Source: an uncultured delta proteobacterium
Lineage (GTDB): Bacteria; Desulfobacterota; RBG-13-43-22
Direction of reading: 5' to 3'
Length of the DNA stretch: 64,000 nt
Assembly (NCBI GenBank): GCA_963843145.1
Contig: CAWJJC010000005.1
Location: 96,001-160,000 of the forward strand
This document shows, piece after piece, positions 1-64,000 of the stretch (position 1 is its first letter; each line of letters begins with the position of its first letter). The position numbers and the translations under genes are program-made. The notes under the pieces were generated by a model that was not told the origin of the DNA, ran no database searches, and saw only the letters and a list, made by a program, of their open reading frames with translations.

Positions 1-34
1 TGCGTTACTATTTTTCGCTATTTCGGCGCCACAT

Positions 35-1200
35 TTAGATCGGTTGCATAACCTCCGCTGGAATTTGCAGGGTCCTGTAGATTTCCCTGTGTTGGGGTTC
101 CGGGGTGGACCCCTTACGGATTTTGAGCACCAAGTCCATTTTCATGGGCAACACAATGGTAGCGACCTGATGGGAACTGAGGGTTTGACGAAGCGTCCAC
201 CAGGAAGTATGGATGCCCTGATCAAGGAAACGCTTCTCGATCGCCACCAGCAGATGGTAGGCCAAGACACATAAGAAGATATGGGTCTGGGTCCGATTCT
301 GTATTTGATGGAAAATGGGACGCTCCAGCAAGGGGCTCTTCAGGGAACGAAAGGCGCTTTCGACCCGGGTCAGGAGGATATAGGTGCGCCAAATTTCATC
401 GGCGGTCAAATCCTGGCGGTCCGTTTTCAACAGATAGCTGCCATCCAGGCGGACCGCCAGGGCTTTTTTCTCTGCTTCTTCCTGCCAGATCACCTGTCGA
501 GACGCGGCCTCGTAGTCAAGCCGATAATAACGGGCCACGCGGGGATAGCGCTCTTTCAGCCGACCCAGGGCTTGATGAAGCTTATCCGGCTGCTGTAAGC
601 GGCCGCGGGCCACTCGTTGCCGTAACCGCTCCAGATCGGCCAGGAAACGCTTTTCCTGCTTATCCCGGATAGCCCGATCTTTCTCCTCCCGCCCGTCGCT
701 GCGGCAAAGAATGAGGACCTCATCGCCTAGCGATCGCCGTTTAATCTGTACCCGGGATTTCTGCTGAAAAGGATTGCGCAGGGAAGGTTGGCGCCGGACT
801 TCTTCCCAGCCCTCCTCGTCTTCAAAATCAGCCAACCAGGCGTTGGCCGGCAACGATATAATGTAATCCCCGGGCGCGGATCTGACGGAGATTCTCCTCA
901 TAGGCCATGCCCCGATCAACCACTACGGTCGATCCCGGCTTCTTTCCCGTGCGCTGCTCCAAACTGTCCAGCATCGCCTCCACGGTACTCCGGTCCTGGC
1001 AGTTCCCCGCGAAGATCTCATGGGCCTTGGGAAACCCGTCCCGATCCAGCACCAACCCGACCACCACCTGCTTGCAATCCGGCCGCTGATCGCGCGAATA
1101 GCCCCGTTGGGCCTGCGGATTGGCCGCCGCTTGCCCTTCAAAATAGGTCGACGTCAAATCATACAAAAAAAAGGTCTCGTCCTGGTTGAACAAGGGAATA
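35..1200 (-). mobile_element. IS1634-family DDE transposase remnant (5'-truncated, frameshifted near 850)
   Basis: ORFs 828..1343 and 35..919 carry the motifs LYDLTSTYFEG, RGYSRDQRPDCKQVVVGLV, VVVDRGM, VESAFRSLKSPLLERPIFHQ and HIFLCVLAY. Transposase-like sequence stops at about 1200. Confidence 0.88.
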
Positions 1201-1650
1201 GTAAAGAAGACTGAAACGATAAATAGGGCCTCCATATATTGAGGAAATCTTTGAAGGGTTCTGGAAATCCTAACAGGCCTCTGAAACCGGTCACCTTCCC
1301 GACGGGATAGCAGTGAGCCAAGATGTGGGGCGAACAAAAACATTTTTTGTTCTGCCGAGACAGTGTTCCCCTCATCTTTAATTCGAGTGTCACGAGTGCC
1401 ACTATCTCCCGAACGAGTCCAGGGTGTTCTACCAACCCAAGGACAACCGAATTGTGCGTACTTTAAACGATAATCGCTGATTCTTTGAAAAGTCCCGATG
1501 GAGGAGTAGTAGGTGTTATACGTAACAAAGTCAGGGGAGTATTTCCCTAATCCCCCATGACCAGGAAGGCATTCTCAATATAATAATATGTGAGTCCCAA
1601 CAATCCGCTCAGAGCCCGGCATTATCAGAAGGTCAGGGTTGGCAAGTGCT

Positions 1651-1824
1651 TCAGCCTTCGGAGGGTTTGGCCTCCTCGATGAGCATGATCGGGATGTCAT
1701 CCTTGATCTCGTAAATCAGTTTACATTTCTTACAAATAAGTCCATCCCCGGCTTCATTCAAATAAATATCGCCCTTGCACTTGGGGCAAGCCAGGATCTC
1801 CAGTAATTCCTTGCTTATGGCCAT
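1651..1824 (-). CDS. Trm112/YcaR-like (UPF0434) small protein, 57 aa; not in the ORF track
   Basis: Manual translation MAISKELLEILACPKCKGDIYLNEAGDGLICKKCKLIYEIKDDIPIMLIEEAKPSEG with AAGGAG RBS upstream. This family commonly lies near lpxK. Confidence 0.9.
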   Translation of the reverse strand: MAISKELLEILACPKCKGDIYLNEAGDGLICKKCKLIYEIKDDIPIMLIEEAKPSEG

Positions 1825-1836
1825 GATGACTCCTTA

Positions 1837-1880
1837 TTGGTTCATTTGGTTTATATGGTTTATTTCGTTTATCTGGTTAG
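1837..1880. repeat. Degenerate 9-bp tandem repeat (TTYATNTGG-like)
   Basis: ttgg ttcatttgg tttatatgg tttatttcg tttatctgg ttag. Confidence 0.6.
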
Positions 1881-1914
1881 AGGGAAACCATCTCTTTTCG
1901 ACCTTTTGCATTTT

Positions 1915-2859
1915 TCATTTATTGTAAATTTCCCGCACCCACTCCCACTCCCGCTCCAATCCCTCCATCATGGAAACTTCCGGATTGTAGTCCAATTCTT
2001 TTTTGATCTTCTCCAGGCTGGCCCCGGTATGGCGCACGTCCCCCTTTTGAACCGGCTGGTAATTTACTTCCAGGGGGTTTCCGGTGATCCGGCGCATGGC
2101 TTCCAGAATCTCGTTCAAGGTCCGGCGGCTCCCTCCCCCGATATTATAGACGGAGCCGTCACGCCCGGCCTCCAGCGCCCGCCGACAGCCCTGGACGATA
2201 TCGTCGATAAAGGTAAAATCCCGGGACTGTTCCCCATCCCCCCAGACCACCAGCGGTTTCCCCTCCATCCCGGCCTTAAAAAAGCGATGGAAGGCCATGT
2301 CCGGCCTCTGGCGGGGCCCATAGACGGTGAAAAACCGTAAGGCAACGGTCGGCAGTCCGAAATTTTTATAATACAGATAGGCCAGATATTCTCCGGCCGC
2401 CTTGGATACCCCGTAAGGGGACACCGGCCGCAGGATGGACTCCTCCCTCATCGGTAAGTCATCCGTATCTCCGTACAGGGAGGACGAAGAAGCATAGATG
2501 AATTTCTTGATCCCTTCTCCCCGGCAGGCCTCTAATAATCGTTGGGTGGCCAGGACATTGTTGTCCGAATAGGTGCGAAAGTTCTCTCCCCAACTGGCTC
2601 GGACCCCGGCCTGGGCGGCCAGATGAATGACACCCTCCAGGGGCTTTACCAGACCGACCAAATCGGTATCCAGGAGATCCGCTTCAATGAATTCAAACCC
2701 CGATTGGGCACGAACCCTCTCCAGGTTTCCTTCCTTCATCCAGCGGGGGTAATAATCCAAAAAGTTATCGATCCCGATTACCTGATGCCCTTGGGCCAGT
2801 AGCGCCTCGGACAGGTGGGAGCCAATGAATCCGGCGGCCCCGGTTATCAATAGTTTCAT
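1915..2859 (-). CDS. NAD-dependent nucleotide-sugar epimerase/dehydratase (UDP-glucuronate/UDP-glucose 4-epimerase-like)
   Basis: GAAGFIG, HLAAQAGVR, YGVSK (YxxxK), RFFTVYGPRQRPDMA. Confidence 0.92.
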   Translation of the reverse strand: MKLLITGAAGFIGSHLSEALLAQGHQVIGIDNFLDYYPRWMKEGNLERVRAQSGFEFIEADLLDTDLVGLVKPLEGVIHLAAQAGVRASWGENFRTYSDNNVLATQRLLEACRGEGIKKFIYASSSSLYGDTDDLPMREESILRPVSPYGVSKAAGEYLAYLYYKNFGLPTVALRFFTVYGPRQRPDMAFHRFFKAGMEGKPLVVWGDGEQSRDFTFIDDIVQGCRRALEAGRDGSVYNIGGGSRRTLNEILEAMRRITGNPLEVNYQPVQKGDVRHTGASLEKIKKELDYNPEVSMMEGLEREWEWVREIYNK

Positions 2860-4001
2860 TTTCTTTGCTTCCTTTCAAGGACCTGCTGATAAACCCTATA
2901 AACCTTTTCGGCCATTTTTTCCACCGTATATTCCTTTTCCACCAGCCGGCGGCCTTCCTCGCCCAGGCGCCCGGCCGATTCCGGATCTCGTAGCGCCTGA
3001 ACCATCGCCTGAACCAAGGCCGCCGGGTCTTCCGGCGGAATCAATATTCCGGTTACCCCGGAGGCGACGATATCCGGGATCCCGCCCACAGCGGTGGCAA
3101 TGACCGGTTTGCCCATGGCCATAATCTGGAAGAGAAACTGGGGGATCCCTTCCGCTACCGAAGAAATAATCCCTAAATCGGTAAAAGACAGGATTTCCGG
3201 AATATCCTCCCGGTAGCCGGTCATGAGGATTCGATCCTCCAGTTGAGCTTTTCTTATTTCCTGTTCCACTCGATCACGGCCGGGGCCGTCCCCCACAAAA
3301 AGAAACCGGGCCTGGGGGAAAACCTTGATCAGCTCGGCGGCGGCGGCGATCACCAGTTCGTGGCGTTTCTGGGCCCTCAAAACGGCCACCAGCGTGATGA
3401 CCGGGCTGTCGATCGGCAGCCCCATCCGTTTTTTTAATTCCAGGTCCGGGGGTCGGGCATGGAATCGGCCCGTATCCGCCCCGGTGGGGATGGAAACGAT
3501 CCGTTCGGCTGGGATCTTGTGGGTTTGGAGCAATTCCCGGCGGATATGCTCCCCCGTAGTAATGATGGCATCGGGCAAATAATAGACCCGGTTCAACCAG
3601 GGCCGTCTCACCCGCACGGAGATATGACGGGTGCGAACCAACACCGGGACTCTGGCCCAGCGCCCGGCCAGGCCCCCGGCCCAACTGTCCACCGAACTAT
3701 GGGTGTGCAGCACGTCGATCTTTAATTCGCGAATCAGATTTTTTATCCGCAGGACAGACCCGGGCTCCCAGGCGCTTCTAATCTTGTGGGGAATGACCTC
3801 GATCCCCATCTTCCCGGCCTCTTCCGCCAGTTTCGTTCGAGGAGGGCAGAGGATCTGGACCTTATGCCCTTGCCGTCGATGTTCCCTCATTTCCAGCAAG
3901 ATGCGGATTTCCTGCCCGCCCCAGCCTTCCGACCATTCGGTATGGAGAATCGTAAATTTTTTATTTGCCCATTTTTCCATCACGGTTTCTGATAAAGACA
4001 A
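2856..4001 (-). CDS. GT4 family glycosyltransferase (LPS core); start may be 3980
   Basis: GWGGQE N-terminal motif, HTHSSVDSW, EGIP...MAMGKPVIATAVGGIPDIV. Confidence 0.9.
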   Translation of the reverse strand: MSLSETVMEKWANKKFTILHTEWSEGWGGQEIRILLEMREHRRQGHKVQILCPPRTKLAEEAGKMGIEVIPHKIRSAWEPGSVLRIKNLIRELKIDVLHTHSSVDSWAGGLAGRWARVPVLVRTRHISVRVRRPWLNRVYYLPDAIITTGEHIRRELLQTHKIPAERIVSIPTGADTGRFHARPPDLELKKRMGLPIDSPVITLVAVLRAQKRHELVIAAAAELIKVFPQARFLFVGDGPGRDRVEQEIRKAQLEDRILMTGYREDIPEILSFTDLGIISSVAEGIPQFLFQIMAMGKPVIATAVGGIPDIVASGVTGILIPPEDPAALVQAMVQALRDPESAGRLGEEGRRLVEKEYTVEKMAEKVYRVYQQVLERKQRK

Positions 4002-4213
4002 AACGAATAATCAATAATCAATTGATAATGGTTAATTATTGATTGGCTCGGGATTATTTCCCTGATCTCCCAGCTTCCCTCTTCCTCTTGTGTCCTCTGT
4101 GGTGAATGGGCCTTTCTTTGGGCCTTTCACCCGCGGAATTGTGCACCATTTTTTCTTTCTTCTTTTGCTTCCCTCTTCCCTCTCCCATCTTCCATCTTCT
4201 TTTCGCTCAGCGC

Positions 4214-5104
4214 CTACCGCTCCTCTCTCGGCCAAGGCTGATAGGGCCGGGTCTTCCAGCGCTGGTGGACCCAGAAATAATGATCCGGGTAGCGGCGGGC
4301 CATGGTTTCGATTACCCGATTATACTGGGCCGTGTTTTCCTCGATGTTCTTGGTCCGATCGTCGAACTCCAGCCAGGGCACCGGAGGTTGGAGTTCCAAC
4401 CGATAGTGCCCGTTTCCCTCGTAGACCATGAAACCCGGCACCACCGGCGCTCCCGTGCTGAGGACCAACAGGGCCAGCCCCTTGTTGGTGCAGGCCCGTC
4501 GCCCAAAAAAATCGACAAAGACTCCGTCTTTCCAGTCGATGTTCTGGTCCATCAAGATCCCCAGGTTTTTTTTCTCCCTGAGGAGTTTAATCAAGACCCG
4601 CATGGACCGCTCTTTGGATACCACTCGGTTGCCGCTGACCTCCCGCAGGGCCCGGGAAAGTTTTTCCGCCGGTTCGAAATCCAGCGGCTTGACGATCACA
4701 TAGGTCGGCTCAAAAAAGTACCCGAAGCTGATCGGCATCAGTTCCCAGCACCCGAAATGGCCCGTTAGAAAAGCGATCCCCTTCCCCTGGGCCTTGGCCG
4801 CCTGGTAGTGTTCGATCCCCGTAAAGCGGACGTATTTTTTGACGCGCTCGGCACTGTAGCGGAACAGATACACGGCCTCGAAAAAGTGTCGGCCGATTCC
4901 CTGGAAGCATTGTTTCACCAGGTTCCAGCGTTCGGCTTCGGATTTTTGATCCCCAAATGCCGTGGTAACATTCTGAAAAGCGATTTGCCTTCTTCTTTTC
5001 AACAGGTGAAATAGTCCGGTCCCCAACCCTTCGCCGAGAAACAAACCGATCTTCCTGGGGATAAGGGAAAGGAGGATGACCAAAACATACAGCAGTCTAT
5101 ACAC
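4214..5104 (-). CDS. lpxL: Lipid A late acyltransferase (LpxL/HtrB family)
   Basis: TGHFGCWE, ILMDQ, VDFFG, YPDHYFWVHQRWKTRP; GTG start at 5104 with GGAGG RBS. Confidence 0.85.
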   Translation of the reverse strand: MYRLLYVLVILLSLIPRKIGLFLGEGLGTGLFHLLKRRRQIAFQNVTTAFGDQKSEAERWNLVKQCFQGIGRHFFEAVYLFRYSAERVKKYVRFTGIEHYQAAKAQGKGIAFLTGHFGCWELMPISFGYFFEPTYVIVKPLDFEPAEKLSRALREVSGNRVVSKERSMRVLIKLLREKKNLGILMDQNIDWKDGVFVDFFGRRACTNKGLALLVLSTGAPVVPGFMVYEGNGHYRLELQPPVPWLEFDDRTKNIEENTAQYNRVIETMARRYPDHYFWVHQRWKTRPYQPWPREER

Positions 5105-6201
5105 GATCGCCGACCTCCCAAAGGTCCCGGACCGATTCAAAGACTTCCGCGGCTTCGACGGCCTGCAGGCAATCGAACCGTCCCTGGCAAGTAGGCTTTT
5201 TATAACAGGGGCTGCACGACAATCTTTTGTAATGAATCCTGTTGCCCTTCCCGTAAGGTCCGGTAAAGCGCGGGTCGTCAGGTCCGTAAATCCCCACCAC
5301 CGGTACACCTAAGGCCACCGCCAAATGGAGGGGTCCGGTGTCGGACCCCACTACCAGCCGGCATCTTTCCAACACTGCCGCCAAGTGCCGCAGGGAGAGC
5401 CGGCCCAAGCCGTCGATGACTCCCCGGCCGGAAATCGGGACTTGACCCAGAAACCGCTGCCGATCCTGCGCGTCCCCCAGCAGGACCACCTGAACCCCTT
5501 CCAAAAGGGAAAGGCGCTCCAGCAGAGCGGCCCATTGTATTAAGGGGCCAGCATTTTTGGGGCAGGGAGGCTCCCACCTGCAGGCCGATGATTTGTTCGC
5601 CTTCCCTCACCCCTTGGGTCTGGAGAAAATGGTCGGCCCAGGTCCTCTCTTCCGAGCGAAGGCCCAGTTGGAAATCCGGGGGTCCCGGAGGGCACCCCAG
5701 GAATTCAGCCACTTTCAGATTGCGGTCCACGGCGTGCAAACCCTCCCCTTCCGGGATCTGCCGGGAAACCCAATAACTGAATTCCTTCAAGCCGGTGCAG
5801 CCCAATCGGCGGGGGGCCCCGGCCAGAAGGGCCATCAGCCCCGATTTGGCCAACCCCTGCAAATCGATGGACAGGTCAATCCGCAGGTCCCTCAAGGCCC
5901 GGCGCAAGCGGACCAACTCTCTCCAGGCCTCGTCCCAGGACTTCCGGGCCAGAAGGGCTTGAATCTTTTTCCGGGGATAGACCACGACTCCCTCCAACAG
6001 GGGATGGGCTTCCAGAATCGGGGCGCAGCGGTCCTCCACCACCCAAAATAACTTGATCCGGGGAAAGCTCGTTTTCAGGCGGGAGGCCACCGGCAGCGCA
6101 TGGATCACGTCTCCCAGGGAGGTCAACTTGATCATGAGGATCCGTTGGCTCCCCTGAGGGTCAATCAAACCCGTGAACCGACCGGACCGTTTCCAGAACA
6201 T
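5097..6201 (-). CDS. GT9 heptosyltransferase (WaaC/WaaF-like), split by a 1-nt frameshift at about 5545
   Basis: N-half IKLTSLGDVIHALP, DLQGLAKS, KCWP (5278..6201); C-half GSDTGPLHLAVALG, IYGP (5097..5504). Removing one base from a homopolymer run joins the two halves. Confidence 0.85.
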
Positions 6202-7270
6202 CCCTGACCTCGATGGCTTTCATGCAGGTTAACTCCGAACAATTGCGTTCCCGGCAGGGACTGCAGGAAACCGGTTTTCGGATGATTCGGGCTTTGTTGC
6301 CGAAAGGTCCGGTCAACTCCGGTCGGGTCGGCCCGATAATGGCCACCACGGGCCGATCCAAAGCCGCGGCCAGGTGCATGGGACCGGCCTCGTTGCCGAT
6401 GAAAAGGTCGGTTTCCTTAAGCAGGGCGATCAACTGTTTGAGACTCAGCCGATTGACCAGATCAATCACCGGCACTCGGATCAGGGAAAAAAGCGCTTCG
6501 AACAGACGGCCTTCCTGGCTGCCGCCTGCGGCCCCCCCGATCACGGCCAACCGCAGGCCGGGGGTCAATCCCAGGGTATTGATCAATTCGGCAAAGCGGT
6601 CCACCGGCCAACGGCGGGAGAGCCAACCGGCTCCCGGATGAATGACCACCAGCCGTTCCTGCTCCCGACGGCCGGCCGAGACCAGGATTTCCCGAACCTG
6701 ATTTTGGGCGGTCTCGGAAATCGTCCATTGAAATTGGACCTCGTCGGTCGGTCCTCCCAGAAAATCAATGACGAGCAGATTTCTTTCCACGGTATGCCGA
6801 TCATTGGGGCGGGGGGGAATCTCTCGAGAGAAAAATCCGGACAATTCTTTCATCCCGGTGGTATTGGCCGACCCTATCCGCCAGCGGGCCCCGGCCATCC
6901 AGACCAGCAGGGCCGACTTGGCCAAACCATGCAGATCGATGGACAGGTCAAAAGATCGGGAGCGCAGCTCCCCTTTTAACCGACGAAAGGTTTGCCACAC
7001 CCCTTTCCAGGCCCTCTTTTTGAGGGCCTCCTCTATCGCCTTAAAGGGGACTACCAGCACTTCATCCAGGTCCGGGTGCCCCTCCTCAACCAGATCCCGG
7101 CAGCGGTCATCCACCAGCCAGGTGATCCTGGCCCGGGGATACGTCCGGCGCAGCGCGGACAGTGTGGGCAAACTGAAAACAATATCCCCGATCCGGCTCG
7201 GCTGAATCAGGAGGATGCGTTTGATTTCGCCCTTAGGGGGAGGCGAGGACGGTTTTCGGAATAGACTCAT
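6161..7270 (-). CDS. GT9 heptosyltransferase-family protein
   Basis: SRIGDIVFSLP, HPGAGWLSRRWP, GNEAGPMHLAAAL, CSPC. Confidence 0.88.
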   Translation of the reverse strand: MSLFRKPSSPPPKGEIKRILLIQPSRIGDIVFSLPTLSALRRTYPRARITWLVDDRCRDLVEEGHPDLDEVLVVPFKAIEEALKKRAWKGVWQTFRRLKGELRSRSFDLSIDLHGLAKSALLVWMAGARWRIGSANTTGMKELSGFFSREIPPRPNDRHTVERNLLVIDFLGGPTDEVQFQWTISETAQNQVREILVSAGRREQERLVVIHPGAGWLSRRWPVDRFAELINTLGLTPGLRLAVIGGAAGGSQEGRLFEALFSLIRVPVIDLVNRLSLKQLIALLKETDLFIGNEAGPMHLAAALDRPVVAIIGPTRPELTGPFGNKARIIRKPVSCSPCRERNCSELTCMKAIEVRDVLETVRSVHGFD

Positions 7271-7394
7271 TATTCGTATGAAAATAGAACTCGGCGCCAC
7301 AAGGCATTTATTGATAGCTAATAATTAATAATTGATTATTAATTATTGATGTCAACTGGATACCGGAAGGTTCTAATCTGAAAATCTAAATTTT

Positions 7395-8435
7395 TTAGGT
7401 CAGGTCTTTCAGGGCTTCCCAGACCTCATCCACGCCGATGGCTTCCATGCAAAAGCGGGCCTCCCGGCATTCTTTTCGAAAACAGGGACTGCAGGGAAAC
7501 GGCTTTCGGATTACCCGGGAGGTCTTCCCCCAGGGCCCGGTCCTTTCCGGGCTGGTCGAACCGAACAAGGCCATCAGGGGCCTGTTCAGAGCCGCCGCCA
7601 CGTGCATCAATCCGGAATCATTACTGACCACCGCCTGGCAGCGCTCCACCAGGGCCAGGGCTTCTCCCAGGGAAGTTTGGCCCATCAAATTAATAAAGGG
7701 TCCCTGGGGGATTTCCTTCCCGCCCGGTGCAGTGCCCAGCGCATCTCCGGCGGCCCCCAAGAGGATAACCCGAGCGCCTCGTTGGTGCTGGATTCGTTCC
7801 GCCAATCTTTCATAAGCCGAAAACGGCCAACACTTGGCCGGTCCGTACTGGGCGCCCGGAGCCAGACCGATCACCGGATCATCGGGTCTGACACCAAAGG
7901 ATGCGAGTCGCCGGCCGGCCTCATCTTTCCATTTTTCAGCCACCCTCAACCGCAGGGGGTGCCTCTCCGGGTCTGGAATTTCCCGAATCCCCAAGCCCTC
8001 CAGAAGCTGCATAAAGGAGAGTACCTGGTGCTGCTCATTGAATCTCAAAGGAAGGGGTTTGGCCTGGGTCAACAGCCGTCCCCGTCCTTCCGTGGCATAC
8101 CCCACCCGGACCGGGATACCGCTTAAGAAGGAAATCCAGGCCGACTCAAAGGAATGGGGAAAATGCACGACGATTTCAAAATTCAACTGTTTCAGCGCCT
8201 TCGCCAGGAGCCACTTACCACGAATCCCTCGATGGCGGCCTTTATTTTCATAAATAATCACCTGCCGGACATCGGGATTCGTTTCAAAAACCGGGGCCAC
8301 TCCCGGCCGGGCCAGGACCGCTAATTCAGCCTCGGGAAAATGGGTTTTTATACTATGAATGGCCGGGGTGGTCAATAAGGCATCTCCCAGCCAGTTGGTA
8401 GAGCGAATTAAAATTTTACGAAAAGGGTCGGCCAT
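7395..8435 (-). CDS. waaF: LPS heptosyltransferase II
   Basis: NWLGDALL, APGAQYGPAKCWP, SNDSGLMHVAAAL, FGSTSP. Confidence 0.88.
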   Translation of the reverse strand: MADPFRKILIRSTNWLGDALLTTPAIHSIKTHFPEAELAVLARPGVAPVFETNPDVRQVIIYENKGRHRGIRGKWLLAKALKQLNFEIVVHFPHSFESAWISFLSGIPVRVGYATEGRGRLLTQAKPLPLRFNEQHQVLSFMQLLEGLGIREIPDPERHPLRLRVAEKWKDEAGRRLASFGVRPDDPVIGLAPGAQYGPAKCWPFSAYERLAERIQHQRGARVILLGAAGDALGTAPGGKEIPQGPFINLMGQTSLGEALALVERCQAVVSNDSGLMHVAAALNRPLMALFGSTSPERTGPWGKTSRVIRKPFPCSPCFRKECREARFCMEAIGVDEVWEALKDLT

Positions 8436-8502
8436 GAGGACGAATCTGACACCTTTTTATCTGGAAATTTATCCCTAACACTTGATGAATCAGTTAAGAT
8501 CT

Positions 8503-9591
8503 CTAAATTCGAAATTCGAAGCTTTCCAAGACATCCCAGAAATTCTTATTGGGTATCTCTACCCCAATGGCCAGTACCAGCAACTCCGCCTGCCCGTCAG
8601 GCCAATTCCCAAGTTTCAGCGCATCCTTTTCGGTGGTCAGTAGCACCTCCGCTTTTAAGGAGGCCGCCTCCTCCAGGAGACGGTCTAGGTCTTTTTCCTG
8701 GTAGACCTGATGATCCCTGAAGGATTTCAAGCTCACCAATTCCACCTCCAACGTTTTCAAACTATGGCGAAAGGACTCCGGCTGACCGAGCCCGCAAAAG
8801 GCCAGCACCCGCTTTCCTTTTAACCAGGACAAGGGTTGGGATTCACCCTCCGGATATTTCCAGAGCCTTTGGGGAACATGGCGGGAAAAAAAAACGGGCA
8901 CCCCGGGATGGAGGGCTTTGATCTGTCCTTCCAGGGCGGACAGATCCCTGGCAGCGATCATTTCCGTGTGGCTGATGATGACCACATCGGCCCTGCTGAG
9001 CTGATTTCGGGGTTCTCGGAGGGTGCCCCGAGGGAGCAGGCCCCCTGTCCCAAAAGGTTCGTGGGCTGGAATGAGTAGTATATCGGCATTTCGCTCCAGA
9101 CCGACATGCTGGAACCCATCGTCCAAGATAGCCAGATCCACTCCCCAGCGTTCCCGAGAGAGTAAGCCGGACTGATAGCGGTTTTTCCCGATCACCACAG
9201 CTACCCCCGGCAATTGTTCTGCCAGCCAAAAGGGCTCTTCTCCCCCCTCTGAAAGGGTTCCGATTATTCCTTCCGGACTGGAAATGACCGCCCCTTTTGC
9301 ACTTTTATCTCCTCCGTACCCCCGGCTGAGGATGACCACCTTTCTTCCCTGTCGTCTGAAATGATCGGCAATTAAAGCCGTATGGGGGGTCTTGCCGGTT
9401 CCCCCGACGACCAGGTTTCCGATACTGATAACGCTCAGGGGCAATCGGTGAACCGGCAACAGTCCCCTTCGGTAAAGGGAGAGGCGTAAAAACACACCCA
9501 GTCCATAGATTCCCGAGGCCAGGCCCCCCAGTGGGGTTAAAAATGACTTAAACCAGCCGGACATTTTTTTCTTTACATTAATACAATCCAC
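8503..9591 (-). CDS. lpxK: Tetraacyldisaccharide 4'-kinase (start may be 9564)
   Basis: ISIGNLVVGGTGKTP, LSRGYGG, ILDDGFQH, LLPRGTLREP, TTEKDA. Confidence 0.95.
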   Translation of the reverse strand: MDCINVKKKMSGWFKSFLTPLGGLASGIYGLGVFLRLSLYRRGLLPVHRLPLSVISIGNLVVGGTGKTPHTALIADHFRRQGRKVVILSRGYGGDKSAKGAVISSPEGIIGTLSEGGEEPFWLAEQLPGVAVVIGKNRYQSGLLSRERWGVDLAILDDGFQHVGLERNADILLIPAHEPFGTGGLLPRGTLREPRNQLSRADVVIISHTEMIAARDLSALEGQIKALHPGVPVFFSRHVPQRLWKYPEGESQPLSWLKGKRVLAFCGLGQPESFRHSLKTLEVELVSLKSFRDHQVYQEKDLDRLLEEAASLKAEVLLTTEKDALKLGNWPDGQAELLVLAIGVEIPNKNFWDVLESFEFRI

Positions 9592-9601
9592 ATAGGTTTG
9601 G

Positions 9602-10768
9602 TTAGGATCGTCTTACCTTTTTTATTAGCCAGGCCGCCGCCTGTCTTAAGCGAGTCAACCCGGTGAGCTCTTTTTCCAGATAGGTCAGGCGGAACAGGTA
9701 AATACCGATAAGACCAACGATAATGTTGGGCAACCACAGACCGATAACCGGCGGCAGCGCCCCCCGCTCCCCTAAGCTGAAGGCCAGGGATAAAAATAAA
9801 TAGTAAATGAAGAAGACCGCTCCTCCCAGGATAATGGCCCAGGGACGACCGGCTACCTTGGACTGCAGGCCCAGGGGCAAGGCGATCATGCCCAAAACCA
9901 GGCAGGCAAAAGGGAGGCTGAACTTTTTGTAATATTCGATCTGGTAATTATAATACCTTTTTTCACTGGGCGAGGTTATGCGGATTCTTTCTCTTAACTC
10001 CGGGAGATACATTTCGGTTTCGCTTTTTTCCCTCTTTTCCTGGTCCGAGACGATCTGCTCCAGAGGCAGGAATAGATCATAGCTCTTAAAGAAAACAGTC
10101 TGGGCGCTTTTGGATTTCAAAGAAACGTTATAAATATGCCCGTTTTCCAGTCGCAGGTTCAAGGAACGCTCTTTGGGATTAGGGATCAGCCACCCCCGTT
10201 TGGCGATAATCGTCTGAGGAAGGTCTTTTTCCCGTTGGTCAAAGATAAAGACATCTTCCAATAAACCGTCCCCGTGCACCCTCTGAATATAAAAAACCAG
10301 CTCTTTAAATTCGTTATAAAAAACCCGTTCTTTCAAACTGACCTTGGCCTGCACTACGGCGACCTGAAACAGGAGATTTTTCAGCGAGTGCTCCCCCCAG
10401 GGCTGGGCAACCATGGCCGCAAACCCGGTCAGGATAGTTCCGGAGAGGCTCAAAATCAAAACCGGCGGCAAAAGCTGAAAGAAACTTAATCCCGAGCCCT
10501 TCAAGGCCGTGACCTCGTTATCGCTGGCCAGGCGCAAAAAACCTAAGAGGATCGAGATAAAAAATGACATGGGTATAATATAGACCATCAAAAAAGGAAG
10601 CGTATAGCCCAGCAGGCGGAGGATATTGAAGACTCCGACCCCCTTTTGAACGATCATCTCGATGAGCTGCATCAGGTTCCCTAAAATAAAAATCAAGGTG
10701 AACACGGTCAAGGTTACCCCGAAAGGGGTCAGAATTTCCTTAAGGATGTATTTGGTGATAATTCGCAT
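9602..10768 (-). CDS. lptF: LPS export ABC permease LptF (LptF/G family)
   Basis: IITKYILKEI, LASDNEVTALKGSGLS, KKFSLPFAC, WLPNI. Confidence 0.88.
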   Translation of the reverse strand: MRIITKYILKEILTPFGVTLTVFTLIFILGNLMQLIEMIVQKGVGVFNILRLLGYTLPFLMVYIIPMSFFISILLGFLRLASDNEVTALKGSGLSFFQLLPPVLILSLSGTILTGFAAMVAQPWGEHSLKNLLFQVAVVQAKVSLKERVFYNEFKELVFYIQRVHGDGLLEDVFIFDQREKDLPQTIIAKRGWLIPNPKERSLNLRLENGHIYNVSLKSKSAQTVFFKSYDLFLPLEQIVSDQEKREKSETEMYLPELRERIRITSPSEKRYYNYQIEYYKKFSLPFACLVLGMIALPLGLQSKVAGRPWAIILGGAVFFIYYLFLSLAFSLGERGALPPVIGLWLPNIIVGLIGIYLFRLTYLEKELTGLTRLRQAAAWLIKKVRRS

Positions 10769-10822
10769 CGTTTTTTTTGGACGCTTCACCCCTTGGGGTG
10801 GGTTTCCCCGCCTATTGGCTAA

Positions 10823-11042
10823 GGCGGCCGGGTCTCGGCGAAAAGGTTTTCCAAAGGTACTCCGGACTTCGAATCCGGGCCAAAATTACTAACTCTATAT
10901 AAGGCAGGCCCAAACTCAGAGACTTTTGATGCCTCCCAGGCTGGCCCTGCCTCCGGAAAGATTTAAAAACACGGGGGCCGGGTTAGAACCGAAAAAGTCC
11001 AGTCTGAGGGGGAGAAAACCTTTTCGCCGAGACCCGGCCGCC
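10823..11042. repeat. 220-bp palindromic MITE-like element, copy 1 (29-bp perfect terminal inverted repeats)
   Basis: GGCGGCCGGGTCTCGGCGAAAAGGTTTTC at 10823-10851 and its exact reverse complement at 11014-11042; interior is homologous to the reverse complement of 19832-20043. Confidence 0.85.
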
Positions 11043-11130
11043 GCGGAGGCTCGATTTCAAGTTAATCTACTTAAGGGGATGGACACCCATCCCAAGAGAC
11101 GAACAATCCTTCGTTGCTTTGCCTAGAAAA

Positions 11131-12597
11131 TCAATTCCTAACATAAAAAACTTCGAAGGTTTTGACCACCTTTTCTTTCCGGAAGATCTGGATCTCCCGG
11201 AGTTTATCGATTTTTGAAAAAAGACCCCGGGCTTTTTCCCGGTCCTGGGGACAATGGTCCTGATAACAGACCAGCAGGGCCCCCTGATTTTTCAGCTCGG
11301 GCAGCGAAGTCCAGATATTGCGCGCCGATTTGCCGAAAGAATAGGGCCAGGGATGCTGGGGCGTGTAAAAGGAAATGACCCCGGCCAGTTGGTAATCGTC
11401 GGCGACCACGAACACCTTTTCCTGATTCGGAAAGACCTGGGCGTATTCCCGCCCTAAACCCTGCCCCAATTCCCTCCAACCCCTCATTTCCAGGGTCCGG
11501 TCCTGTTGGGCGGCGACCGGCAGGTAAGGGAAGAAGATATGGACGGCGATCAGCATCACCGGAAACCAACCGGTCAAAAACACCGCCCCTCCCCCTACCC
11601 ATTTTCGGACCCTGGATATCCGGGGCCACTTTTCCGCCAGGCTTTTTCCCAAAAGGACCGCCCCGAAAAGCCAGGCGACGTTCCCCCAACTGGGGTCGGT
11701 GTACTTTCCTTTAAAGGCCGCCAGGGTGAAAACCAGCAACGGTACCCCGGTCAAAAAAAGCAGATAGGCCGAAGGGTCATCCCGCCAGCCGCCCCCGCGA
11801 CAGGCCCGGGTCCAGGCCCCGGCCAGGAGGAAAAACAACACCGGCCCCAGAATCAGGGGTTGCCCGAACACGAAAGCCAGGGCCTGAATTCCGAACTTTC
11901 CCCCGGTCAAGCCTTTTTCCAACTGCGATCCCAGAGAAATCCAGCCGTTCAGATAGTTCCAGTAGAGAAAGGGGGAAAACAAAAGGAGCCCTAAACCCAG
12001 GGCGGCCCAGAGGTGCGGATTGCGGAAGGCCTTTCGTCTTTCCGGCGAAGACACCAAAAACAAAAAGGCGGCTCCCAAAAACAGAACGGCGGTGAACTTG
12101 GAAAGGAGGGCCAGTCCCCAGGCGATTCCGGCCCGATAATAGGCCGCGTTGCTTTTTGAGGCCCAAGCCCGCCAAAACTCCATGGCCGCCCAACTGTAAA
12201 AAACCATCAGGGGCGTATCAATGATAAAGATGATACTGCCCACGGCATACAAGGGAGCCGCCTCCAGCAGCAGGACGCTAAAAAAAGCCGCGCGGACGCC
12301 GAACTGCCTCCGGGCTAATTGAAAGATCAGGATAAAAACCAACAGGGTCAGAACCTGGGACCCGATTTCCAGTGCCCATTGATTAACCCCCAGCAGGGTG
12401 GTGCACAACCGGATCGCCCAAGCGACCATGGGCGGATGTTCGTAGTAGCCCCAGGACAGGAAACGCGACCAGACCCAGTGGTCGGCTTCATCCGGGTGCA
12501 GGTCCAGCAGCATTCCCAGAGACAGCCAAATGAGCAGGTGGCCGGCCAGCAGGGCGTAAAAGCCCCATTGATACGGTCGATCGTTATTGGAAATCAT
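11131..12597 (-). CDS. ArnT/GT83 (GT-C, PMT_2-type) polyprenyl-phosphate-sugar glycosyltransferase
   Basis: LHPDEADHWVWS..LSWGYYEHPPMVAW, DTPL, LALLSKFTA; many TM segments. Confidence 0.85.
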   Translation of the reverse strand: MISNNDRPYQWGFYALLAGHLLIWLSLGMLLDLHPDEADHWVWSRFLSWGYYEHPPMVAWAIRLCTTLLGVNQWALEIGSQVLTLLVFILIFQLARRQFGVRAAFFSVLLLEAAPLYAVGSIIFIIDTPLMVFYSWAAMEFWRAWASKSNAAYYRAGIAWGLALLSKFTAVLFLGAAFLFLVSSPERRKAFRNPHLWAALGLGLLLFSPFLYWNYLNGWISLGSQLEKGLTGGKFGIQALAFVFGQPLILGPVLFFLLAGAWTRACRGGGWRDDPSAYLLFLTGVPLLVFTLAAFKGKYTDPSWGNVAWLFGAVLLGKSLAEKWPRISRVRKWVGGGAVFLTGWFPVMLIAVHIFFPYLPVAAQQDRTLEMRGWRELGQGLGREYAQVFPNQEKVFVVADDYQLAGVISFYTPQHPWPYSFGKSARNIWTSLPELKNQGALLVCYQDHCPQDREKARGLFSKIDKLREIQIFRKEKVVKTFEVFYVRN

Positions 12598-13460
12598 TAC
12601 CCTCCCAGCGGATCCGCCGGCTCGGCCGCCTGTTTCAGGGCCGGTAAAACGTCGGATAGGGATTGCAGCCGAAAACGGGCCAGCAAGGTTTCAAACTTTT
12701 TTCGGGGATCCCCCGGGTGCAGGTGCAGCCAGCGGGCCTTCAATTCCCGGATCAACCGCTTCGGCCGGGGCCAGAGATCCCAGGGGTGGAAATAAAACAA
12801 ATTATAACGGCCTTGTTGCAGAACCCGGCGGGCAAAAAACCGAATAGCCGCCCAGGGCCAGAGATTAAAATAAAGTCCCCCCGAATACGGGACCCGCCGG
12901 GTTCCCCAGGCATAGACCGACACCGGGATCTCCAGGAGTTTAAGGGAGCGGCCTTGGACCCGGGGATAAAAAGGGCGCAGCGGGGCGGTGGGAATACCGT
13001 ACAAAAAATTCTTGATCGGGAAAATGGAAGCGTCGTAGGCCAGGCCAAAGGATTCGAGGATTTCCAGGGCCCAGAGGGTATCCGGCCCGATGGACCAGGA
13101 AGGGGCGCGGAAGCCTAAGGGCGGATTTCCGGCCAGGTCCCGGAAAACCCGGAGCGAGACTTCCAGGTCCCGGCGAAAACCCTCGGGTCCCCGATCCCGC
13201 AGGAGATGATGCTCATACCCGTGGAGGGCCAGTTCCTGTCCGGCCTCCAGGATCAGTTCGCCGATCCTGGGGCGCTTCTCCAATAAGCGCCCCAGGACAA
13301 AGAAGGTCCCCCTCGCCCGATGCGTGCGGCAGAGCGCTAAAATCCCTTGAAGACGATCCACCAGCGAGCGCTGGTCCTCTTGCCGGTCGAAGCGCTCAAA
13401 ATCGGTGCGCGGATAATTGATATGATACCAGTCTTCGATATCAAAGGTGAGGAGGTTCAT
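12597..13460 (-). CDS. CE4 polysaccharide deacetylase (PEP-CTERM-locus/DUF3473-like)
   Basis: LTFDIEDWYH, TFFVLG, LHGYEH, GFRAPSWSI, YDASIFP, FYFHPWD. Confidence 0.9.
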   Translation of the reverse strand: MNLLTFDIEDWYHINYPRTDFERFDRQEDQRSLVDRLQGILALCRTHRARGTFFVLGRLLEKRPRIGELILEAGQELALHGYEHHLLRDRGPEGFRRDLEVSLRVFRDLAGNPPLGFRAPSWSIGPDTLWALEILESFGLAYDASIFPIKNFLYGIPTAPLRPFYPRVQGRSLKLLEIPVSVYAWGTRRVPYSGGLYFNLWPWAAIRFFARRVLQQGRYNLFYFHPWDLWPRPKRLIRELKARWLHLHPGDPRKKFETLLARFRLQSLSDVLPALKQAAEPADPLGG

Positions 13461-13500
13461 TACCGCCTAATTTATGCCGTTCAGGATGTGAGCAGAGATG

Positions 13501-13644
13501 AACATCGAACATCGAACGTCCAACATCGAATGTTAAATGAAAAATGATGAAGAAACAGACTTGATCTGGAAGAAAGTCTGATTTCAAATACCAGAATTGG
13601 ATGTTTGTTTTTCATTCGATGTTGGACGTTCGATGTTCGATGTT
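13501..13644. repeat. Heptamer-based palindromic element (32-bp perfect inverted arms of AACATCG units)
   Basis: AACATCGAACATCGAACGTCCAACATCGAATG at 13501-13532; exact reverse complement at 13613-13644. Confidence 0.85.
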
Positions 13645-13698
13645 TGTCTTGTTTATTGACCCTTCCGAAGTCCATCCGGAATAAAAATAACTGAGCGA

Positions 13699-14070
13699 TT
13701 ATAGGCCCGGATCCCCATCCCGTCGGGAAAGCGTGTCCACCCGGTCCCTAAGCAGAGCCACTTCCTGGGCCAGGATGCGTTTTTTGGTCTTAAAGTCCGA
13801 AAGCTGGATGGAAAAATGAATTAGAATAAAAATGGTGACTACATTGAAGAAAAGGAACAACGCGGTCGGGCCGTAGTCAATCCCCAGCCAATGGGCGACC
13901 CGGTCGATCAGGGGATGGAAAAATGACAACCCTAAAAACACGCCGGCGATCATAATCCACAAAAAAGAATATTCTTCCATCAGCCTTCTCCGCCGGATCA
14001 GGGAAAAAATCCAAAAGAACAGAAACAAGGAAAGCAGCAGGGTGCTGATTTTCAACAGAACAAAATTCAT
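13699..14070 (-). CDS. DUF2304 small membrane protein (GT2 partner, GacJ/Rv3632-like)
   Basis: LIRRRRLMEEYSFLW, LGIDYGPTALF, C-terminal LAQEVALL; 3 TM segments. Confidence 0.85.
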   Translation of the reverse strand: MNFVLLKISTLLLSLFLFFWIFSLIRRRRLMEEYSFLWIMIAGVFLGLSFFHPLIDRVAHWLGIDYGPTALFLFFNVVTIFILIHFSIQLSDFKTKKRILAQEVALLRDRVDTLSRRDGDPGL

Positions 14071-14073
14071 GGG

Positions 14074-14787
14074 TTACCTCCGCCGACGTTTTTTGAAGGA
14101 AAGGATGGAGATCAAGACCCGAACCATGTAATAAACGCTTTTTATCGGGGTGATGGAAGAAACTCCGGCCGGACGGGTGCGCATCTTGACCGGTATCTCC
14201 ACCAGGCGGCAGCCGCTGGCATCCAGGTAACTGATCGATTCCGGTTCCGGGTATTCACCCAGATAATTTTTGGCCAGGATCGCGATGGCCCGTTCCGAAT
14301 AGGCCCGGAATCCGGAAGTATTGTCCACGATCCGCTGGCCCACGATCAAGGCGTTGGCCCCTTGAAAAATCAGGTTGCCCAGACGGCGCAGCCAGGACCC
14401 CCGGTAGCCGGTCGGGGCGATGAAACGGGAACCGATCACCAGGTCCGCTTTTTGATCCTCCAGGGTTTTTAGCAGCCGGGGAGCTTCTTCGGCCGGATGT
14501 TGATAATCCGCGTCGATCTGGATAGCGGCGGTGTAGTGGTGGGCCGCGGCATATTGAAACCCGGTCTGCACCGCCGCGCCAATCCCCAGGTTAAAAGGCA
14601 GGTCAATCACTCTGACCCCCGCCTGTCTGGCCCGAGCGGCGGTCTGATCGCTGGAGCCGTCATTGATGACCAGGATGTCAGGCTCGGGGAGGTGGGCGCG
14701 GATGTCTTCCAGCACCCGGGAGATATTGTCTTCCTCCTGATAGGCCGGGATAATAATGAGGACCTTGGCCAAGCGCTGGTTTTCCAT
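14074..14787 (-). CDS. GT2 polyprenyl-phosphate glycosyltransferase (DPM1/ArnC/GacI-like)
   Basis: IIIPAYQEEDNI, INDGSSDQT, NLGIGAAVQTG, DADYQHP, VIGSRF, DNTSGFRAY, YPEPE; ATG at 14787. Confidence 0.9.
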   Translation of the reverse strand: MENQRLAKVLIIIPAYQEEDNISRVLEDIRAHLPEPDILVINDGSSDQTAARARQAGVRVIDLPFNLGIGAAVQTGFQYAAAHHYTAAIQIDADYQHPAEEAPRLLKTLEDQKADLVIGSRFIAPTGYRGSWLRRLGNLIFQGANALIVGQRIVDNTSGFRAYSERAIAILAKNYLGEYPEPESISYLDASGCRLVEIPVKMRTRPAGVSSITPIKSVYYMVRVLISILSFKKRRRR

Positions 14788-15843
14788 CAGGCGATAACCA
14801 ACCGGCGGATTAAACGGCTCCCCAGCCATTGGGTCCAGGACAAAGGAAGTCGAGGCCAGAACGTTGCCGCCAGGTGGTAGGTGAGGGACTGCCGGGCTTC
14901 CCCTATCGAGCGGACTCTCCCGCCGTTTTTGTCCCGTGGGTAGAGGTAGCGCAAGGGGCGGGGCTGGGCCTTCCACTGGCGTTTAAATTGATAGGTCCCC
15001 GAACCCGACTGGCTGCGGCAAAAACTGAAATAAGAGGCCCCCGACTCCCAGGTGTCCCGAAGGGCGGTCTGGTACAATAACTGGTTCGGATGTTCGTTTT
15101 GATGGTCCGTCAAACTGGCTACATAGGGGGCGCTGACACTGTCCCGATAACGGAAAAGGAGCATCCCGGCCACCGGAACCGCCCCTTTATAGACCAAGAG
15201 CAATCGGCAGCGATCAGGAAACACCTGCAGGATTTTTCTGAAAAAACCTCAACGGATAAACCGGGAAAAACAGTTCCCGCATCCTTATTGAAAAAACCCG
15301 ATAAAAATCTTCAAGCAGCTCTTTTCCCACGCCCTGGCGCACCACCAGGCCCGACTGCCGGGCTTTTCTGGCCTGGCGCAGACGGGGGCCGACCTGTTTT
15401 TCAAAGACCTTCCAATCACCCGGCAATTCCAGAATCATTTCCACATGCTCTTGATTGGCCGGGATCTCGGGGTCCTGGAGAGCCTCTAATTCCCGCAATT
15501 CCACGGTATCGGCCTTCAAGGTTTCCGCTTGGGCGTTGACGGCCGCCAGCATCCCCTCCCGCAGCGCCGGGTCGAGGGTCCATAAACCGGCCCGGGTCTG
15601 GTAAGGCAGGGAAATGAGATGCCGGCCGCCGCCGATCCAGGGGCTCTTCATCAGGACCAAAGGGCAGAGGCCTCGAACCCGACCCCGGTCTTCGACCAGG
15701 AGATAATAGGTCTTGAGACCCAGCGATTCCTCATAGACCCGGCGCCAACCATAGAGCAAGGAATAGGGGGCCTCCGCAAACTGCTCCAGCCCTTGATCCC
15801 AGGCCGTTTCCCCCTCCCCTGCCGACAGCCATTTCCAATCCAC
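14787..15843 (-). CDS. FemAB-related GNAT-fold protein (PEP-CTERM-locus type), split by a 1-nt frameshift at about 15240
   Basis: RHLISLPY, VELRE, RQARKARQSGL, DFYRVFSIRMREL, PNQLLY, FCRSQSGSGTYQFKRQWKA. The shift lies in a T6/A5 homopolymer tract. Confidence 0.8.
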
Positions 15844-15846
15844 CGG

Positions 15847-17577
15847 TTAATCCTCGTCGCCCTTATTCCGGAACTGAATCTCATAGATCCTCCGGTATTC
15901 CCCATTCAATTGCCACAGCTCCTCGTGTCTTCCCTGCTCCACGATCCGGCCGTCGGCGATGACGATAATCCGATCGGCCTTGCGGATGGTGGAAAAGCGA
16001 TGGGCGATGACCAGGGTTGTCCGCCCGGTCATCAGGTTTTCCAGTGCCCGCTGAACCTCGGCCTCCGAATCGGAATCCAGGGCCGAAGTGGCTTCATCCA
16101 GGATCAGGATGGGGGCGTCCTTCAGTAGCGCCCGGGCAATGGAAATCCGCTGGCGCTCGCCGCCGGACAAACGGATCCCCTGTTCGCCGATGAGGGTTTC
16201 CATTTTATCCGGGAGCCGGTCGATAAAATCATAGGCATAAGCGGCTCGGGCCGCCTGGAGTATCTCTTCCTCGCTTTTTTGGGGCGATCCATAACGAATA
16301 TTGTTACGAACCGTATCGTTGAAGAGGATGGTTTGTTGGGTCACGATGCCGATCTGTCGGCGTAAGGAGGCCTGGGTAAACGACTGGATCGGCCGGCCGT
16401 CGATCAGGATTTCCCCTTCCGTCCTCTCGTAAAAACGCGGAATAAGGTTGACCAGAGTCGTTTTACCGCCGCCGCTGGTCCCGACCAGGGCGATGACTTC
16501 TCCGGAGCGGACTTCCAGATTGATGTGCCGGAGGACCCAATCCCGGTCGTAACGGAAGGAAACGTCTCTAAAGACAATGCCCTGCCGTACTTCCCGGAGC
16601 GGCGCGGCTCCGGCCTGATCCTCAATCTCCGGTTTCAGATCCAGGACCTCGTAAACCCGAACGGCGGCCGCCAGACCCTGCTGAATGGTGTTGTTGACCC
16701 CGCTTAAGTGTTTAATCGGTTCGTAAAGCATCAACAGGGCCGTCAGAAAGGAAAAGAAAGTTCCGGGGGTGGAGGTCCCCTGGATGACGTTATAGCCGCC
16801 ATACCAGATGATGGCGGCAATCCCGATGCCCCCCAGGAATTCCATGATGGGGGAAGACATGGATTTGACCGAAACGTCTTTCATGGTCAAATCAAAAAAT
16901 CGTTGGTTGCTCTCCCGGAAGCGTTCCACTTCCCGGTCCTCCATTCCAAAGGCCTTGACGATCCGGTTTCCGGACAAGGTTTCGTGGAGATGGATGGAGA
17001 TGACCGCCATGGTTTTTTGACTCTGGGTGCTGATCTTCCGGAGCTTGCGCCCGAATTTAACAATCGGCAGCACCGCGATCGGCAGCACCAAAATGGCTAA
17101 GCCGGCCAATTGCCAGTCCCGGTAGAAAATGACCGCCACCAGACCGATAATGGTAAACAGGTCTTTCAGTATCCCGGTGACGGCACCGGAAACCGCCCCC
17201 TGAATCAGGTTGACATCGTTGATGATCCGGGACATCAACAGCCCGGTGGAGGTCCGATCAAAATAAGAAAGGGACAACCGCTGCAGGTGGCTGTACAGGT
17301 TTTCCCGGAGGTTGGCCACAATCCGCTGGCCCACGTAGCTCATCAGGTAGGACTGGCCGTAACCGAACCCTCCTTTGACGATATAGAGCAGGATAATAAA
17401 GGGCGGCAACAGGGAAAGGGTAGCCATATTCTTCTGGAAAAAAATATCGTCCAGCACCGGTTTGACCAGATAGGCCATCAGGGCGGTGACCCCGGCTACC
17501 ACGGCCATGCAGACCATGGCCAGAACCAGGCGGAACCAATAGGGTTTGACTAAAGAGAGTAGCCGTTCCGTCATCAT
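15847..17577 (-). CDS. msbA: Lipid A flippase ABC transporter
   Basis: TM domain plus GTSGGGKTT, LSGGERQR, ILDEATSALD; directly follows lpxB. Confidence 0.92.
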   Translation of the reverse strand: MMTERLLSLVKPYWFRLVLAMVCMAVVAGVTALMAYLVKPVLDDIFFQKNMATLSLLPPFIILLYIVKGGFGYGQSYLMSYVGQRIVANLRENLYSHLQRLSLSYFDRTSTGLLMSRIINDVNLIQGAVSGAVTGILKDLFTIIGLVAVIFYRDWQLAGLAILVLPIAVLPIVKFGRKLRKISTQSQKTMAVISIHLHETLSGNRIVKAFGMEDREVERFRESNQRFFDLTMKDVSVKSMSSPIMEFLGGIGIAAIIWYGGYNVIQGTSTPGTFFSFLTALLMLYEPIKHLSGVNNTIQQGLAAAVRVYEVLDLKPEIEDQAGAAPLREVRQGIVFRDVSFRYDRDWVLRHINLEVRSGEVIALVGTSGGGKTTLVNLIPRFYERTEGEILIDGRPIQSFTQASLRRQIGIVTQQTILFNDTVRNNIRYGSPQKSEEEILQAARAAYAYDFIDRLPDKMETLIGEQGIRLSGGERQRISIARALLKDAPILILDEATSALDSDSEAEVQRALENLMTGRTTLVIAHRFSTIRKADRIIVIADGRIVEQGRHEELWQLNGEYRRIYEIQFRNKGDED

Positions 17578-18725
17578 CCGCTCAGCATTTCCAGGGCCAT
17601 CCGGGCTACCCGGCGGGAAGCTCCCGGCCCTCCCAATTTTTGTCTGACCAAGTCCATTTTCGTCCGCAGGTCCTCTCGTTGGGCCGGGTCGTTCAGCAAG
17701 CGCCAGGCCTCTTCGGTCAGGGCCTGCGGATGGGCCTGATCCTGGACGAATTCGGAAATAATTTTTTCCCCGGCAATCCAGTTCACCAGTCCGATATAAG
17801 GCACTTTGATCAATCGTTTGGCAATCCAATAGTTGACCGCTGAAACCTTATAGACAATGATCATCGGGACCCCAAAAATAGCCGCCTCCAGGGTGGCCGT
17901 TCCCGAAGTCACCAGGACCAGATCAGAACGTTTCAGGGCCGCCGGGGAAACCCCGGAGATCAGCCGCAGGGAAAGCCCCCGCTCCTGATAGGGAGCGGCC
18001 TTTTCCCGGATGACCTGGGGATCGAGCGAAGGGGCTATGGGCAGCCAAAAAACCAACGAGCCCGCGAATCGTTGCTTCAAGGCCCAGGCGGTATCCAGCA
18101 GGACCGGCAGGAGTTGATTGACTTCCGTCGGACGGCTTCCCGGCAACAGTCCGATGACGGTACTTTCCGGTTCGACCCCGGGGAGATCGGGGTCGGCTTT
18201 CAGGGAGAGGGTCTCTTCCAGCACGTCCCCCAGGGGATGACCCACAAATTCCACCGTCATCCCGCGGGCCCGGTAAAATTCCTCTTCAAAAGGAAGGATG
18301 ACGGCCATGCGGTCCACTACCCGGGCAATGGTTTTGACCCGGCCGGCGCGCCAGGCCCAGACCTGGGGACTGATATAAAAAAGGACGGGGATCTTCCGCC
18401 GGTGGGCGAAACGGGCCAGGCGCAAATTGAGTTCGGGATAATCAATCAACACCAGCAGATCGGCGGCCCGATCCACCAGGGTTCGCTTTACCTTTTGAAA
18501 AGCCCGGAAAATATGAGCGATCTTGGCCACCACCTCGGTAAAGCCGACCACGTTCAGCGGTGGGGGATAGACCATCTCCACCCCCGCCTCCCTCAAGCGA
18601 GGTCCCCCCAGTCCAAAAAAAACGAGGGATCCCCCTAATTCCTTTAAGGCCTTGACCAGGGCGGCCCCGTGCAGATCCCCGGAGGCCTCGCCCGCGATAA
18701 TGCAGATTTGTTTAATCGGTTTCAC
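17574..18725 (-). CDS. lpxB: Lipid-A-disaccharide synthase
   Basis: AGEASGDLHG, IDYPELN, YISPQVWAWR, VGHPL, LLPGSR, SGTATLE; start approximate. Confidence 0.95.
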   Translation of the reverse strand: MKPIKQICIIAGEASGDLHGAALVKALKELGGSLVFFGLGGPRLREAGVEMVYPPPLNVVGFTEVVAKIAHIFRAFQKVKRTLVDRAADLLVLIDYPELNLRLARFAHRRKIPVLFYISPQVWAWRAGRVKTIARVVDRMAVILPFEEEFYRARGMTVEFVGHPLGDVLEETLSLKADPDLPGVEPESTVIGLLPGSRPTEVNQLLPVLLDTAWALKQRFAGSLVFWLPIAPSLDPQVIREKAAPYQERGLSLRLISGVSPAALKRSDLVLVTSGTATLEAAIFGVPMIIVYKVSAVNYWIAKRLIKVPYIGLVNWIAGEKIISEFVQDQAHPQALTEEAWRLLNDPAQREDLRTKMDLVRQKLGGPGASRRVARMALEMLSG

Positions 18726-18730
18726 TAAGT

Positions 18731-19768
18731 CTACGGTTGGAAGCCGTTCGTTCCCGAACCGAGCCAGGATTGGAAGGCCTCTAATTCCGGCAGATTCTCC
18801 GGTATCCAGGAGGCACTGCCCAGGGAACAATTCTTCTCTATTTCCCGGTTAACCTCCAAAGCCAGGGCCAAGGCCCTCCGGCCGTCTTCTCCGGAAACCA
18901 AGGGCGGAGTTCCTTCCCGAATGGACTGGATAAACGATCGCAGTTCCAATTCCAAGGCGTCCTGTTCCGGGAAGGACCCTTCTTCAAAAACAAAGGGCAT
19001 TCCGGGCGGCACTTTCTCCGGCCCTTTCTCCAACCGCACCAATCGATAGGCCTTGGCCCCCAAGTCCAAAGACAGGTAGGCCCCCGGCTGAAATATCCGC
19101 AGCTTGCGCATGGCCGTGATGGATATCCGACTGGCCGTGATATTGGCCACACCGCCATTTTGAAATTGGATGCGGGCGTTGGCGATATCCACCTGGTTGG
19201 AAACTACCGGTACTCCGACGGCCTGGACATTTTCCGGAGGGGAGTCGGTTAAATGAAGGATCAAATCCAAATCATGGATCATCAGGTCCAGGACCACATT
19301 CACATCGATCCCCCGTTCTTTAAAGGGCGACAGACGATGGGTCTCAATAAATAGCGGATGGTGGATGAGGTGCCGGACCTTCAAATAGGCCGGATTAAAC
19401 CGCTCCAAATGGCCGACCTGGATCAGGCAGCCCTTTTGCCCGGCTAAGGCAATCAGTTCCTCGGCCTCAGCCAAGGTAGAGGTAATGGGTTTTTCGATCA
19501 GTATCGAAACCCCGGCCTCCAGACAGTCCTTGGCAATGGGACTATGGTCTTGGGTGGGCACGACAATACTGACCGCCTCCACCTGAGGAAGCAGGTCCCG
19601 GTAATCCAGGTAACCGGGAATCTGGAATCGCTCGGTGATTTCCCGTAAACAGTCCGGACGGACCTCCGCTACCCCGCCTATTTCCACCTCCTCCATCCGG
19701 GAGTATTTTTCCAGGTGAAACCGCCCCAGGTACCCCATACCGATAATGCCAACCTTTATTTTTTTCAA
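18731..19768 (-). CDS. Gfo/Idh/MocA oxidoreductase, GnnA-like (UDP-GlcNAc 3-dehydrogenase candidate)
   Basis: GMGYLGRFH, LIEKP, QVGHLERFNP, DLMIHDLD, TASRIS; lies between lpxI and lpxB; TTG start inferred. Confidence 0.8.
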   Translation of the reverse strand: MKKIKVGIIGMGYLGRFHLEKYSRMEEVEIGGVAEVRPDCLREITERFQIPGYLDYRDLLPQVEAVSIVVPTQDHSPIAKDCLEAGVSILIEKPITSTLAEAEELIALAGQKGCLIQVGHLERFNPAYLKVRHLIHHPLFIETHRLSPFKERGIDVNVVLDLMIHDLDLILHLTDSPPENVQAVGVPVVSNQVDIANARIQFQNGGVANITASRISITAMRKLRIFQPGAYLSLDLGAKAYRLVRLEKGPEKVPPGMPFVFEEGSFPEQDALELELRSFIQSIREGTPPLVSGEDGRRALALALEVNREIEKNCSLGSASWIPENLPELEAFQSWLGSGTNGFQP

Positions 19769-19831
19769 CCGGAAAAGTTCCTTTTCATACTGACGTTTCG
19801 CCCTTTTGGGTGGCCCCCTCCATATCTGGAC

Positions 19832-20043
19832 TGGCCGCCGGGTCTCGGCGAAAGGGCTTTCCACATTGCTTTTTAGGTTCTAACCCGGCCCCCGGGTTAT
19901 CAAATCCTCCAGGAGGTAGGGCCAGCCTGGGGGCATCAAAAGTCACTGAATATGGGCCTGCTTTAATTAAAGTTAGTAATCTAGGCCCGGATTCGAAGTC
20001 CGGAGTACCATTGGAAAGCCCTTTCGCCGAGACCCGGCGGCCA
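19832..20043. repeat. 212-bp palindromic MITE-like element, copy 2 (32-bp perfect terminal inverted repeats)
   Basis: TGGCCGCCGGGTCTCGGCGAAAGGGCTTTCCA at 19832-19863 and exact reverse complement at 20012-20043. Confidence 0.85.
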
Positions 20044-20121
20044 CACCGGTCCGAATTCAGAATTAACTATCGCTATCGGAAGAGGCCGGGGGGAGTGGGT
20101 TCGGACAAAAGAAGAACGGGT

Positions 20122-20931
20122 TTATCTCGAAACGATAACCATCCGGTAACGGTCGGCCAAGCGGATGGTGGCCTCCTGATCGAAGATTAAGGTCTTCCGG
20201 GCCTCAATGGCCAAGACCGAAGCCTTTACCTCCTGCATGGTGCGGATAGTCTGCTCCCCAACGGCCGGCAAATCAAAGCGCAGGTCCTGAATAGGCTTGC
20301 TCACCTTGATCACCACCGCTTTTTCCTTGGCCAACCGTCCTCCCCGCCGGATGGTTTCGTCGGTTCCTTCTATGGCCTCTACAGCCACCACCGCTCCCTT
20401 CCGGACCACCAGACATTGTCCGATATCCAATTTCCCCATTTCTTTGGCCAGGGGCCAGCCAAAATCGATATCCTTTTGCTCCTCATCCGTGGGCCGACGC
20501 CGGGTTAATACCCCGGGAGGGGCCAAGAGGGAGGGCAGGAGCGTGGTGGAGGGCAGCACTTCCAGGCCTTCTTTGGCCAGTTCCCGGGCCACGGTCCTGA
20601 GAATCAGGTCGTCCTTCCGCTGCCCCATTTTGGCCATCAGCAAGAGACCTTTCAAGTCGGGGCGAACCCTGGAAAACATCTTTTTCTTGTCGATTCCTCC
20701 GGCCAGGATAACCTGACAGACCGCTTCTTTTTGAAAGATTTTAACCAGCTTGCCGAATTCTCCCAACCGAATCCAGTGCAGGCTCTCCACCCAGGGTTCC
20801 AGCTCCGGCTGCGTTTCCCCCAAGTGGGCCACGGCGATCATTCTTTTTCCCGCCTGCCGGGCGGCCTGCGCGATAAGAATCGGGAAGGTCCCATTCCCCG
20901 CGATGAGGCCGATGGGCGGGGTCTCCTTCAT
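20122..20931 (-). CDS. lpxI: UDP-2,3-diacylglucosamine diphosphatase LpxI
   Basis: IGLIAGNGTFP, DIGQCLVV, AVEAIEGTD, KPIQDLRFDLPAVG. Confidence 0.93.
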   Translation of the reverse strand: MKETPPIGLIAGNGTFPILIAQAARQAGKRMIAVAHLGETQPELEPWVESLHWIRLGEFGKLVKIFQKEAVCQVILAGGIDKKKMFSRVRPDLKGLLLMAKMGQRKDDLILRTVARELAKEGLEVLPSTTLLPSLLAPPGVLTRRRPTDEEQKDIDFGWPLAKEMGKLDIGQCLVVRKGAVVAVEAIEGTDETIRRGGRLAKEKAVVIKVSKPIQDLRFDLPAVGEQTIRTMQEVKASVLAIEARKTLIFDQEATIRLADRYRMVIVSR

Positions 20932-21707
20932 CGACGTGGGATGCCCCGCTTGGAATTACGCACGAAATCCAGGAATTGTTGTACTTCGGGATAAACCGGA
21001 ATATCTTTTTCCACCCGGGCCATGGCCTCCTGAATAGTCAAATGGGAACGAATCACTGTCTGGTAGGCTTTTTTCAGGGCCTGGATGACCTCATTGGAAA
21101 AATTATGGCGTTTCAGCCCGACGATATTCAGACCGAACAGTTTGGCCCGCTCTCCGGAGGCCAGCACAAAAGGGGGGATATCCTGGGAAACCCCGGTTTT
21201 TCCTCCCACATAGGCATGGACCCCGATGCGGACAAACTGATGAACGGCCGCCAGGCCTCCGATGACGGAATAATCCTCCAGGGTCACATGGCCGCCTAAA
21301 GTGGCGACATTGACCATGGTGATCCCGTTTCCCAAGTGGCAATCATGAGCGATATGGATGTAGGCCAAAAGCAAGTTCTGATTTCCAATACGGGTGACGC
21401 CCCCCCCGTCCGGAGTCCCCCGGTTAATGGTGACGTATTCTCGGATCACGTTGTCGTCACCGATTACCAATTCCGTTTTCTCCCCCTTGAATTTCTTGTC
21501 CTGAGGTGCCGTCCCGATGGAGGTAAATGGAAAAATCTGACAGTCTTTGCCGATGCGGGTATATTGATCGATAACCACGTGAGATCCGATCCGCGTCCCG
21601 GAATCGATAACCACGCCGCCCTCGATGATACTGTAGGGGCCGACCGAGACGGTTTCATGCAGTTCGGCTGTCGGGTGAATAATGGCCGTGGGGTGAATAG
21701 TGGACAT
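20928..21707 (-). CDS. lpxA: Acyl-ACP--UDP-N-acetylglucosamine O-acyltransferase
   Basis: IHPTAII, PQDKKFKGE, IREYVTINRGT, HIAHDC, VHQF, GLNIVGLKR. Confidence 0.96.
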   Translation of the reverse strand: MSTIHPTAIIHPTAELHETVSVGPYSIIEGGVVIDSGTRIGSHVVIDQYTRIGKDCQIFPFTSIGTAPQDKKFKGEKTELVIGDDNVIREYVTINRGTPDGGGVTRIGNQNLLLAYIHIAHDCHLGNGITMVNVATLGGHVTLEDYSVIGGLAAVHQFVRIGVHAYVGGKTGVSQDIPPFVLASGERAKLFGLNIVGLKRHNFSNEVIQALKKAYQTVIRSHLTIQEAMARVEKDIPVYPEVQQFLDFVRNSKRGIPRR

Positions 21708-21713
21708 AAAACG

Positions 21714-22175
21714 TTAAGCCTCCTCCAAGACGGAATTTTCTTTTTCATCGGCAATGGCCGCCGTCAATTCGGCTTCGGCCACCAACGTGTTTTTGACCAG
21801 GGCTTTCCCTTGCATTTTCCAAACCCGCTGCCCGCTGCGCAAGGCCGTTAATTCCAAAATTAATTGATCCCCCGGCACTACCGGTTTGCGGAATTTTACC
21901 TTGTCCATGGACATAAAAAAAATTAATTTTCCCTTAAGTCGGGGAAGCGATTTGTAGGCCAGCAGGCCGCCCACCTGAGCCATGGATTCGATAATCAGCA
22001 CCCCGGGCATGACGGGTTTTCCCGGAAAATGGCCCGGGAAAAAAGGTTCATTAAAGGTCACGTTCTTCAATCCGATAATTTTTTCATTGGCCACCCAATC
22101 CAGGATCCGGTCGACCAGCAAAAACGGGTAGCGGTGAGGCAGGAGGGTTAAGATTTCTTCATGACTAATCTCCAT
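21714..22175 (-). CDS. fabZ: 3-hydroxyacyl-ACP dehydratase
   Basis: [33 protein letters not shown]. Confidence 0.96.
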
Positions 22176-23244
22176 GATGGGTGCTCCTTCCCTTTTCAAG
22201 TATAGCTTCCAGGCTTCGAATCCGTTCTTCCAGGGCCCGGATTTGCTGCTGCATTTCCGGCAGCCGTTGGATCAGCATTCGGGTGCGCAAGTACGTTTGA
22301 TGGGGCATGGTGGGGTTGCCGGAAACGATCTGGCCGGCGGGAATCGATTTGGCCACCCCCGACTTGCCGCCCACCATGACGCCGTCTCCAATGGTGATAT
22401 GGCCGGCCACCCCCGCCTGTCCGGCCAGAATCACATTTCGACCGATGACGGCGCTGCCGGAAATCCCCACCTGGGCGATCAGGAGAGAATTCTCCCCCAC
22501 CACCACGTTATGGGCGATGTGGACCTGATTGTCGGTCTTAACCCCGGAACGAATCCAGGTTCTGCCCAAAGCCGCCCGGTCAATAGTATTGTTGGCTCCG
22601 ATTTCGCAGTCATCATCAATCTGGACCGTTCCGACCTGCGGAATCTTAATGTGGCGTTCCCCATCACGGGCAAACCCGTAGCCGTCGCTGCCGATAACCG
22701 TCCCGCTGTGGATGATCACCCGAGCGCCGACCGCGGTCCCGGACAGGATGGAGACATTAGGATAGATGATCGTCTCCCGCCCGATCCGGGTCTCATCCCC
22801 CAGGTAAACCCCCGGATAAAGACAAACGCCCTCCTCCAACGTAACCCGGTTTCCGATATACACGAAGGGATAGACGGTTACGCCCTCGCCTAATTGACAA
22901 TCTTCCCCCACCCGGGCCAAGGAGCTGACCCCCCCCGGATGATTCGCTGGGGGGGCGAAATACGCGGCGATCCGGGCGTAGGCCAAATACGGATTGGAGG
23001 TGATGAGGACGGGTTTGGAAGTCTCCGGAGCCTGAGGGCCCACAATAATAGCCGCAGCCCGGGTCTTTTCCAATTCCGGGGCATAACGGGGATTCACCAG
23101 GAAAGTGATTTCTCCCGGGCCGGCCTCGCGCAGGCTGTTAATCCCTGAAATCAATCCCGCGGAAGGGCCTCTGATTTCTCCCCCCACGATCTCGGCTAAA
23201 CGGGAAAGAGGGACCCCCGGGGTTTTGGCGGACGGCGACGGCAT
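22165..23244 (-). CDS. lpxD: UDP-3-O-acylglucosamine N-acyltransferase
   Basis: Hexapeptide repeats, GSDGYGF, KIPQVG, IGANNTIDR, DNQVHIAHNV. Confidence 0.96.
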   Translation of the reverse strand: MPSPSAKTPGVPLSRLAEIVGGEIRGPSAGLISGINSLREAGPGEITFLVNPRYAPELEKTRAAAIIVGPQAPETSKPVLITSNPYLAYARIAAYFAPPANHPGGVSSLARVGEDCQLGEGVTVYPFVYIGNRVTLEEGVCLYPGVYLGDETRIGRETIIYPNVSILSGTAVGARVIIHSGTVIGSDGYGFARDGERHIKIPQVGTVQIDDDCEIGANNTIDRAALGRTWIRSGVKTDNQVHIAHNVVVGENSLLIAQVGISGSAVIGRNVILAGQAGVAGHITIGDGVMVGGKSGVAKSIPAGQIVSGNPTMPHQTYLRTRMLIQRLPEMQQQIRALEERIRSLEAILEKGRSTHHGD

Positions 23245-23248
23245 AGGC

Positions 23249-23794
23249 TTATTTTTTTTCTTTCTTTATTTTACCTTCGTTAAAAAGTTTGATCACCTTA
23301 TCCGTAATTTCAATGGCTTTACTGAAAAAGACGACCCCGCTTTTGGCCTCCAGGATCAAGGTATAGCCATCGTCCTTGGCCACCTTGGAGGTCACTTCAA
23401 ATAAATCGTTCAACAGGGGCTGCATGGAATTGTACTCGTCCTTACGCATTTCCTCTTCTTTCTGCTGGACCTGGTCACGGAAATCCTCCTCTCTCCGAAC
23501 CATCTCTTTTTCCCTGTCGCGCCGGACCTCGGCATTAAGCACACTGCTCTTTTTGGCGAACTCTTCCCGCGTTTTCTTCAACTCATCCCTTTTCAGGCTC
23601 AGGTCTTTCTTGATGCGCTCCGACTTGTCCTGGAGGATCTTTTTAGCCTTTTTCCCGGCCTCGGATTGATCCAGACATTTTTGAAGATCCAAAATGCCGA
23701 TTTTTACCGGTTCACTGGCCAGGACCGGAACGGTCCCCCAAAGTCCGAAAACCAACAGCCCCGTTAACATTCCCCTCACTAAAACGTTGAACAT
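23249..23794 (-). CDS. skp: Periplasmic chaperone Skp/OmpH
   Basis: Signal peptide, KIGILDLQK, coiled coil, EITDKVIK; lies between bamA and lpxD. Confidence 0.9.
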   Translation of the reverse strand: MFNVLVRGMLTGLLVFGLWGTVPVLASEPVKIGILDLQKCLDQSEAGKKAKKILQDKSERIKKDLSLKRDELKKTREEFAKKSSVLNAEVRRDREKEMVRREEDFRDQVQQKEEEMRKDEYNSMQPLLNDLFEVTSKVAKDDGYTLILEAKSGVVFFSKAIEITDKVIKLFNEGKIKKEKK

Positions 23795-23815
23795 GAAATC
23801 CCTCCTGCTGTGATA

Positions 23816-26461
23816 TTAAAAAAAGGTGCCAATACTGAATTCCCAGTTATTGCTGTCTTCTCCCGGTTTGGGATCAAGGTTCCAGCCCCATTCCAGGCGC
23901 AAGGGTCCCATGGGGGAATACCAACGCACCCCCAGGCCCGCGGTTTTTTTGAAATTCCCGGCGTCAATAGGATCGCCTTGGTTATAAACGTTGCCGGTGT
24001 CAAAAAAGAGTACCCCCTTAAACCCGAACGAGGGGAAGAGCGGGAAAATGTATTCCAGGTTGAACTGGACCATTTGATCCCCGCCCTCATTTTGACCGGT
24101 CTTCGGATCGATTACCCCGATGGTATTATATTTAAACCCACGGATGGAATTGATGCCCCCCAGGTAAAACTTTTCATAGTCCGGCACCTTGCCGTTTTCC
24201 GTAATGTATCCGGCCTTGCCGTTGATAAAAAACGTGGTCCCCCAGAAAAGGGGAAAATACCAGCCGGAACTGGCCAGGTAGCGGGTGAATTGACTGGTGC
24301 CGCCCAGCGGGCCGCCGGCATATTCCACGGAAGCGCTGTTCAACGACCCCTTGCTGGTATTGAAGAGGACATCCCGGGAATCCCGGCGCAAGGTCAGGCG
24401 GACGCTGCTGGTGGTATTCCTTCCGGCGCTGTTCTGGATCTGACTGGGCGCGTTGGCTTGGACGTTGGTCACATTGGCATCGTCATAGGTATAGGTAACA
24501 TATCCCCGGGTATACTCCCCAAAGAGCAAATAGCCGAGATCGAGGGAACCCCCTAAGCTGTCCTTGTTGTAGGAGTCATATTGGCGGATCCAGTTGTACA
24601 CCGTGGCCCCCAAGGAGAGCGGGATATCGAACAACCAGGGCTCGGTAAAATTCAGGCTGTAGCGATTGGTGTTGCCGCTCAAATAGGCGTCTAAACTCAA
24701 ACGCTGCCCCCGCCCGAAGAGATTCCTCTGGGCGATCGACCCCATCACGGTAAATTGATCCACGGCGCTGTAGCCCGCCCCCACGGAAAAAGAGCCGGTC
24801 ATCTTTTCCTTCACCTCCACCTTCAGGTTCATCCGATCCTCCTGACTGCCGGGAGTGGTGGAGATATTGATTTCCTCGAAGTAATCCAAACGGTTTAAAT
24901 TCTCATTGCTGCGCCGCAGGGCGGCGGCGTCGAATAAGCCCTGTTCGGTCACCTTGAATTCCCGCCGGATCACCTTGTCCCTGGTTTTGGTGTTGCCGAC
25001 GATATCGATCCGTTCAAAATAAACCTTGGGTCCTTTCTTGATCTCATAAACCAAATCCACCTTGGGTTCCGCAGGTTCTTCCGTGATCTGGGGGACGATC
25101 TCGGCGAAGGCAAACCCATCCAGGGAATACCTTTCAGACAGGTGGAGAATATCCTGCCGGATGACCTCCCGGTTATAGTATTTTTCCTTGCGAATGGCCA
25201 AATCGGCCATCATTTTCTCTTTGGGCAGCAGCAGGTCTCCCCGGATATCTACGGTTCCCATCCGATACTGGACGCCTTCCTCTATCGGAATAGTGATATA
25301 CAGCCAGTCCCCCTCGTGCTTGACTTCCGGATCCCCCACCTTGGCCTTCAGATAGCCATGGTTGTAATAAAAGGCGGAAATTTTCTCCACGTCTTTTTCC
25401 AACAGTTCTTTTTTATAGAGCCCCGAAGAGGTGATCCATGAGAGAAAATCCTTCTCGTTGGTTTCCATGATTTTTTTCAATTCTTTTTCTTTAAAGGCCT
25501 TTAGGCCTTGGAAGGTAATGGTCTTGATATAGACTTTCTTTCCCTCGGTAATATTGAAAGTGACCACCACGGACTGCTTGTCCTCCGATTGAACGGTATA
25601 GTTGATCTGGGCGTTGTAATAGCCTTTGGACTGGTAGAAGGTTTTCAGTTTTTCCAGGCTCTCGTTCACGGTATTCAAATTCATAATGGCGAAGGGCTTG
25701 AGGGTCAACTGGTCCTTGAGATCCTCCACCTTCAGTTCTTTGTTGCCTTGGAATTCGATTTTCTTCACGAAAGGACGTTCGGTCACGACGAACACCACCT
25801 TCCGCCCCTCCGGAACCTCCTCGGTTTCCATACGCACATCGGAAAAAAAGCCCATCTTAAAAATGGCCCGGAGATCCTGGTCCAGGGCCTCTGCCTGGTA
25901 GGCGTCACCGGGTTTGGATTTTATCTCCCGTTCTATGGCTTGGGCTTCAATGCGGTGGTTTCCTTTAATCTCAAGGGAGACGATTTTTTGCAGTCCCGAA
26001 AGTTTCAAAGTCAATTCCTTGGAAAACCGCTCGGTCAGCTTTAATATATTTTCCAGCCCTTCCTCGGATAGTGAAAAGGTCAGCGGCGGCCGATCACTCT
26101 GGACCTCGAGGAGATTTCCGGAGAGGGTCAGCCGCTGCCCGATTTTGGTTAGGCTCCCGTAAATGATTTTATCGGCCCCCAGGTTTTTACCAACGGACCG
26201 GAGTTCATCCCAGGCCGAGGGGATGGCTTTGTTCAGCCAGGGCTCCAGATCAGCCAGCGGTACCAGGGTTATCTTCTGCTGACTGAGGTTGGCGTAGAGG
26301 GTCTCCAGCACGTTTTTCTTTAAGTAGGCCAAATCTTCCTGGCTGTAAATAACCAGCGGCAATACCGCTACCCGTTCGGCGGCGGCTGCCTGGGCTGATG
26401 CCCCCGACAACAGGAAACCGAAGACTACTCCTAGAATCGTTCCCCAGCTCTTCCCCTTCAT
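23816..26461 (-). CDS. bamA: Outer-membrane protein assembly factor BamA with an extra N-terminal domain
   Basis: POTRA motifs (GNTKTRDKVIRRE), NLFGRGQ, FTEPWL, FYLGGINSIRGF, SPMGPLR, C-terminal FSIGTFF. Confidence 0.95.
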   Translation of the reverse strand: MKGKSWGTILGVVFGFLLSGASAQAAAAERVAVLPLVIYSQEDLAYLKKNVLETLYANLSQQKITLVPLADLEPWLNKAIPSAWDELRSVGKNLGADKIIYGSLTKIGQRLTLSGNLLEVQSDRPPLTFSLSEEGLENILKLTERFSKELTLKLSGLQKIVSLEIKGNHRIEAQAIEREIKSKPGDAYQAEALDQDLRAIFKMGFFSDVRMETEEVPEGRKVVFVVTERPFVKKIEFQGNKELKVEDLKDQLTLKPFAIMNLNTVNESLEKLKTFYQSKGYYNAQINYTVQSEDKQSVVVTFNITEGKKVYIKTITFQGLKAFKEKELKKIMETNEKDFLSWITSSGLYKKELLEKDVEKISAFYYNHGYLKAKVGDPEVKHEGDWLYITIPIEEGVQYRMGTVDIRGDLLLPKEKMMADLAIRKEKYYNREVIRQDILHLSERYSLDGFAFAEIVPQITEEPAEPKVDLVYEIKKGPKVYFERIDIVGNTKTRDKVIRREFKVTEQGLFDAAALRRSNENLNRLDYFEEINISTTPGSQEDRMNLKVEVKEKMTGSFSVGAGYSAVDQFTVMGSIAQRNLFGRGQRLSLDAYLSGNTNRYSLNFTEPWLFDIPLSLGATVYNWIRQYDSYNKDSLGGSLDLGYLLFGEYTRGYVTYTYDDANVTNVQANAPSQIQNSAGRNTTSSVRLTLRRDSRDVLFNTSKGSLNSASVEYAGGPLGGTSQFTRYLASSGWYFPLFWGTTFFINGKAGYITENGKVPDYEKFYLGGINSIRGFKYNTIGVIDPKTGQNEGGDQMVQFNLEYIFPLFPSFGFKGVLFFDTGNVYNQGDPIDAGNFKKTAGLGVRWYSPMGPLRLEWGWNLDPKPGEDSNNWEFSIGTFF

Positions 26462-26551
26462 AACGCCTTCCCCCCTAAAAAAGTTTTTGCAGTTTGCCAA
26501 AACGTTTCTTATCCCCGGAGAACCCGCCGCAGTCCCCGGCGGCGGTCCTTT

Positions 26552-27271
26552 TCAACCCTCGGCCGATTCCCTGACCTGCCCGTCCCTGATTTCAATCACC
26601 CGCTGAAACCATCCGGCCAGTTCCAGATTATGGGTCACCATAATCAAGGTGATGCCCTGCTCCCGATTCAAATCCATAAAGAGCCTCAGAATCTGCTCAC
26701 CCGTTTTTCGGTCCAGGTTCCCCGTCGGTTCGTCGGCCAGCACCAGCTTCGGTGCTTGAATCAGCGCCCGGGCGATCGCCACCCGCTGTTGTTCTCCACC
26801 GGAGAGTTCTCCGATCCGATGGGTCATTCGATCCTGAAGCCCTACGCGGGTTAGGATCTCCTCGGCCCGGGTCCGAGCCTCGGCCTTGCCCCTCCGGTTG
26901 ATCAGAACCGGCATCATCGTGTTTTCCAGCGCATTAAATTCCGGCAAGAGGCGATGGAACTGAAAAACAAAACCGATCTTCCGGTTGCGAAACCGGGCCA
27001 ACTCCGCGGGACCCAGGTGAAAAATATCCCGACCCTCGAAAAGTACTTCGCCCCGGGTGGGGTGATCCAAGGTCCCGAGGATATGCAACAAAGTCGACTT
27101 CCCCACTCCCGAGGCGCCCACCACGGCGATGGTATCCTGTTTGCTAACCGACAAGGCCAGCCCTTTCAACACGTCTATCCGCTGACCGCCGATTTCATAG
27201 CTCCGATCCAGGTTTTTTACGGCCAGCAGGGGTTGATCGGCCCAATCGGCTTCCTGGTCCCCGTCCATCAT
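26552..27271 (-). CDS. lolD: Lipoprotein-releasing ABC ATPase
   Basis: GASGVGKST, GFVFQFHRLL, LSGGEQQRVAIARAL, ADEPTGNLD. Confidence 0.92.
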   Translation of the reverse strand: MMDGDQEADWADQPLLAVKNLDRSYEIGGQRIDVLKGLALSVSKQDTIAVVGASGVGKSTLLHILGTLDHPTRGEVLFEGRDIFHLGPAELARFRNRKIGFVFQFHRLLPEFNALENTMMPVLINRRGKAEARTRAEEILTRVGLQDRMTHRIGELSGGEQQRVAIARALIQAPKLVLADEPTGNLDRKTGEQILRLFMDLNREQGITLIMVTHNLELAGWFQRVIEIRDGQVRESAEG

Positions 27272-27304
27272 AATACCCTCGCTGACGTATTTCCGGCGAG
27301 TACG

Positions 27305-28552
27305 TTATTCATACCGGAGGGCCTCAACCGGGTCGAGCCGGGAAGCCTGCCAGGCCGGGTACAAGGTGGCCACAAAGGTGATTCCAATGGCGGCGACCAC
27401 AATCAGCAGAATATCGGGCCCTTTCATCAAAACCGGCAGCGAGGAAATGTAATAGACATCGCTGGGCAAATGGATAAACTGATATTTCTTCAGGATTTCA
27501 CATAACCCGATCCCTCCGATGAGGCCCAAGGTCGTTCCCACCACCCCGATAATCAGACCTTCCAAAACGAAAATTTTCATTATGCTGCCGGCCGTGGCCC
27601 CCATGGATTTCAGGACGGCAATATCCTTGGTCTTTTCCATGACCACCATGATCAGCGACGAGACGATATTGAAGGCGGCTACCAAAATGATCAAGGCTAA
27701 GATAATGAACATGACCAGCTTTTCGAGCTTCAGGGCCGAAAAGAGGTTCTTGTTCATGCGCATCCAGTCCTTGGTCCAGTAAGGGAACCCCAATCGGGTT
27801 TTGATCTCTTTGGCGATCCGATCCGCCTCGTAGATATCCCGGGTCTTAACCTCCAGGCCGGTGACGCGCCCGGGCATGGCTAAGAAAGACTGGGCCTGGG
27901 CCAGGGAAATAAAGGCGATGGTGGAATCATACTCAAACATGCCGGATTCAAAGGTCCCGGCCAGCCGGAAGGACCTCATTTTGGGGACCCGACCCAACGG
28001 CGAAACCTCTCCCAGGGGGGAGACCACCGAAACCGGATCGCCTAAAGACAACCCCAACTGCTTGGCTAATTCCTGCCCCAGAATGATCCCCGGCAACGCC
28101 GCGCCGGTCTCTGAATTTTCCCCGGCCGGGGCCTCCAGGGCCTTCCAGGAGCCGGTCCGGATGATCCGGTCCAGGATGATCACCTTTCGGGCACTGTCGA
28201 CCTCTAACCCTCGGAGAACGGCCCCGGTTACCTTCTGCGGGGTATTCAAAAGAACTTGCGTCAGGATAAAAGGAGTCGCCCCGGTAACCCCGGGCACTTT
28301 TTCCACCTGGCCGGCGAGCTGGTCATAATGCGCTACCTGATTGTCCCAGCTCAAGACCAGCACATGGGCATTAAGGCCAAGAATTTTATTCTTTAAATCA
28401 TTTTCAAAGCCGCTCATAACGGCCAGGACGACAATCAAAGCCATCACGCCCAGAGTCACCCCGCCGATGGAAATAAAGGTGATGATGGAAATAAAGGTCT
28501 GCTTCCGTTTGGCTTTCAAATAACGAAGGCTGACGAAAAACTCAAAGGACAT
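27305..28552 (-). CDS. lolE: Lipoprotein-releasing ABC permease LolC/E
   Basis: SLRYLKAKRKQTFIS, AVMSGFE, VAAFNI, DIAVLKSMGA, YPAWQASRLDPVEALRYE. Confidence 0.9.
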   Translation of the reverse strand: MSFEFFVSLRYLKAKRKQTFISIITFISIGGVTLGVMALIVVLAVMSGFENDLKNKILGLNAHVLVLSWDNQVAHYDQLAGQVEKVPGVTGATPFILTQVLLNTPQKVTGAVLRGLEVDSARKVIILDRIIRTGSWKALEAPAGENSETGAALPGIILGQELAKQLGLSLGDPVSVVSPLGEVSPLGRVPKMRSFRLAGTFESGMFEYDSTIAFISLAQAQSFLAMPGRVTGLEVKTRDIYEADRIAKEIKTRLGFPYWTKDWMRMNKNLFSALKLEKLVMFIILALIILVAAFNIVSSLIMVVMEKTKDIAVLKSMGATAGSIMKIFVLEGLIIGVVGTTLGLIGGIGLCEILKKYQFIHLPSDVYYISSLPVLMKGPDILLIVVAAIGITFVATLYPAWQASRLDPVEALRYE

Positions 28553-28619
28553 GGATTTTAAATCCTTCCTCTGATTCCAATCTGAGATTTTGCAACTACT
28601 ATTCTGATTGACAAATTAG

Positions 28620-28763
28620 GATCCTTAAATCCGAAACTCGAAGCACGAAATCCGAAACAAGCACGAACGTCCAAAATCCAAATGATCCAAACAAAAACGT
28701 TCCGAATTTTGAGATTTGGTCATTTGGATTTGTTTCGAGTTTTGAAATTCGGATTTCGGATTT
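28620..28763. repeat. Heptamer-based (CGAAAT-like) palindromic element, copy 1
   Basis: Starts GATCCTTAAATCCGAAACTCGAAGCACGAAATCCGAAACAAGCACGAA; near-identical starts at 56707 and 57668; inverted right arm. Confidence 0.85.
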
Positions 28764-28798
28764 CTAACGTATTTTTATTAAAAGTTACCTGGTCCCCC

Positions 28799-30277
28799 TT
28801 AACTTTCAGGACGAAGTTGGGGAAATAAAATCACCTCCCGGATAGAAGGGGCATCGGTAAAGAGCATGACCAGCCGGTCGATCCCTATCCCTTCACCGGC
28901 CGTGGGAGGCATGCCGTACTCCAGGGCCTGGATATAATCCTTATCCATGGCCTGGGCCTCCTCATCGCCGGCTTCCTTGGCCCTCACCTGGTCCAGAAAA
29001 CGGTCCCGCTGGTCCTGAGGGTCATTCAGTTCGGTGAATCCGTTCGCTATCTCCCGGCCGGAAATAAAAAGTTCAAAACGATCGGTGAGTTCCGGATTGT
29101 CCGGGCTTCGCTTGGCCAAAGGCGACACTTCCACCGGATAGCCGGTGATAAACGTGGGCTGACGCAGCCGGGGTTCCACGAGCTGCTCAAAAATCTTGGT
29201 CAGTGCCTTTCCCGGACCATCCCCGGCCTGAAGCTGGGCGCCCTGCTCCTTGGCCAAAGCCATGGCCTTGGCCGGATTCGTCAGCACCTGAGGGTCGACT
29301 CCTCCCAAGGTCCGGATGGCCTCCAGAAAGGGAATTCTTTTCCAGGGAGGGGTTAAATCGATAGACTCCCCCTGATAGGTTAAAGTTAAGCCCCCTTTTA
29401 TTTCCTCGGCCAACAGGGCCACCAACTCCTCGGTAAAGGACATCAAATCCTGATAGGTGGCATAGGCTTGGTAAAATTCCATCATGGTAAATTCGGGATT
29501 ATGCTGGATGGACAGACCTTCGTTCCTGAAATTGCGGTTGATCTCATACACTCGTTCCAGCCCCCCGATGACCAGGCGCTTCAAATAGAGCTCCGGGGCG
29601 ATCCTGAGGAAAAGAGGCAGGTTCAGGGCGTTGTGAAACGTGCGAAAGGGCTTGGCCGTCGCCCCGCCGGGGATCGGCTGCATCATGGGCGTTTCCACTT
29701 CCAGGAAGCCGCGCTGGTTCATAACGGTCCGGAGCATGGAGATCAGGCGGGAGCGGGTTTCAAATATGCTCCGGACTTGCGGATTAACCAGCAGATCCAA
29801 ATAGCGCTGCCGATAACGATGCTCCACATCGGTCAAGCCATGAAATTTTTCCGGCAGGGGGAGCAGGGCCTTGGCCAGCAGGCTGCATTTCCGGACCAGC
29901 AGGGTCAATTCCCCGGTTTTTGTCCGGAACAAGGTCCCTTCCAGGCTTAAAAAATCCCCCAGATCCACCTTTTTGAACAATCCGAAAGCCTCCGGACCGG
30001 CTATTTCCTTCTTCAGGTAGCCCTGCATGCGGCCGGTGCCGTCCTGAAAATGGAAAAAAACGCTTTTGCCGAAATCCCGGATGGTCATCAATCTCCCGGC
30101 CGTCTGAATCAGCGGCTCCCCATCCTGAAGGAATTCAGCCTGGGATTGATACCGGCTGTGGATGTCAGCAACCTTATGCTTCACCTGGTTGAAGCTGGGG
30201 TAAGGATCGATCCCGGCTTCCCGGAGTTCCTGAATCTTTTTTAACCGCTGCTGACGCAGAAGATTGCTGTCTTCCAT
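28799..30277 (-). CDS. lysS: Lysine--tRNA ligase (class II)
   Basis: YRQRYLDL, FLEVETPMM, GGATAKPF, LRIAPELYLKRL, YGMPPTAGEGIGIDRL. Confidence 0.98.
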   Translation of the reverse strand: MEDSNLLRQQRLKKIQELREAGIDPYPSFNQVKHKVADIHSRYQSQAEFLQDGEPLIQTAGRLMTIRDFGKSVFFHFQDGTGRMQGYLKKEIAGPEAFGLFKKVDLGDFLSLEGTLFRTKTGELTLLVRKCSLLAKALLPLPEKFHGLTDVEHRYRQRYLDLLVNPQVRSIFETRSRLISMLRTVMNQRGFLEVETPMMQPIPGGATAKPFRTFHNALNLPLFLRIAPELYLKRLVIGGLERVYEINRNFRNEGLSIQHNPEFTMMEFYQAYATYQDLMSFTEELVALLAEEIKGGLTLTYQGESIDLTPPWKRIPFLEAIRTLGGVDPQVLTNPAKAMALAKEQGAQLQAGDGPGKALTKIFEQLVEPRLRQPTFITGYPVEVSPLAKRSPDNPELTDRFELFISGREIANGFTELNDPQDQRDRFLDQVRAKEAGDEEAQAMDKDYIQALEYGMPPTAGEGIGIDRLVMLFTDAPSIREVILFPQLRPES

Positions 30278-30479
30278 TGACGAAAACCTTTTCCCCTCTT
30301 ATAGTCCTGAAATGTCCCGGTACGGCCATCTGAACCCAAAACCGGGGACTGAACCGGCGTCGGCCCTTTTGGACGCTCAGAATTTGGCCGGAAATTATAT
30401 AAACTATCTTTTGTAATAGATTATCAAATAATAGTCAAGGATAAAGCCTCAGGGGGCCAGGGAGGGGAAAGGGTCGGGT

Positions 30480-31640
30480 TTGAACTTCAAGATACTTATT
30501 TTATTGAGTTTAGGTCACCTGGTCACCGATATCAGCCAGGGGGCTCTGCCGGCCCTGCTTCCCTTTCTCAAGGAGTCCCTGGGCCTCTCCTATACGGCCG
30601 CCGGCCTCGTCCTGTTGGTTTCCAACCTGACTTCATCGATTATTCAGCCTCTTTTCGGCCTGGTTTCCGACCGCCGGCCCAAACCGTTCCTCATCCCTTT
30701 GGGAATCCTGATGGCCGCCGTGGGGATCAGCCTTACCGGCCTATCCTCCAATTATCTCACGCTTCTGGCGCTGGTGGTTTTCTGCGGACTGGGCGTGGCG
30801 GCCTTTCATCCGGAAGGATTCAAGACCGCGCACTTCTTTATCGGGGCCAAAAAGGCCACGGGCATGTCCCTCTTTGCCGTGGGGGGGAACCTCGGTTTCG
30901 CCCTCGGCCCTTTCACCCTGCTCTTCCTGGTTACCCATTTTTCCCTGAAAGGGACCTTGTTTTACCTTCTCCCCGGACTACTCATGGTGGCCGCCACGAT
31001 TTTTTTTCTTTCCACTTTCCGATATACCGAACCCCACGAGAAAAGCCGGGCCAAACCGTCTGCCCAAAACGGCGGTTCTTCCTACGGGATACTGACTCTC
31101 CTTATCCTGGTGGTCACCATGCGATCCTGGATCCAGATGGGCCTGGTCAGTTACATTCCCTTTTATTACATCAACTACCTGAAAGGCGCCCCGCTGCTGG
31201 CCGGCAAGATGGTGACCACCTTCCTGATTTCCGGGACCCTGGGGACCCTGCTGGGAGCCCCCCTGGCGGACCGCTGGGGGCACCAGCGGTTTTTAACAGC
31301 CACCTGGGTGGTCATGATCCCGTTGATGGTCTTGTTTTTCCAGGTGCAGGGCTGGGGGACTTTTCTGGTACTGGGCTTGGCTGGATTTGTGCTGGTTTCC
31401 AGTTTCTCGGTCACCGTGGTCATGGCCCAGGACCTCCTGCCGGGCCGGTTGGGGATGGCCTCCGGCCTGATGGTGGGATTTGCCATCGGAACCGGCGGGC
31501 TGGGGGTTACGCTCCTGGGCCTGGTGGCTGATTCCTGGGGCGTACCGGCCGCCCTGCACCTGCTGGGCTACATGCCGCTGGTCGGGTTGATCTTCTGCCT
31601 TTTTCTTCCGCCCGCCGCCTTTCACCGACCCACCCGATAA
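30480..31640 (+). CDS. fsr: MFS transporter, fosmidomycin-resistance (Fsr) family
   Basis: GHLVTD, SSIIQPLFG, AAFHPE, GGNLGFALGP, GMASGL. Confidence 0.82.
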   Translation: MNFKILILLSLGHLVTDISQGALPALLPFLKESLGLSYTAAGLVLLVSNLTSSIIQPLFGLVSDRRPKPFLIPLGILMAAVGISLTGLSSNYLTLLALVVFCGLGVAAFHPEGFKTAHFFIGAKKATGMSLFAVGGNLGFALGPFTLLFLVTHFSLKGTLFYLLPGLLMVAATIFFLSTFRYTEPHEKSRAKPSAQNGGSSYGILTLLILVVTMRSWIQMGLVSYIPFYYINYLKGAPLLAGKMVTTFLISGTLGTLLGAPLADRWGHQRFLTATWVVMIPLMVLFFQVQGWGTFLVLGLAGFVLVSSFSVTVVMAQDLLPGRLGMASGLMVGFAIGTGGLGVTLLGLVADSWGVPAALHLLGYMPLVGLIFCLFLPPAAFHRPTR

Positions 31641-31659
31641 GAGGAGTTTTCAACCGGCG

Positions 31660-32628
31660 TTACTGCTCAAAAAAGAGACTATTCTTGACCGGATTCTTGC
31701 CGTCAAATAAAATGGGCAGTCCAGCCCACCCCCAAAATGTTCCCGTCGATACCCTCATGGCTTGTATATGAAGGTGCGGTTGCGTTGTCCAGCCGGAATT
31801 GCCGGTTTTGGCAATGGGCTGCCCCTTCCTGACCGTGTCCCCCGTTTTTACCAATAGGCTTCCCGGCTGGAGATGGCCCATCAGGACCCCAAACGTATTC
31901 GAGGTAATCAAAATATGGTTGCCCACATTGTAAGGGGGTATACCAATCCAAGGCGTTTCATTGGGCCATCGGTCTTCGACAACGGAGACCTCCCCATCAC
32001 AGGGGCTATAGACGACCTGGTTGAAAATGGCGTATTTATCATTTTGTGAGGGGAAAAAGCCATCCGCGTCATTGCCCCAGCGCTTGAGCTTGGTCAGGTC
32101 CACCGCGTATCTCATGGAAAGGTTCGTCCGGGCACCTTTATGCCTCGATGCACCGTAATGGTAGTTCATGAGAGAACTTGCCCTGCCGTTGCCGCCTTCA
32201 AAGACCGCGTATACTCCATTCTTAAAGGGGAACGCCAGATTGACGGGTGCCTCGTCATAGAAATAAGCCCGAATCGCACCCACAGACAAATAGATCAACC
32301 CGACCGAGATGATCACCCCCGCTCCGTATCCGACCCAGCCAAGGATAGGGGGAGTGACGAAGAAGGGCAGATTTCTCAGGTGCAGAAGAACCCGTATGGC
32401 TGCCGCAATGGTGAGGACGAGGACCGCATAGCGTACATAGAAGCTGGCAAAGACCCATGCCCCCAGCAAAAAGATAAATGTGGTGTAAGAAATGAGGACC
32501 AGCAACTGAATACCCAAGGCCGTGATACTGGTGTAACTTCTGGCCCAGGTCCACAAGATCAAGGTGAACGGGATTACGAAATGAAGTGCACCGATTAAGG
32601 TCAGCATAGTGAAATAGCCGAAGCGCAT
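31660..32628 (-). CDS. Membrane-anchored M23 family metallopeptidase
   Basis: N-terminal TM helices; YAVD, GNHILI, GHLQ, GNSG..TQPHLHIQ. Confidence 0.8.
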   Translation of the reverse strand: MRFGYFTMLTLIGALHFVIPFTLILWTWARSYTSITALGIQLLVLISYTTFIFLLGAWVFASFYVRYAVLVLTIAAAIRVLLHLRNLPFFVTPPILGWVGYGAGVIISVGLIYLSVGAIRAYFYDEAPVNLAFPFKNGVYAVFEGGNGRASSLMNYHYGASRHKGARTNLSMRYAVDLTKLKRWGNDADGFFPSQNDKYAIFNQVVYSPCDGEVSVVEDRWPNETPWIGIPPYNVGNHILITSNTFGVLMGHLQPGSLLVKTGDTVRKGQPIAKTGNSGWTTQPHLHIQAMRVSTGTFWGWAGLPILFDGKNPVKNSLFFEQ

Positions 32629-32665
32629 GTATTTCTCCTGCCTGGAAGTTTCAAATAAGGAATAA

Positions 32666-33892
32666 TCAAATCACAGAGAATAATTCGTCGGCGGTGGTCA
32701 GCTTTTCCGCACCGGCCGGGGTGACCACTACGGTATTCTCCAACCCCACGGCACCCTCTTTCAGGACGATCTTCAATTCCAGGGCCGCGGTCATGCCCTC
32801 CTCCAGCGGGTAGCGATGGCCGGAGGCCAGGAAGGGGAATTCATCGATTTCCAAGCCGACTCCATGCCCGACATAACTGACCTGCTGGCCGGCAGGTCCC
32901 AGGAAACTGTCCTGGTAACCTAACCGCTCGGCCTGCCGGCAAGCGAGTTGATACAGGTCTTCCGCGGCGACGCCCGGACGAATGGCCTTCAAAAGAATGG
33001 CTTCAATCTCCCGCAAGACATCATAGGCCCTCAATACCTCCGGGTCCGGCCTCCCTAGAGAAAACATACGGGTCTGGTCCGCCTGGTAGCCGTTCCAGCA
33101 GGTCCCGAAATCGACCAGGACCGATTCCCCCGGTTCAATGGTCTTTAGGCTGGCCCCGATCGGAAAGGCCGGCCCCAGGCCCAGCCCGGCAAAAGGGGCG
33201 TCATTCCCGCTGAGATAGGCCCCGTTGGAACCGCTGATCAGGTGCCAGTTAAAAGCGGTGTTGTTAAATCCCCGGGCTCGCAGGAGGTTCAGGTTTCCCA
33301 GGGCCAGGGCGCATTCGTTCAACTTCCCGGCCAGGGCAATTTCACTGATACCGGGTTTTAATAATTCCGGTATCTTTTGATAGACCCGCCGGCCGATATC
33401 TCCCGCCTTTTTCATCAGCGCCCGTTCAAAATCCGATTTCACCGCCCGCAGCCGCCGCACAGCCGGACCGATATCGATGGCCTCTTTCCAGCCCAAGAGA
33501 TTTTCAAGAAACCGGAATGTGGCCACCGGCAGGACATCCAGTTCCAATCCCAACCGCTCCGGAGATCGAAAACCATAATCCCGCAGGGCTTCGGCCAGGC
33601 GGCCCGTTGAAGCCAGGGGTTCAATCCGCGTCAGGGGGGATTCCGCCCGGGCCCGAGGAAGATATTTCTTGACCAGGAAGAGCGGCTCCCCCAGGGCGGG
33701 AATAAACAGAAATCCATTGGACATGGTCCCGCTGAAATAATAAAGATCCACCTGCTGGTAAATCAAGGCCCCTTCAAGGTTCAGTTCCCCTAATTTTTCT
33801 TGAAACGCGGAGATCCGCCGGGCAATTTCGGTCCGAGGAGTTAACAGGGATTGATAGAAATCCGGAAAATTCATAGATCGTTCCTCTTTCAA
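32666..33892 (-). CDS. M24 Xaa-Pro aminopeptidase-family protein
   Basis: RAVKS, VDFG, YQADQTR, GHGVGLEIDE, ELK, GLENT. Confidence 0.88.
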   Translation of the reverse strand: MKEERSMNFPDFYQSLLTPRTEIARRISAFQEKLGELNLEGALIYQQVDLYYFSGTMSNGFLFIPALGEPLFLVKKYLPRARAESPLTRIEPLASTGRLAEALRDYGFRSPERLGLELDVLPVATFRFLENLLGWKEAIDIGPAVRRLRAVKSDFERALMKKAGDIGRRVYQKIPELLKPGISEIALAGKLNECALALGNLNLLRARGFNNTAFNWHLISGSNGAYLSGNDAPFAGLGLGPAFPIGASLKTIEPGESVLVDFGTCWNGYQADQTRMFSLGRPDPEVLRAYDVLREIEAILLKAIRPGVAAEDLYQLACRQAERLGYQDSFLGPAGQQVSYVGHGVGLEIDEFPFLASGHRYPLEEGMTAALELKIVLKEGAVGLENTVVVTPAGAEKLTTADELFSVI

Positions 33893-33981
33893 TAGGCCAT
33901 CAAATTTATTTTCTTGACATCATGATATCTGAAATATTATTGATTGTAAATCATGGAATATCAAATAGATATATATTTTGG

Positions 33982-34157
33982 CCCCCCATACCCGGGGTGG
34001 GCACCCCGAAGCATGTAAATATCTGGTATACCGGTCATTGCGAGGAGCGAAGAGACAAAGCAATCCCCCAGTTGGCTTACAACGTTCCCCAAGTTCAATC
34101 GGGGATTGCTTCGCTTCGCTCGCAATGACCGGGGATGCGGGGTCATTTTCGTACTAA
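33982..34157 (+). repeat. Fixed-end modular element, copy A (cargo: GTCATTGCGAG...CTCGCAATGAC REP-like palindrome)
   Basis: Left end CCCCCCATACCCGGGGTGGGCACCCCGAAGCATGTAAAT; right end ATTTTCGTACTAA. Confidence 0.75.
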
Positions 34158-34184
34158 ACGGCCATAACCTGATTGGAGAAAGAA

Positions 34185-34631
34185 ATGAAAATCAACAAGA
34201 TGGATCATATCTGCGTCGCCGTCAAAGACCTGAACGCGGCCAAGAAGGACTGGGAACTCCTTTTGGGGAAATCCGGCCCGGACGACGCCTATGTGGATGA
34301 ACGGGAAAAGATCCGGGTGGCCCGTTACTGGGTCGGAGAGATCGGCTTTGAACTCATGGAATCCACCACCCCCGACGGCGAGGTGGCCAAGTTCATCGAA
34401 AAACGGGGCGAAGGGGTCATGCTCATCAGCTTCAACGTGAACAATACCCGCCAGGCGGTAGAAGACCTCAAAGGAAAAGGCTTCCCTTTTATCCCGGATT
34501 CCAGAGGAGAAATCGCCCGTCCCTTTCGGGACTGCGAGTTCGCCTTTATCCAGCCCAAGAAACTCAACGGGGTGCTGACCGAGATCATCGACTACAGGCG
34601 GGACGAACTAGAACCAAAAGATAAGCCTTAA
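34185..34631 (+). CDS. VOC-family protein (methylmalonyl-CoA epimerase-like)
   Basis: DHICVAVKDL, ELMES, KFIEKRGEG, AFIQPKKLNGVLTE. Confidence 0.82.
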   Translation: MKINKMDHICVAVKDLNAAKKDWELLLGKSGPDDAYVDEREKIRVARYWVGEIGFELMESTTPDGEVAKFIEKRGEGVMLISFNVNNTRQAVEDLKGKGFPFIPDSRGEIARPFRDCEFAFIQPKKLNGVLTEIIDYRRDELEPKDKP

Positions 34632-34784
34632 AATTTATAACTGAAATAATTCTTGGCAAGGTTGGCCTGGCCTGATAAGTACCATAATTCACAGATACCC
34701 TGAACTTGTAGTTTTTTATTGACTTTTTACATTTTTTTTAATATACAACTTTAACTTTATCAAAAAAACAATTTTGGAGGCCCA

Positions 34785-35408
34785 ATGACCAAGAAAATCC
34801 TAAGCCTGCTATTACTTCCCCTGTTGCTCCTCATGTTACCGGCGACCGGTTGCCAATATTGGGACAATTGGACTAACTCCGGCGGAAGCTCCAGTTCCAA
34901 TTCCGGGACCAGTTCCACGAGCCAGGCGGAACAACCGCACGGGCAGGATACGGTAAATTTAATGGAAAGAACGCCCTTCAATGGCAAGGATCTCGATCCC
35001 GCCTTCTGGAGTAAAATGGAGGCCTACTGCAAGGCCGGGCCGACCAAACTGATCCTGGCCGACCTGAATGCAGTCCCGAATCAAATGACCCGGGCCGGAT
35101 TTCCCGGATTCTGGAAGGCGCAACTCTATGCCCTGGCCACCACCTACGCGGGCATGAACTGGTCCCCTTCTGTCATTGATCTCCGGGATTTGTATCAACA
35201 GCGTGGTGATATAAACGCCTGGTGGTCCCGGTATATGGGCGCCGTCTTGCAACTTATGCAGAAGGCCCCGCAGACCACGGCGCTCATCATTGTCAACGAC
35301 GGCCCGGACCGGGTGGGCTTCCGTCTCGGCCCCGCCATGCAGAGGCAAATGGGATCCGTTGCCGGCCGCGTTCAGCTCGGGTCCACCGTCCCCGAGTCTC
35401 AGTATTAA
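34785..35408 (+). CDS. Hypothetical lipoprotein
   Basis: MTKK, hydrophobic stretch, ATGC lipobox, then a Ser-rich linker; GGAGG RBS. Confidence 0.7.
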   Translation: MTKKILSLLLLPLLLLMLPATGCQYWDNWTNSGGSSSSNSGTSSTSQAEQPHGQDTVNLMERTPFNGKDLDPAFWSKMEAYCKAGPTKLILADLNAVPNQMTRAGFPGFWKAQLYALATTYAGMNWSPSVIDLRDLYQQRGDINAWWSRYMGAVLQLMQKAPQTTALIIVNDGPDRVGFRLGPAMQRQMGSVAGRVQLGSTVPESQY

Positions 35409-35409
35409 A

Positions 35410-35573
35410 CCCTCATACCCGGGGTGGGCATCCCGAAGCATGAAAATAATAGGGCCGATACAACTAATTAACCCCTTGATATTAATAAATCAATAATCAA
35501 TTGATTCAATTAATCAATTATGATTATTGATTATTGGCCCTTTTGCAGGTCATGGAGTCTATTTTCGTATTAA
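35410..35573 (+). repeat. Fixed-end modular element, copy B (cargo: AT-rich ATTAATCAATT tract)
   Basis: CCCTCATACCCGGGGTGGGCATCCCGAAGCATGAAAAT ... ATTTTCGTATTAA. Confidence 0.75.
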
Positions 35574-35658
35574 CGCAACAACCTCCCCCCAACCCAAATC
35601 GTCTCCGTATCCTATAATCGCCCGGCGCTGAGCGCTTCGCACCGGGCGCCCGGCGCCT

Positions 35659-36528
35659 TCAAAGCGCCCGCATCCATTCCGGCCGTAATCCCACCTCCCC
35701 CTTGACGGCTTTGGCGATCAACCTTAAGGCCGGTTCTTTGCCTTCAGGATAACGGACTTTTATGGGCAGGTAATTGGAGGCGTGGTTGGAATAAAACAGC
35801 CCCCTAGAAAGCTGGGTGGCCGAAACCATCTCTCCCAGCTCCAGCAGGAATTCCTGCACCTCTAAAGGCTGAAATCCGCCTTCCGCGTATTCCCGACCCA
35901 GTTCGGTATTCGGTAAAACCATGACTGTCAGGGCGCCCACAAAGTCGGGGTCCATTTCGGTCAGCAACCGGCCCGTTTCCCGGGCATGTTCCCGGGACAA
36001 GGCCTTTCCGCCGATGCCCAGCAGCACCGTGACCGAGAGCCGGATCCCGGCCGCCTTGATCCTTTTCCCCTGTTGGATCAGGTTTTCAGCCGAAGTCCCT
36101 TTGCAGATCTTTTTCAACAGTTCCGGATGTCCGGTCTCCACCCCCAGATAAACTATCCCCAACCCCAGTTCCTTCAGTTGCCGCAACTCCTCGTCCGTCT
36201 TCATTTTGATGCTCTTGGCATTGGCATAAAGGCCAATCCGCCGAACCCAGGGGAGGTGCTCCCGGATCTGTTCCAGGATCCAAACCAATCGCTTCTGGGG
36301 GATGATCAGGGCGTCCCCGTCCATCAGAAAAACCCGGTCCTGCCGCCGGCAATACCGGGAGGCGAAGAGGATATCCTTCAGGATCCGTTCATCCTTTTTG
36401 ATCCGGAACCGCTTATCCTTGTAAGTCCCGCAAAAGGAACATTTATTATGCGAACAGCCGACCGTCACCTGCAACAGGATGCTGTCGGCTTCGCTGGGGG
36501 GACGAATCACCATCCCCTCGTATTCCAT
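35659..36528 (-). CDS. Radical SAM protein
   Basis: RPPSEADS, CSHNKCSFC (Cx4Cx2C variant), YLGVETG, SNHASNY. Confidence 0.88.
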   Translation of the reverse strand: MEYEGMVIRPPSEADSILLQVTVGCSHNKCSFCGTYKDKRFRIKKDERILKDILFASRYCRRQDRVFLMDGDALIIPQKRLVWILEQIREHLPWVRRIGLYANAKSIKMKTDEELRQLKELGLGIVYLGVETGHPELLKKICKGTSAENLIQQGKRIKAAGIRLSVTVLLGIGGKALSREHARETGRLLTEMDPDFVGALTVMVLPNTELGREYAEGGFQPLEVQEFLLELGEMVSATQLSRGLFYSNHASNYLPIKVRYPEGKEPALRLIAKAVKGEVGLRPEWMRAL

Positions 36529-36828
36529 CTCGTCTTCCTCGATCGAATCGTTCATGACGGTACTCCTAACCGCGTACGATATATCCGCTGATTCATAATT
36601 TACTATGATTCTGATAAAAGGTAAACCCTTAACAATTTTTGTCAAAACTTGACATTTATTGGCAAAGATTTTCCAGCAGTAGTCCTCGAAATCCCGACTG
36701 GCGTTTTAATCTATCGTTTTAATTATGTTTATTATTTATAAGCTTTGGCCTTCATTTTGCTTCTCATTAAGTCGATACATATAATTAAACTATACAGGAT
36801 CAGAAACCAATTGACGAAAATACTGAAA

Positions 36829-37311
36829 ATGAGAACACCTTGCATCAGACCGCCCAGAACCCTAATCCTTCGAAGAAGGAAGGCCTTTACCCTGATCGAA
36901 ACGTTAATAGTGGTGGCCATCATCGGCATAGTAAGCGCTATCGCCATCCCCCAAATGGGAATACTCATGAATAGGTATCGTCTGGATGGGGCTACCCGAT
37001 TGATCTGGGCCGATCTACAAAATGCCAGAATGACGGCCATTAAAGAAAACAGATCCATAAGGGCCCAATTTGACTTTCTGGCCCACACCTATAGTGTTAC
37101 CCGGGTAGATACAGGGGAAACTATCCTGACCAGAAATCTTAACGGAGAGTACCCTGCTGTTTCGGCCCAAGAAACCAATGGGGGGACCATTACCTTTACC
37201 TCCACAGGGGTGACTTTGAACAATCTCAATACCTCGGTCATCACCACTGGACCATCGGGAACTAAAACCATTGACATAAAAGAGACAGGAAGGATTTCGA
37301 TCATTTCATGA
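36829..37311 (+). CDS. fimT: Type IV minor pilin FimT/FimU (GspH-like)
   Basis: KAFTLIETLIVVAIIGI, DLQNARMTAIKEN, ITFTSTG. Confidence 0.82.
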   Translation: MRTPCIRPPRTLILRRRKAFTLIETLIVVAIIGIVSAIAIPQMGILMNRYRLDGATRLIWADLQNARMTAIKENRSIRAQFDFLAHTYSVTRVDTGETILTRNLNGEYPAVSAQETNGGTITFTSTGVTLNNLNTSVITTGPSGTKTIDIKETGRISIIS

Positions 37312-37757
37312 TGGATCAATCTAAAAACCCCAAAGGATTTACACTGATAGAGTTCATGGTGGCCCTGCTTATCCTGGTAGTCGGGGTCCTTAGTTTGGGA
37401 GGCCTGCAAGTTACGGCTATAAAAGGAAACCTGGCCTCAAAAAACTTAACCACGGCGAATATCCTGGCCGAGAGAAAAGTGGAAGAGTTTAAGACCACCG
37501 CTACCTCTCACGACGGTTTTGTCAAGCCCGTCCTGGCCCTGATGAACAACCATGCGGATCCCAATAATCCCTTAAACTCAGACGGACTGGGGGGGAATGG
37601 GAATACCGGGAGGATCTTCAACCGCGCCTGGACCATAGAAACCTATGCCGGATCTGCAAATATGAAAAGAATAATCGTAACCGTTACCTGGCCGGAAGGG
37701 GGACGAACACGTTCCACCTCTATGGACACGGTAATTGCCGACCCGAACCCGGTATAA
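37308..37757 (+). CDS. pilV: Type IV minor pilin PilV
   Basis: KGFTLIEFMVAL, ANILAERKVEE, FNRAWTI, VTVTW. Confidence 0.82.
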   Translation: MMDQSKNPKGFTLIEFMVALLILVVGVLSLGGLQVTAIKGNLASKNLTTANILAERKVEEFKTTATSHDGFVKPVLALMNNHADPNNPLNSDGLGGNGNTGRIFNRAWTIETYAGSANMKRIIVTVTWPEGGRTRSTSMDTVIADPNPV

Positions 37758-37767
37758 TGGCCACGCC

Positions 37768-38322
37768 ATGAAAACGTCCAGAGGATTTACAATAACTGAA
37801 CTGCTGCTCACCCTGGGACTTACCGTTTTGTTCCTGGCCACGGTCGGCGGCGTCTTCATCAACTCCAATAAGAGCCGAGCCTCCCAAAACTTATCCATAG
37901 ATATGCAGCAAAATGCCAGATCCGTGGTTGAACTTGCCCTGCGGGAGATCAGAAGTCTGAAAACCATTTCCTGTATGGAGAATACCAGCAATCCCTGTTC
38001 CGGAAGCGATAAAATCTCTTTTACCTCGGTCACAGACACGGACACGCGTATATTCTCCTGGACTTCAGACCCCAATAGTCCAAATTCCCTTGTCTTACAA
38101 TTCAGCAAGGCCGTGGCGGGAACCCCTGCCAGGCAGGAATTGGCCAAAAACATTAGCCTTTTTTCACTCACACCTTTCGATGGGAATAACAACCCCACGA
38201 GCAATCTCGCCTCAATCAAAAGGATAGATGTAAAAATCACGGCCCGATCGGCCACTGTGGATCCCATGAGTCAGGTCTATAAATACTACCCCACCACCGA
38301 AACAGTAAGCATTAGGAATTAA
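37768..38322 (+). CDS. pilW: Type IV minor pilin PilW
   Basis: RGFTITELL, MQQNAR...REIR, C-terminal VSIRN. Confidence 0.8.
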   Translation: MKTSRGFTITELLLTLGLTVLFLATVGGVFINSNKSRASQNLSIDMQQNARSVVELALREIRSLKTISCMENTSNPCSGSDKISFTSVTDTDTRIFSWTSDPNSPNSLVLQFSKAVAGTPARQELAKNISLFSLTPFDGNNNPTSNLASIKRIDVKITARSATVDPMSQVYKYYPTTETVSIRN

Positions 38323-38334
38323 AGGAGGTTCCAG

Positions 38335-39522
38335 ATGAACACGCCCATGAATAACCAAAAGGGAATAGCCCTCATCACTGCACTCCTCATATTATTATCC
38401 CTTACCGTTATTGGGATTGTAGCGGTTAATTCTTCTAATATTGAAACGCTGATCACCACCAATACCAAGGTTTCGAAGCAGGCCTTTTTTCTGGCTGAAG
38501 CCGGGGTCCAGGAAGGCAAAGAAACGTTAAGAAAACGAATTCTGGATGATCACAGTACTCTGGACGCTCAAATCAATCTGGTCAAGGGCCCGGACGGCAT
38601 TCTGGAAACGGCCGATGATCTCCCTTTTCTCAGTAAGACTCTCGGGGTCGGGAGTTATATTGTCAAATTAACGGAACGCAGCGGAAAGAATATAACCCTT
38701 ACTTCCACAGGTTCCGGTCCCCTCAATTCCAGGGCCGTTGTCAAACTGACGGTTAATGTGGACATCACTCCCGGCACACAGGATCAAACCACCACCACCA
38801 CCGTAATCCATCCCGCTTTTGGGGTAGGGATCCTTACCAATGGGGACCTGAGGGTCAATGGGTCTTCCAATATCAACGGGGGCACCCATACCAACGGTGA
38901 TACCCGGTTTAACGGCAGCGGCACGGTTACCGGTACCGTCAGCGCCCATGGCTACGATCACCACCAACGGCACCTGGAATACCGGAGCGAAGACCCCTAA
39001 TGGCGCTACGGTCGATGTCCCCTCGGTTACGGATACCTGGTTGGCCAATTAAAGACTGCTGCCCAGACCGCGGGTACTTACCACAGCGGCAATTTCAATT
39101 TCAACGGCTCCGGCGACCTGGGGGGTCAGATCATTTTTGCGGAGGGGAATTTGACCCTTAACGGTTCCGTCATCAACGGGACTATCGTGGCCACCGGTAA
39201 CGTGACCATTAACGGCTCCTCCCAGATCAACGGCAACGGGGTCATCGGCACGGCCATTGTGGCCCAGGGAAACATCACCATGAATGGCTCCAGCGACAGC
39301 TATGGGGCCTTCTGGAGCAACGGCAGCTTTGTCCAAAATGGGTCCAGCCGGGTCGTCGGCTCCATTGTCAGCATAGGAGATATTACTCGAAACGGCAGTT
39401 TTAATTTCACCGCCAACAACAACATCCAAAACGACAACCTGCCGACGGTCACCACCACAGTCACGATCCCCGGCAACCCCGGCAGCAACACGTTTGCAGT
39501 CGTGGGCTGGAAGCAGGGATAA
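38335..39522 (+). CDS. pilX: PilX-like minor pilin with C-terminal NGS-repeat beta-solenoid; two frameshifts (about 38950 and 39050)
   Basis: KGIALITALL, QAFFLAEAG, ITLTSTG; NGS repeats continue across three frames; ends VVGWKQG. Confidence 0.75.
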
Positions 39523-39614
39523 ATTCAATCAGGACCCATTCGCCTGAACTCGAGGGACTCCCGGAGTTTTATTGTTCCGGGAAAAGGAAAAACCCCCGCC
39601 ACTTATTTCATATT

Positions 39615-39641
39615 TAATTCCCCGGATTGTTTTGCCGATAA
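39615..39641 (+). promoter_or_regulatory. Putative sigma-28 (FliA-type) promoter
   Basis: TAAT-N15-GCCGATAA (consensus TAAA-N15-GCCGATAA) upstream of the 39872 gene. Confidence 0.45.
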
Positions 39642-39651
39642 CTTAATTAAG

Positions 39652-39852
39652 CCCCCATGCCCGGGGCGGGCATTTGCGAAGCATGAAAATAGACTTTAAA
39701 CGAGTCGAGTCATCTCGTCATTCCGGACAAGCGAAGCGCGATCCGGAATCCAGGCCGCGGCTAAGCTTCATAGGATCTGGATGCCGGATCGAGTCCGGCA
39801 TGACGGCAAAAACAAATGCCCAAGGTGACGCCTGACTTTATTTTCATACTAA
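39652..39852 (+). repeat. Fixed-end modular element, copy C (cargo: GTCATTCCGG...CCGGAATCCAG/CTGGATGCCGG...CCGGCATGAC doublet)
   Basis: CCCCCATGCCCGGGGCGGGCATTTGCGAAGCATGAAAAT ... ATTTTCATACTAA. Confidence 0.75.
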
Positions 39853-39871
39853 GTACCTATAGAGGGGACCT

Positions 39872-41759
39872 ATGAAACCAGCATCAAGAATAATTCTATC
39901 GGCTCTTCTGATTCTTATTGGCACCTATCCCCTGGGGGCTCGCAGTTCCTGGGCCTTCAATTTTCAAGTAGATAGCTTTGAAGATGCGGTGGAGGCCAAT
40001 CCCGGCGATACCTTCTGCCAAGCCCAGAACGGCAAATGCACTTTACGGGCTGCCATCCAGGAAGCCAATTCCTTCCCCATTCAACATAATATCGCCCTGC
40101 CCGCCGGAACCTACATCCTGTCCTTGGGAGAACTCCTGGTTAAAGAGAATATCACGATCAACGGTACGATAAACGAATCAGGGCAGGCCATCACCATAAT
40201 TGACGGAAACAATGCCTCCCGGATCTTCAAAGTCGCCGAGGGGACACCCTTGACCCTCAACAGCCTGAAGCTTCAAAACGGAGCCCATACCGCCGATGGG
40301 CCCAAATCCGGAGGTAGTGCGATCTTTAACCTAGGAACGGTGATGGCGCTTAATGTGACCCTGACGGCTAACCAGGGGAATAGACGCCGGTGGGAATGTA
40401 AGCTATGGCGGTGGAATTTTTAATGGCGGGTCTTTGACGTTAAATTATTGCACCTTGATTGGCAACCAGGCCGGTAATGGGGGCGGCCTTTATAATAACG
40501 GCACGGCAACGATTAAAAATCTAACTTTTAAAGATAATATTGCCGGTTCCGGATCCGGAATTGGAGGTGGCATCTATAATAGCGGCACCTTAACCCTTGA
40601 AAAATCTACCATCAATGGGTCCGCGGCCGGCACCGGTGGAGGACTTTATAATGACGGTATCATGGACCTGACCAATGATACTCTCAACGGAAACAGCGCA
40701 ACCGGTTCCGGAGGCGGCATCTATAATGGTTCGATAACAGCCGCAGGCGTTGTAGCGCAAGCCACTTTGACCAATGTGACCCTCAGTAATAATTCGGCCG
40801 CTAATGGGGGCGGGGGGGGCATCTTTAATAAGACCGACAATACCATTTATATCAAGAACACCATCATTGCTAACAGCACCGGAGGAAATTGTGCCGTGAG
40901 CCAAGCCTTAAACTCCTTTGGCTTTAATCTCGACGACGAATTGTATAGTGCCTGTGGGCTCCCACAAGCGAACGATCTATACCCTCACAACCCGGACCTG
41001 GGAGCATTACAGGACAATGGGGGACCAACCTTTACTCGGGAACTGGGCTACATCCTTGCGAAAAATGTCGGGACTGGCTGTCCGGCCACCGACCAGAGAG
41101 GGTACCCTCGCCTTCCGGCCGCCTGCGACATCGGCGCCTTTGAGGATACCACCGACAATCCCGTTCCGGCCATTACTACCCTGTTCCCCAATACGAAACC
41201 GGAAGGTGATCCGGATTTTACCCTGACGGTGAACGGCTATACTTATACTCCTTTCTTGAAAGGATTATCGACAGTCCTTTGGAATGGGAGCCCCAGAACA
41301 ACAACCTTTCAGCGCGCCTCCCAGCTTACAGCCGCCATAACCGCAGCCGACCTGCTCGTGGCCGGACCCGTCAAGGTCACGGTTGAAAATCCGGGGTCGG
41401 GAGGGGGGATATCGAACGAGGTGATCTTTACCGTTACCCGCACCAATCCCTTTCCGACGATTACCACCCTCAGCCCCGCTACGCGCCCGGCCGGCGGACC
41501 CGACTTCACCCTGATGGTGGACGGCAGTAATTTTGTGGATCAATCATCGGTGGTCCGCTGGAATGGGATCGCCAGGCCGACGACTTTCTTAAGCGACTCC
41601 CAGCTTACGGCCGACATCCCGGCGGCCGACCTGGCCGCAATGGGCACGGCCTCGGTCACGGTCTCCAATTCGCCTCCGGGCGGGGGGATCTCGGATCCGC
41701 CGGCCACCTTCACCATCGGCCCTCCCATTCTATACCTGCCCATAATAATGAGAAATTAG
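39872..41759 (+). CDS. Secreted CSLREA-domain / GG(A/G)I beta-helix / choice-of-anchor-Q / 2x IPT-TIG protein; frameshift at about 40378
   Basis: Signal peptide; KCTLRAAIQEAN; GGGIYN repeats; LQDNGGPT..DQRGYPR..CDIGAFE; two NPxPxITTL...WNG...QLTA domains; C-terminus ILYLPIIMRN. Confidence 0.82.
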
Positions 41760-41855
41760 GGCTGGCGAAATCTGTGGGTTCGTTTGGGATTTTGTGCGGC
41801 CCAATGGGGACGTTTTGATGGGAGTATTTGGCGGAAATTGATTGAGATGCAGGGT

Positions 41856-42024
41856 AGATTTGCGTGTACGAGTACGTGTACGAGTAAGGAACCCCATAAT
41901 GATCAAACGGTTTGATCATGAGCGTCTAAGCGGATGCTGTTGCCGGACAGCGAAGCCTAATAGAAGAATAGTGGAGCAGGAGTGGTGACACCCTGCTCGT
42001 ACACTCACTCGTACACGCCTATCT
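41856..42024. repeat. GTGTAC/GAGTAC hexamer-based palindromic element, copy 1
   Basis: GCGTGTACGAGTACGTGTACGAG ... CTCGTACACTCACTCGTACACGCCTATCT; homologous to 59045-59170. Confidence 0.75.
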
Positions 42025-42268
42025 CTCTTGGGGGTTTGGCAAAGGTCTCTGGCCTGCAGCGATTCAGCATCCACAAATTCTGCTGTCCTTAATCTCCCCC
42101 TCGGCTCCCCTTTCCATTGACCCCTCCCCCTAATTCCACTATAATCCCCCAATTGAAGTGCGCTCCGGCCTAAGCCTCTTTGACGGAATCGCCGACGATA
42201 GCGCATTTCGTCATTCGAAATTCAGTGTTCGATATTCGTTTTTGTTTTCATCCATAGGAAACCCCATT

Positions 42269-44890
42269 ATGACCACCCAGAGCCCATCCGACCCGCCCGT
42301 CCGCCACCCCGAGCAGAGCCCCAACTCGGACGCCCTGATCCAGGCACTTCAAGAAGGCTCCCGGCAAATTATGGCCCACGGCGATTTTAAGGAGACGGCC
42401 CAGGCCATTTATTCCATTCTGAAAAAATATTTGGGGTCCGTGGCTGGTTATGTGGCCCTTGTGTCTATGGATGAAAAAACCAACGAACTGCTATTTTTGG
42501 ATGCGGGAGGCTTACCCTGCCGGGTGGACCCAAATCTGCCTATGCCGGTACGGGGAATGCGCGCCGAGGCTTACCGCAGCGGTAAGGTCATTTACGACAA
42601 TAATTTTCCCGAGAGCCCCTGGGCCGACTTCCTGCCGAAGGATCATGCCCGGCTGGAGAGTGTTCTCTTCGCCCCCCTTAAAATCCAGGCAAAGGTGGTG
42701 GGGGTGATCGGCCTGGCCAATAAACCCGGCGGGTTCACCGATCAGGACGCCCAGGCCGCGGGTATTTTTGGAGAACTGGCCGCTATCGCCTTTGATAAGC
42801 TGCAAACCGCCGAGCGGCTCAAAATCAGCGAAGAGCACTTTCGGGCCGTGGTCCAGACGGCCACGGACGCGATCATTTCAAGCAACCCGGAAGGACGGAT
42901 CAGCTTCTGGAACAGTAAGGCTGAAGCGCTTTTCGGTTATTCCGCAGCGGAGATCCTGGGAAAACCGTCCGCCATCCTCATCCCCGAAAGCCACCGGGAA
43001 AGACATGAATCGGCTCTGGAGCGGGTTCGGAGCGACGGGATCTTGCGCCTGGCCGGAAAAACCATGGAGGTCATCGGGAAGCACCGCGACGGCCAGGAAT
43101 TCCCTATTGAAATCTCCCTTTCCTCCTGGCGGTCGAACGGGCAGGTCCATTTTACCGCCATCATTCGGGATATCAGCGAACGCCAGAAAGCGGAAACCGT
43201 GCGCCGGCGGATCGAGGAGGCTCAACAGTTTTTGCTGCAATGCGGATATCTGCATCCGGGCGAGAATTTTTTCGAATCATTGGCCCGCTACCTCGCGCAG
43301 AGCCTGGAAACGGATTATGTCCGCATCGATCGACTGGAGGGGGATGGACTGACCGCCCGGACGGTGGCCATCTACTTTGATGGAAAATTTGAGGAGAACA
43401 TCGAATACGCACTTAAGGATACCCCCTGCGGCGAGTCACTAGGGAAGACGATTTGTTGTTTTCCCAAGGAGGTCCGCTATTTGTTTCCAGGGGATGCGCT
43501 GCTTCAGGAGATGCGGGCCGAGAGTTATGTGGGAGCCACCCTCTGGAATTTCGAGGGGAAGCCGATCGGTCTGATCGCGATCATCGGGCGCAGCCCCCTG
43601 GTGAACCCCCCTCTGGCGGAATCCATACTGAAACTGGTGGCTATGCGCGCGGCCGGCGAGCTGGAACGCAAGGAGGCGGAAGAAGCCCTAAATCAGGCCC
43701 ATATCCGTCTGGAGGATAAAATCCTGAAGCGCACCGCCGCATTGACCCGGGCCAACGAACAGCTTAAGAATGAAATCAAGACCCGCGTTCAGATGCAAAA
43801 TGCCTTAGCGGAAAGCGAACAGAAGTTCCGGGCCATTTTCAACCAGACCTTTCAGGTCATCGCACTGCTCAAGCCGGATGGGACCGTCCTGGAAATCAAC
43901 CAGACGGCCCTGGACTACTTCCAAATCAATTATCAGGACTCCCTGGGGAAAGCCTTATGGGATCTCCGCGGGAACGATACCCCTGAAGCCAAACGGACAA
44001 TGGTCAAAGAAGCCATCACGCAAGCGGCCGGCGGGCAACTGGTGCGATTCGAGATCCAGATCCCTTTTGTCCGGGGAATTACCCGAACAATGGATTTTTC
44101 AATCAAGCCGGTTTTCAACCCGGGAGAACGAGCCCCCATATTGATCATTGAGGGCCGGGATTTAACCGAACGGAAAAAGACCGAAATGGCACTGGAAAAA
44201 TCGGAGAAGCAACAGCGTCTGCTTTCTTCCCAGATATTGCAGACCCAGGAAAACGAACGGAAAAGGATTGCCCATGAACTGCACGACGGAATAGGGCAAT
44301 TTTTAAGCGCCATCAAGTACCGGATCGAGCATCTGATCCTGACTCATTCGGTTGAAGAAAGAGTCCCACCCGACGAAACCTCCTCTCTGAAGAATATCAT
44401 CCCGATCATTCAGGGGGCCATCGAAGAAATACGCCGGATTTGTATGGACTTGCGGCCCAGCACCCTGGACGACCTCGGGATTCTGGCCACTATTTCCTGG
44501 TTCTGCCGGGAATTCCAGAACACTTACCCTAACATTATGATAAAACAACAAATTCAGGTGGAAGAAGGGCAAATCCCCCTCCTCTTGAAAACCGTAATCT
44601 TTCGCATCATTCAGGAGTCTTTGAACAACATCGCCAAACACAGTCAAGCCGGTAAAATCAACCTGAATTTAGCCCAGAAAGGCCATCATCTCCATTTGAA
44701 TATTCGAGATAACGGTTTGGGATTTACCCTAAAAAATGCTTTTCCTTTGGATGGCTCCACTCGGGGTATGGGTCTGACCAGCATGAAAGAGCGGGCTAAG
44801 TTCTCAGGGGGGGCGCTGACGATCCACTCCCAACCGGGAAAAGGCACCCGGATTCAGGCCTCCTGGCCGTTAGGGGAGGAAAGCGTTTAG
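42269..44890 (+). CDS. Cytoplasmic GAF-PAS-GAF-PAS sensor histidine kinase (HisKA_3, NarX/UhpB class)
   Basis: GLANKPGGF (GAF); WNSKAEALFGY..EFPIEIS (PAS); ERKRIAHELHDGIGQ; DLRPSTLDDLG; QESLNNIAKH; GMGLTSMKER. Confidence 0.92.
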   Translation: MTTQSPSDPPVRHPEQSPNSDALIQALQEGSRQIMAHGDFKETAQAIYSILKKYLGSVAGYVALVSMDEKTNELLFLDAGGLPCRVDPNLPMPVRGMRAEAYRSGKVIYDNNFPESPWADFLPKDHARLESVLFAPLKIQAKVVGVIGLANKPGGFTDQDAQAAGIFGELAAIAFDKLQTAERLKISEEHFRAVVQTATDAIISSNPEGRISFWNSKAEALFGYSAAEILGKPSAILIPESHRERHESALERVRSDGILRLAGKTMEVIGKHRDGQEFPIEISLSSWRSNGQVHFTAIIRDISERQKAETVRRRIEEAQQFLLQCGYLHPGENFFESLARYLAQSLETDYVRIDRLEGDGLTARTVAIYFDGKFEENIEYALKDTPCGESLGKTICCFPKEVRYLFPGDALLQEMRAESYVGATLWNFEGKPIGLIAIIGRSPLVNPPLAESILKLVAMRAAGELERKEAEEALNQAHIRLEDKILKRTAALTRANEQLKNEIKTRVQMQNALAESEQKFRAIFNQTFQVIALLKPDGTVLEINQTALDYFQINYQDSLGKALWDLRGNDTPEAKRTMVKEAITQAAGGQLVRFEIQIPFVRGITRTMDFSIKPVFNPGERAPILIIEGRDLTERKKTEMALEKSEKQQRLLSSQILQTQENERKRIAHELHDGIGQFLSAIKYRIEHLILTHSVEERVPPDETSSLKNIIPIIQGAIEEIRRICMDLRPSTLDDLGILATISWFCREFQNTYPNIMIKQQIQVEEGQIPLLLKTVIFRIIQESLNNIAKHSQAGKINLNLAQKGHHLHLNIRDNGLGFTLKNAFPLDGSTRGMGLTSMKERAKFSGGALTIHSQPGKGTRIQASWPLGEESV

Positions 44891-44931
44891 CGTTCAGATC
44901 TCCGTCTTTAATCCGGCATCAGGCATGGCCC

Positions 44932-45585
44932 TTACTTAACCACCAACCCCTTTTCTAAGGCGTAAGCGGTCACCTCCGAGACATTGTGGAAATTCAACTT
45001 TACCATTAGATTGGCCCGGTGTTTCTCAACGGTCTTGGGACTGATCACCAGCAGTTCGGCAATTTCCTTATTTCGAGCTCCCTCCGCTATGAGCTTCAAT
45101 ACTTCCCGTTCCCTTGAGGTCAGGTTATCCCAAATACCCGGGATCTTTTCCGTCTTTTTCCCCTCCAGATACCCTTCGATGACACTTCCCGAAATGCCCG
45201 GGCTCAAATACCGTTTCCCGCCCAAGACGATTTTCACCGCGGCCATCATCTCCTGCGCATTGGCATCTTTGAGGAGATACCCGTCGGCTCCGGCCCTCAA
45301 GGTGGTCAGGATATACTCTTCGGTTTTATGGACCGTCAGAGACATAACCTTCGTCTCAGGCCAGCGCCGCTTGATTTCCCGAATGGCCTCCATGCCGTCC
45401 ATACGCGGCATGGAAAGATCCATTATTACCAGGTCCGGGGCTAATTTTTCCACCTGGTTAATGGCTTCCCGGCCATCCCCGGCCTCCCCGGCAATTTCGA
45501 GTTCCGGATCGGTGGTCAGGAGGGCCTTCAACCCCTCGCGGAGGATGGTGTGGTCCTCGACAATGAGTATTCTCTTTATTTCCAT
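44932..45585 (-). CDS. NarL/LuxR-family response regulator
   Basis: VEDHTILREG, MDLSMP, GYLLK, LTSREREVLKL, SPKTVEKHRANLM. Confidence 0.95.
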   Translation of the reverse strand: MEIKRILIVEDHTILREGLKALLTTDPELEIAGEAGDGREAINQVEKLAPDLVIMDLSMPRMDGMEAIREIKRRWPETKVMSLTVHKTEEYILTTLRAGADGYLLKDANAQEMMAAVKIVLGGKRYLSPGISGSVIEGYLEGKKTEKIPGIWDNLTSREREVLKLIAEGARNKEIAELLVISPKTVEKHRANLMVKLNFHNVSEVTAYALEKGLVVK

Positions 45586-45612
45586 GAAAAATACACCGTT
45601 CTCCAGAAAAAT

Positions 45613-45632
45613 ATACTAGGTTTACCCTATTT
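45613..45632. promoter_or_regulatory. Repeated 20-bp motif, candidate response-regulator binding site
   Basis: ATACTAGGTTTACCCTATTT; 18/20 identical copy ATACTAGATTTACCCCATTT at 46519-46538. Confidence 0.45.
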
Positions 45633-45824
45633 ATCATATCCACCATCCCCTGTAAAGTGGATATAACTTAAGGTTTTCGAGGGCCAAGTCCTTTATCGTG
45701 GCGGGGACTCGCGATGTCTGACAATAAAAAGCCTAACTTGTTGACATTAATAGTTAATAATTAACAATCTATTTTTCATTATCAACTATTAATAAAGGCT
45801 TTGTGGTGACAAGTTCTATTTTCA

Positions 45825-46054
45825 CCCCCATGCCAGGGGCGGGCACCCCGAAGCATGAAAATTTATGTTTATTCAACTTATTAGATCGTCATTCCGGCGA
45901 ACGCCCTTCGGCTAGCTCAGGGCCATGAGCATTGTCGAATGGCCGGAATCCAGGGCAGTGAAGGTCCTGGGTCACCTGGATCCCGGATCGAGTCCGGGAT
46001 GACGGCAAAAACAAAACGCCTAAAAAATGGTGATCGATTCTATTTTCGTACTAA
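45825..46054 (+). repeat. Fixed-end modular element, copy D
   Basis: CCCCCATGCCAGGGGCGGGCACCCCGAAGCATGAAAAT ... ATTTTCGTACTAA; about 200 bp nearly identical to copy E. Confidence 0.8.
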
Positions 46055-46090
46055 GATTTAGGGCCGCCCACCCGGCCCTGAGGTATATTT

Positions 46091-46465
46091 ATGGTCACAG
46101 CCCTGCTGGTTGAAGATAACGAATTCTTTCGCAAATCCTTCAAAAAAATACTGAACGACCGGTTTCCCCTTTTAATAGTTATCGAGGCCGGCACCTGCCG
46201 GGAAGGCCTTCAAATGTGCCGAGAAAGCTTCCCGGAACTGATCTTCGCCGATATCAATCTTCCGGACGGCAACGGTTTGGAATTATCCCGAACCCTACGG
46301 TTACAATACCCCCAAACCACTATTTTGATTTTGACCAGCTACGACCTGCCGGAATACCGTCAAGCCGCCGTGGCCAACGGGGCCAATTATTTTTTCCCTA
46401 AGGATTCCAATCACGAAGTGATCCTTTCCATGGTGGAATCAGAAATTTGTAGAAATATAAATTAA
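46091..46465 (+). CDS. Single-domain receiver (REC) response regulator
   Basis: LLVEDN, ADINLPDGNGLEL, LTSYDLPEY, FFPK. Confidence 0.9.
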   Translation: MVTALLVEDNEFFRKSFKKILNDRFPLLIVIEAGTCREGLQMCRESFPELIFADINLPDGNGLELSRTLRLQYPQTTILILTSYDLPEYRQAAVANGANYFFPKDSNHEVILSMVESEICRNIN

Positions 46466-46601
46466 TTATAATATGCCTCCATTTGAGAGGCAAAAAATAC
46501 TAAGAGTCCCTATATAAAATACTAGATTTACCCCATTTTATAATTTGGTAATAACTATTATTAATGATGTTGAATTATTAACGATAAAAACCCGTACTAA
46601 A

Positions 46602-46831
46602 CCCCATTGGCCAAGGCGGAAACCCCGGGGCATGAAAATTTATGTTTATTCAATTTGTTAGGTCGTCATTCCGGCGAACGCCCTTCGGCTAGCTCAGGGC
46701 CATGAGCATTGTCGAATGGCCGGAATCCAGGGCAGTGAAGGTCCTGGGTCACCTGGATCCCGGATCGAGTCCGGGATGACGGCAAAAACAAAACGCCTAA
46801 AAAGCGGTAATCAATTCTATTTTCGTATTAA
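46602..46831 (+). repeat. Fixed-end modular element, copy E
   Basis: CCCCATTGGCCAAGGCGGAAACCCCGGGGCATGAAAAT ... ATTTTCGTATTAA. Confidence 0.8.
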
Positions 46832-46847
46832 CGAATAAGGAAAGCTG

Positions 46848-47541
46848 TTGATGCTGAAGGCAACGCTCAAATGGATAGTGTTCCTGGCCGTTGGACTTGT
46901 GGCTACTCTGGCGAGCGCTGACCAGGACCCGGTTCTCAAGACTCAGAAGGACTGGCAAAGCTACGCCATGGGGGTGGAGGCGGGGACAAACCTCAAACGC
47001 CTGGGCATCGATTTCGATTTAGACATCGTTATCAGGGGCATGAAGGATGCGTATACGGGCAATAAGCTCCTGTTGTCTGAAAAGAACATCAAAACATCCT
47101 TGCACCTCATTGCCTCCGAACTAATGCGAAAAAAAGACGCCGCCCGAATAGAGGCGGGACTGGATAACAAGAAAAAGGGGGAAGCATTTCTGGCCGAGAA
47201 TAAAGCCCAGGCCGACGTGGTGACGCTTCCCAGCGGCTTGCAGTACAAGATCCTCAAAGCCGGGGACGGCAAGAAGCCGACCGAGGCGGACACCGTTGAG
47301 TGCCGCTATCGAGGGACCCACATCGACGGGACCGTGTTTGAAACCTCCGGGGAGAAGCCAGGCTACCTTCACGGTCGCAAAAGTCATTCCCGGATGGAGG
47401 GAGGCCCTCAAACTCATGTCCGTGGGCGCCAAGTGGCGGCTCTTCATTCCCTCCCAGCTCGCCTACGGACAGCAGGGATCGGGCCGGATCGGCCCCTACG
47501 AGACGATCATCTTTGAAATTGAGCTGGTCGATATCAAATGA
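46848..47541 (+). CDS. FKBP-type peptidyl-prolyl isomerase (Mip/FkpA-like); frameshift at about 47355
   Basis: SYAMG, GEAFLAENK, TLPSGLQYK, YRGTHIDGTVF; second frame VIPGWREAL, FIPSQLAYG, IFEIELVDIK. Confidence 0.88.
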
Positions 47542-47697
47542 TCATAGGCGGAGCTCGCCGCTTCCGGGCCATTGGCCATTGCCAGCAAAGGGGGTGATGA
47601 GACACAGAGAGGCTGAAGCCCGGTCGAAGAGTGCCTTCAACGAAGGCACTGAGCACCGGAAAATGTTTCACAAAAATAGTGGTAATTATCACAAATC

Positions 47698-47782
47698 GTC
47701 AATCCCGCAGGGCTTTTGAGCGGGAATCCAGGCTCTTCTCAGTTATAACTGGATCCCCGACAAAAACATTCGGGGATGACGA
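47698..47782. repeat. REP-like hairpin doublet
   Basis: TCCCGC..GCGGGAATCCAG ... CTGGATCCCCGA..TCGGGGATGACG; reverse-complement homologue of about 60139-60222. Confidence 0.7.
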
Positions 47783-47861
47783 AAAGTTACCAGTAAAACG
47801 ATCAATAAAGATAAGAGCCCGCGAATATTGTCCCACCCAACTGAAACAAAAGGAGAGAGAG

Positions 47862-50800
47862 ATGAGTAGAGGCAAATTTCTAATTTTCGTGGTTTTAATA
47901 GTGGCGCTGCTTGGCCTTTCCTGGGGAATTGACCCGGCCGGCGCCCAAACGGTAGTCCCAACGGGTGCAGCCGGATTCAACCCGTATGTGAATTACCAGG
48001 TGCCCAATTTCGCCTACAGCCCGAACATCAGGAAGTTCGTGGATGCGCTGCCCGGTCTGGGGGCTTCGGGATGCACCCGAAGTACCCCATTCGGCACAGG
48101 GACGTGTAATGAAAACGATCTCGGCCAGTACATCCCCGTCGCCGTACCGGGCACCACCACCTTCCGGTGAGGATTATTACGAAATCACCGCGGGAGAATA
48201 CAATATGAAAATGCACTCGGACCTGCCGATAACCCACAAGCTGAGGGGCTACGCGCAGACCAATGCCGGCGGCTCCCGCCAGTGTGCAAAACGTCAACCA
48301 GTACCTGGGGCCGGCGATCATCGCCAGGACCTTCAACCCGGCCCTCCCGAAAAATGACACTGCGACACGGAAACGGCAGGCCGGTGCGCGTCTTGTTTAA
48401 GAACAATTTACCGATTAACAGTACACTGACGGATACCGCCGGCAACCTCGCGCTGCCGGTGGACCTCACCCAGATGGGCGCTGGAAAAGGACCCGACGGG
48501 GTTCATAACTTCACTCAAAACCGGGTCACCATTCCCCACCTCCACGGCGGCGCTACCCCCTGGATCAGCGACGGGACGCCCCAACAGTGGCTCACCCCCG
48601 CGGGGGACCCCGCCGCTCTCGCCCTCGGTGCTGCCTACCAGAAAGGCGCGAGTTTTGCGCATGTGCCTGATATGGTCCTCAACACCGCGGCGGCTTATCC
48701 TCCTTACGCTGCCGGCCACGGCGCATCAGTTCCGGGAACCTGCACTGTCGGACCCTGCATCACTCCCACCCTGGGAGACGGAATTGGGACCCTCTACTGG
48801 TCAAACGAGCAGAGCTCCCGGCTCATGTTTTACCACGATCACGCCTGGGGCATTACCCGCCTCAACGTTTATGCGGGCATGGCCGCGCCTTTTATCCTGG
48901 TCGATCAGGCCGAGGATGACATGATCGACGGTACCAACAATCCGGCGCCTTTACGAATCCCAAGCCGGTCCTTCCCAATCTGGGAGGGATCTACAAATAT
49001 GGCATTCCGCTGGTCATCCAGGACAAGACGTTCGTCAACGATTCCACCACCCCCCCGGGTGCGGGATTTACCGGGACGCCAACCTTTCCTACCTTGGCCG
49101 TTGATCCTCTCTGGTATGATTCGGTCCATACTTGGCAAGGGGCTGCTCCTCCGGTGGGTGGCGACCTCTGGTGGCCCCACGAGTATATACCGAACGAGAA
49201 TATCTATGATCCCTCCGGGGCCAACCCCCTGGGCCGGTCGGACTATGGCCCCTGGTTGAACCCGGCGGTCATACCGTTAAATCCGACGCTGCCCAGCCCC
49301 TCCGTCGTCCCTGAGGAATGGGGGGATACGATGGTCGTCAACGGCACCGCCTTCCCGTACCTTAATGTGCCTGCCGGCGCTGTTCGCTTCCGGATCCTGA
49401 ATGCCGCCGACGATCGCAGCCTCAACCTGTCCTGGTTTGTGGCCGACCCGGCCCTCCCCACAGAGGTCAAGATGGTCCCGGCCAACCCGAACCCGGCCTT
49501 CCCGACCTGGCCGGCGGACGGCCGCAACGGCGGGGTGCCGGACCCGACGACCCAGGGTCCGTCCTGGTATCAGATCGGGAACGAAGGCGGCATTATGCCG
49601 CAGGTCGCGGTGCTTCCGCCGCAGCCCGTCAATATCGAGTACAGTCGCCTCGTCCCGACCCTTTTAAACGTTACCAACCAGTCTCTTTTACTCATGGGGG
49701 CCATGCGGGCCGACGTGGTCGTCGACTTCTCCCCCTTCGCCGGCAAGACCCTCATTCTTTACAACGACGCGCCGGCGCCCATGCCGCTGTTCGACGAGCG
49801 CAACGACCAATATACGAACGATCCGGATTTCACCTCTACCGGCGGCGCACCCACGACCGTGGCCGGCTTCGGGCCCAACACCCGGACGGTCATGCAGGTT
49901 CGGGTAGCCGCTTCCCCGGTAACGCCTTTCAACCTGGCGGCGTTGCAAGCGGCCCTGCCGCAGGCCTACGCCAAAACGCAGGCCCCGCCCATCATCCCCC
50001 AAAGCGCCTATAACGCGGCCTTTAACCCGGACCCGCTGACCCAGGCACAATACCCCGACACCTATGTCAACAACACCGATGAGAGCGTAAACCTCACCGG
50101 GTTCGGCCAGGGGGTTGAATCGCTCGTCACCATGATCGGGGGCTCCGGTTACACCTCGGCCCCGACCATCACCTTTGTCAACGCCAGCCCCGGCGGCTCG
50201 GGCGCAGCGGGCACGGCCTACCTGAATGGCGTTACCGCCATCACGGTGACCACCGACGGCATCGGGTATAACAACATTCCCACGGTTACAATAGACCCGC
50301 CTACCGGCACACAAGCCACGGCAACGGCAACAGTTGTCGGCGGGGGGCTGTTACCGCCATCACTGTGATCAACGGTAGGCTTTGGGTATATCGCGGGAAG
50401 TCCTGCCGTAACGATTACCGCACCGGTGGGCACCGGTGCAACAGCCACGGCAACAGCTCTTGCTGAACGGGCGTTGTAACCGGTTTCACGGTGACTAACT
50501 GGAGGCAGCGGTTATACAATAGCGCCCTCCACGATCGGTTACGATAGGCCCTCCGACCCCTGCAATCGCCACAGCCGTGGCCACCGTAACCGGCGGAGGC
50601 GTTCCGGCCATAACGGTTGTAGACCCAGGCTTCGGCTACACGGTAAATCCTAATGTAACCATCACTCCCACCGGTGGTGACACCACTGCTACGACCGCCG
50701 CAGCCATCCTCGGGAATCACCCTCGGCGCCGTTGCTCACCTACAACTAACGAATCCAGGATCGGGCTACACCAAGGCTCCCTATGTCTACTTCTCTGGAG

Positions 50801-52688
50801 GCGGCGGCACAGGGGCCGTGGGCGATTCCATTCTGACCGGGGGTTTACCGATCGGCATGAAGAACATCACCGAGGGATTCGACCCCTATTACGGCCGGAT
50901 TAACGTCCTGCTCGGCACCACCCCCGTCCCGCTCGACCCGTTGGCACCCGCCCCACAGGTGCCCGGCATCGCCACCTACATCGACCCGCCCTCCGATTTC
51001 TGGAACGACGGCCAGACCTATGTCTTCCGGTTATCGCACATCGGCGTGGACAGCCATGCGATGCACTTCCACCTGGTAAACCTCCAGGTGGTCAACCGGG
51101 TGGACTATACCAACACCATGCTGCCCCCCGACCCCAGCGAGCTGGGCTGGAGGGAAACCATCCGGACCAATCCGTTCACGGACGTCATCCTGGCGGTGAC
51201 CCCGAAAAGGATGGTGCTTCCCTTCGCGCTCTACCCGAGCATTCGGCTCCTGGACCCTTCGACAACGGTGGGGTCCACGGCGAATTATATCCAGCCGGCC
51301 CCGGTCCCCGGGACACCCACTCCGGCCGGTATCTCCAACGTGTTGACCAACTTCGGAGGGGAGTACGTCTGGCATTGCCACCTCTTGAGCCATGAAGAGA
51401 ACGACATGATGCGGACGATTGTCTTCAAAGTGCCGTTGGCCTCACCGGCTGCGCCTACGCTCCTTACCGCCACCCAAACCGCGGCAGGGGCCGTCAAACT
51501 CAATTGGCAATATAATTCAGGGAATGAGAGCGGTTTCGAGGTATATAGGTGCGATAGTACTTGCACCCCTTATACTGGACTGGGACGCCCATCGCCACAG
51601 GCAATACAAACCAGCCCACGTTTACCGATACTACGGTTGTTCCGGGCGCGCAACCTACTCCTATCAGGTCGTCGCCCTGAACTCGTTCGCGACTGTCACT
51701 AAAAATCCGTCAAATACACTCACAATAACCACCGGTACCGTGACCGCACCGGCAAGCCCGTCACTTTTGACCGCCACGCCGTCGGCCTTGGGCCCGAATC
51801 CTCCTACAGTGGCGCTCGTCTGGACGGACAACTCCACCAACGAGTTGGGCTTCATTGTCCAGAGGGCCACGAATGCCGGCTTCACGGCCGGACTGACCAC
51901 CTTCCCGATGATTGCCGCGAACCATACGGCATTATACCGACACGACGGTGGTCGCGATGACGCAGTACTGGTACCGGGTGCGCGCCCATAATTTGGGCGG
52001 CGATTCGGGCAATGCAACTGCCGGACCGACCACCACAACGGGCCAGATTCCGGCGGACCCGGCCAATCTGGTGGCCTCACCCTTCACCGTCACCACGACT
52101 CCACCGGCGGTGTCCGTGAAATTGACCTGGACTGACAACTCCACTAATGAAACCAACTTCAGGATCCAGAGGGCTACGGATGCCTCCTTCACCGCGGGAC
52201 TGACCAACTACACGGTCGGTGCCAACGTGACGACCTACAACGATACGGCGGTTTCACCCAATATCCATTACTACTATCGGGTTATCGCCTTGAACGCGGA
52301 CGGTCCTTCGGGGTACTCCAATACCGCCGAGGTCACGCCGATGAACCTGTCGCTTACGTCGCCGACCAGTCTGGTGGCCACGGCGTCTCCCGCCGGCAAG
52401 GCCTCTGCGGTGAGTTTGACCTGGACCGACACCGACACCAACGCGACCACCTTCATCATCGAGCGGGCGTTGGATGCCGGGTTCACCACCGGGGTGACCA
52501 CCTTCTCGATCGGCAGGCTCGGAGACGTTACGAGCTATACCGACAGGACGGTCATGCCGCTGACGACCTACTTTTATCAGGTCGTTGCTTTCAACGTTCT
52601 TGGGAGTTCGCTGCCGTCGAACACGGCAACCGTAACCACGAATTCGGGAGCCAGTTTCATCTATTTACCTTTAATTCTTAAACATTAA
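47862..52688 (+). CDS. Large secreted multicopper oxidase (Geobacter OmpB-like) with inserted GxGY repeats and four FN3 domains; about 10 frameshifts in this assembly
   Basis: Signal peptide; IRKFVDALPGLG, GQYIPVAVP, DYYEI; Cu motifs PHLHGG, FYHDHA, HAMHFH, WHCHLLSHEENDMM; FN3 WTDNSTNE; C-terminus FIYLPLILKH. Confidence 0.85.
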
Positions 52689-52700
52689 CCAATAACCGGT

Positions 52701-52741
52701 GGGGGGGCAGGGTCGATTAACCCTGCCCCCCTTCTTTTTTT
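52701..52741 (+). terminator. Intrinsic terminator
   Basis: GGGGGGCAGGG-tcgattaa-CCCTGCCCCCC followed by TTCTTTTTTT directly after the stop codon. Confidence 0.85.
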
Positions 52742-53201
52742 AACCCACCCCATCCAATTAGATAGTCGAAAAAAAACACTACCGGTAATCCAAACCTTCC
52801 CCCGACCAGCGCCCCGCCCTCTCCCCCCAAACCGGCTTCGGCCTTAAATACTCGGGCCATCATGCGGTTTTAGTATGTAAATAACCACCGCATGTTATGC
52901 GACCACTTTCGCTCCTTCTATGGCATGTATCCAATATCTTTATGCCGTCGGATTCCGGCCTCGAGTACCGGGGGTTCAATGCGAAAATAAATTGAGTGAA
53001 CAAGTGATCATTCTTAGGGGCGTCGCCCTGGCCATTCCGGTCTGTATTTGACACCATGCCTTATGCCCTTGATTGCAATGAAGTGAATCCCGTTCAGCCG
53101 GAAGTGGGCGACCGGACCCAAACTGAATAAGCATAAATTTTGACATCCTTCGGCAGGTGCTTGACCCTGGACATATGTATGGGAATTTAAGGAGTAAGAA
53201 A

Positions 53202-53569
53202 ATGGAAGCATCAAAACTTACTTTTAAAGGACAGGTAACCATCCCCAAGAAAGTACGGACCGCATTGGGATTCAGGCGGGTGATTTGGTTATCTTTTCTG
53301 TGGAGGGGGAAAAGGCCGTTCTAGAACCCTTTATAAAAAAGTCGTTGCTCGATTTCTATGGGACTCTGCCGGTTAAACGAAAATACCCCGGTTTTGAGGC
53401 CACGCGCCGGGAAGTACATCAGAAAATTTCCAATCAGGAATCGCCGGTCCAGACCCCATTTCAAAAAGTCCGTCACCTGCTGGGAGTGGCGGAAAGCGGC
53501 GTGAAGGATCTGGGGGAAAACCACCGGGCCTATCTAATGAAAAAAATAAGAAAATCCGCCTGGATATAG
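53202..53569 (+). pseudogene. AbrB/MazE-type antitoxin (frameshift at about 53268) fused to a second antitoxin fragment
   Basis: MEASKLTFKGQVTIPKKVRTALG then DLVIFSVEGEKAVL; tail LLGVAESGVKDLGENHRAYL. Confidence 0.7.
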
Positions 53570-53640
53570 TAACCTTCGATAAACGGGATTTTAACACTTA
53601 CCGCCTGCCTTCCGGAAGCCCTTTTCACCTCCTGCCTTAA
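53565..53640 (+). pseudogene. PIN/VapC toxin C-terminal fragment
   Basis: Manual translation IVTFDKRDFNTYRLPSGSPFHLLP. Confidence 0.55.
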
Positions 53641-53649
53641 AATTATTCT

Positions 53650-53677
53650 TTGCAAAAGATCAATAATGATCTAATAT
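53650..53677 (+). promoter_or_regulatory. Putative promoter with palindromic operator for the RelE-like TA pair
   Basis: TTGCAA-N16-TAATAT overlapping AGATCA-ATAA-TGATCT; ATG follows after 6 nt with no RBS. Confidence 0.5.
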
Positions 53678-53683
53678 TGAATC

Positions 53684-54001
53684 ATGAGGGCTAACTTCAA
53701 GCGTCCGTTTGGCCAGTACGTGAAGAAGGCACACAAGCCTTTGCAACTTGCCATCGAGGACGTAGTAGAGGAGATTTGCGGCGATCCCAAGATGGGGGAA
53801 GCGAAGGGCGGCGACCTTGCCGGAATACGGGTGTACAAATTCCGGTTTAATCGGCAAGAGTACTTGGTAGCTTACCGACCGCCAATCCAGGCACTACGCG
53901 ATCAGGCGGATCAGGTCGAGTTTCCGGTCATCGACTTTTACTTGGTGGGACCCCATGAAAATTTTTACGACACCCTCAAACGTTTTTTGCGAGAGGAATA
54001 A
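53684..54001 (+). CDS. RelE/ParE-like type II toxin
   Basis: FGQYVKK, GEAKGGDLAGIRVYKF, YLVAY, GPHENFYDTLKR. Confidence 0.82.
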   Translation: MRANFKRPFGQYVKKAHKPLQLAIEDVVEEICGDPKMGEAKGGDLAGIRVYKFRFNRQEYLVAYRPPIQALRDQADQVEFPVIDFYLVGPHENFYDTLKRFLREE

Positions 54002-54005
54002 TGCC

Positions 54006-54329
54006 ATGAGCCATAGCTTAACAGCAGAGGACCTTCTTTCCGAAATGAAAGCGATGCCTTCGGCCGAGCGGGGCCGGTTCTTTGTCCTCTTAGGCATGAA
54101 GATCTTTCAAGACGACAACCTGACCCACGAGCAGGTTTTCGGGCATTTGGCGAACGTTGAGTTCACGGCCCAAGAGGCAGCGGAATATCTAGAGGTTGCG
54201 ATAGCCACCTTTCGGCGTTATGTACAACGCGGAAAGGTCAAACCTTCCCGTGTCGTGGGCCGCAGCCAGATGTTTTCGACCCATGATCTTAAAGCGTTCA
54301 AGCGATCTCTGGGGGACGTAAAGGGTTGA
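54006..54329 (+). CDS. Excisionase-like (HTH_17) DNA-binding protein, probable antitoxin
   Basis: FTAQEAAEYLEVAIATFRRYVQRGK; coupled to the upstream toxin. Confidence 0.78.
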   Translation: MSHSLTAEDLLSEMKAMPSAERGRFFVLLGMKIFQDDNLTHEQVFGHLANVEFTAQEAAEYLEVAIATFRRYVQRGKVKPSRVVGRSQMFSTHDLKAFKRSLGDVKG

Positions 54330-54390
54330 CATCCGGCGGGCGCGTAGGTGAAGGGCTTGTTGATGGGTCGGAGTCCAAAGGAGTAAGAAA

Positions 54391-54636
54391 ATGGAAAAAG
54401 AAAAAATTACTGTTGAGGGGGAAAAGGCCGGCTTAAAACCCTTTATAAGAAAGTCGCTGCTCGATTTTTATGGAACTATGCCGGTTAAACGAAAATACCC
54501 CGGTCTTGAGGCCATTCGCCGGGAATTGCATCAGAAAATTTCAAAAACCATTTTTCCCTTTGATCGCCACTTTGATCGAGTGGCAGGTATCGAACGACTG
54601 GAACCCCTAAGTAAAGCTCACAGTGTCAGGTCTTGA
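54391..54636 (+). pseudogene. Deleted duplicate of the AbrB antitoxin fused to a PIN C-terminus
   Basis: Same AAGGAGTAAGAAAATGGAA start and VEGEKA..KSLLDFYGT..KRKYPG as 53202; tail FDRHFDRVAGIERLEP. Confidence 0.65.
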
Positions 54637-54661
54637 AAGATGTCGGAAATACACACCATTC

Positions 54662-54690
54662 TTGACAAAAGAGATATTTCTCGGTATTCT
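54662..54690 (+). promoter_or_regulatory. Putative sigma-70 promoter of the DUF433/DUF5615 pair
   Basis: TTGACA-N17-TATTCT with a GAGA-TATT-TCTC inverted repeat in the spacer. Confidence 0.55.
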
Positions 54691-54722
54691 TGAAATATAA
54701 TAAAAAGGTTTAAGGTGCAAAA

Positions 54723-55052
54723 ATGAACACCGTGCAGGAAGCTGAAAAACTCTTAGCTGCGATGACGAGGGCCGAAAAAGCCCAATTCCTTCAATGGATC
54801 GTACGAGATTTGGGCGACGCCTTTCCGGGTATTGACAGCCAACCGGATATTTGCGGGGGAGAACCGCGAATTGTTCGCACACGTATTCCGGTCTGGGTTT
54901 TAGTTCAGGCTAGACGTTTAGGCTTGAGTGAATCTGAACTCCTGCGAGGTTACCCCACGCTGCGGGCGGAAGACCTAGCCAATGCCTGGGCCTATGATCG
55001 AGTTCATCGTGAAGAAATCGAACGGCAAATAAAAGAAAATGAGGCGGCCTAG
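54723..55052 (+). CDS. DUF433 antitoxin
   Basis: PDICGGEPRIVRTRIPVW, YPTLRAEDL. Confidence 0.88.
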   Translation: MNTVQEAEKLLAAMTRAEKAQFLQWIVRDLGDAFPGIDSQPDICGGEPRIVRTRIPVWVLVQARRLGLSESELLRGYPTLRAEDLANAWAYDRVHREEIERQIKENEAA

Positions 55053-55394
55053 TTGGCGAGATTGTATTCCAACGAAAACTTTCCCCTTCCCGTTGTTAAT
55101 GAACTCCGACGGCTGGGACACGACGTTTTGACCATTCAAGAAACCGGTCAAGGAAACCAATGCCTATCTGACGAAGCCGTATTAATTTTTGCCCTGGCAG
55201 AAAAACGAATGGTATTAACTCTAAACCGCAAGCACTTTATTCGGCTACACCATGAGGGTAAGGACCACTGCGGAATTGTTGTTTGCACGCTGGACATAGA
55301 TTTTGTTGGTCTGGCCCAGCGCATTCATGAGGAAATTAATGCCAATTCAGAAAACCTCCGCCCTTTGATTCGCGTAAACCGGCCTTCTCGGTAA
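55053..55394 (+). CDS. DUF5615 PIN-like toxin
   Basis: LYSNENFP, LRRLGHDV, SDEAVL, LTLNRKHF, HCGI. Confidence 0.85.
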   Translation: MARLYSNENFPLPVVNELRRLGHDVLTIQETGQGNQCLSDEAVLIFALAEKRMVLTLNRKHFIRLHHEGKDHCGIVVCTLDIDFVGLAQRIHEEINANSENLRPLIRVNRPSR

Positions 55395-55419
55395 GGCGCG
55401 GCCTTTCCCACAGGAAATT

Positions 55420-55520
55420 TCCAAAACAATCAGAAAAACAACCTGAATTTGGCCGATGCCTTAATGGCCTCTACCGCGCTGCGAAAGGGGCCCCTTTCCA
55501 TTTTTTCCTTTGATCTCCAC
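55420..55520 (+). pseudogene. PIN/VapC fragment
   Basis: NLNLADALMASTAL...IFSFD. Confidence 0.5.
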
Positions 55521-55649
55521 GCAGAGGTTATTCTTTTCCGCGAAGCGGCAGACTGTTTTTTCATTGCCGCCCCGCCGGCGGCGGGGACACCGGCAATGAA
55601 AAATAAGACCTTTGCGCCCTTTGCGGCTTTGCGGTGAGATCGCCCTTCT

Positions 55650-56645
55650 TCACTCCAAAACCAGGTGGGAAAGGAGAATCTCAACGGTAACTATGGCGGT
55701 AAAGATCAAAAAGCAGAGGATCGAGGCCAGGGCTAGTTTCTTCTGAATCCCGGGCAGTGCTTCGGAGAGACTCTTTATTTTTCTAAACGGCATCAGCACC
55801 CCGGTTCCGATCCCGGTAATGGCCCCTCCCAAAAGGGTAAGGTACAGCGGATACCCGACAAAATAATATTCCTTTTGAAGCAGGCAGAAGGGACAGGCGT
55901 GGGTCGGGAGCTCATAAATATAGAGGGAGATGAACGAAAAAATGGAGCCGATGGATACGACTAAGGCCAAGGCGCTCAAACCCGAGAACAGGAGGCCTCC
56001 CCGGCCTTTCCAAAAGAAATAAAATCCCGAGCCGATGGTCAGAGGCAGGATGATATAAAAGGCCGCCATGGCCTGAACCTTGGGGAAAAGAAATATCCCC
56101 GAAGGAAGAACGCTGCTCCCGGTACTAAAAAGAGTCCCGCAACAAGAGGTAATAATATCCGGTTTAAGACGAAGGAAGTAGTTGGCCTGCAGTACCATCT
56201 CTAAAAGTATCAGAGGAACCAGCAATAGGAAAAAAAAGTACTTTTTTTTGATCAGCGGGTAATCCTCGCCCTGGTGGTCCACATAATTCACAATCAGCCA
56301 GATTCCGGCGAGAAGAAAATTGATCAGTTTGACGATGAGTGTCGGATAGCCGTAGGGATTGACGTAGAGGGATCCCGCGGCGCACATGGCGCCCACAAAA
56401 AGCGGGTGGAGTTGTTCCGCCGTAAAAATATACAGAAAAAAGGACAGGAGTTCAAAGCCGAAGGCATAGGCCAGGAGGGTTGAGATCAGGTACGTTTTTC
56501 TCTCGATCGCTAATTGCAGCTCGCTGCCGCTTTTCAGGTCCCAGCGCCACAAAATCTGCAGAGCCTGCGGCGCCGCGTAGAGGATCATGAAAGTCACCAA
56601 CAGGGAACCCACGTAAAGAGCCAGGATAGTGGGATGAAAAAGCAT
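55650..56645 (-). CDS. Polytopic membrane protein with Cys/His motifs
   Basis: Multiple TM segments; GAMCAAG, ITSCCG, YELPTHACPFCLL. Confidence 0.75.
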   Translation of the reverse strand: MLFHPTILALYVGSLLVTFMILYAAPQALQILWRWDLKSGSELQLAIERKTYLISTLLAYAFGFELLSFFLYIFTAEQLHPLFVGAMCAAGSLYVNPYGYPTLIVKLINFLLAGIWLIVNYVDHQGEDYPLIKKKYFFFLLLVPLILLEMVLQANYFLRLKPDIITSCCGTLFSTGSSVLPSGIFLFPKVQAMAAFYIILPLTIGSGFYFFWKGRGGLLFSGLSALALVVSIGSIFSFISLYIYELPTHACPFCLLQKEYYFVGYPLYLTLLGGAITGIGTGVLMPFRKIKSLSEALPGIQKKLALASILCFLIFTAIVTVEILLSHLVLE

Positions 56646-56706
56646 GAATAACCCTCACAATAACCTAACAAATCGTAGAATCTGTTTCTAGCGTTTGAAC
56701 AGCCGT

Positions 56707-56937
56707 GATCTTTAAATCCGAAATTCGAAGCACGAAATCCGAAACAAGCACGAAGGTCCGAAATCCAAATGATCAAAACAAGAGCGTTTGATGCTTTTGG
56801 TAGAATCCTTGAAGCCTTCACGATGGGGGCTTAGGGAATGATGCCATCCTTCTTCTAGAGCAAAATATTCCCGTTTGGAATTTTGAATTTTGGTCATTTG
56901 AGTTTGTTTCGTGCTTCGAATTTCGAGTTTCGAATTT
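56707..56937. repeat. Heptamer-based palindromic element, copy 2
   Basis: Same left arm as 28620; inverted right arm TTTCGTGCTTCGAATTTCGAGTTTCGAATTT. Confidence 0.85.
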
Positions 56938-56952
56938 CCAACCAAAAATTTA

Positions 56953-57633
56953 TCAATTTTTGGTTGGCTCTATTCTCCCATCCCGCACATTGACCACCCG
57001 GTCCACCACCGGGGATTCGTACACCAGAGGATCGTGGCTCGACAGGAGCAAGGTTTTTCCCTCGGCTTTCAGTTCCTGAAGGATTTCCATCAAGGCCTGG
57101 GAATTCGCGGTATCCAAATGGGCGGTGGGTTCATCGGCAATGATGATCGAGGGATTGTTGATCAAAGCCCGGGCAATAGTCACGCGCTGGGCCTCCCCTC
57201 CGGAGAGCCATTGGACCTTGGAATTAGCCTTAGAGGCGACATGTAAAAGGTCTAAAAGGCGCATCCCCCTTTTCTTCAAGGCAGCATGGGCCTCTCCCAG
57301 GGGATAGGCGGGCAACAAAGCATTTTCCAGGGCGGTGATGCCCTGGATAAGATTGGGCTGCTGGAAGATAAAGCCAAAGGTTTTTCTGCGGATCTCCGTG
57401 AGGAAGCGCTCCGGAAGGCTGGTAATCTCGCGGTCCTGAAGCCAGATCCGTCCCTGCGTCGGCCGAGTCATGCAGCCGATCAGGCTCAACAGCGTCGTCT
57501 TGCCCGACCCGCTGGGACCTTTCAAGACGGTGGCCTGCTGATCTTCCAGGGACAAGCTGACCCCTCGAATCGCGGCGAACTCGTTGGGCTTACCGGCATT
57601 AAAAACTTTTTTGATTTCAACCAGTCTGATCAT
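56953..57633 (-). CDS. ABC ATP-binding protein (LolD/MacB-like)
   Basis: GPSGSGKTT, LSGGEAQR, ADEPTAHLD. Confidence 0.9.
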   Translation of the reverse strand: MIRLVEIKKVFNAGKPNEFAAIRGVSLSLEDQQATVLKGPSGSGKTTLLSLIGCMTRPTQGRIWLQDREITSLPERFLTEIRRKTFGFIFQQPNLIQGITALENALLPAYPLGEAHAALKKRGMRLLDLLHVASKANSKVQWLSGGEAQRVTIARALINNPSIIIADEPTAHLDTANSQALMEILQELKAEGKTLLLSSHDPLVYESPVVDRVVNVRDGRIEPTKN

Positions 57634-57667
57634 AATCGTTACTCGTTTCTAACACCTTAACAGTTGA

Positions 57668-57811
57668 GATCCTTAAATCCGAAATTCGAAGCACGAAATC
57701 CGAAACAAGCACGAAGGTCCAAAATCCGAATGACCAAAACAAAAACGTTTCGAATTTTGAAATTTGGTCATTTGAATTTGTTTCGGATTTCGATATTCGG
57801 ATTTCGAATTT
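57668..57811. repeat. Heptamer-based palindromic element, copy 3
   Basis: GATCCTTAAATCCGAAATTCGAAGCACGAAATCCGAAACAAGCACGAAGGTCC...TTTCGGATTTCGATATTCGGATTTCGAATTT. Confidence 0.85.
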
Positions 57812-57868
57812 GAACTAAAAATTCAAATATTTTTTGGTTAGCTTTATCTAACCCTGATACCCGGAAGA

Positions 57869-59002
57869 TCACCGCATCACCGAATCCGGATCCACGATAG
57901 CCGCCCTCCAGGAGGGGATAATCGTCGCCACCGTGTAGGGAACCACGATCAGAAAAAACAACGCCGCCACCTGCGCCCCATCGATATAGGGAGTAATCGT
58001 AAAGCGGGGATAGAGGACGGACCATCCTTTCAGCACCGGCTCAAAAAGGATGGCGGAGGCCAGGAAGACATGGGCGTAGGCCAGCAGGACCCCCGGGAGG
58101 AAGGCAGAGAGGGAAATTGCCATCCCTTCCCAGAATTTCATCAGGAGCACGTCCGAGGTCTCCCAGCCGATCGCTTTGAGAATCCCGATCTCCCGCCGTT
58201 CCTCCATACTCGGGCCCGAAGCTTTATCCCAGGCAAAAATGATAAAAGCCAGCACGCTTCCGAAAAGGATAGTGATCAGAAGGCCCCCGCGCCAACTGAA
58301 AACGGCGTCGTAGGTCCTCAGGATATCCCCACGCAGGATCTGCCGGGTATCGGGAAAGGCCTCCGCCACTTTTAAGGCAATGGTCGAAAGCTCCCTGGGG
58401 TTTTTGACCCGGACCGCCAGATCGGTCACGTAATCCCCGGTGAGCCCGAAAAGCCCCCGGAAGTCCTCCTCGGTGATCAGGACCAGGTCGGAAGAAACCA
58501 GCCCTACCTCGGACGGAAAAATCTTGCTTATTTTCAACTCCCGGATGACCCCGGCGGATGTCCTGAATTCGAGTTCATCGCCTATCGAGGCCAGTCTCAG
58601 CCTGGCGACGCCTTCGCCGACGGCGATGCTTCCGGGAACCACCTCCGGGTCCTCCGAAACCAGGAGGGTGTAATTGGCGCCTACGATCGGATCGTAATAG
58701 TATCCCCACAATCGCCCCCGGGCCGATTGGACCCCCCGGATTTTTCTGATTTTTTCCAGGTAGCTCAAGGGGATCAATTCGTGGCGGCCCGCGACCAACC
58801 GCTGGACGATCATTTCCGGCGCTTCCGCGAGCAGGGTCGAAGCCTCTTTCTGGATAGAGCGCGTAAAAAACACCACCGAGGAGAGCAGAAAAACGATCAG
58901 CGTGTAGACCAGGACCAGGGCCGCGTTCTTCCTTTTTCTTCGAAGCAGCGCCGCCAGTGAAAAGTCGAGGATATTTTTTTGGCGTTCAATCCAGGCACGC
59001 AT
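57869..59002 (-). CDS. FtsX/MacB-like ABC permease
   Basis: ERREIGILKAIGW, PSWRAAIVDP; 4-TM topology with a periplasmic domain. Confidence 0.88.
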   Translation of the reverse strand: MRAWIERQKNILDFSLAALLRRKRKNAALVLVYTLIVFLLSSVVFFTRSIQKEASTLLAEAPEMIVQRLVAGRHELIPLSYLEKIRKIRGVQSARGRLWGYYYDPIVGANYTLLVSEDPEVVPGSIAVGEGVARLRLASIGDELEFRTSAGVIRELKISKIFPSEVGLVSSDLVLITEEDFRGLFGLTGDYVTDLAVRVKNPRELSTIALKVAEAFPDTRQILRGDILRTYDAVFSWRGGLLITILFGSVLAFIIFAWDKASGPSMEERREIGILKAIGWETSDVLLMKFWEGMAISLSAFLPGVLLAYAHVFLASAILFEPVLKGWSVLYPRFTITPYIDGAQVAALFFLIVVPYTVATIIPSWRAAIVDPDSVMR

Positions 59003-59044
59003 CTAACTAAAATTTTCCCTCCTGAGATCCATAAGTACTTACAG

Positions 59045-59170
59045 AGATAAGCGTGTACGAGTATGTGTAAGAGTACGGCGTCGCCATTACTGGGCTCCTG
59101 GTAACCTCGATCAATCGGCTTCCTCACCCCAAGCTCCCGTACTCATACACGTACTCGTACACGCCTATCT
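59045..59170. repeat. GTGTAC/GAGTAC hexamer-based palindromic element, copy 2
   Basis: 34-bp arms with 3 mismatches: AGATAAGCGTGTACGAGTATGTGTAAGAGTACGG / CCGTACTCATACACGTACTCGTACACGCCTATCT. Confidence 0.8.
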
Positions 59171-59195
59171 ACCCTGCTCGTTAATCCATTTCCGC

Positions 59196-59510
59196 CTATT
59201 TCCTACTCCCCACCTTATAAGGCGGGACCATCAGCGATCCCGACGGAAAATGTTCCAACGACAGGGGGGAATCCTGGAAGGGGGCATGAAAATCCGCCTG
59301 GCTGGGGTTGCGGGTGTAGCGAGCCTCGGTGAAGAGGCAGAGGTCGGTCAGGCCATGCTGCCGGACCAGGTTCAACTTTTCCTGAAGGAGTTCGACGTCC
59401 CCCCTTTTTTCAAAGGCGGAGTAGATAAACACCAGTCCCAAGAGACTGAGTTGGATAAGGATAACCAAAATGAAAAGGCTCGATTTTCGCATAGAGATCT
59501 TTGTTTTCAA
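59196..59510 (-). CDS. Small membrane-anchored hypothetical protein, first gene of the ABC operon
   Basis: One TM segment, then LTDLCLFTEARYTRNPS, FQDSP..LEHFPSG. Confidence 0.65.
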   Translation of the reverse strand: MKTKISMRKSSLFILVILIQLSLLGLVFIYSAFEKRGDVELLQEKLNLVRQHGLTDLCLFTEARYTRNPSQADFHAPFQDSPLSLEHFPSGSLMVPPYKVGSRK

Positions 59511-59523
59511 TTCTAATGATCAT

Positions 59524-59550
59524 AAAGGCGGGTTTTGAACCCGCCCCTAC
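59524..59550 (-). repeat. GTAG-type REP hairpin
   Basis: Minus strand GTAGGGGCGGGTTCAAAACCCGCCTTT. Confidence 0.6.
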
Positions 59551-59584
59551 TTGATATTCCCGAAAAAAAACTTATTGTAATTCG

Positions 59585-59974
59585 ATGAGGATTCGATTCC
59601 TTCTCCCCCTCCTGATCCTTTTCTCCGTGACCGCTCTTCCGGCCCAGGCCTTAGAGGCTCGGAAAGCCATGGGCGACTATGATGTTGGAATAACCATTAA
59701 CCGGAATCCGCCCAGTGTGGGGGAGAACCCTATCGAAATCGAAATCAAAGGCCCCGGGGGCCGCCGGATAACGGAGGCCCAGGTGCTGGTGAATTATTAT
59801 ATGCCTCCCATGCCCCGCATGGCCCCCATGAACTACCTCACCCCGGCCGACCTGAAGGGAGACCGCTACCGGGCCGTCATGCACCTGATTATGGACGGGC
59901 CCTGGATTATCGCCCTGAAAATTACCCTGGGCGGGAAGAGGTCCACCGTCAAGTTCCACATCAATGCCCGGTGA
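59585..59974 (+). CDS. Secreted YtkA/FixH-like Met-rich protein
   Basis: Signal peptide; NPPSVGEN, YYMPPMPRMAPMNY, MDGPW. Confidence 0.75.
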   Translation: MRIRFLLPLLILFSVTALPAQALEARKAMGDYDVGITINRNPPSVGENPIEIEIKGPGGRRITEAQVLVNYYMPPMPRMAPMNYLTPADLKGDRYRAVMHLIMDGPWIIALKITLGGKRSTVKFHINAR

Positions 59975-60100
59975 TGAAGGCCGATGCTAACGTCATTCAG
60001 GACCCGAAGCCGATTGTCGCCCTGAGCCCTTCGCCGGCTTATCACCCCGTCCATTCCCCACTATCACCCTGAGTGAAACGTAGGGGCTTGCGTTTCAACA

Positions 60101-60270
60101 TATTAAGGGTCTCATAATTGTCTCTACATAACACCGACCGTCATCCCCGAGTGCCTTTGTCGGGGATCCAGAATCGTACCAGTCCGGGGCTGGATTCCCG
60201 CCTAGAAGCGCTGCGGGAATGAGGATAAGAGAACCTCGAGATAGTCGGTTCTATTATGAGACCGTTAATA
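60101..60270. repeat. 170-bp MITE-like element (17/18-bp terminal inverted repeats) around a REP-like doublet
   Basis: TATTAAGGGTCTCATAAT ... ATTATGAGACCGTTAATA. Confidence 0.75.
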
Positions 60271-60355
60271 ATAAGGATAACGGCCTTAAAAATCCCGATC
60301 AGCATGCAGGCTGAGGATGCTCGCTCAGCATGATAACTAAAAACGATCTTCTTAT

Positions 60356-60745
60356 TTATTTGGGGGCCCCTTGCTCAACCGGATAAGGTGTCCCTCTCCT
60401 GGCCAGGTAAGGCCTCCCATCGATTTCACCAATAAACAGATGATTCGCCCCCATAGTCAGATAGCCTTCAATCAATACGGTTTTGCCCGTTTTCTTCAGC
60501 TCCTCCAATAAACTCGGGTTAGGATTCACGATAATAAATTTTCCCGAGGGATCCTCGCTACTTATAAAATAACCTCCCAACCCCTTCTGGTAATTGACTT
60601 TGCCCTTGATAATGATTTTTTTATTTGCCTTTATTTCGCCCCCCGAACCTCCGACCGGGTAAGGCTCCCGTGCGGCGCCGCTGTCTGCTAAAACCAAAAG
60701 AAACATTAGAGACAAGAAAAAACTCATCATCTTTTTGCTTTGCAT
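60356..60745 (-). CDS. Secreted hypothetical protein
   Basis: Signal peptide; GGAGG RBS directly after the cusA stop. Confidence 0.6.
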   Translation of the reverse strand: MQSKKMMSFFLSLMFLLVLADSGAAREPYPVGGSGGEIKANKKIIIKGKVNYQKGLGGYFISSEDPSGKFIIVNPNPSLLEELKKTGKTVLIEGYLTMGANHLFIGEIDGRPYLARRGTPYPVEQGAPK

Positions 60746-60754
60746 TTTTTCCTC

Positions 60755-63700
60755 CTAAGATTCGGGCCCGGACAGGACCTGCTTTTTTAACTCAAAATTC
60801 CACTTCCAGATCTGGTAAATGGCCGGATAGACCAGCAGCTCCAGCAAGAATGAAGTTAAAATCCCCCCCACCATAGGGGCGGCGATCCGCTTCATCACGT
60901 CGGCCCCGGTTCCGACGGACCACATGATCGGTATCAGGCCGAAAAACATGGTGGCCGTGGTCATGAACTTGGGACGCAGCCGTTTCACCGCCCCATAGCG
61001 GATGGCCTTCTGCAGGTCGGCCAGGCTCCGCAAACGCCCCTCCTTTTTCGCTTCTTCGTAGGCCAGGTCGAGATAGAGCAGCATGAAGACGCCGGTTTCG
61101 GCATCTACACCCAGCAGGGCGATCAACCCCACCCAGACGCCGATACTCAGATTATAGCCGAGCAGGTAAAGGAACCAGAAGGCCCCGATGGCCGAAAACG
61201 GCACGGCCAGCATGATAATCAGGGTCTTGGTCAGGGACCGGGTGTTGAGATAGAGTAGAAACAAAATCAAAATCAAGGTCAAGGGCACGACCCAGATCAG
61301 TTTCTCCTTGACCCGCTGCATCGACTCGTACTGGCCGCTCCAGGAGATGTCGTAGCCCGGGGGCAGCCTCACTTTTTCTCTAAGCAGCCGTCCGGCCTCG
61401 GTGATGTAACTATCCTGGTCCCGGCCGGCGATATCCAGATAGACATAACCAGCCAGCAGGCCGTCTTCGTCGCGGATCATGGAAGGCCCTTCGGTTATGC
61501 CGATGCGGGCTAACTGGGATACCGGGATCTGCTTCTGCCCCCCGGCCACCGGGACCAGCACCCTTCCTAACGCCCCCAGATCGCTTCGAAAATCACGCTG
61601 ATAGCGGACGTTGACGGTATACCGTTCCCGGCCTTCCACCGTGGTGGTCACGTTTTCCCCGCCAATGGCCCGCTGAACCACACCCTGCGCCTCTTCTACG
61701 CTTAAGTTGTAGCGGGACAGGGCCTCCCGGTCCCATTCGAAATCCAGAAAGTAGCCGCTGCCGGTGCGCTCGGCAAAGACGCTGCGGGTCCCCTTGACCG
61801 GAGTCAGGACCGACTCGACCCGGGCCCCGATCTCTTCGATGGTATCCAGGTCCGAACCGGAGATCTTGAGCCCCAAGGGGGTTTTCAAGCCCGTACTCAG
61901 CATCTCGATCCGGCCTTTGATCGGCATGGTCCAGGAATTGGCCAGGCCGGAAATCTTCAGGGCGTCGTTCATCTGGTCAATCAGGTCGTCCTGGGAAATA
62001 TGGTCCGGGGTCAGGCGCCGGAGCACGGCTTTGGCCCAATCGGGGGCCCAGCCGGAATACCAGGTATCCTTTTTCCGCCACTGCGCCTTGGGTTTGAGGG
62101 TGATCACCGTCTCCAGCATAGAGAGCGGCGCCGGGTCCGTGGAGGTCTCGGCCCGACCAGCCTTCCCCAGAACGCGGTCCACCTCCGGAAAACGGCGGAT
62201 GATCCGGTCCGTGACCTGGAGCAGCTTCTGGGCCTCGGTGATGGAGATCCCCGGCATGGTGGTGGGCATATAGAGGATGGAGCCCTCTTCCAGGGGCGGC
62301 ATGAACTCCGAGCCCAGTTTAAGATAGACGGGTACTGTCGCCAGAACCAGAACCAGGGCGGCGGCGATCACCCACCACTTCCGCCGCAATGTCCAGACGG
62401 CCACCGGCTCATAGACCCGGATCAGGGCCCGGCTGATGGGGTGCCGCTCCTCGGAGTGGATGGAGCCCACGCAGACGCTATTGACCAGCTTGCATAAAGC
62501 GAGGGGCCGGAAGTTGAAATCCTTCAGCCGGATGAAGAACAACCGCAGGGCCGGATCCAGGGTGATGGCCAGGATCGCGGCGATGATCATGGCCAAGGTC
62601 TTGGTATAGGCCAGAGGCTTGAACAGCCGTCCTTCCTGGGCCTCCAGGGTCAACACCGGCAGGAAGGAAACGGCGATCACCAACAAAGCAAAAAAACTGG
62701 GGCCGGCCACTTGTTTGACCGCCTGGATGATAATCTCCCGGTAATCTCCCTGCCGGCCGCCCCGGTCCCATTGCTCCAGTCTTTTGTGCGTCTGTTCGAC
62801 TACCACAATGGCCGCGTCCACCAGAGCGCCGATGGCAATGGCGATCCCTCCCAGGGACATAATATTGGCGCTGATCCCCAGGAGACGAAAGGGGATGAAA
62901 GACAAGAGAATGGCCACGGGAATCGTGATCAGGGGAATCAGGGCGCTGGGGATATGCCAGAGAAAGAGCAGGATCACCAGGGACACGGTGACCATCACCT
63001 CGATCAGGGTGGACTTCAGGTTGTCTATGGCCCGGAGGATCAGGTCGGAACGGTCATAGACCGGGACGATCTTTACTCCGGCAGGCAGACCGGGCTCGAT
63101 CTCCTTGATTTTGGCCTTCACCCGCTTGATGACGTCCAGGGCGTTCTGCCCCTGGCGCATGACCACGATCCCGGAGACCACCTCCCCTTCCCCGTCCAGG
63201 TCGGCGATCCCCCGTCGGATATCCGGGCCCAGGGACACCTTCCCGATGTCCTTGATCCGGATCGGGGTGCCGTTTTCACTGGCGGACAGTACGATCTCTT
63301 CGAAATCCTTCAGGGACTTGGCATAGCCCCGGCCGCGGATGGTGTACTCCGTCCCGCCGAACTCGATCAGCCTCCCCCCCACCTCCACGTTCCCCTGGCG
63401 GACCGCTTCCACCACCCGGTTGATGGAGATCCCGTAGGCCTGGAGCCGGTTGGGGTCCACGTTCACCTGGTACTGCTTTTGGAACCCGCCCACCGGGGCC
63501 ACCTCGGCCACGCCCGGCACCGACTTCAGATAGTAGCGTAAATACCAGTCCTGAAAGGATCGAAGGTCGGCCAGACTCCGCCGGCCGGACTTATCCACCA
63601 GGACATACTGGTAGATCCAGCCCAGACCGGTGGCGTCCGGGCCCAATTCGGTCTTGACCCCTGAGGGAAGGTTGGAGAGGACGCCCGAAAGGTATTCCAG

Positions 63701-64000
63701 GGTCCTGGACCTTGCCCAGTAGATGTCCGTTCCGTCTTCGAAGATCACGTACACATAGGAGTAGCCGAAGTCGGAAAAACCGCGAACCGCCTTGACCTTC
63801 GGGGCGCCCAGCATGGCCGTAACAATAGGATAGGTCACCTGGTCTTCCATGATGTCCGGACTGCGATCCCAGCGGGAGAAGATGATGACCTGGGTGTCGC
63901 TCAAATCCGGAATGGCGTCCAGGGCCATGTGCTTCATGGACCACCAGCCGGCCAGGCAGGCGGCCGCCACCAAGATAAAGACAATGAACTTATTGTTTAC
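60755..64000 (-). CDS. cusA: Cu(I)/Ag(I) heavy-metal efflux RND permease (start lies outside the window)
   Basis: DAIPDLSDTQVI, GPDATGLGW, GALVDAAIV; Met triad contexts EFMPPL, PLSMLE, WTMPI; RLRPKFMT. Confidence 0.93.
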   Translation of the reverse strand, partial: VNNKFIVFILVAAACLAGWWSMKHMALDAIPDLSDTQVIIFSRWDRSPDIMEDQVTYPIVTAMLGAPKVKAVRGFSDFGYSYVYVIFEDGTDIYWARSRTLEYLSGVLSNLPSGVKTELGPDATGLGWIYQYVLVDKSGRRSLADLRSFQDWYLRYYLKSVPGVAEVAPVGGFQKQYQVNVDPNRLQAYGISINRVVEAVRQGNVEVGGRLIEFGGTEYTIRGRGYAKSLKDFEEIVLSASENGTPIRIKDIGKVSLGPDIRRGIADLDGEGEVVSGIVVMRQGQNALDVIKRVKAKIKEIEPGLPAGVKIVPVYDRSDLILRAIDNLKSTLIEVMVTVSLVILLFLWHIPSALIPLITIPVAILLSFIPFRLLGISANIMSLGGIAIAIGALVDAAIVVVEQTHKRLEQWDRGGRQGDYREIIIQAVKQVAGPSFFALLVIAVSFLPVLTLEAQEGRLFKPLAYTKTLAMIIAAILAITLDPALRLFFIRLKDFNFRPLALCKLVNSVCVGSIHSEERHPISRALIRVYEPVAVWTLRRKWWVIAAALVLVLATVPVYLKLGSEFMPPLEEGSILYMPTTMPGISITEAQKLLQVTDRIIRRFPEVDRVLGKAGRAETSTDPAPLSMLETVITLKPKAQWRKKDTWYSGWAPDWAKAVLRRLTPDHISQDDLIDQMNDALKISGLANSWTMPIKGRIEMLSTGLKTPLGLKISGSDLDTIEEIGARVESVLTPVKGTRSVFAERTGSGYFLDFEWDREALSRYNLSVEEAQGVVQRAIGGENVTTTVEGRERYTVNVRYQRDFRSDLGALGRVLVPVAGGQKQIPVSQLARIGITEGPSMIRDEDGLLAGYVYLDIAGRDQDSYITEAGRLLREKVRLPPGYDISWSGQYESMQRVKEKLIWVVPLTLILILFLLYLNTRSLTKTLIIMLAVPFSAIGAFWFLYLLGYNLSIGVWVGLIALLGVDAETGVFMLLYLDLAYEEAKKEGRLRSLADLQKAIRYGAVKRLRPKFMTTATMFFGLIPIMWSVGTGADVMKRIAAPMVGGILTSFLLELLVYPAIYQIWKWNFELKKQVLSGPES

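Follow-up and report, generated by a model that had tools for sequence, protein, structure and literature searches.

We report a five-gene cassette within the lipid A operon of an uncultured delta proteobacterium, found in a window of 64,000 nucleotides (the whole stretch of DNA analyzed; positions 96,001 to 160,000 of contig CAWJJC010000005.1). It might encode a module, of the Arn, Gtr, GacIJL and PpgS-Rv3632 kind but with one extra step, for decorating glycans in the periplasm by way of a lipid carrier. The reading we favor, held tentatively and somewhat short of an even chance, draws on sequence comparison and structure modeling: a polyprenyl-phosphate-linked HexNAc would be made, de-N-acetylated, N-aminoacylated via aminoacyl-tRNA, and transferred to lipid A or the core. 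The cassette consists of genes for a FemX-like tandem-GNAT protein (hereafter Fem), a GT2 glycosyltransferase, a DUF2304 protein, a CE4+DUF3473 deacetylase and a PMT_2/GT83-like GT-C glycosyltransferase (Table 1). Profile matches from Pfam and NCBIfam bore out all the domain assignments that an earlier note had made from the letters of the DNA, and the co-orientation of the five genes on the minus strand between msbA and lptF was confirmed with unchanged coordinates.

Further upstream of msbA, the true start of which is probably near 17577, lies the array lpxD-fabZ-lpxA-lpxI-oxidoreductase-lpxB; the LpxK gene follows lptF downstream of the cassette, with heptosyltransferases and lpxL further on that side. 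The host is a soil bacterium. The junctions are as tight as previously described: the msbA stop is at 15847 and the Fem start at 15843, base 14787 is common to the Fem TGA and the GT2 ATG, the GT2 gene ends at 14074 and that for DUF2304 starts at 14070, and base 12597 is common to the CE4 and GT83 genes. The repeat-bearing gap between the DUF2304 and CE4 genes (13461-13698) had also been recognized, but a 341-nt gap between the end of the GT83 gene (11131) and the start of lptF (10789), with a second repeat, had gone unmentioned. The first repeat, an inverted repeat, has 118 matches in its own genome, and the corresponding gap is only about 10 nt long in three other loci (L026, L030 and L031); it is an insertion with no part in the pathway. 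The second likewise has no part in it; in genome G002 the GT83 gene and lptF directly adjoin each other.

Table 1. Features of the msbA-lptF region, in coordinates of the window
Feature	Position	Strand	Evidence or description
msbA (lipid A flippase), upstream neighbor	15847..17829	-	TIGR02203 629.9 bits, match from residue 88
FemX-like tandem-GNAT transferase, N-terminal part (209 aa, to the frameshift)	15214..15843	-	TIGR03019 positions 2-185, 98.3 bits
One-base insertion splitting Fem in the present assembly	15238..15238	-	Alignment against three same-genus genomes
FemX-like transferase, C-terminal part (145 aa)	14787..15224	-	PF13480 36.3 bits; TIGR03019 191-329, 84.9 bits
GT2 polyprenyl-phosphate glycosyltransferase (237 aa), without membrane-spanning tail	14074..14787	-	PF00535 90.9 bits
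DUF2304 small membrane protein, GacJ/Rv3632-type GT2 partner	13699..14070	-	PF10066 82.7 bits
Dispersed palindromic repeat in the DUF2304-CE4 gap	13496..13649	.	42-nt arms, 90% complementary
CE4+DUF3473 de-N-acetylase (287 aa), without signal peptide	12597..13460	-	PF01522 47.5 bits; PF11959 88.9 bits
PMT_2/GT83-like GT-C glycosyltransferase (488 aa)	11131..12597	-	PF13231 133.1 bits
Second dispersed repeat, filling the GT83-lptF gap	10795..11125	.	44 own-genome matches, 73-84% identity
lptF (LPS export permease), downstream neighbor	9602..10789	-	TIGR04407 271.9 bits

All ten fetched loci of the family preserve the order msbA-fem-GT2-DUF2304-CE4-GT83-lptF-lpxK, at 55-96% protein identity, and the cassette order together with its msbA-lptF position recurs in nine of 52 metagenome loci, on nine contigs; the proposed lpx linkage and conservation of the neighborhood thus held in both collections. 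Three of the five Fem-less family genomes examined (G006, G010 and G014) retain msbA-GT2-DUF2304-CE4-GT83-lptF. Hence, the four-gene core appears to be a unit to which Fem is an optional add-on, and as the Fem gene is split here and in G018 and missing in these three relatives, it is likely to be dispensable. In other lineages the same five Pfam families are likewise grouped, but not in an lpx operon and with different gene orders, namely GT2-DUF2304-fem-CE4-PMT_2 (L067, L069, L168, L169 and L170) and fem-GT2-DUF2304-CE4-PMT_2 (L172). The neighbors of these sets in L067, L069, L168, L169 and L172 are genes for a GT4 glycosyltransferase, a Wzx-type flippase, a methyltransferase and sulfate activation rather than lpx genes. 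Therefore, it is gene position only that points to lipid A or the core as acceptor, and the view of the cassette as a lipid A-specific set stands for the family-wide lpx linkage but not for the other lineages, which have the set in polysaccharide loci.

These polysaccharide loci favor an alternative in which the same donor serves another acceptor, such as the O-antigen, a capsule or EPS, or protein, with the location in the lpx operon being incidental; so does the GT-C score of 30.5 bits with the ArnT model, far under its equivalog cut-off of 567. Nevertheless, we consider this quite improbable, given that the msbA-lptF slot of the cassette is constant across four genera, between which GT-C identity is 51-59%, and that the cassette adjoins msbA and, in relatives, lptF to within a few bases. 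Moreover, the sole PDB sequence match of the GT-C is the lipid A transferase ArnT (5ezm, E 2.9e-5), and this lineage-specific GT-C is unalignable with those of the polysaccharide loci, as expected if their acceptors differ. Indeed, the GT-Cs of the three module types can scarcely be aligned (E 0.001 and 0.79), which suggests that the acceptor varies by lineage and that the module does not determine it.

Under our preferred reading of transfer to lipid A or the core, the GT2 enzyme, aided by its DUF2304 membrane partner, would form polyprenyl-phosphate-HexNAc at the cytoplasmic face, as homology suggests. The cytoplasmic CE4+DUF3473 enzyme would then strip the N-acetyl group to give polyprenyl-phosphate-HexN, and in the novel step the cytoplasmic Fem would N-aminoacylate the freed sugar amine from aminoacyl-tRNA. 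After flipping of the lipid-linked sugar, for which no flippase gene is evident within the cassette, the GT-C would, to go by gene position, place it on lipid A or the inner core on the periplasmic side, after MsbA has flipped the acceptor and before the Lpt system extracts it; the Fem-less relatives would transfer plain HexN. The proposed order of synthesis, deacetylation, aminoacylation and transfer fits both the Fem-less four-gene core and the adjacency of CE4-DUF3473 and Fem in many phyla: at 42 of the 80 Fem loci, CE4/DUF3473 genes occur in the flanking regions, mostly immediately upstream of Fem. In the GT2 protein the predicted catalytic D43 and D92-x-D94 are conserved, and its PDB relatives are all polyprenyl-phosphate glycosyltransferases (DPMS, ArnC and GtrB). 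At least 18 of 19 sequences retain the predicted catalytic residues of the deacetylase (D7, E9, H80, H84, R118-A-P120 and H225), and neither this enzyme nor Fem has an N-terminal hydrophobic segment, as read from the sequence. A search for RNA runs turned up none.

The closest analogies are with systems that decorate glycans through a lipid carrier, even though no cassette protein scores up to the curated cut-off of any named equivalog in NCBIfam (TIGR03019, TIGR03006, PpgS, ArnC or ArnT). As in the scheme proposed for the cassette, the ArnC/ArnD/ArnT system (with ArnE/F) for L-Ara4N on lipid A has a GT2 enzyme load undecaprenyl phosphate with a sugar, whose amine is unmasked by a cytoplasmic deacylase of the CE4 type; a GT-C (GT83) then makes the periplasmic transfer to lipid A. 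Of the proteins with solved structures, ArnC is one of those closest to the cassette GT2 and ArnT one of those closest to its GT-C. Unlike Arn, the cassette GT2 (49.5 bits against the ArnC cut-off of 529) lacks a membrane tail and is paired with DUF2304, the deacylase has a DUF3473 domain, ArnA/ArnB and ArnE/F genes are missing, and a FemX-like gene is added. In Francisella (NaxD) and Bordetella (LgmA-C), Und-P-HexNAc is deacetylated and hexosamine passed to a lipid A phosphate; the deacetylase is of the YdjC type, not CE4+DUF3473. These systems (FlmF2/NaxD/FlmK in Francisella) further differ from the cassette in having no known DUF2304 partner or aminoacylation step. They share with its proposed pathway the sequence Und-P-HexNAc to Und-P-HexN to lipid A, with an ArnT orthologue as the transferase. 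A section of PMC4402001 describes FlmK and the GalN pathway. The pairing of a short GT2 with DUF2304 agrees, as anticipated, with the GacI/GacJ/GacL (Streptococcus pyogenes) and PpgS/Rv3632 (Mycobacterium tuberculosis) paradigm: according to portions of bioRxiv 10.1101/180810, the DUF2304 proteins GacJ and Rv3632 are partners of HexNAc-P-polyprenol synthases, the product of which is transferred by a GT-C outside the membrane. Unlike the cassette, these systems act on the wall polysaccharides of Gram-positive bacteria or mycobacteria, and they have no Fem-like enzyme and, in the case of GacIJL, no deacetylase; among NCBIfam models the cassette GT2 scores best with PpgS, at 99.4 bits against a cut-off of 370.

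By both sequence and fold, the evidence supports the grouping of Fem with aminoacyl-tRNA-dependent transferases. In profile searches the only PDB sequences at E < 1e-6 are such enzymes (FemX_Wv, 5.8e-9; Sbb17/Sba18, 7e-8; FemX_Sa, 7.4e-7), and the 14 best Foldseek matches of its AF2 model (pLDDT 86.2, pTM 0.87) are likewise all aminoacyl-tRNA-dependent (FemX, Sbb17/Sba18 with streptothrisamine, FemA and MprF). The pair F286-K287, in the C-terminal part, aligns in HMM comparison with F304-K305 of FemX_Wv, whose Lys305 is catalytic (as a part of PMC12945691 relates), and all 81 sequences compared have this Phe-Lys pair. Thus, the earlier claim of a FemAB-like enzyme using aminoacyl-tRNA stands as to kinship, but for the donor itself it is one that we infer. 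A quite unlikely alternative would keep the same pathway with acyl-CoA or acyl-ACP as the Fem donor, so that the N-acetyl is exchanged for another acyl group. It could appeal to the C-terminal half matching PF13480, which bears the name of a GNAT acetyltransferase domain, and to CoA-using tandem GNATs among the Foldseek matches, but these appear only from rank 15 down. Furthermore, the cassette has no acyl-activating or FabG-like gene, and the acyl-CoA P-loop Q/R-x-x-G-x-G/A, as defined in a section of PMC4964394, is missing in all nine module-type Fem proteins; this absence is weak evidence as some CoA-using GNATs have atypical P-loops, going by the same section.

FemX_Wv and the streptothricin-type Orf11/Sbb17/Sba18 enzymes offer a further close parallel: they share with Fem the tandem-GNAT fold and a catalytic Lys preceded by Phe, and form an amide bond on a substrate amine, as proposed here. 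The Sbb17 and Sba18 structures contain the amino sugar streptothrisamine. Identity to Fem is only 13-18%, and these enzymes act on soluble nucleotide or antibiotic intermediates rather than on a polyprenyl-linked, envelope-bound sugar as envisaged here. To our knowledge, an amino acid addition step is not described for lipopolysaccharide, and to that extent the suggestion of a step without a described pathway stands; but since FemX-like enzymes aminoacylate an amino sugar in streptothricin-type antibiotic pathways, the chemistry is not wholly unprecedented.

The frameshift in Fem, earlier put at 15240, is present in the assembly and was placed at 15238. One could take it to mark a true pseudogene, with the four-gene core alone decorating LPS with a hexosamine that bears no substituent; the three relatives without Fem would do the same, and there, as in G018, the loss is evidently tolerated. 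The insertion goes beyond a simple change in homopolymer length, and a search of reads and contigs found no near-identical one across 15238; one metagenome contig, 93.6% alike, lacks the extra base. We nevertheless deem a pseudogene unlikely. Eighteen of 20 family-type Fem copies have an intact frame (intact orthologues being 351-367 aa long), a scan of both halves found no additional stops or indels, and their dN/dS against G002 (0.10 and 0.08) is no higher than in neighboring genes; dN/dS is 0.13-0.25 for Fem overall and 0.06-0.24 for its neighbors. G000 has another one-base insertion within the same 19 kb, this one in a gene for a heptosyltransferase, while G002 has a 22-nt duplication inside the essential lpxA, and split matches affect GT83 and lptF in G001 and heptosyltransferase II in G003, a pattern that fits assembly indel noise. 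As comparable indels hit essential genes in these metagenome-assembled genomes and dN/dS is low, the frameshift probably arose in assembly and does not reflect a real inactivation.

The closest named families of Fem and the deacetylase are the XrtA/PEP-CTERM pair TIGR03019 and TIGR03006, with full-length matches that fall below both curated cut-offs: each Fem half scores under the 260.35 bits of TIGR03019 (model length 330), and the deacetylase has 202 bits against 276.2 for TIGR03006. Deacetylase-FemAB adjacency also figures in a gene table of PMC3684757, and in the literature searched, which includes parts of that paper, the PEP-CTERM pair appears by annotation only, with no tested function. 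A genome-wide search found no second FemAB/DUF3473 locus, in support of the earlier note, which saw no PEP-CTERM/exosortase locus in the window; this is qualified by an exosortase homologue elsewhere in the genome, not beside the Fem-deacetylase pair. Unlike the PEP-CTERM pair, the module-type Fem proteins have a clade of their own: in a tree of 81 sequences, the DUF2304-linked Fem proteins, lpx-type and from other lineages alike, form a single clade of nine with a support of 0.967.

The six minus-strand ORFs spanning 11131-15843 constitute a cassette of five genes, coding for a FemX-like protein (hereafter Fem), a GT2 glycosyltransferase, a DUF2304 protein, a CE4 deacetylase with a DUF3473 domain and a GT-C enzyme of the PMT_2/GT83 type. 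It is flanked by msbA, lptF and lpxK, with lpxD, fabZ, lpxA, lpxI, a UDP-GlcNAc-3-dehydrogenase-like gene and lpxB further upstream, and heptosyltransferase genes and lpxL downstream. The ORF coordinates bear out the tight junctions claimed in an earlier note on this DNA. Its claim of a single repeat-bearing gap stands for the interval between the DUF2304 and CE4 genes, but it had passed over a second, larger gap of 341 nt between the GT83 gene and lptF. A promoter and terminator scan of 10700-16000 was uninformative: promoter-like sites numbered 4 (2.1±1.4 in shuffled sequence) and terminator-like sites 14 (10.2±3.4).

Features of the cassette and of its intergenic gaps
Feature	Coordinates	Strand	Match or structure
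Fem, two ORFs	15214-15843 and 14787-15224	-	TIGR03019 (XrtA/PEP-CTERM FemAB model), positions 2-185 and 191-329 of 330, 98.3 and 84.9 bits
GT2, 237 aa	14074-14787	-	PF00535, 90.9 bits
DUF2304 protein	13699-14070	-	PF10066, 82.7 bits (cut-off 25.5)
CE4 deacetylase with DUF3473 domain	12597-13460	-	TIGR03006 (XrtA-system polysaccharide deacetylase model), positions 1-271 of 272, 202 bits
PMT_2 GT-C	11131-12597	-	PMT_2, 133.1 bits (cut-off 26.1)
Palindromic MITE/REP-like element, DUF2304/CE4 gap	13496-13649		42-nt arms, 90% complementary; GAACATC-type sub-repeats
Second dispersed repeat, about 300 nt, GT83/lptF gap	10795-11125		29-nt terminal inverted repeats

Both gaps hold dispersed repeats. 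The palindromic element has 118 matches over many contigs of its own genome and is missing from the same gap in other genera, while the second repeat has 44 matches in its own genome at 73-84% identity; in the sister genome G002, the GT83 gene and lptF abut. As both gaps measure only about 10 nt or are absent in other genera, we regard the repeats as mobile insertions that stand outside the system. In an Rfam search of the cassette, the sole hits were to models of plant miRNA precursors; they fell on the palindromic repeat, far under the gathering scores, and we dismiss them as chance hairpin look-alikes.

A search with the N-terminal half of Fem recovered matches in 16 of 41 genomes, including 12 of 20 from the same family and all three from the same genus. 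The placement of the cassette among the lpx genes, as the earlier note had it, holds in these relatives: all ten family loci that were fetched preserve the order msbA-fem-GT2-DUF2304-CE4-GT83-lptF-lpxK at 55-96% identity, and nine of 52 metagenome loci retain the same msbA-to-lpxK order, with the cassette in the slot between msbA and lptF. The cassette is real and conserved. Eight family genomes lack Fem, and five of them were examined. Three of these (G006, G010 and G014) display msbA-GT2-DUF2304-CE4-GT83-lptF, with only about 25-45 nt from msbA to the GT2 gene; G020 has other content in the slot, and in G008 a contig end interrupts it. The three Fem-less arrangements indicate that the unit is a four-gene core to which fem is an optional fifth gene. 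Judged from sequence comparison, Fem is under purifying selection where present, with dN/dS of 0.13-0.25 and divergence in step with that of its neighbors (a comparison made without msbA for the locus pairs L027/L030 and L026/L030). Across a phylum sample of 251 genomes, orthologs of the GT-C enzyme with more than 50% identity are confined to the family of the window's organism, and matches outside it are at most 34% identical. These weaker matches were tried as cassette relatives; at the 24 loci inspected, a DUF2304 or CE4 gene never adjoins the match, and they are paralogs.

The core genes resemble, in the logic of their action, ArnC/D/T, GacI/J/L, PpgS/Rv3632 and the Francisella Und-P-GalN pathway with FlmK (described in PMC4402001), though they reach no equivalog cut-off among these systems. 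The best named match of the GT2 protein is the polyprenyl-P-GalNAc synthase PpgS (99.4 bits, under the cut-off of 370); against the ArnC equivalog it scores 49.5 bits (cut-off 529), while belonging to the GT2 family of Pfam. Among solved structures, the GT2 protein is related to dolichol-P-mannose synthase, ArnC and GtrB, but it lacks their membrane tail, as do GacI and PpgS. D43 and the D92-x-D94 motif are conserved. The DUF2304 gene, whose product is a PF10066 member, starts 3 nt past the stop of this short GT2 gene, and the DUF2304 proteins GacJ and Rv3632 are described as binding and stimulating GlcNAc-P-Und and GalNAc-P-polyprenol synthases (bioRxiv 10.1101/180810). The CE4 protein falls below the curated TIGR03006 cut-off of 276.2 bits; its residues D7, E9, H80, H84, R118-A-P120 and H225 are shared by 18 or more of 19 sequences. 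ArnT is the sole match of the GT-C enzyme among PDB sequences; the GT-C enzyme is a member of the wider PMT_2 family, and scores 30.5 bits with the ArnT model NF009784 (lipid IVA L-Ara4N transferase; cut-off 567). A GT2 synthase and a GT-C transferase share one operon, as in three-component systems of the Gtr/Arn/GacIJKL type. No Pfam or NCBIfam match among the five cassette proteins points to a dedicated flippase (GtrA, ArnE/F or Wzx-like). We take NaxD and Bordetella Lgm to be further systems comparable to the core.

With regard to the fifth gene, both halves of Fem in the window lie below the curated TIGR03019 cut-off of 260.35 bits (96.2 and 92.3 bits in a genome-wide search), and its fragments match only PF13480 in Pfam. 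Intact relatives from the five-gene modules of other lineages score 32.4 (L172), 30.8 (L069) and 19.6 bits (L067) with the FemAB family PF02388, for which the cut-off is 24. A profile of 12 Fem orthologs retrieved from the PDB sequences, at E <1e-6, only Weissella FemX (FemX_Wv; 5.8e-9), Sbb17/Sba18 (7e-8) and Staphylococcus aureus FemX (7.4e-7), with Sbb17 and Sba18 being aminoacyl-tRNA-dependent peptide synthases. The AF2 model of the intact Fem of G002 (pLDDT 86.2, pTM 0.87) predicts the tandem GNAT fold of the FemABX transferases without the coiled-coil arm. Its best Foldseek matches are FemX_Wv (E 1.2e-15, TM 0.61-0.66) and Sbb17 (TMt 0.74-0.77), and the top 14 are all aminoacyl-tRNA-dependent: FemX, FemA, MprF, and Sbb17/Sba18 in crystals with streptothrisamine, an amino sugar. 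In the HMM alignment, a Phe-Lys pair of Fem, invariant in all 81 sequences, coincides with Phe304-Lys305 of FemX_Wv, of which Lys305 is described as the sole reactive active-site residue (PMC12945691). Fem is akin to the aminoacyl-tRNA-dependent enzymes, and aminoacyl-tRNA is its putative donor.

Alternatively, Fem might take part in an N-acyl swap, whereby the N-acetyl group of the sugar is exchanged for another acyl group. CoA-using tandem GNATs do appear among the Foldseek matches, albeit ranked below the aminoacyl-tRNA-dependent top 14, and the acyl-CoA P-loop consensus of GNATs, as defined in PMC4964394, is absent from all nine module-type Fem proteins; it is conserved at no alignment column, with at most four of 81 sequences carrying it at any one. 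Since atypical P-loops exist, its absence would be a weak argument against a CoA donor; on balance, we hold the swap to be unlikely. The isoelectric point of module-type Fem proteins (9.2-9.9) was rejected as a sign of tRNA binding, because the neighboring enzymes are equally basic.

The Fem of the window is split by one extra base at 15238, as seen in an alignment against three genomes of the same genus, which code for an intact 351-aa Fem at 88-96% identity. Fem is intact in 18 of the 20 family-type copies (the window's own, ten from genome loci and nine from metagenome contigs), and broken only in the window's genome and G018. The only relative contig spanning the site, 93.6% alike, lacks the extra base; we found no spanning contig at 99% identity or above, and the fraction of sampled words present in any public sequencing run peaked at 0.31, short of one half. 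The broken frame could mean that Fem is truly dead in this organism. Nevertheless, its two halves show dN/dS of 0.10 and 0.08 against G002, not above the neighboring genes. The same 19 kb contains a second one-base insertion relative to G002, in the third heptosyltransferase gene (5100-6219), while G002 itself has a 22-nt duplication inside the essential lpxA; these two lesions suggest that the MAG assemblies carry indel noise. In G001 the GT83 and lptF matches are split, and in G003 the heptosyltransferase II match. The low dN/dS, the second insertion and the indels of the sister MAGs together suggest that the insertion at 15238 is either artefactual or very recent in origin, and we deem a truly dead Fem unlikely. 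Programmed frameshifting was set aside because the relatives simply lack the extra base.

One scan confirmed 585 Fem-like relatives. The 80 best in a species-level genome collection include 77, spread over many phyla, whose identity does not exceed 39%; 42 of the 80 have a DUF3473 deacetylase gene within their flanks, mostly directly upstream. This is the known PEP-CTERM-type deacetylase-FemAB pair, an annotated instance of which stands in a gene table of PMC3684757; across the literature searched, the pair is treated by annotation only, and our searches recovered no literature on DUF3473. The window's genome codes for an exosortase-family (PF09721) homolog outside the window (G000:C3:5079-5615), which adjoins no FemAB or DUF3473 gene. 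The same five families recur together outside lpx operons, as GT4-GT2-DUF2304-fem-CE4-PMT_2 in a KSB1 MAG (L069), an unclassified bacterium (L067) and the metagenome loci L168, L169 and L170. Another metagenome locus, L172, has the window's order, GT4-Wzx-fem-GT2-DUF2304-CE4-PMT_2, but in a polysaccharide locus; the metagenome contigs L171, L173 and L174 are cut by contig ends. In a tree of 81 sequences, the Fem proteins linked to DUF2304, nine in all, group in one clade (support 0.967). From one module type to another, identity is 31-49% for GT2, DUF2304, Fem and CE4, whereas the GT-C enzymes can barely be aligned (E 0.001 and 0.79). Gtr-type systems show this pattern, combining a conserved donor synthesis with an acceptor-specific transferase. 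In L169, ATP sulfurylase and APS kinase genes upstream of the KSB1-type module suggest a sulfated glycan locus; downstream lies an ORF of more than 1500 aa (10518-15035) with GDSL lipase and fibronectin type III domains.

We posit, tentatively and as a possibility short of probable, that the cassette performs the first aminoacyl-tRNA-dependent step of LPS biogenesis, with the FemX-like enzyme acting on polyprenyl-P-hexosamine at the cytoplasmic face of the membrane to yield an N-aminoacyl-hexosamine on lipid A or core. The widespread deacetylase-FemAB pair in PEP-CTERM/EPS loci, by extension, would likewise de-N-acetylate and then N-aminoacylate a sugar. GT2 and DUF2304 would form polyprenyl-P-HexNAc, which the CE4/DUF3473 enzyme would convert to polyprenyl-P-HexN, and Fem would N-aminoacylate the sugar amine. 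Neither CE4 nor Fem sequences contain a signal peptide or membrane segment; hence, both would be cytoplasmic enzymes with access to aminoacyl-tRNA. The lipid-linked sugar would then be flipped by a putative flippase, and the GT-C enzyme would move it onto lipid A or the inner core, an acceptor suggested solely by gene position. Sugar identity, amino acid, donor and acceptor are all predictions. Streptothricin-type antibiotic pathways provide a chemical precedent for the Fem step, which is so far undescribed: the literature searched yielded no precedent for Fem-type aminoacylation of LPS or any lipid-linked sugar, nor anything akin to tRNA-dependent or FemX aminoacylation of lipid A or LPS. The sole case of amino acid addition to LPS that our searches turned up, in a review of tRNA-dependent lipid aminoacylation (PMC6103681), is the tRNA-independent Vibrio AlmEFG. 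If true, our proposal would link the substrates of translation to LPS remodeling, extend the Arn/Gtr-type repertoire by a new reaction and provide a function for the FemAB-like/DUF3473 pair of EPS loci in many phyla. Decoration of lipid A and core with cationic sugars governs how well cells withstand cationic peptides and metals, and shapes the properties of the outer membrane. The presence or absence of Fem inside one family would offer a natural comparison for mass spectrometry of lipid A.

Two observations concern the genes upstream of the cassette. The msbA ORF (15847-17829) has a TTG start overlapping lpxB, with the MsbA model matching only from residue 88, and translation probably begins at the Met-Met near 17577. 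The gene between lpxI and lpxB (18731-19864) codes for a Gfo/Idh/MocA oxidoreductase whose best match is UDP-GlcNAc 3-dehydrogenase (200 bits, below the cut-off), hinting at a GnnA-like product and a lipid A backbone with 2,3-diamino-2,3-dideoxyglucose.
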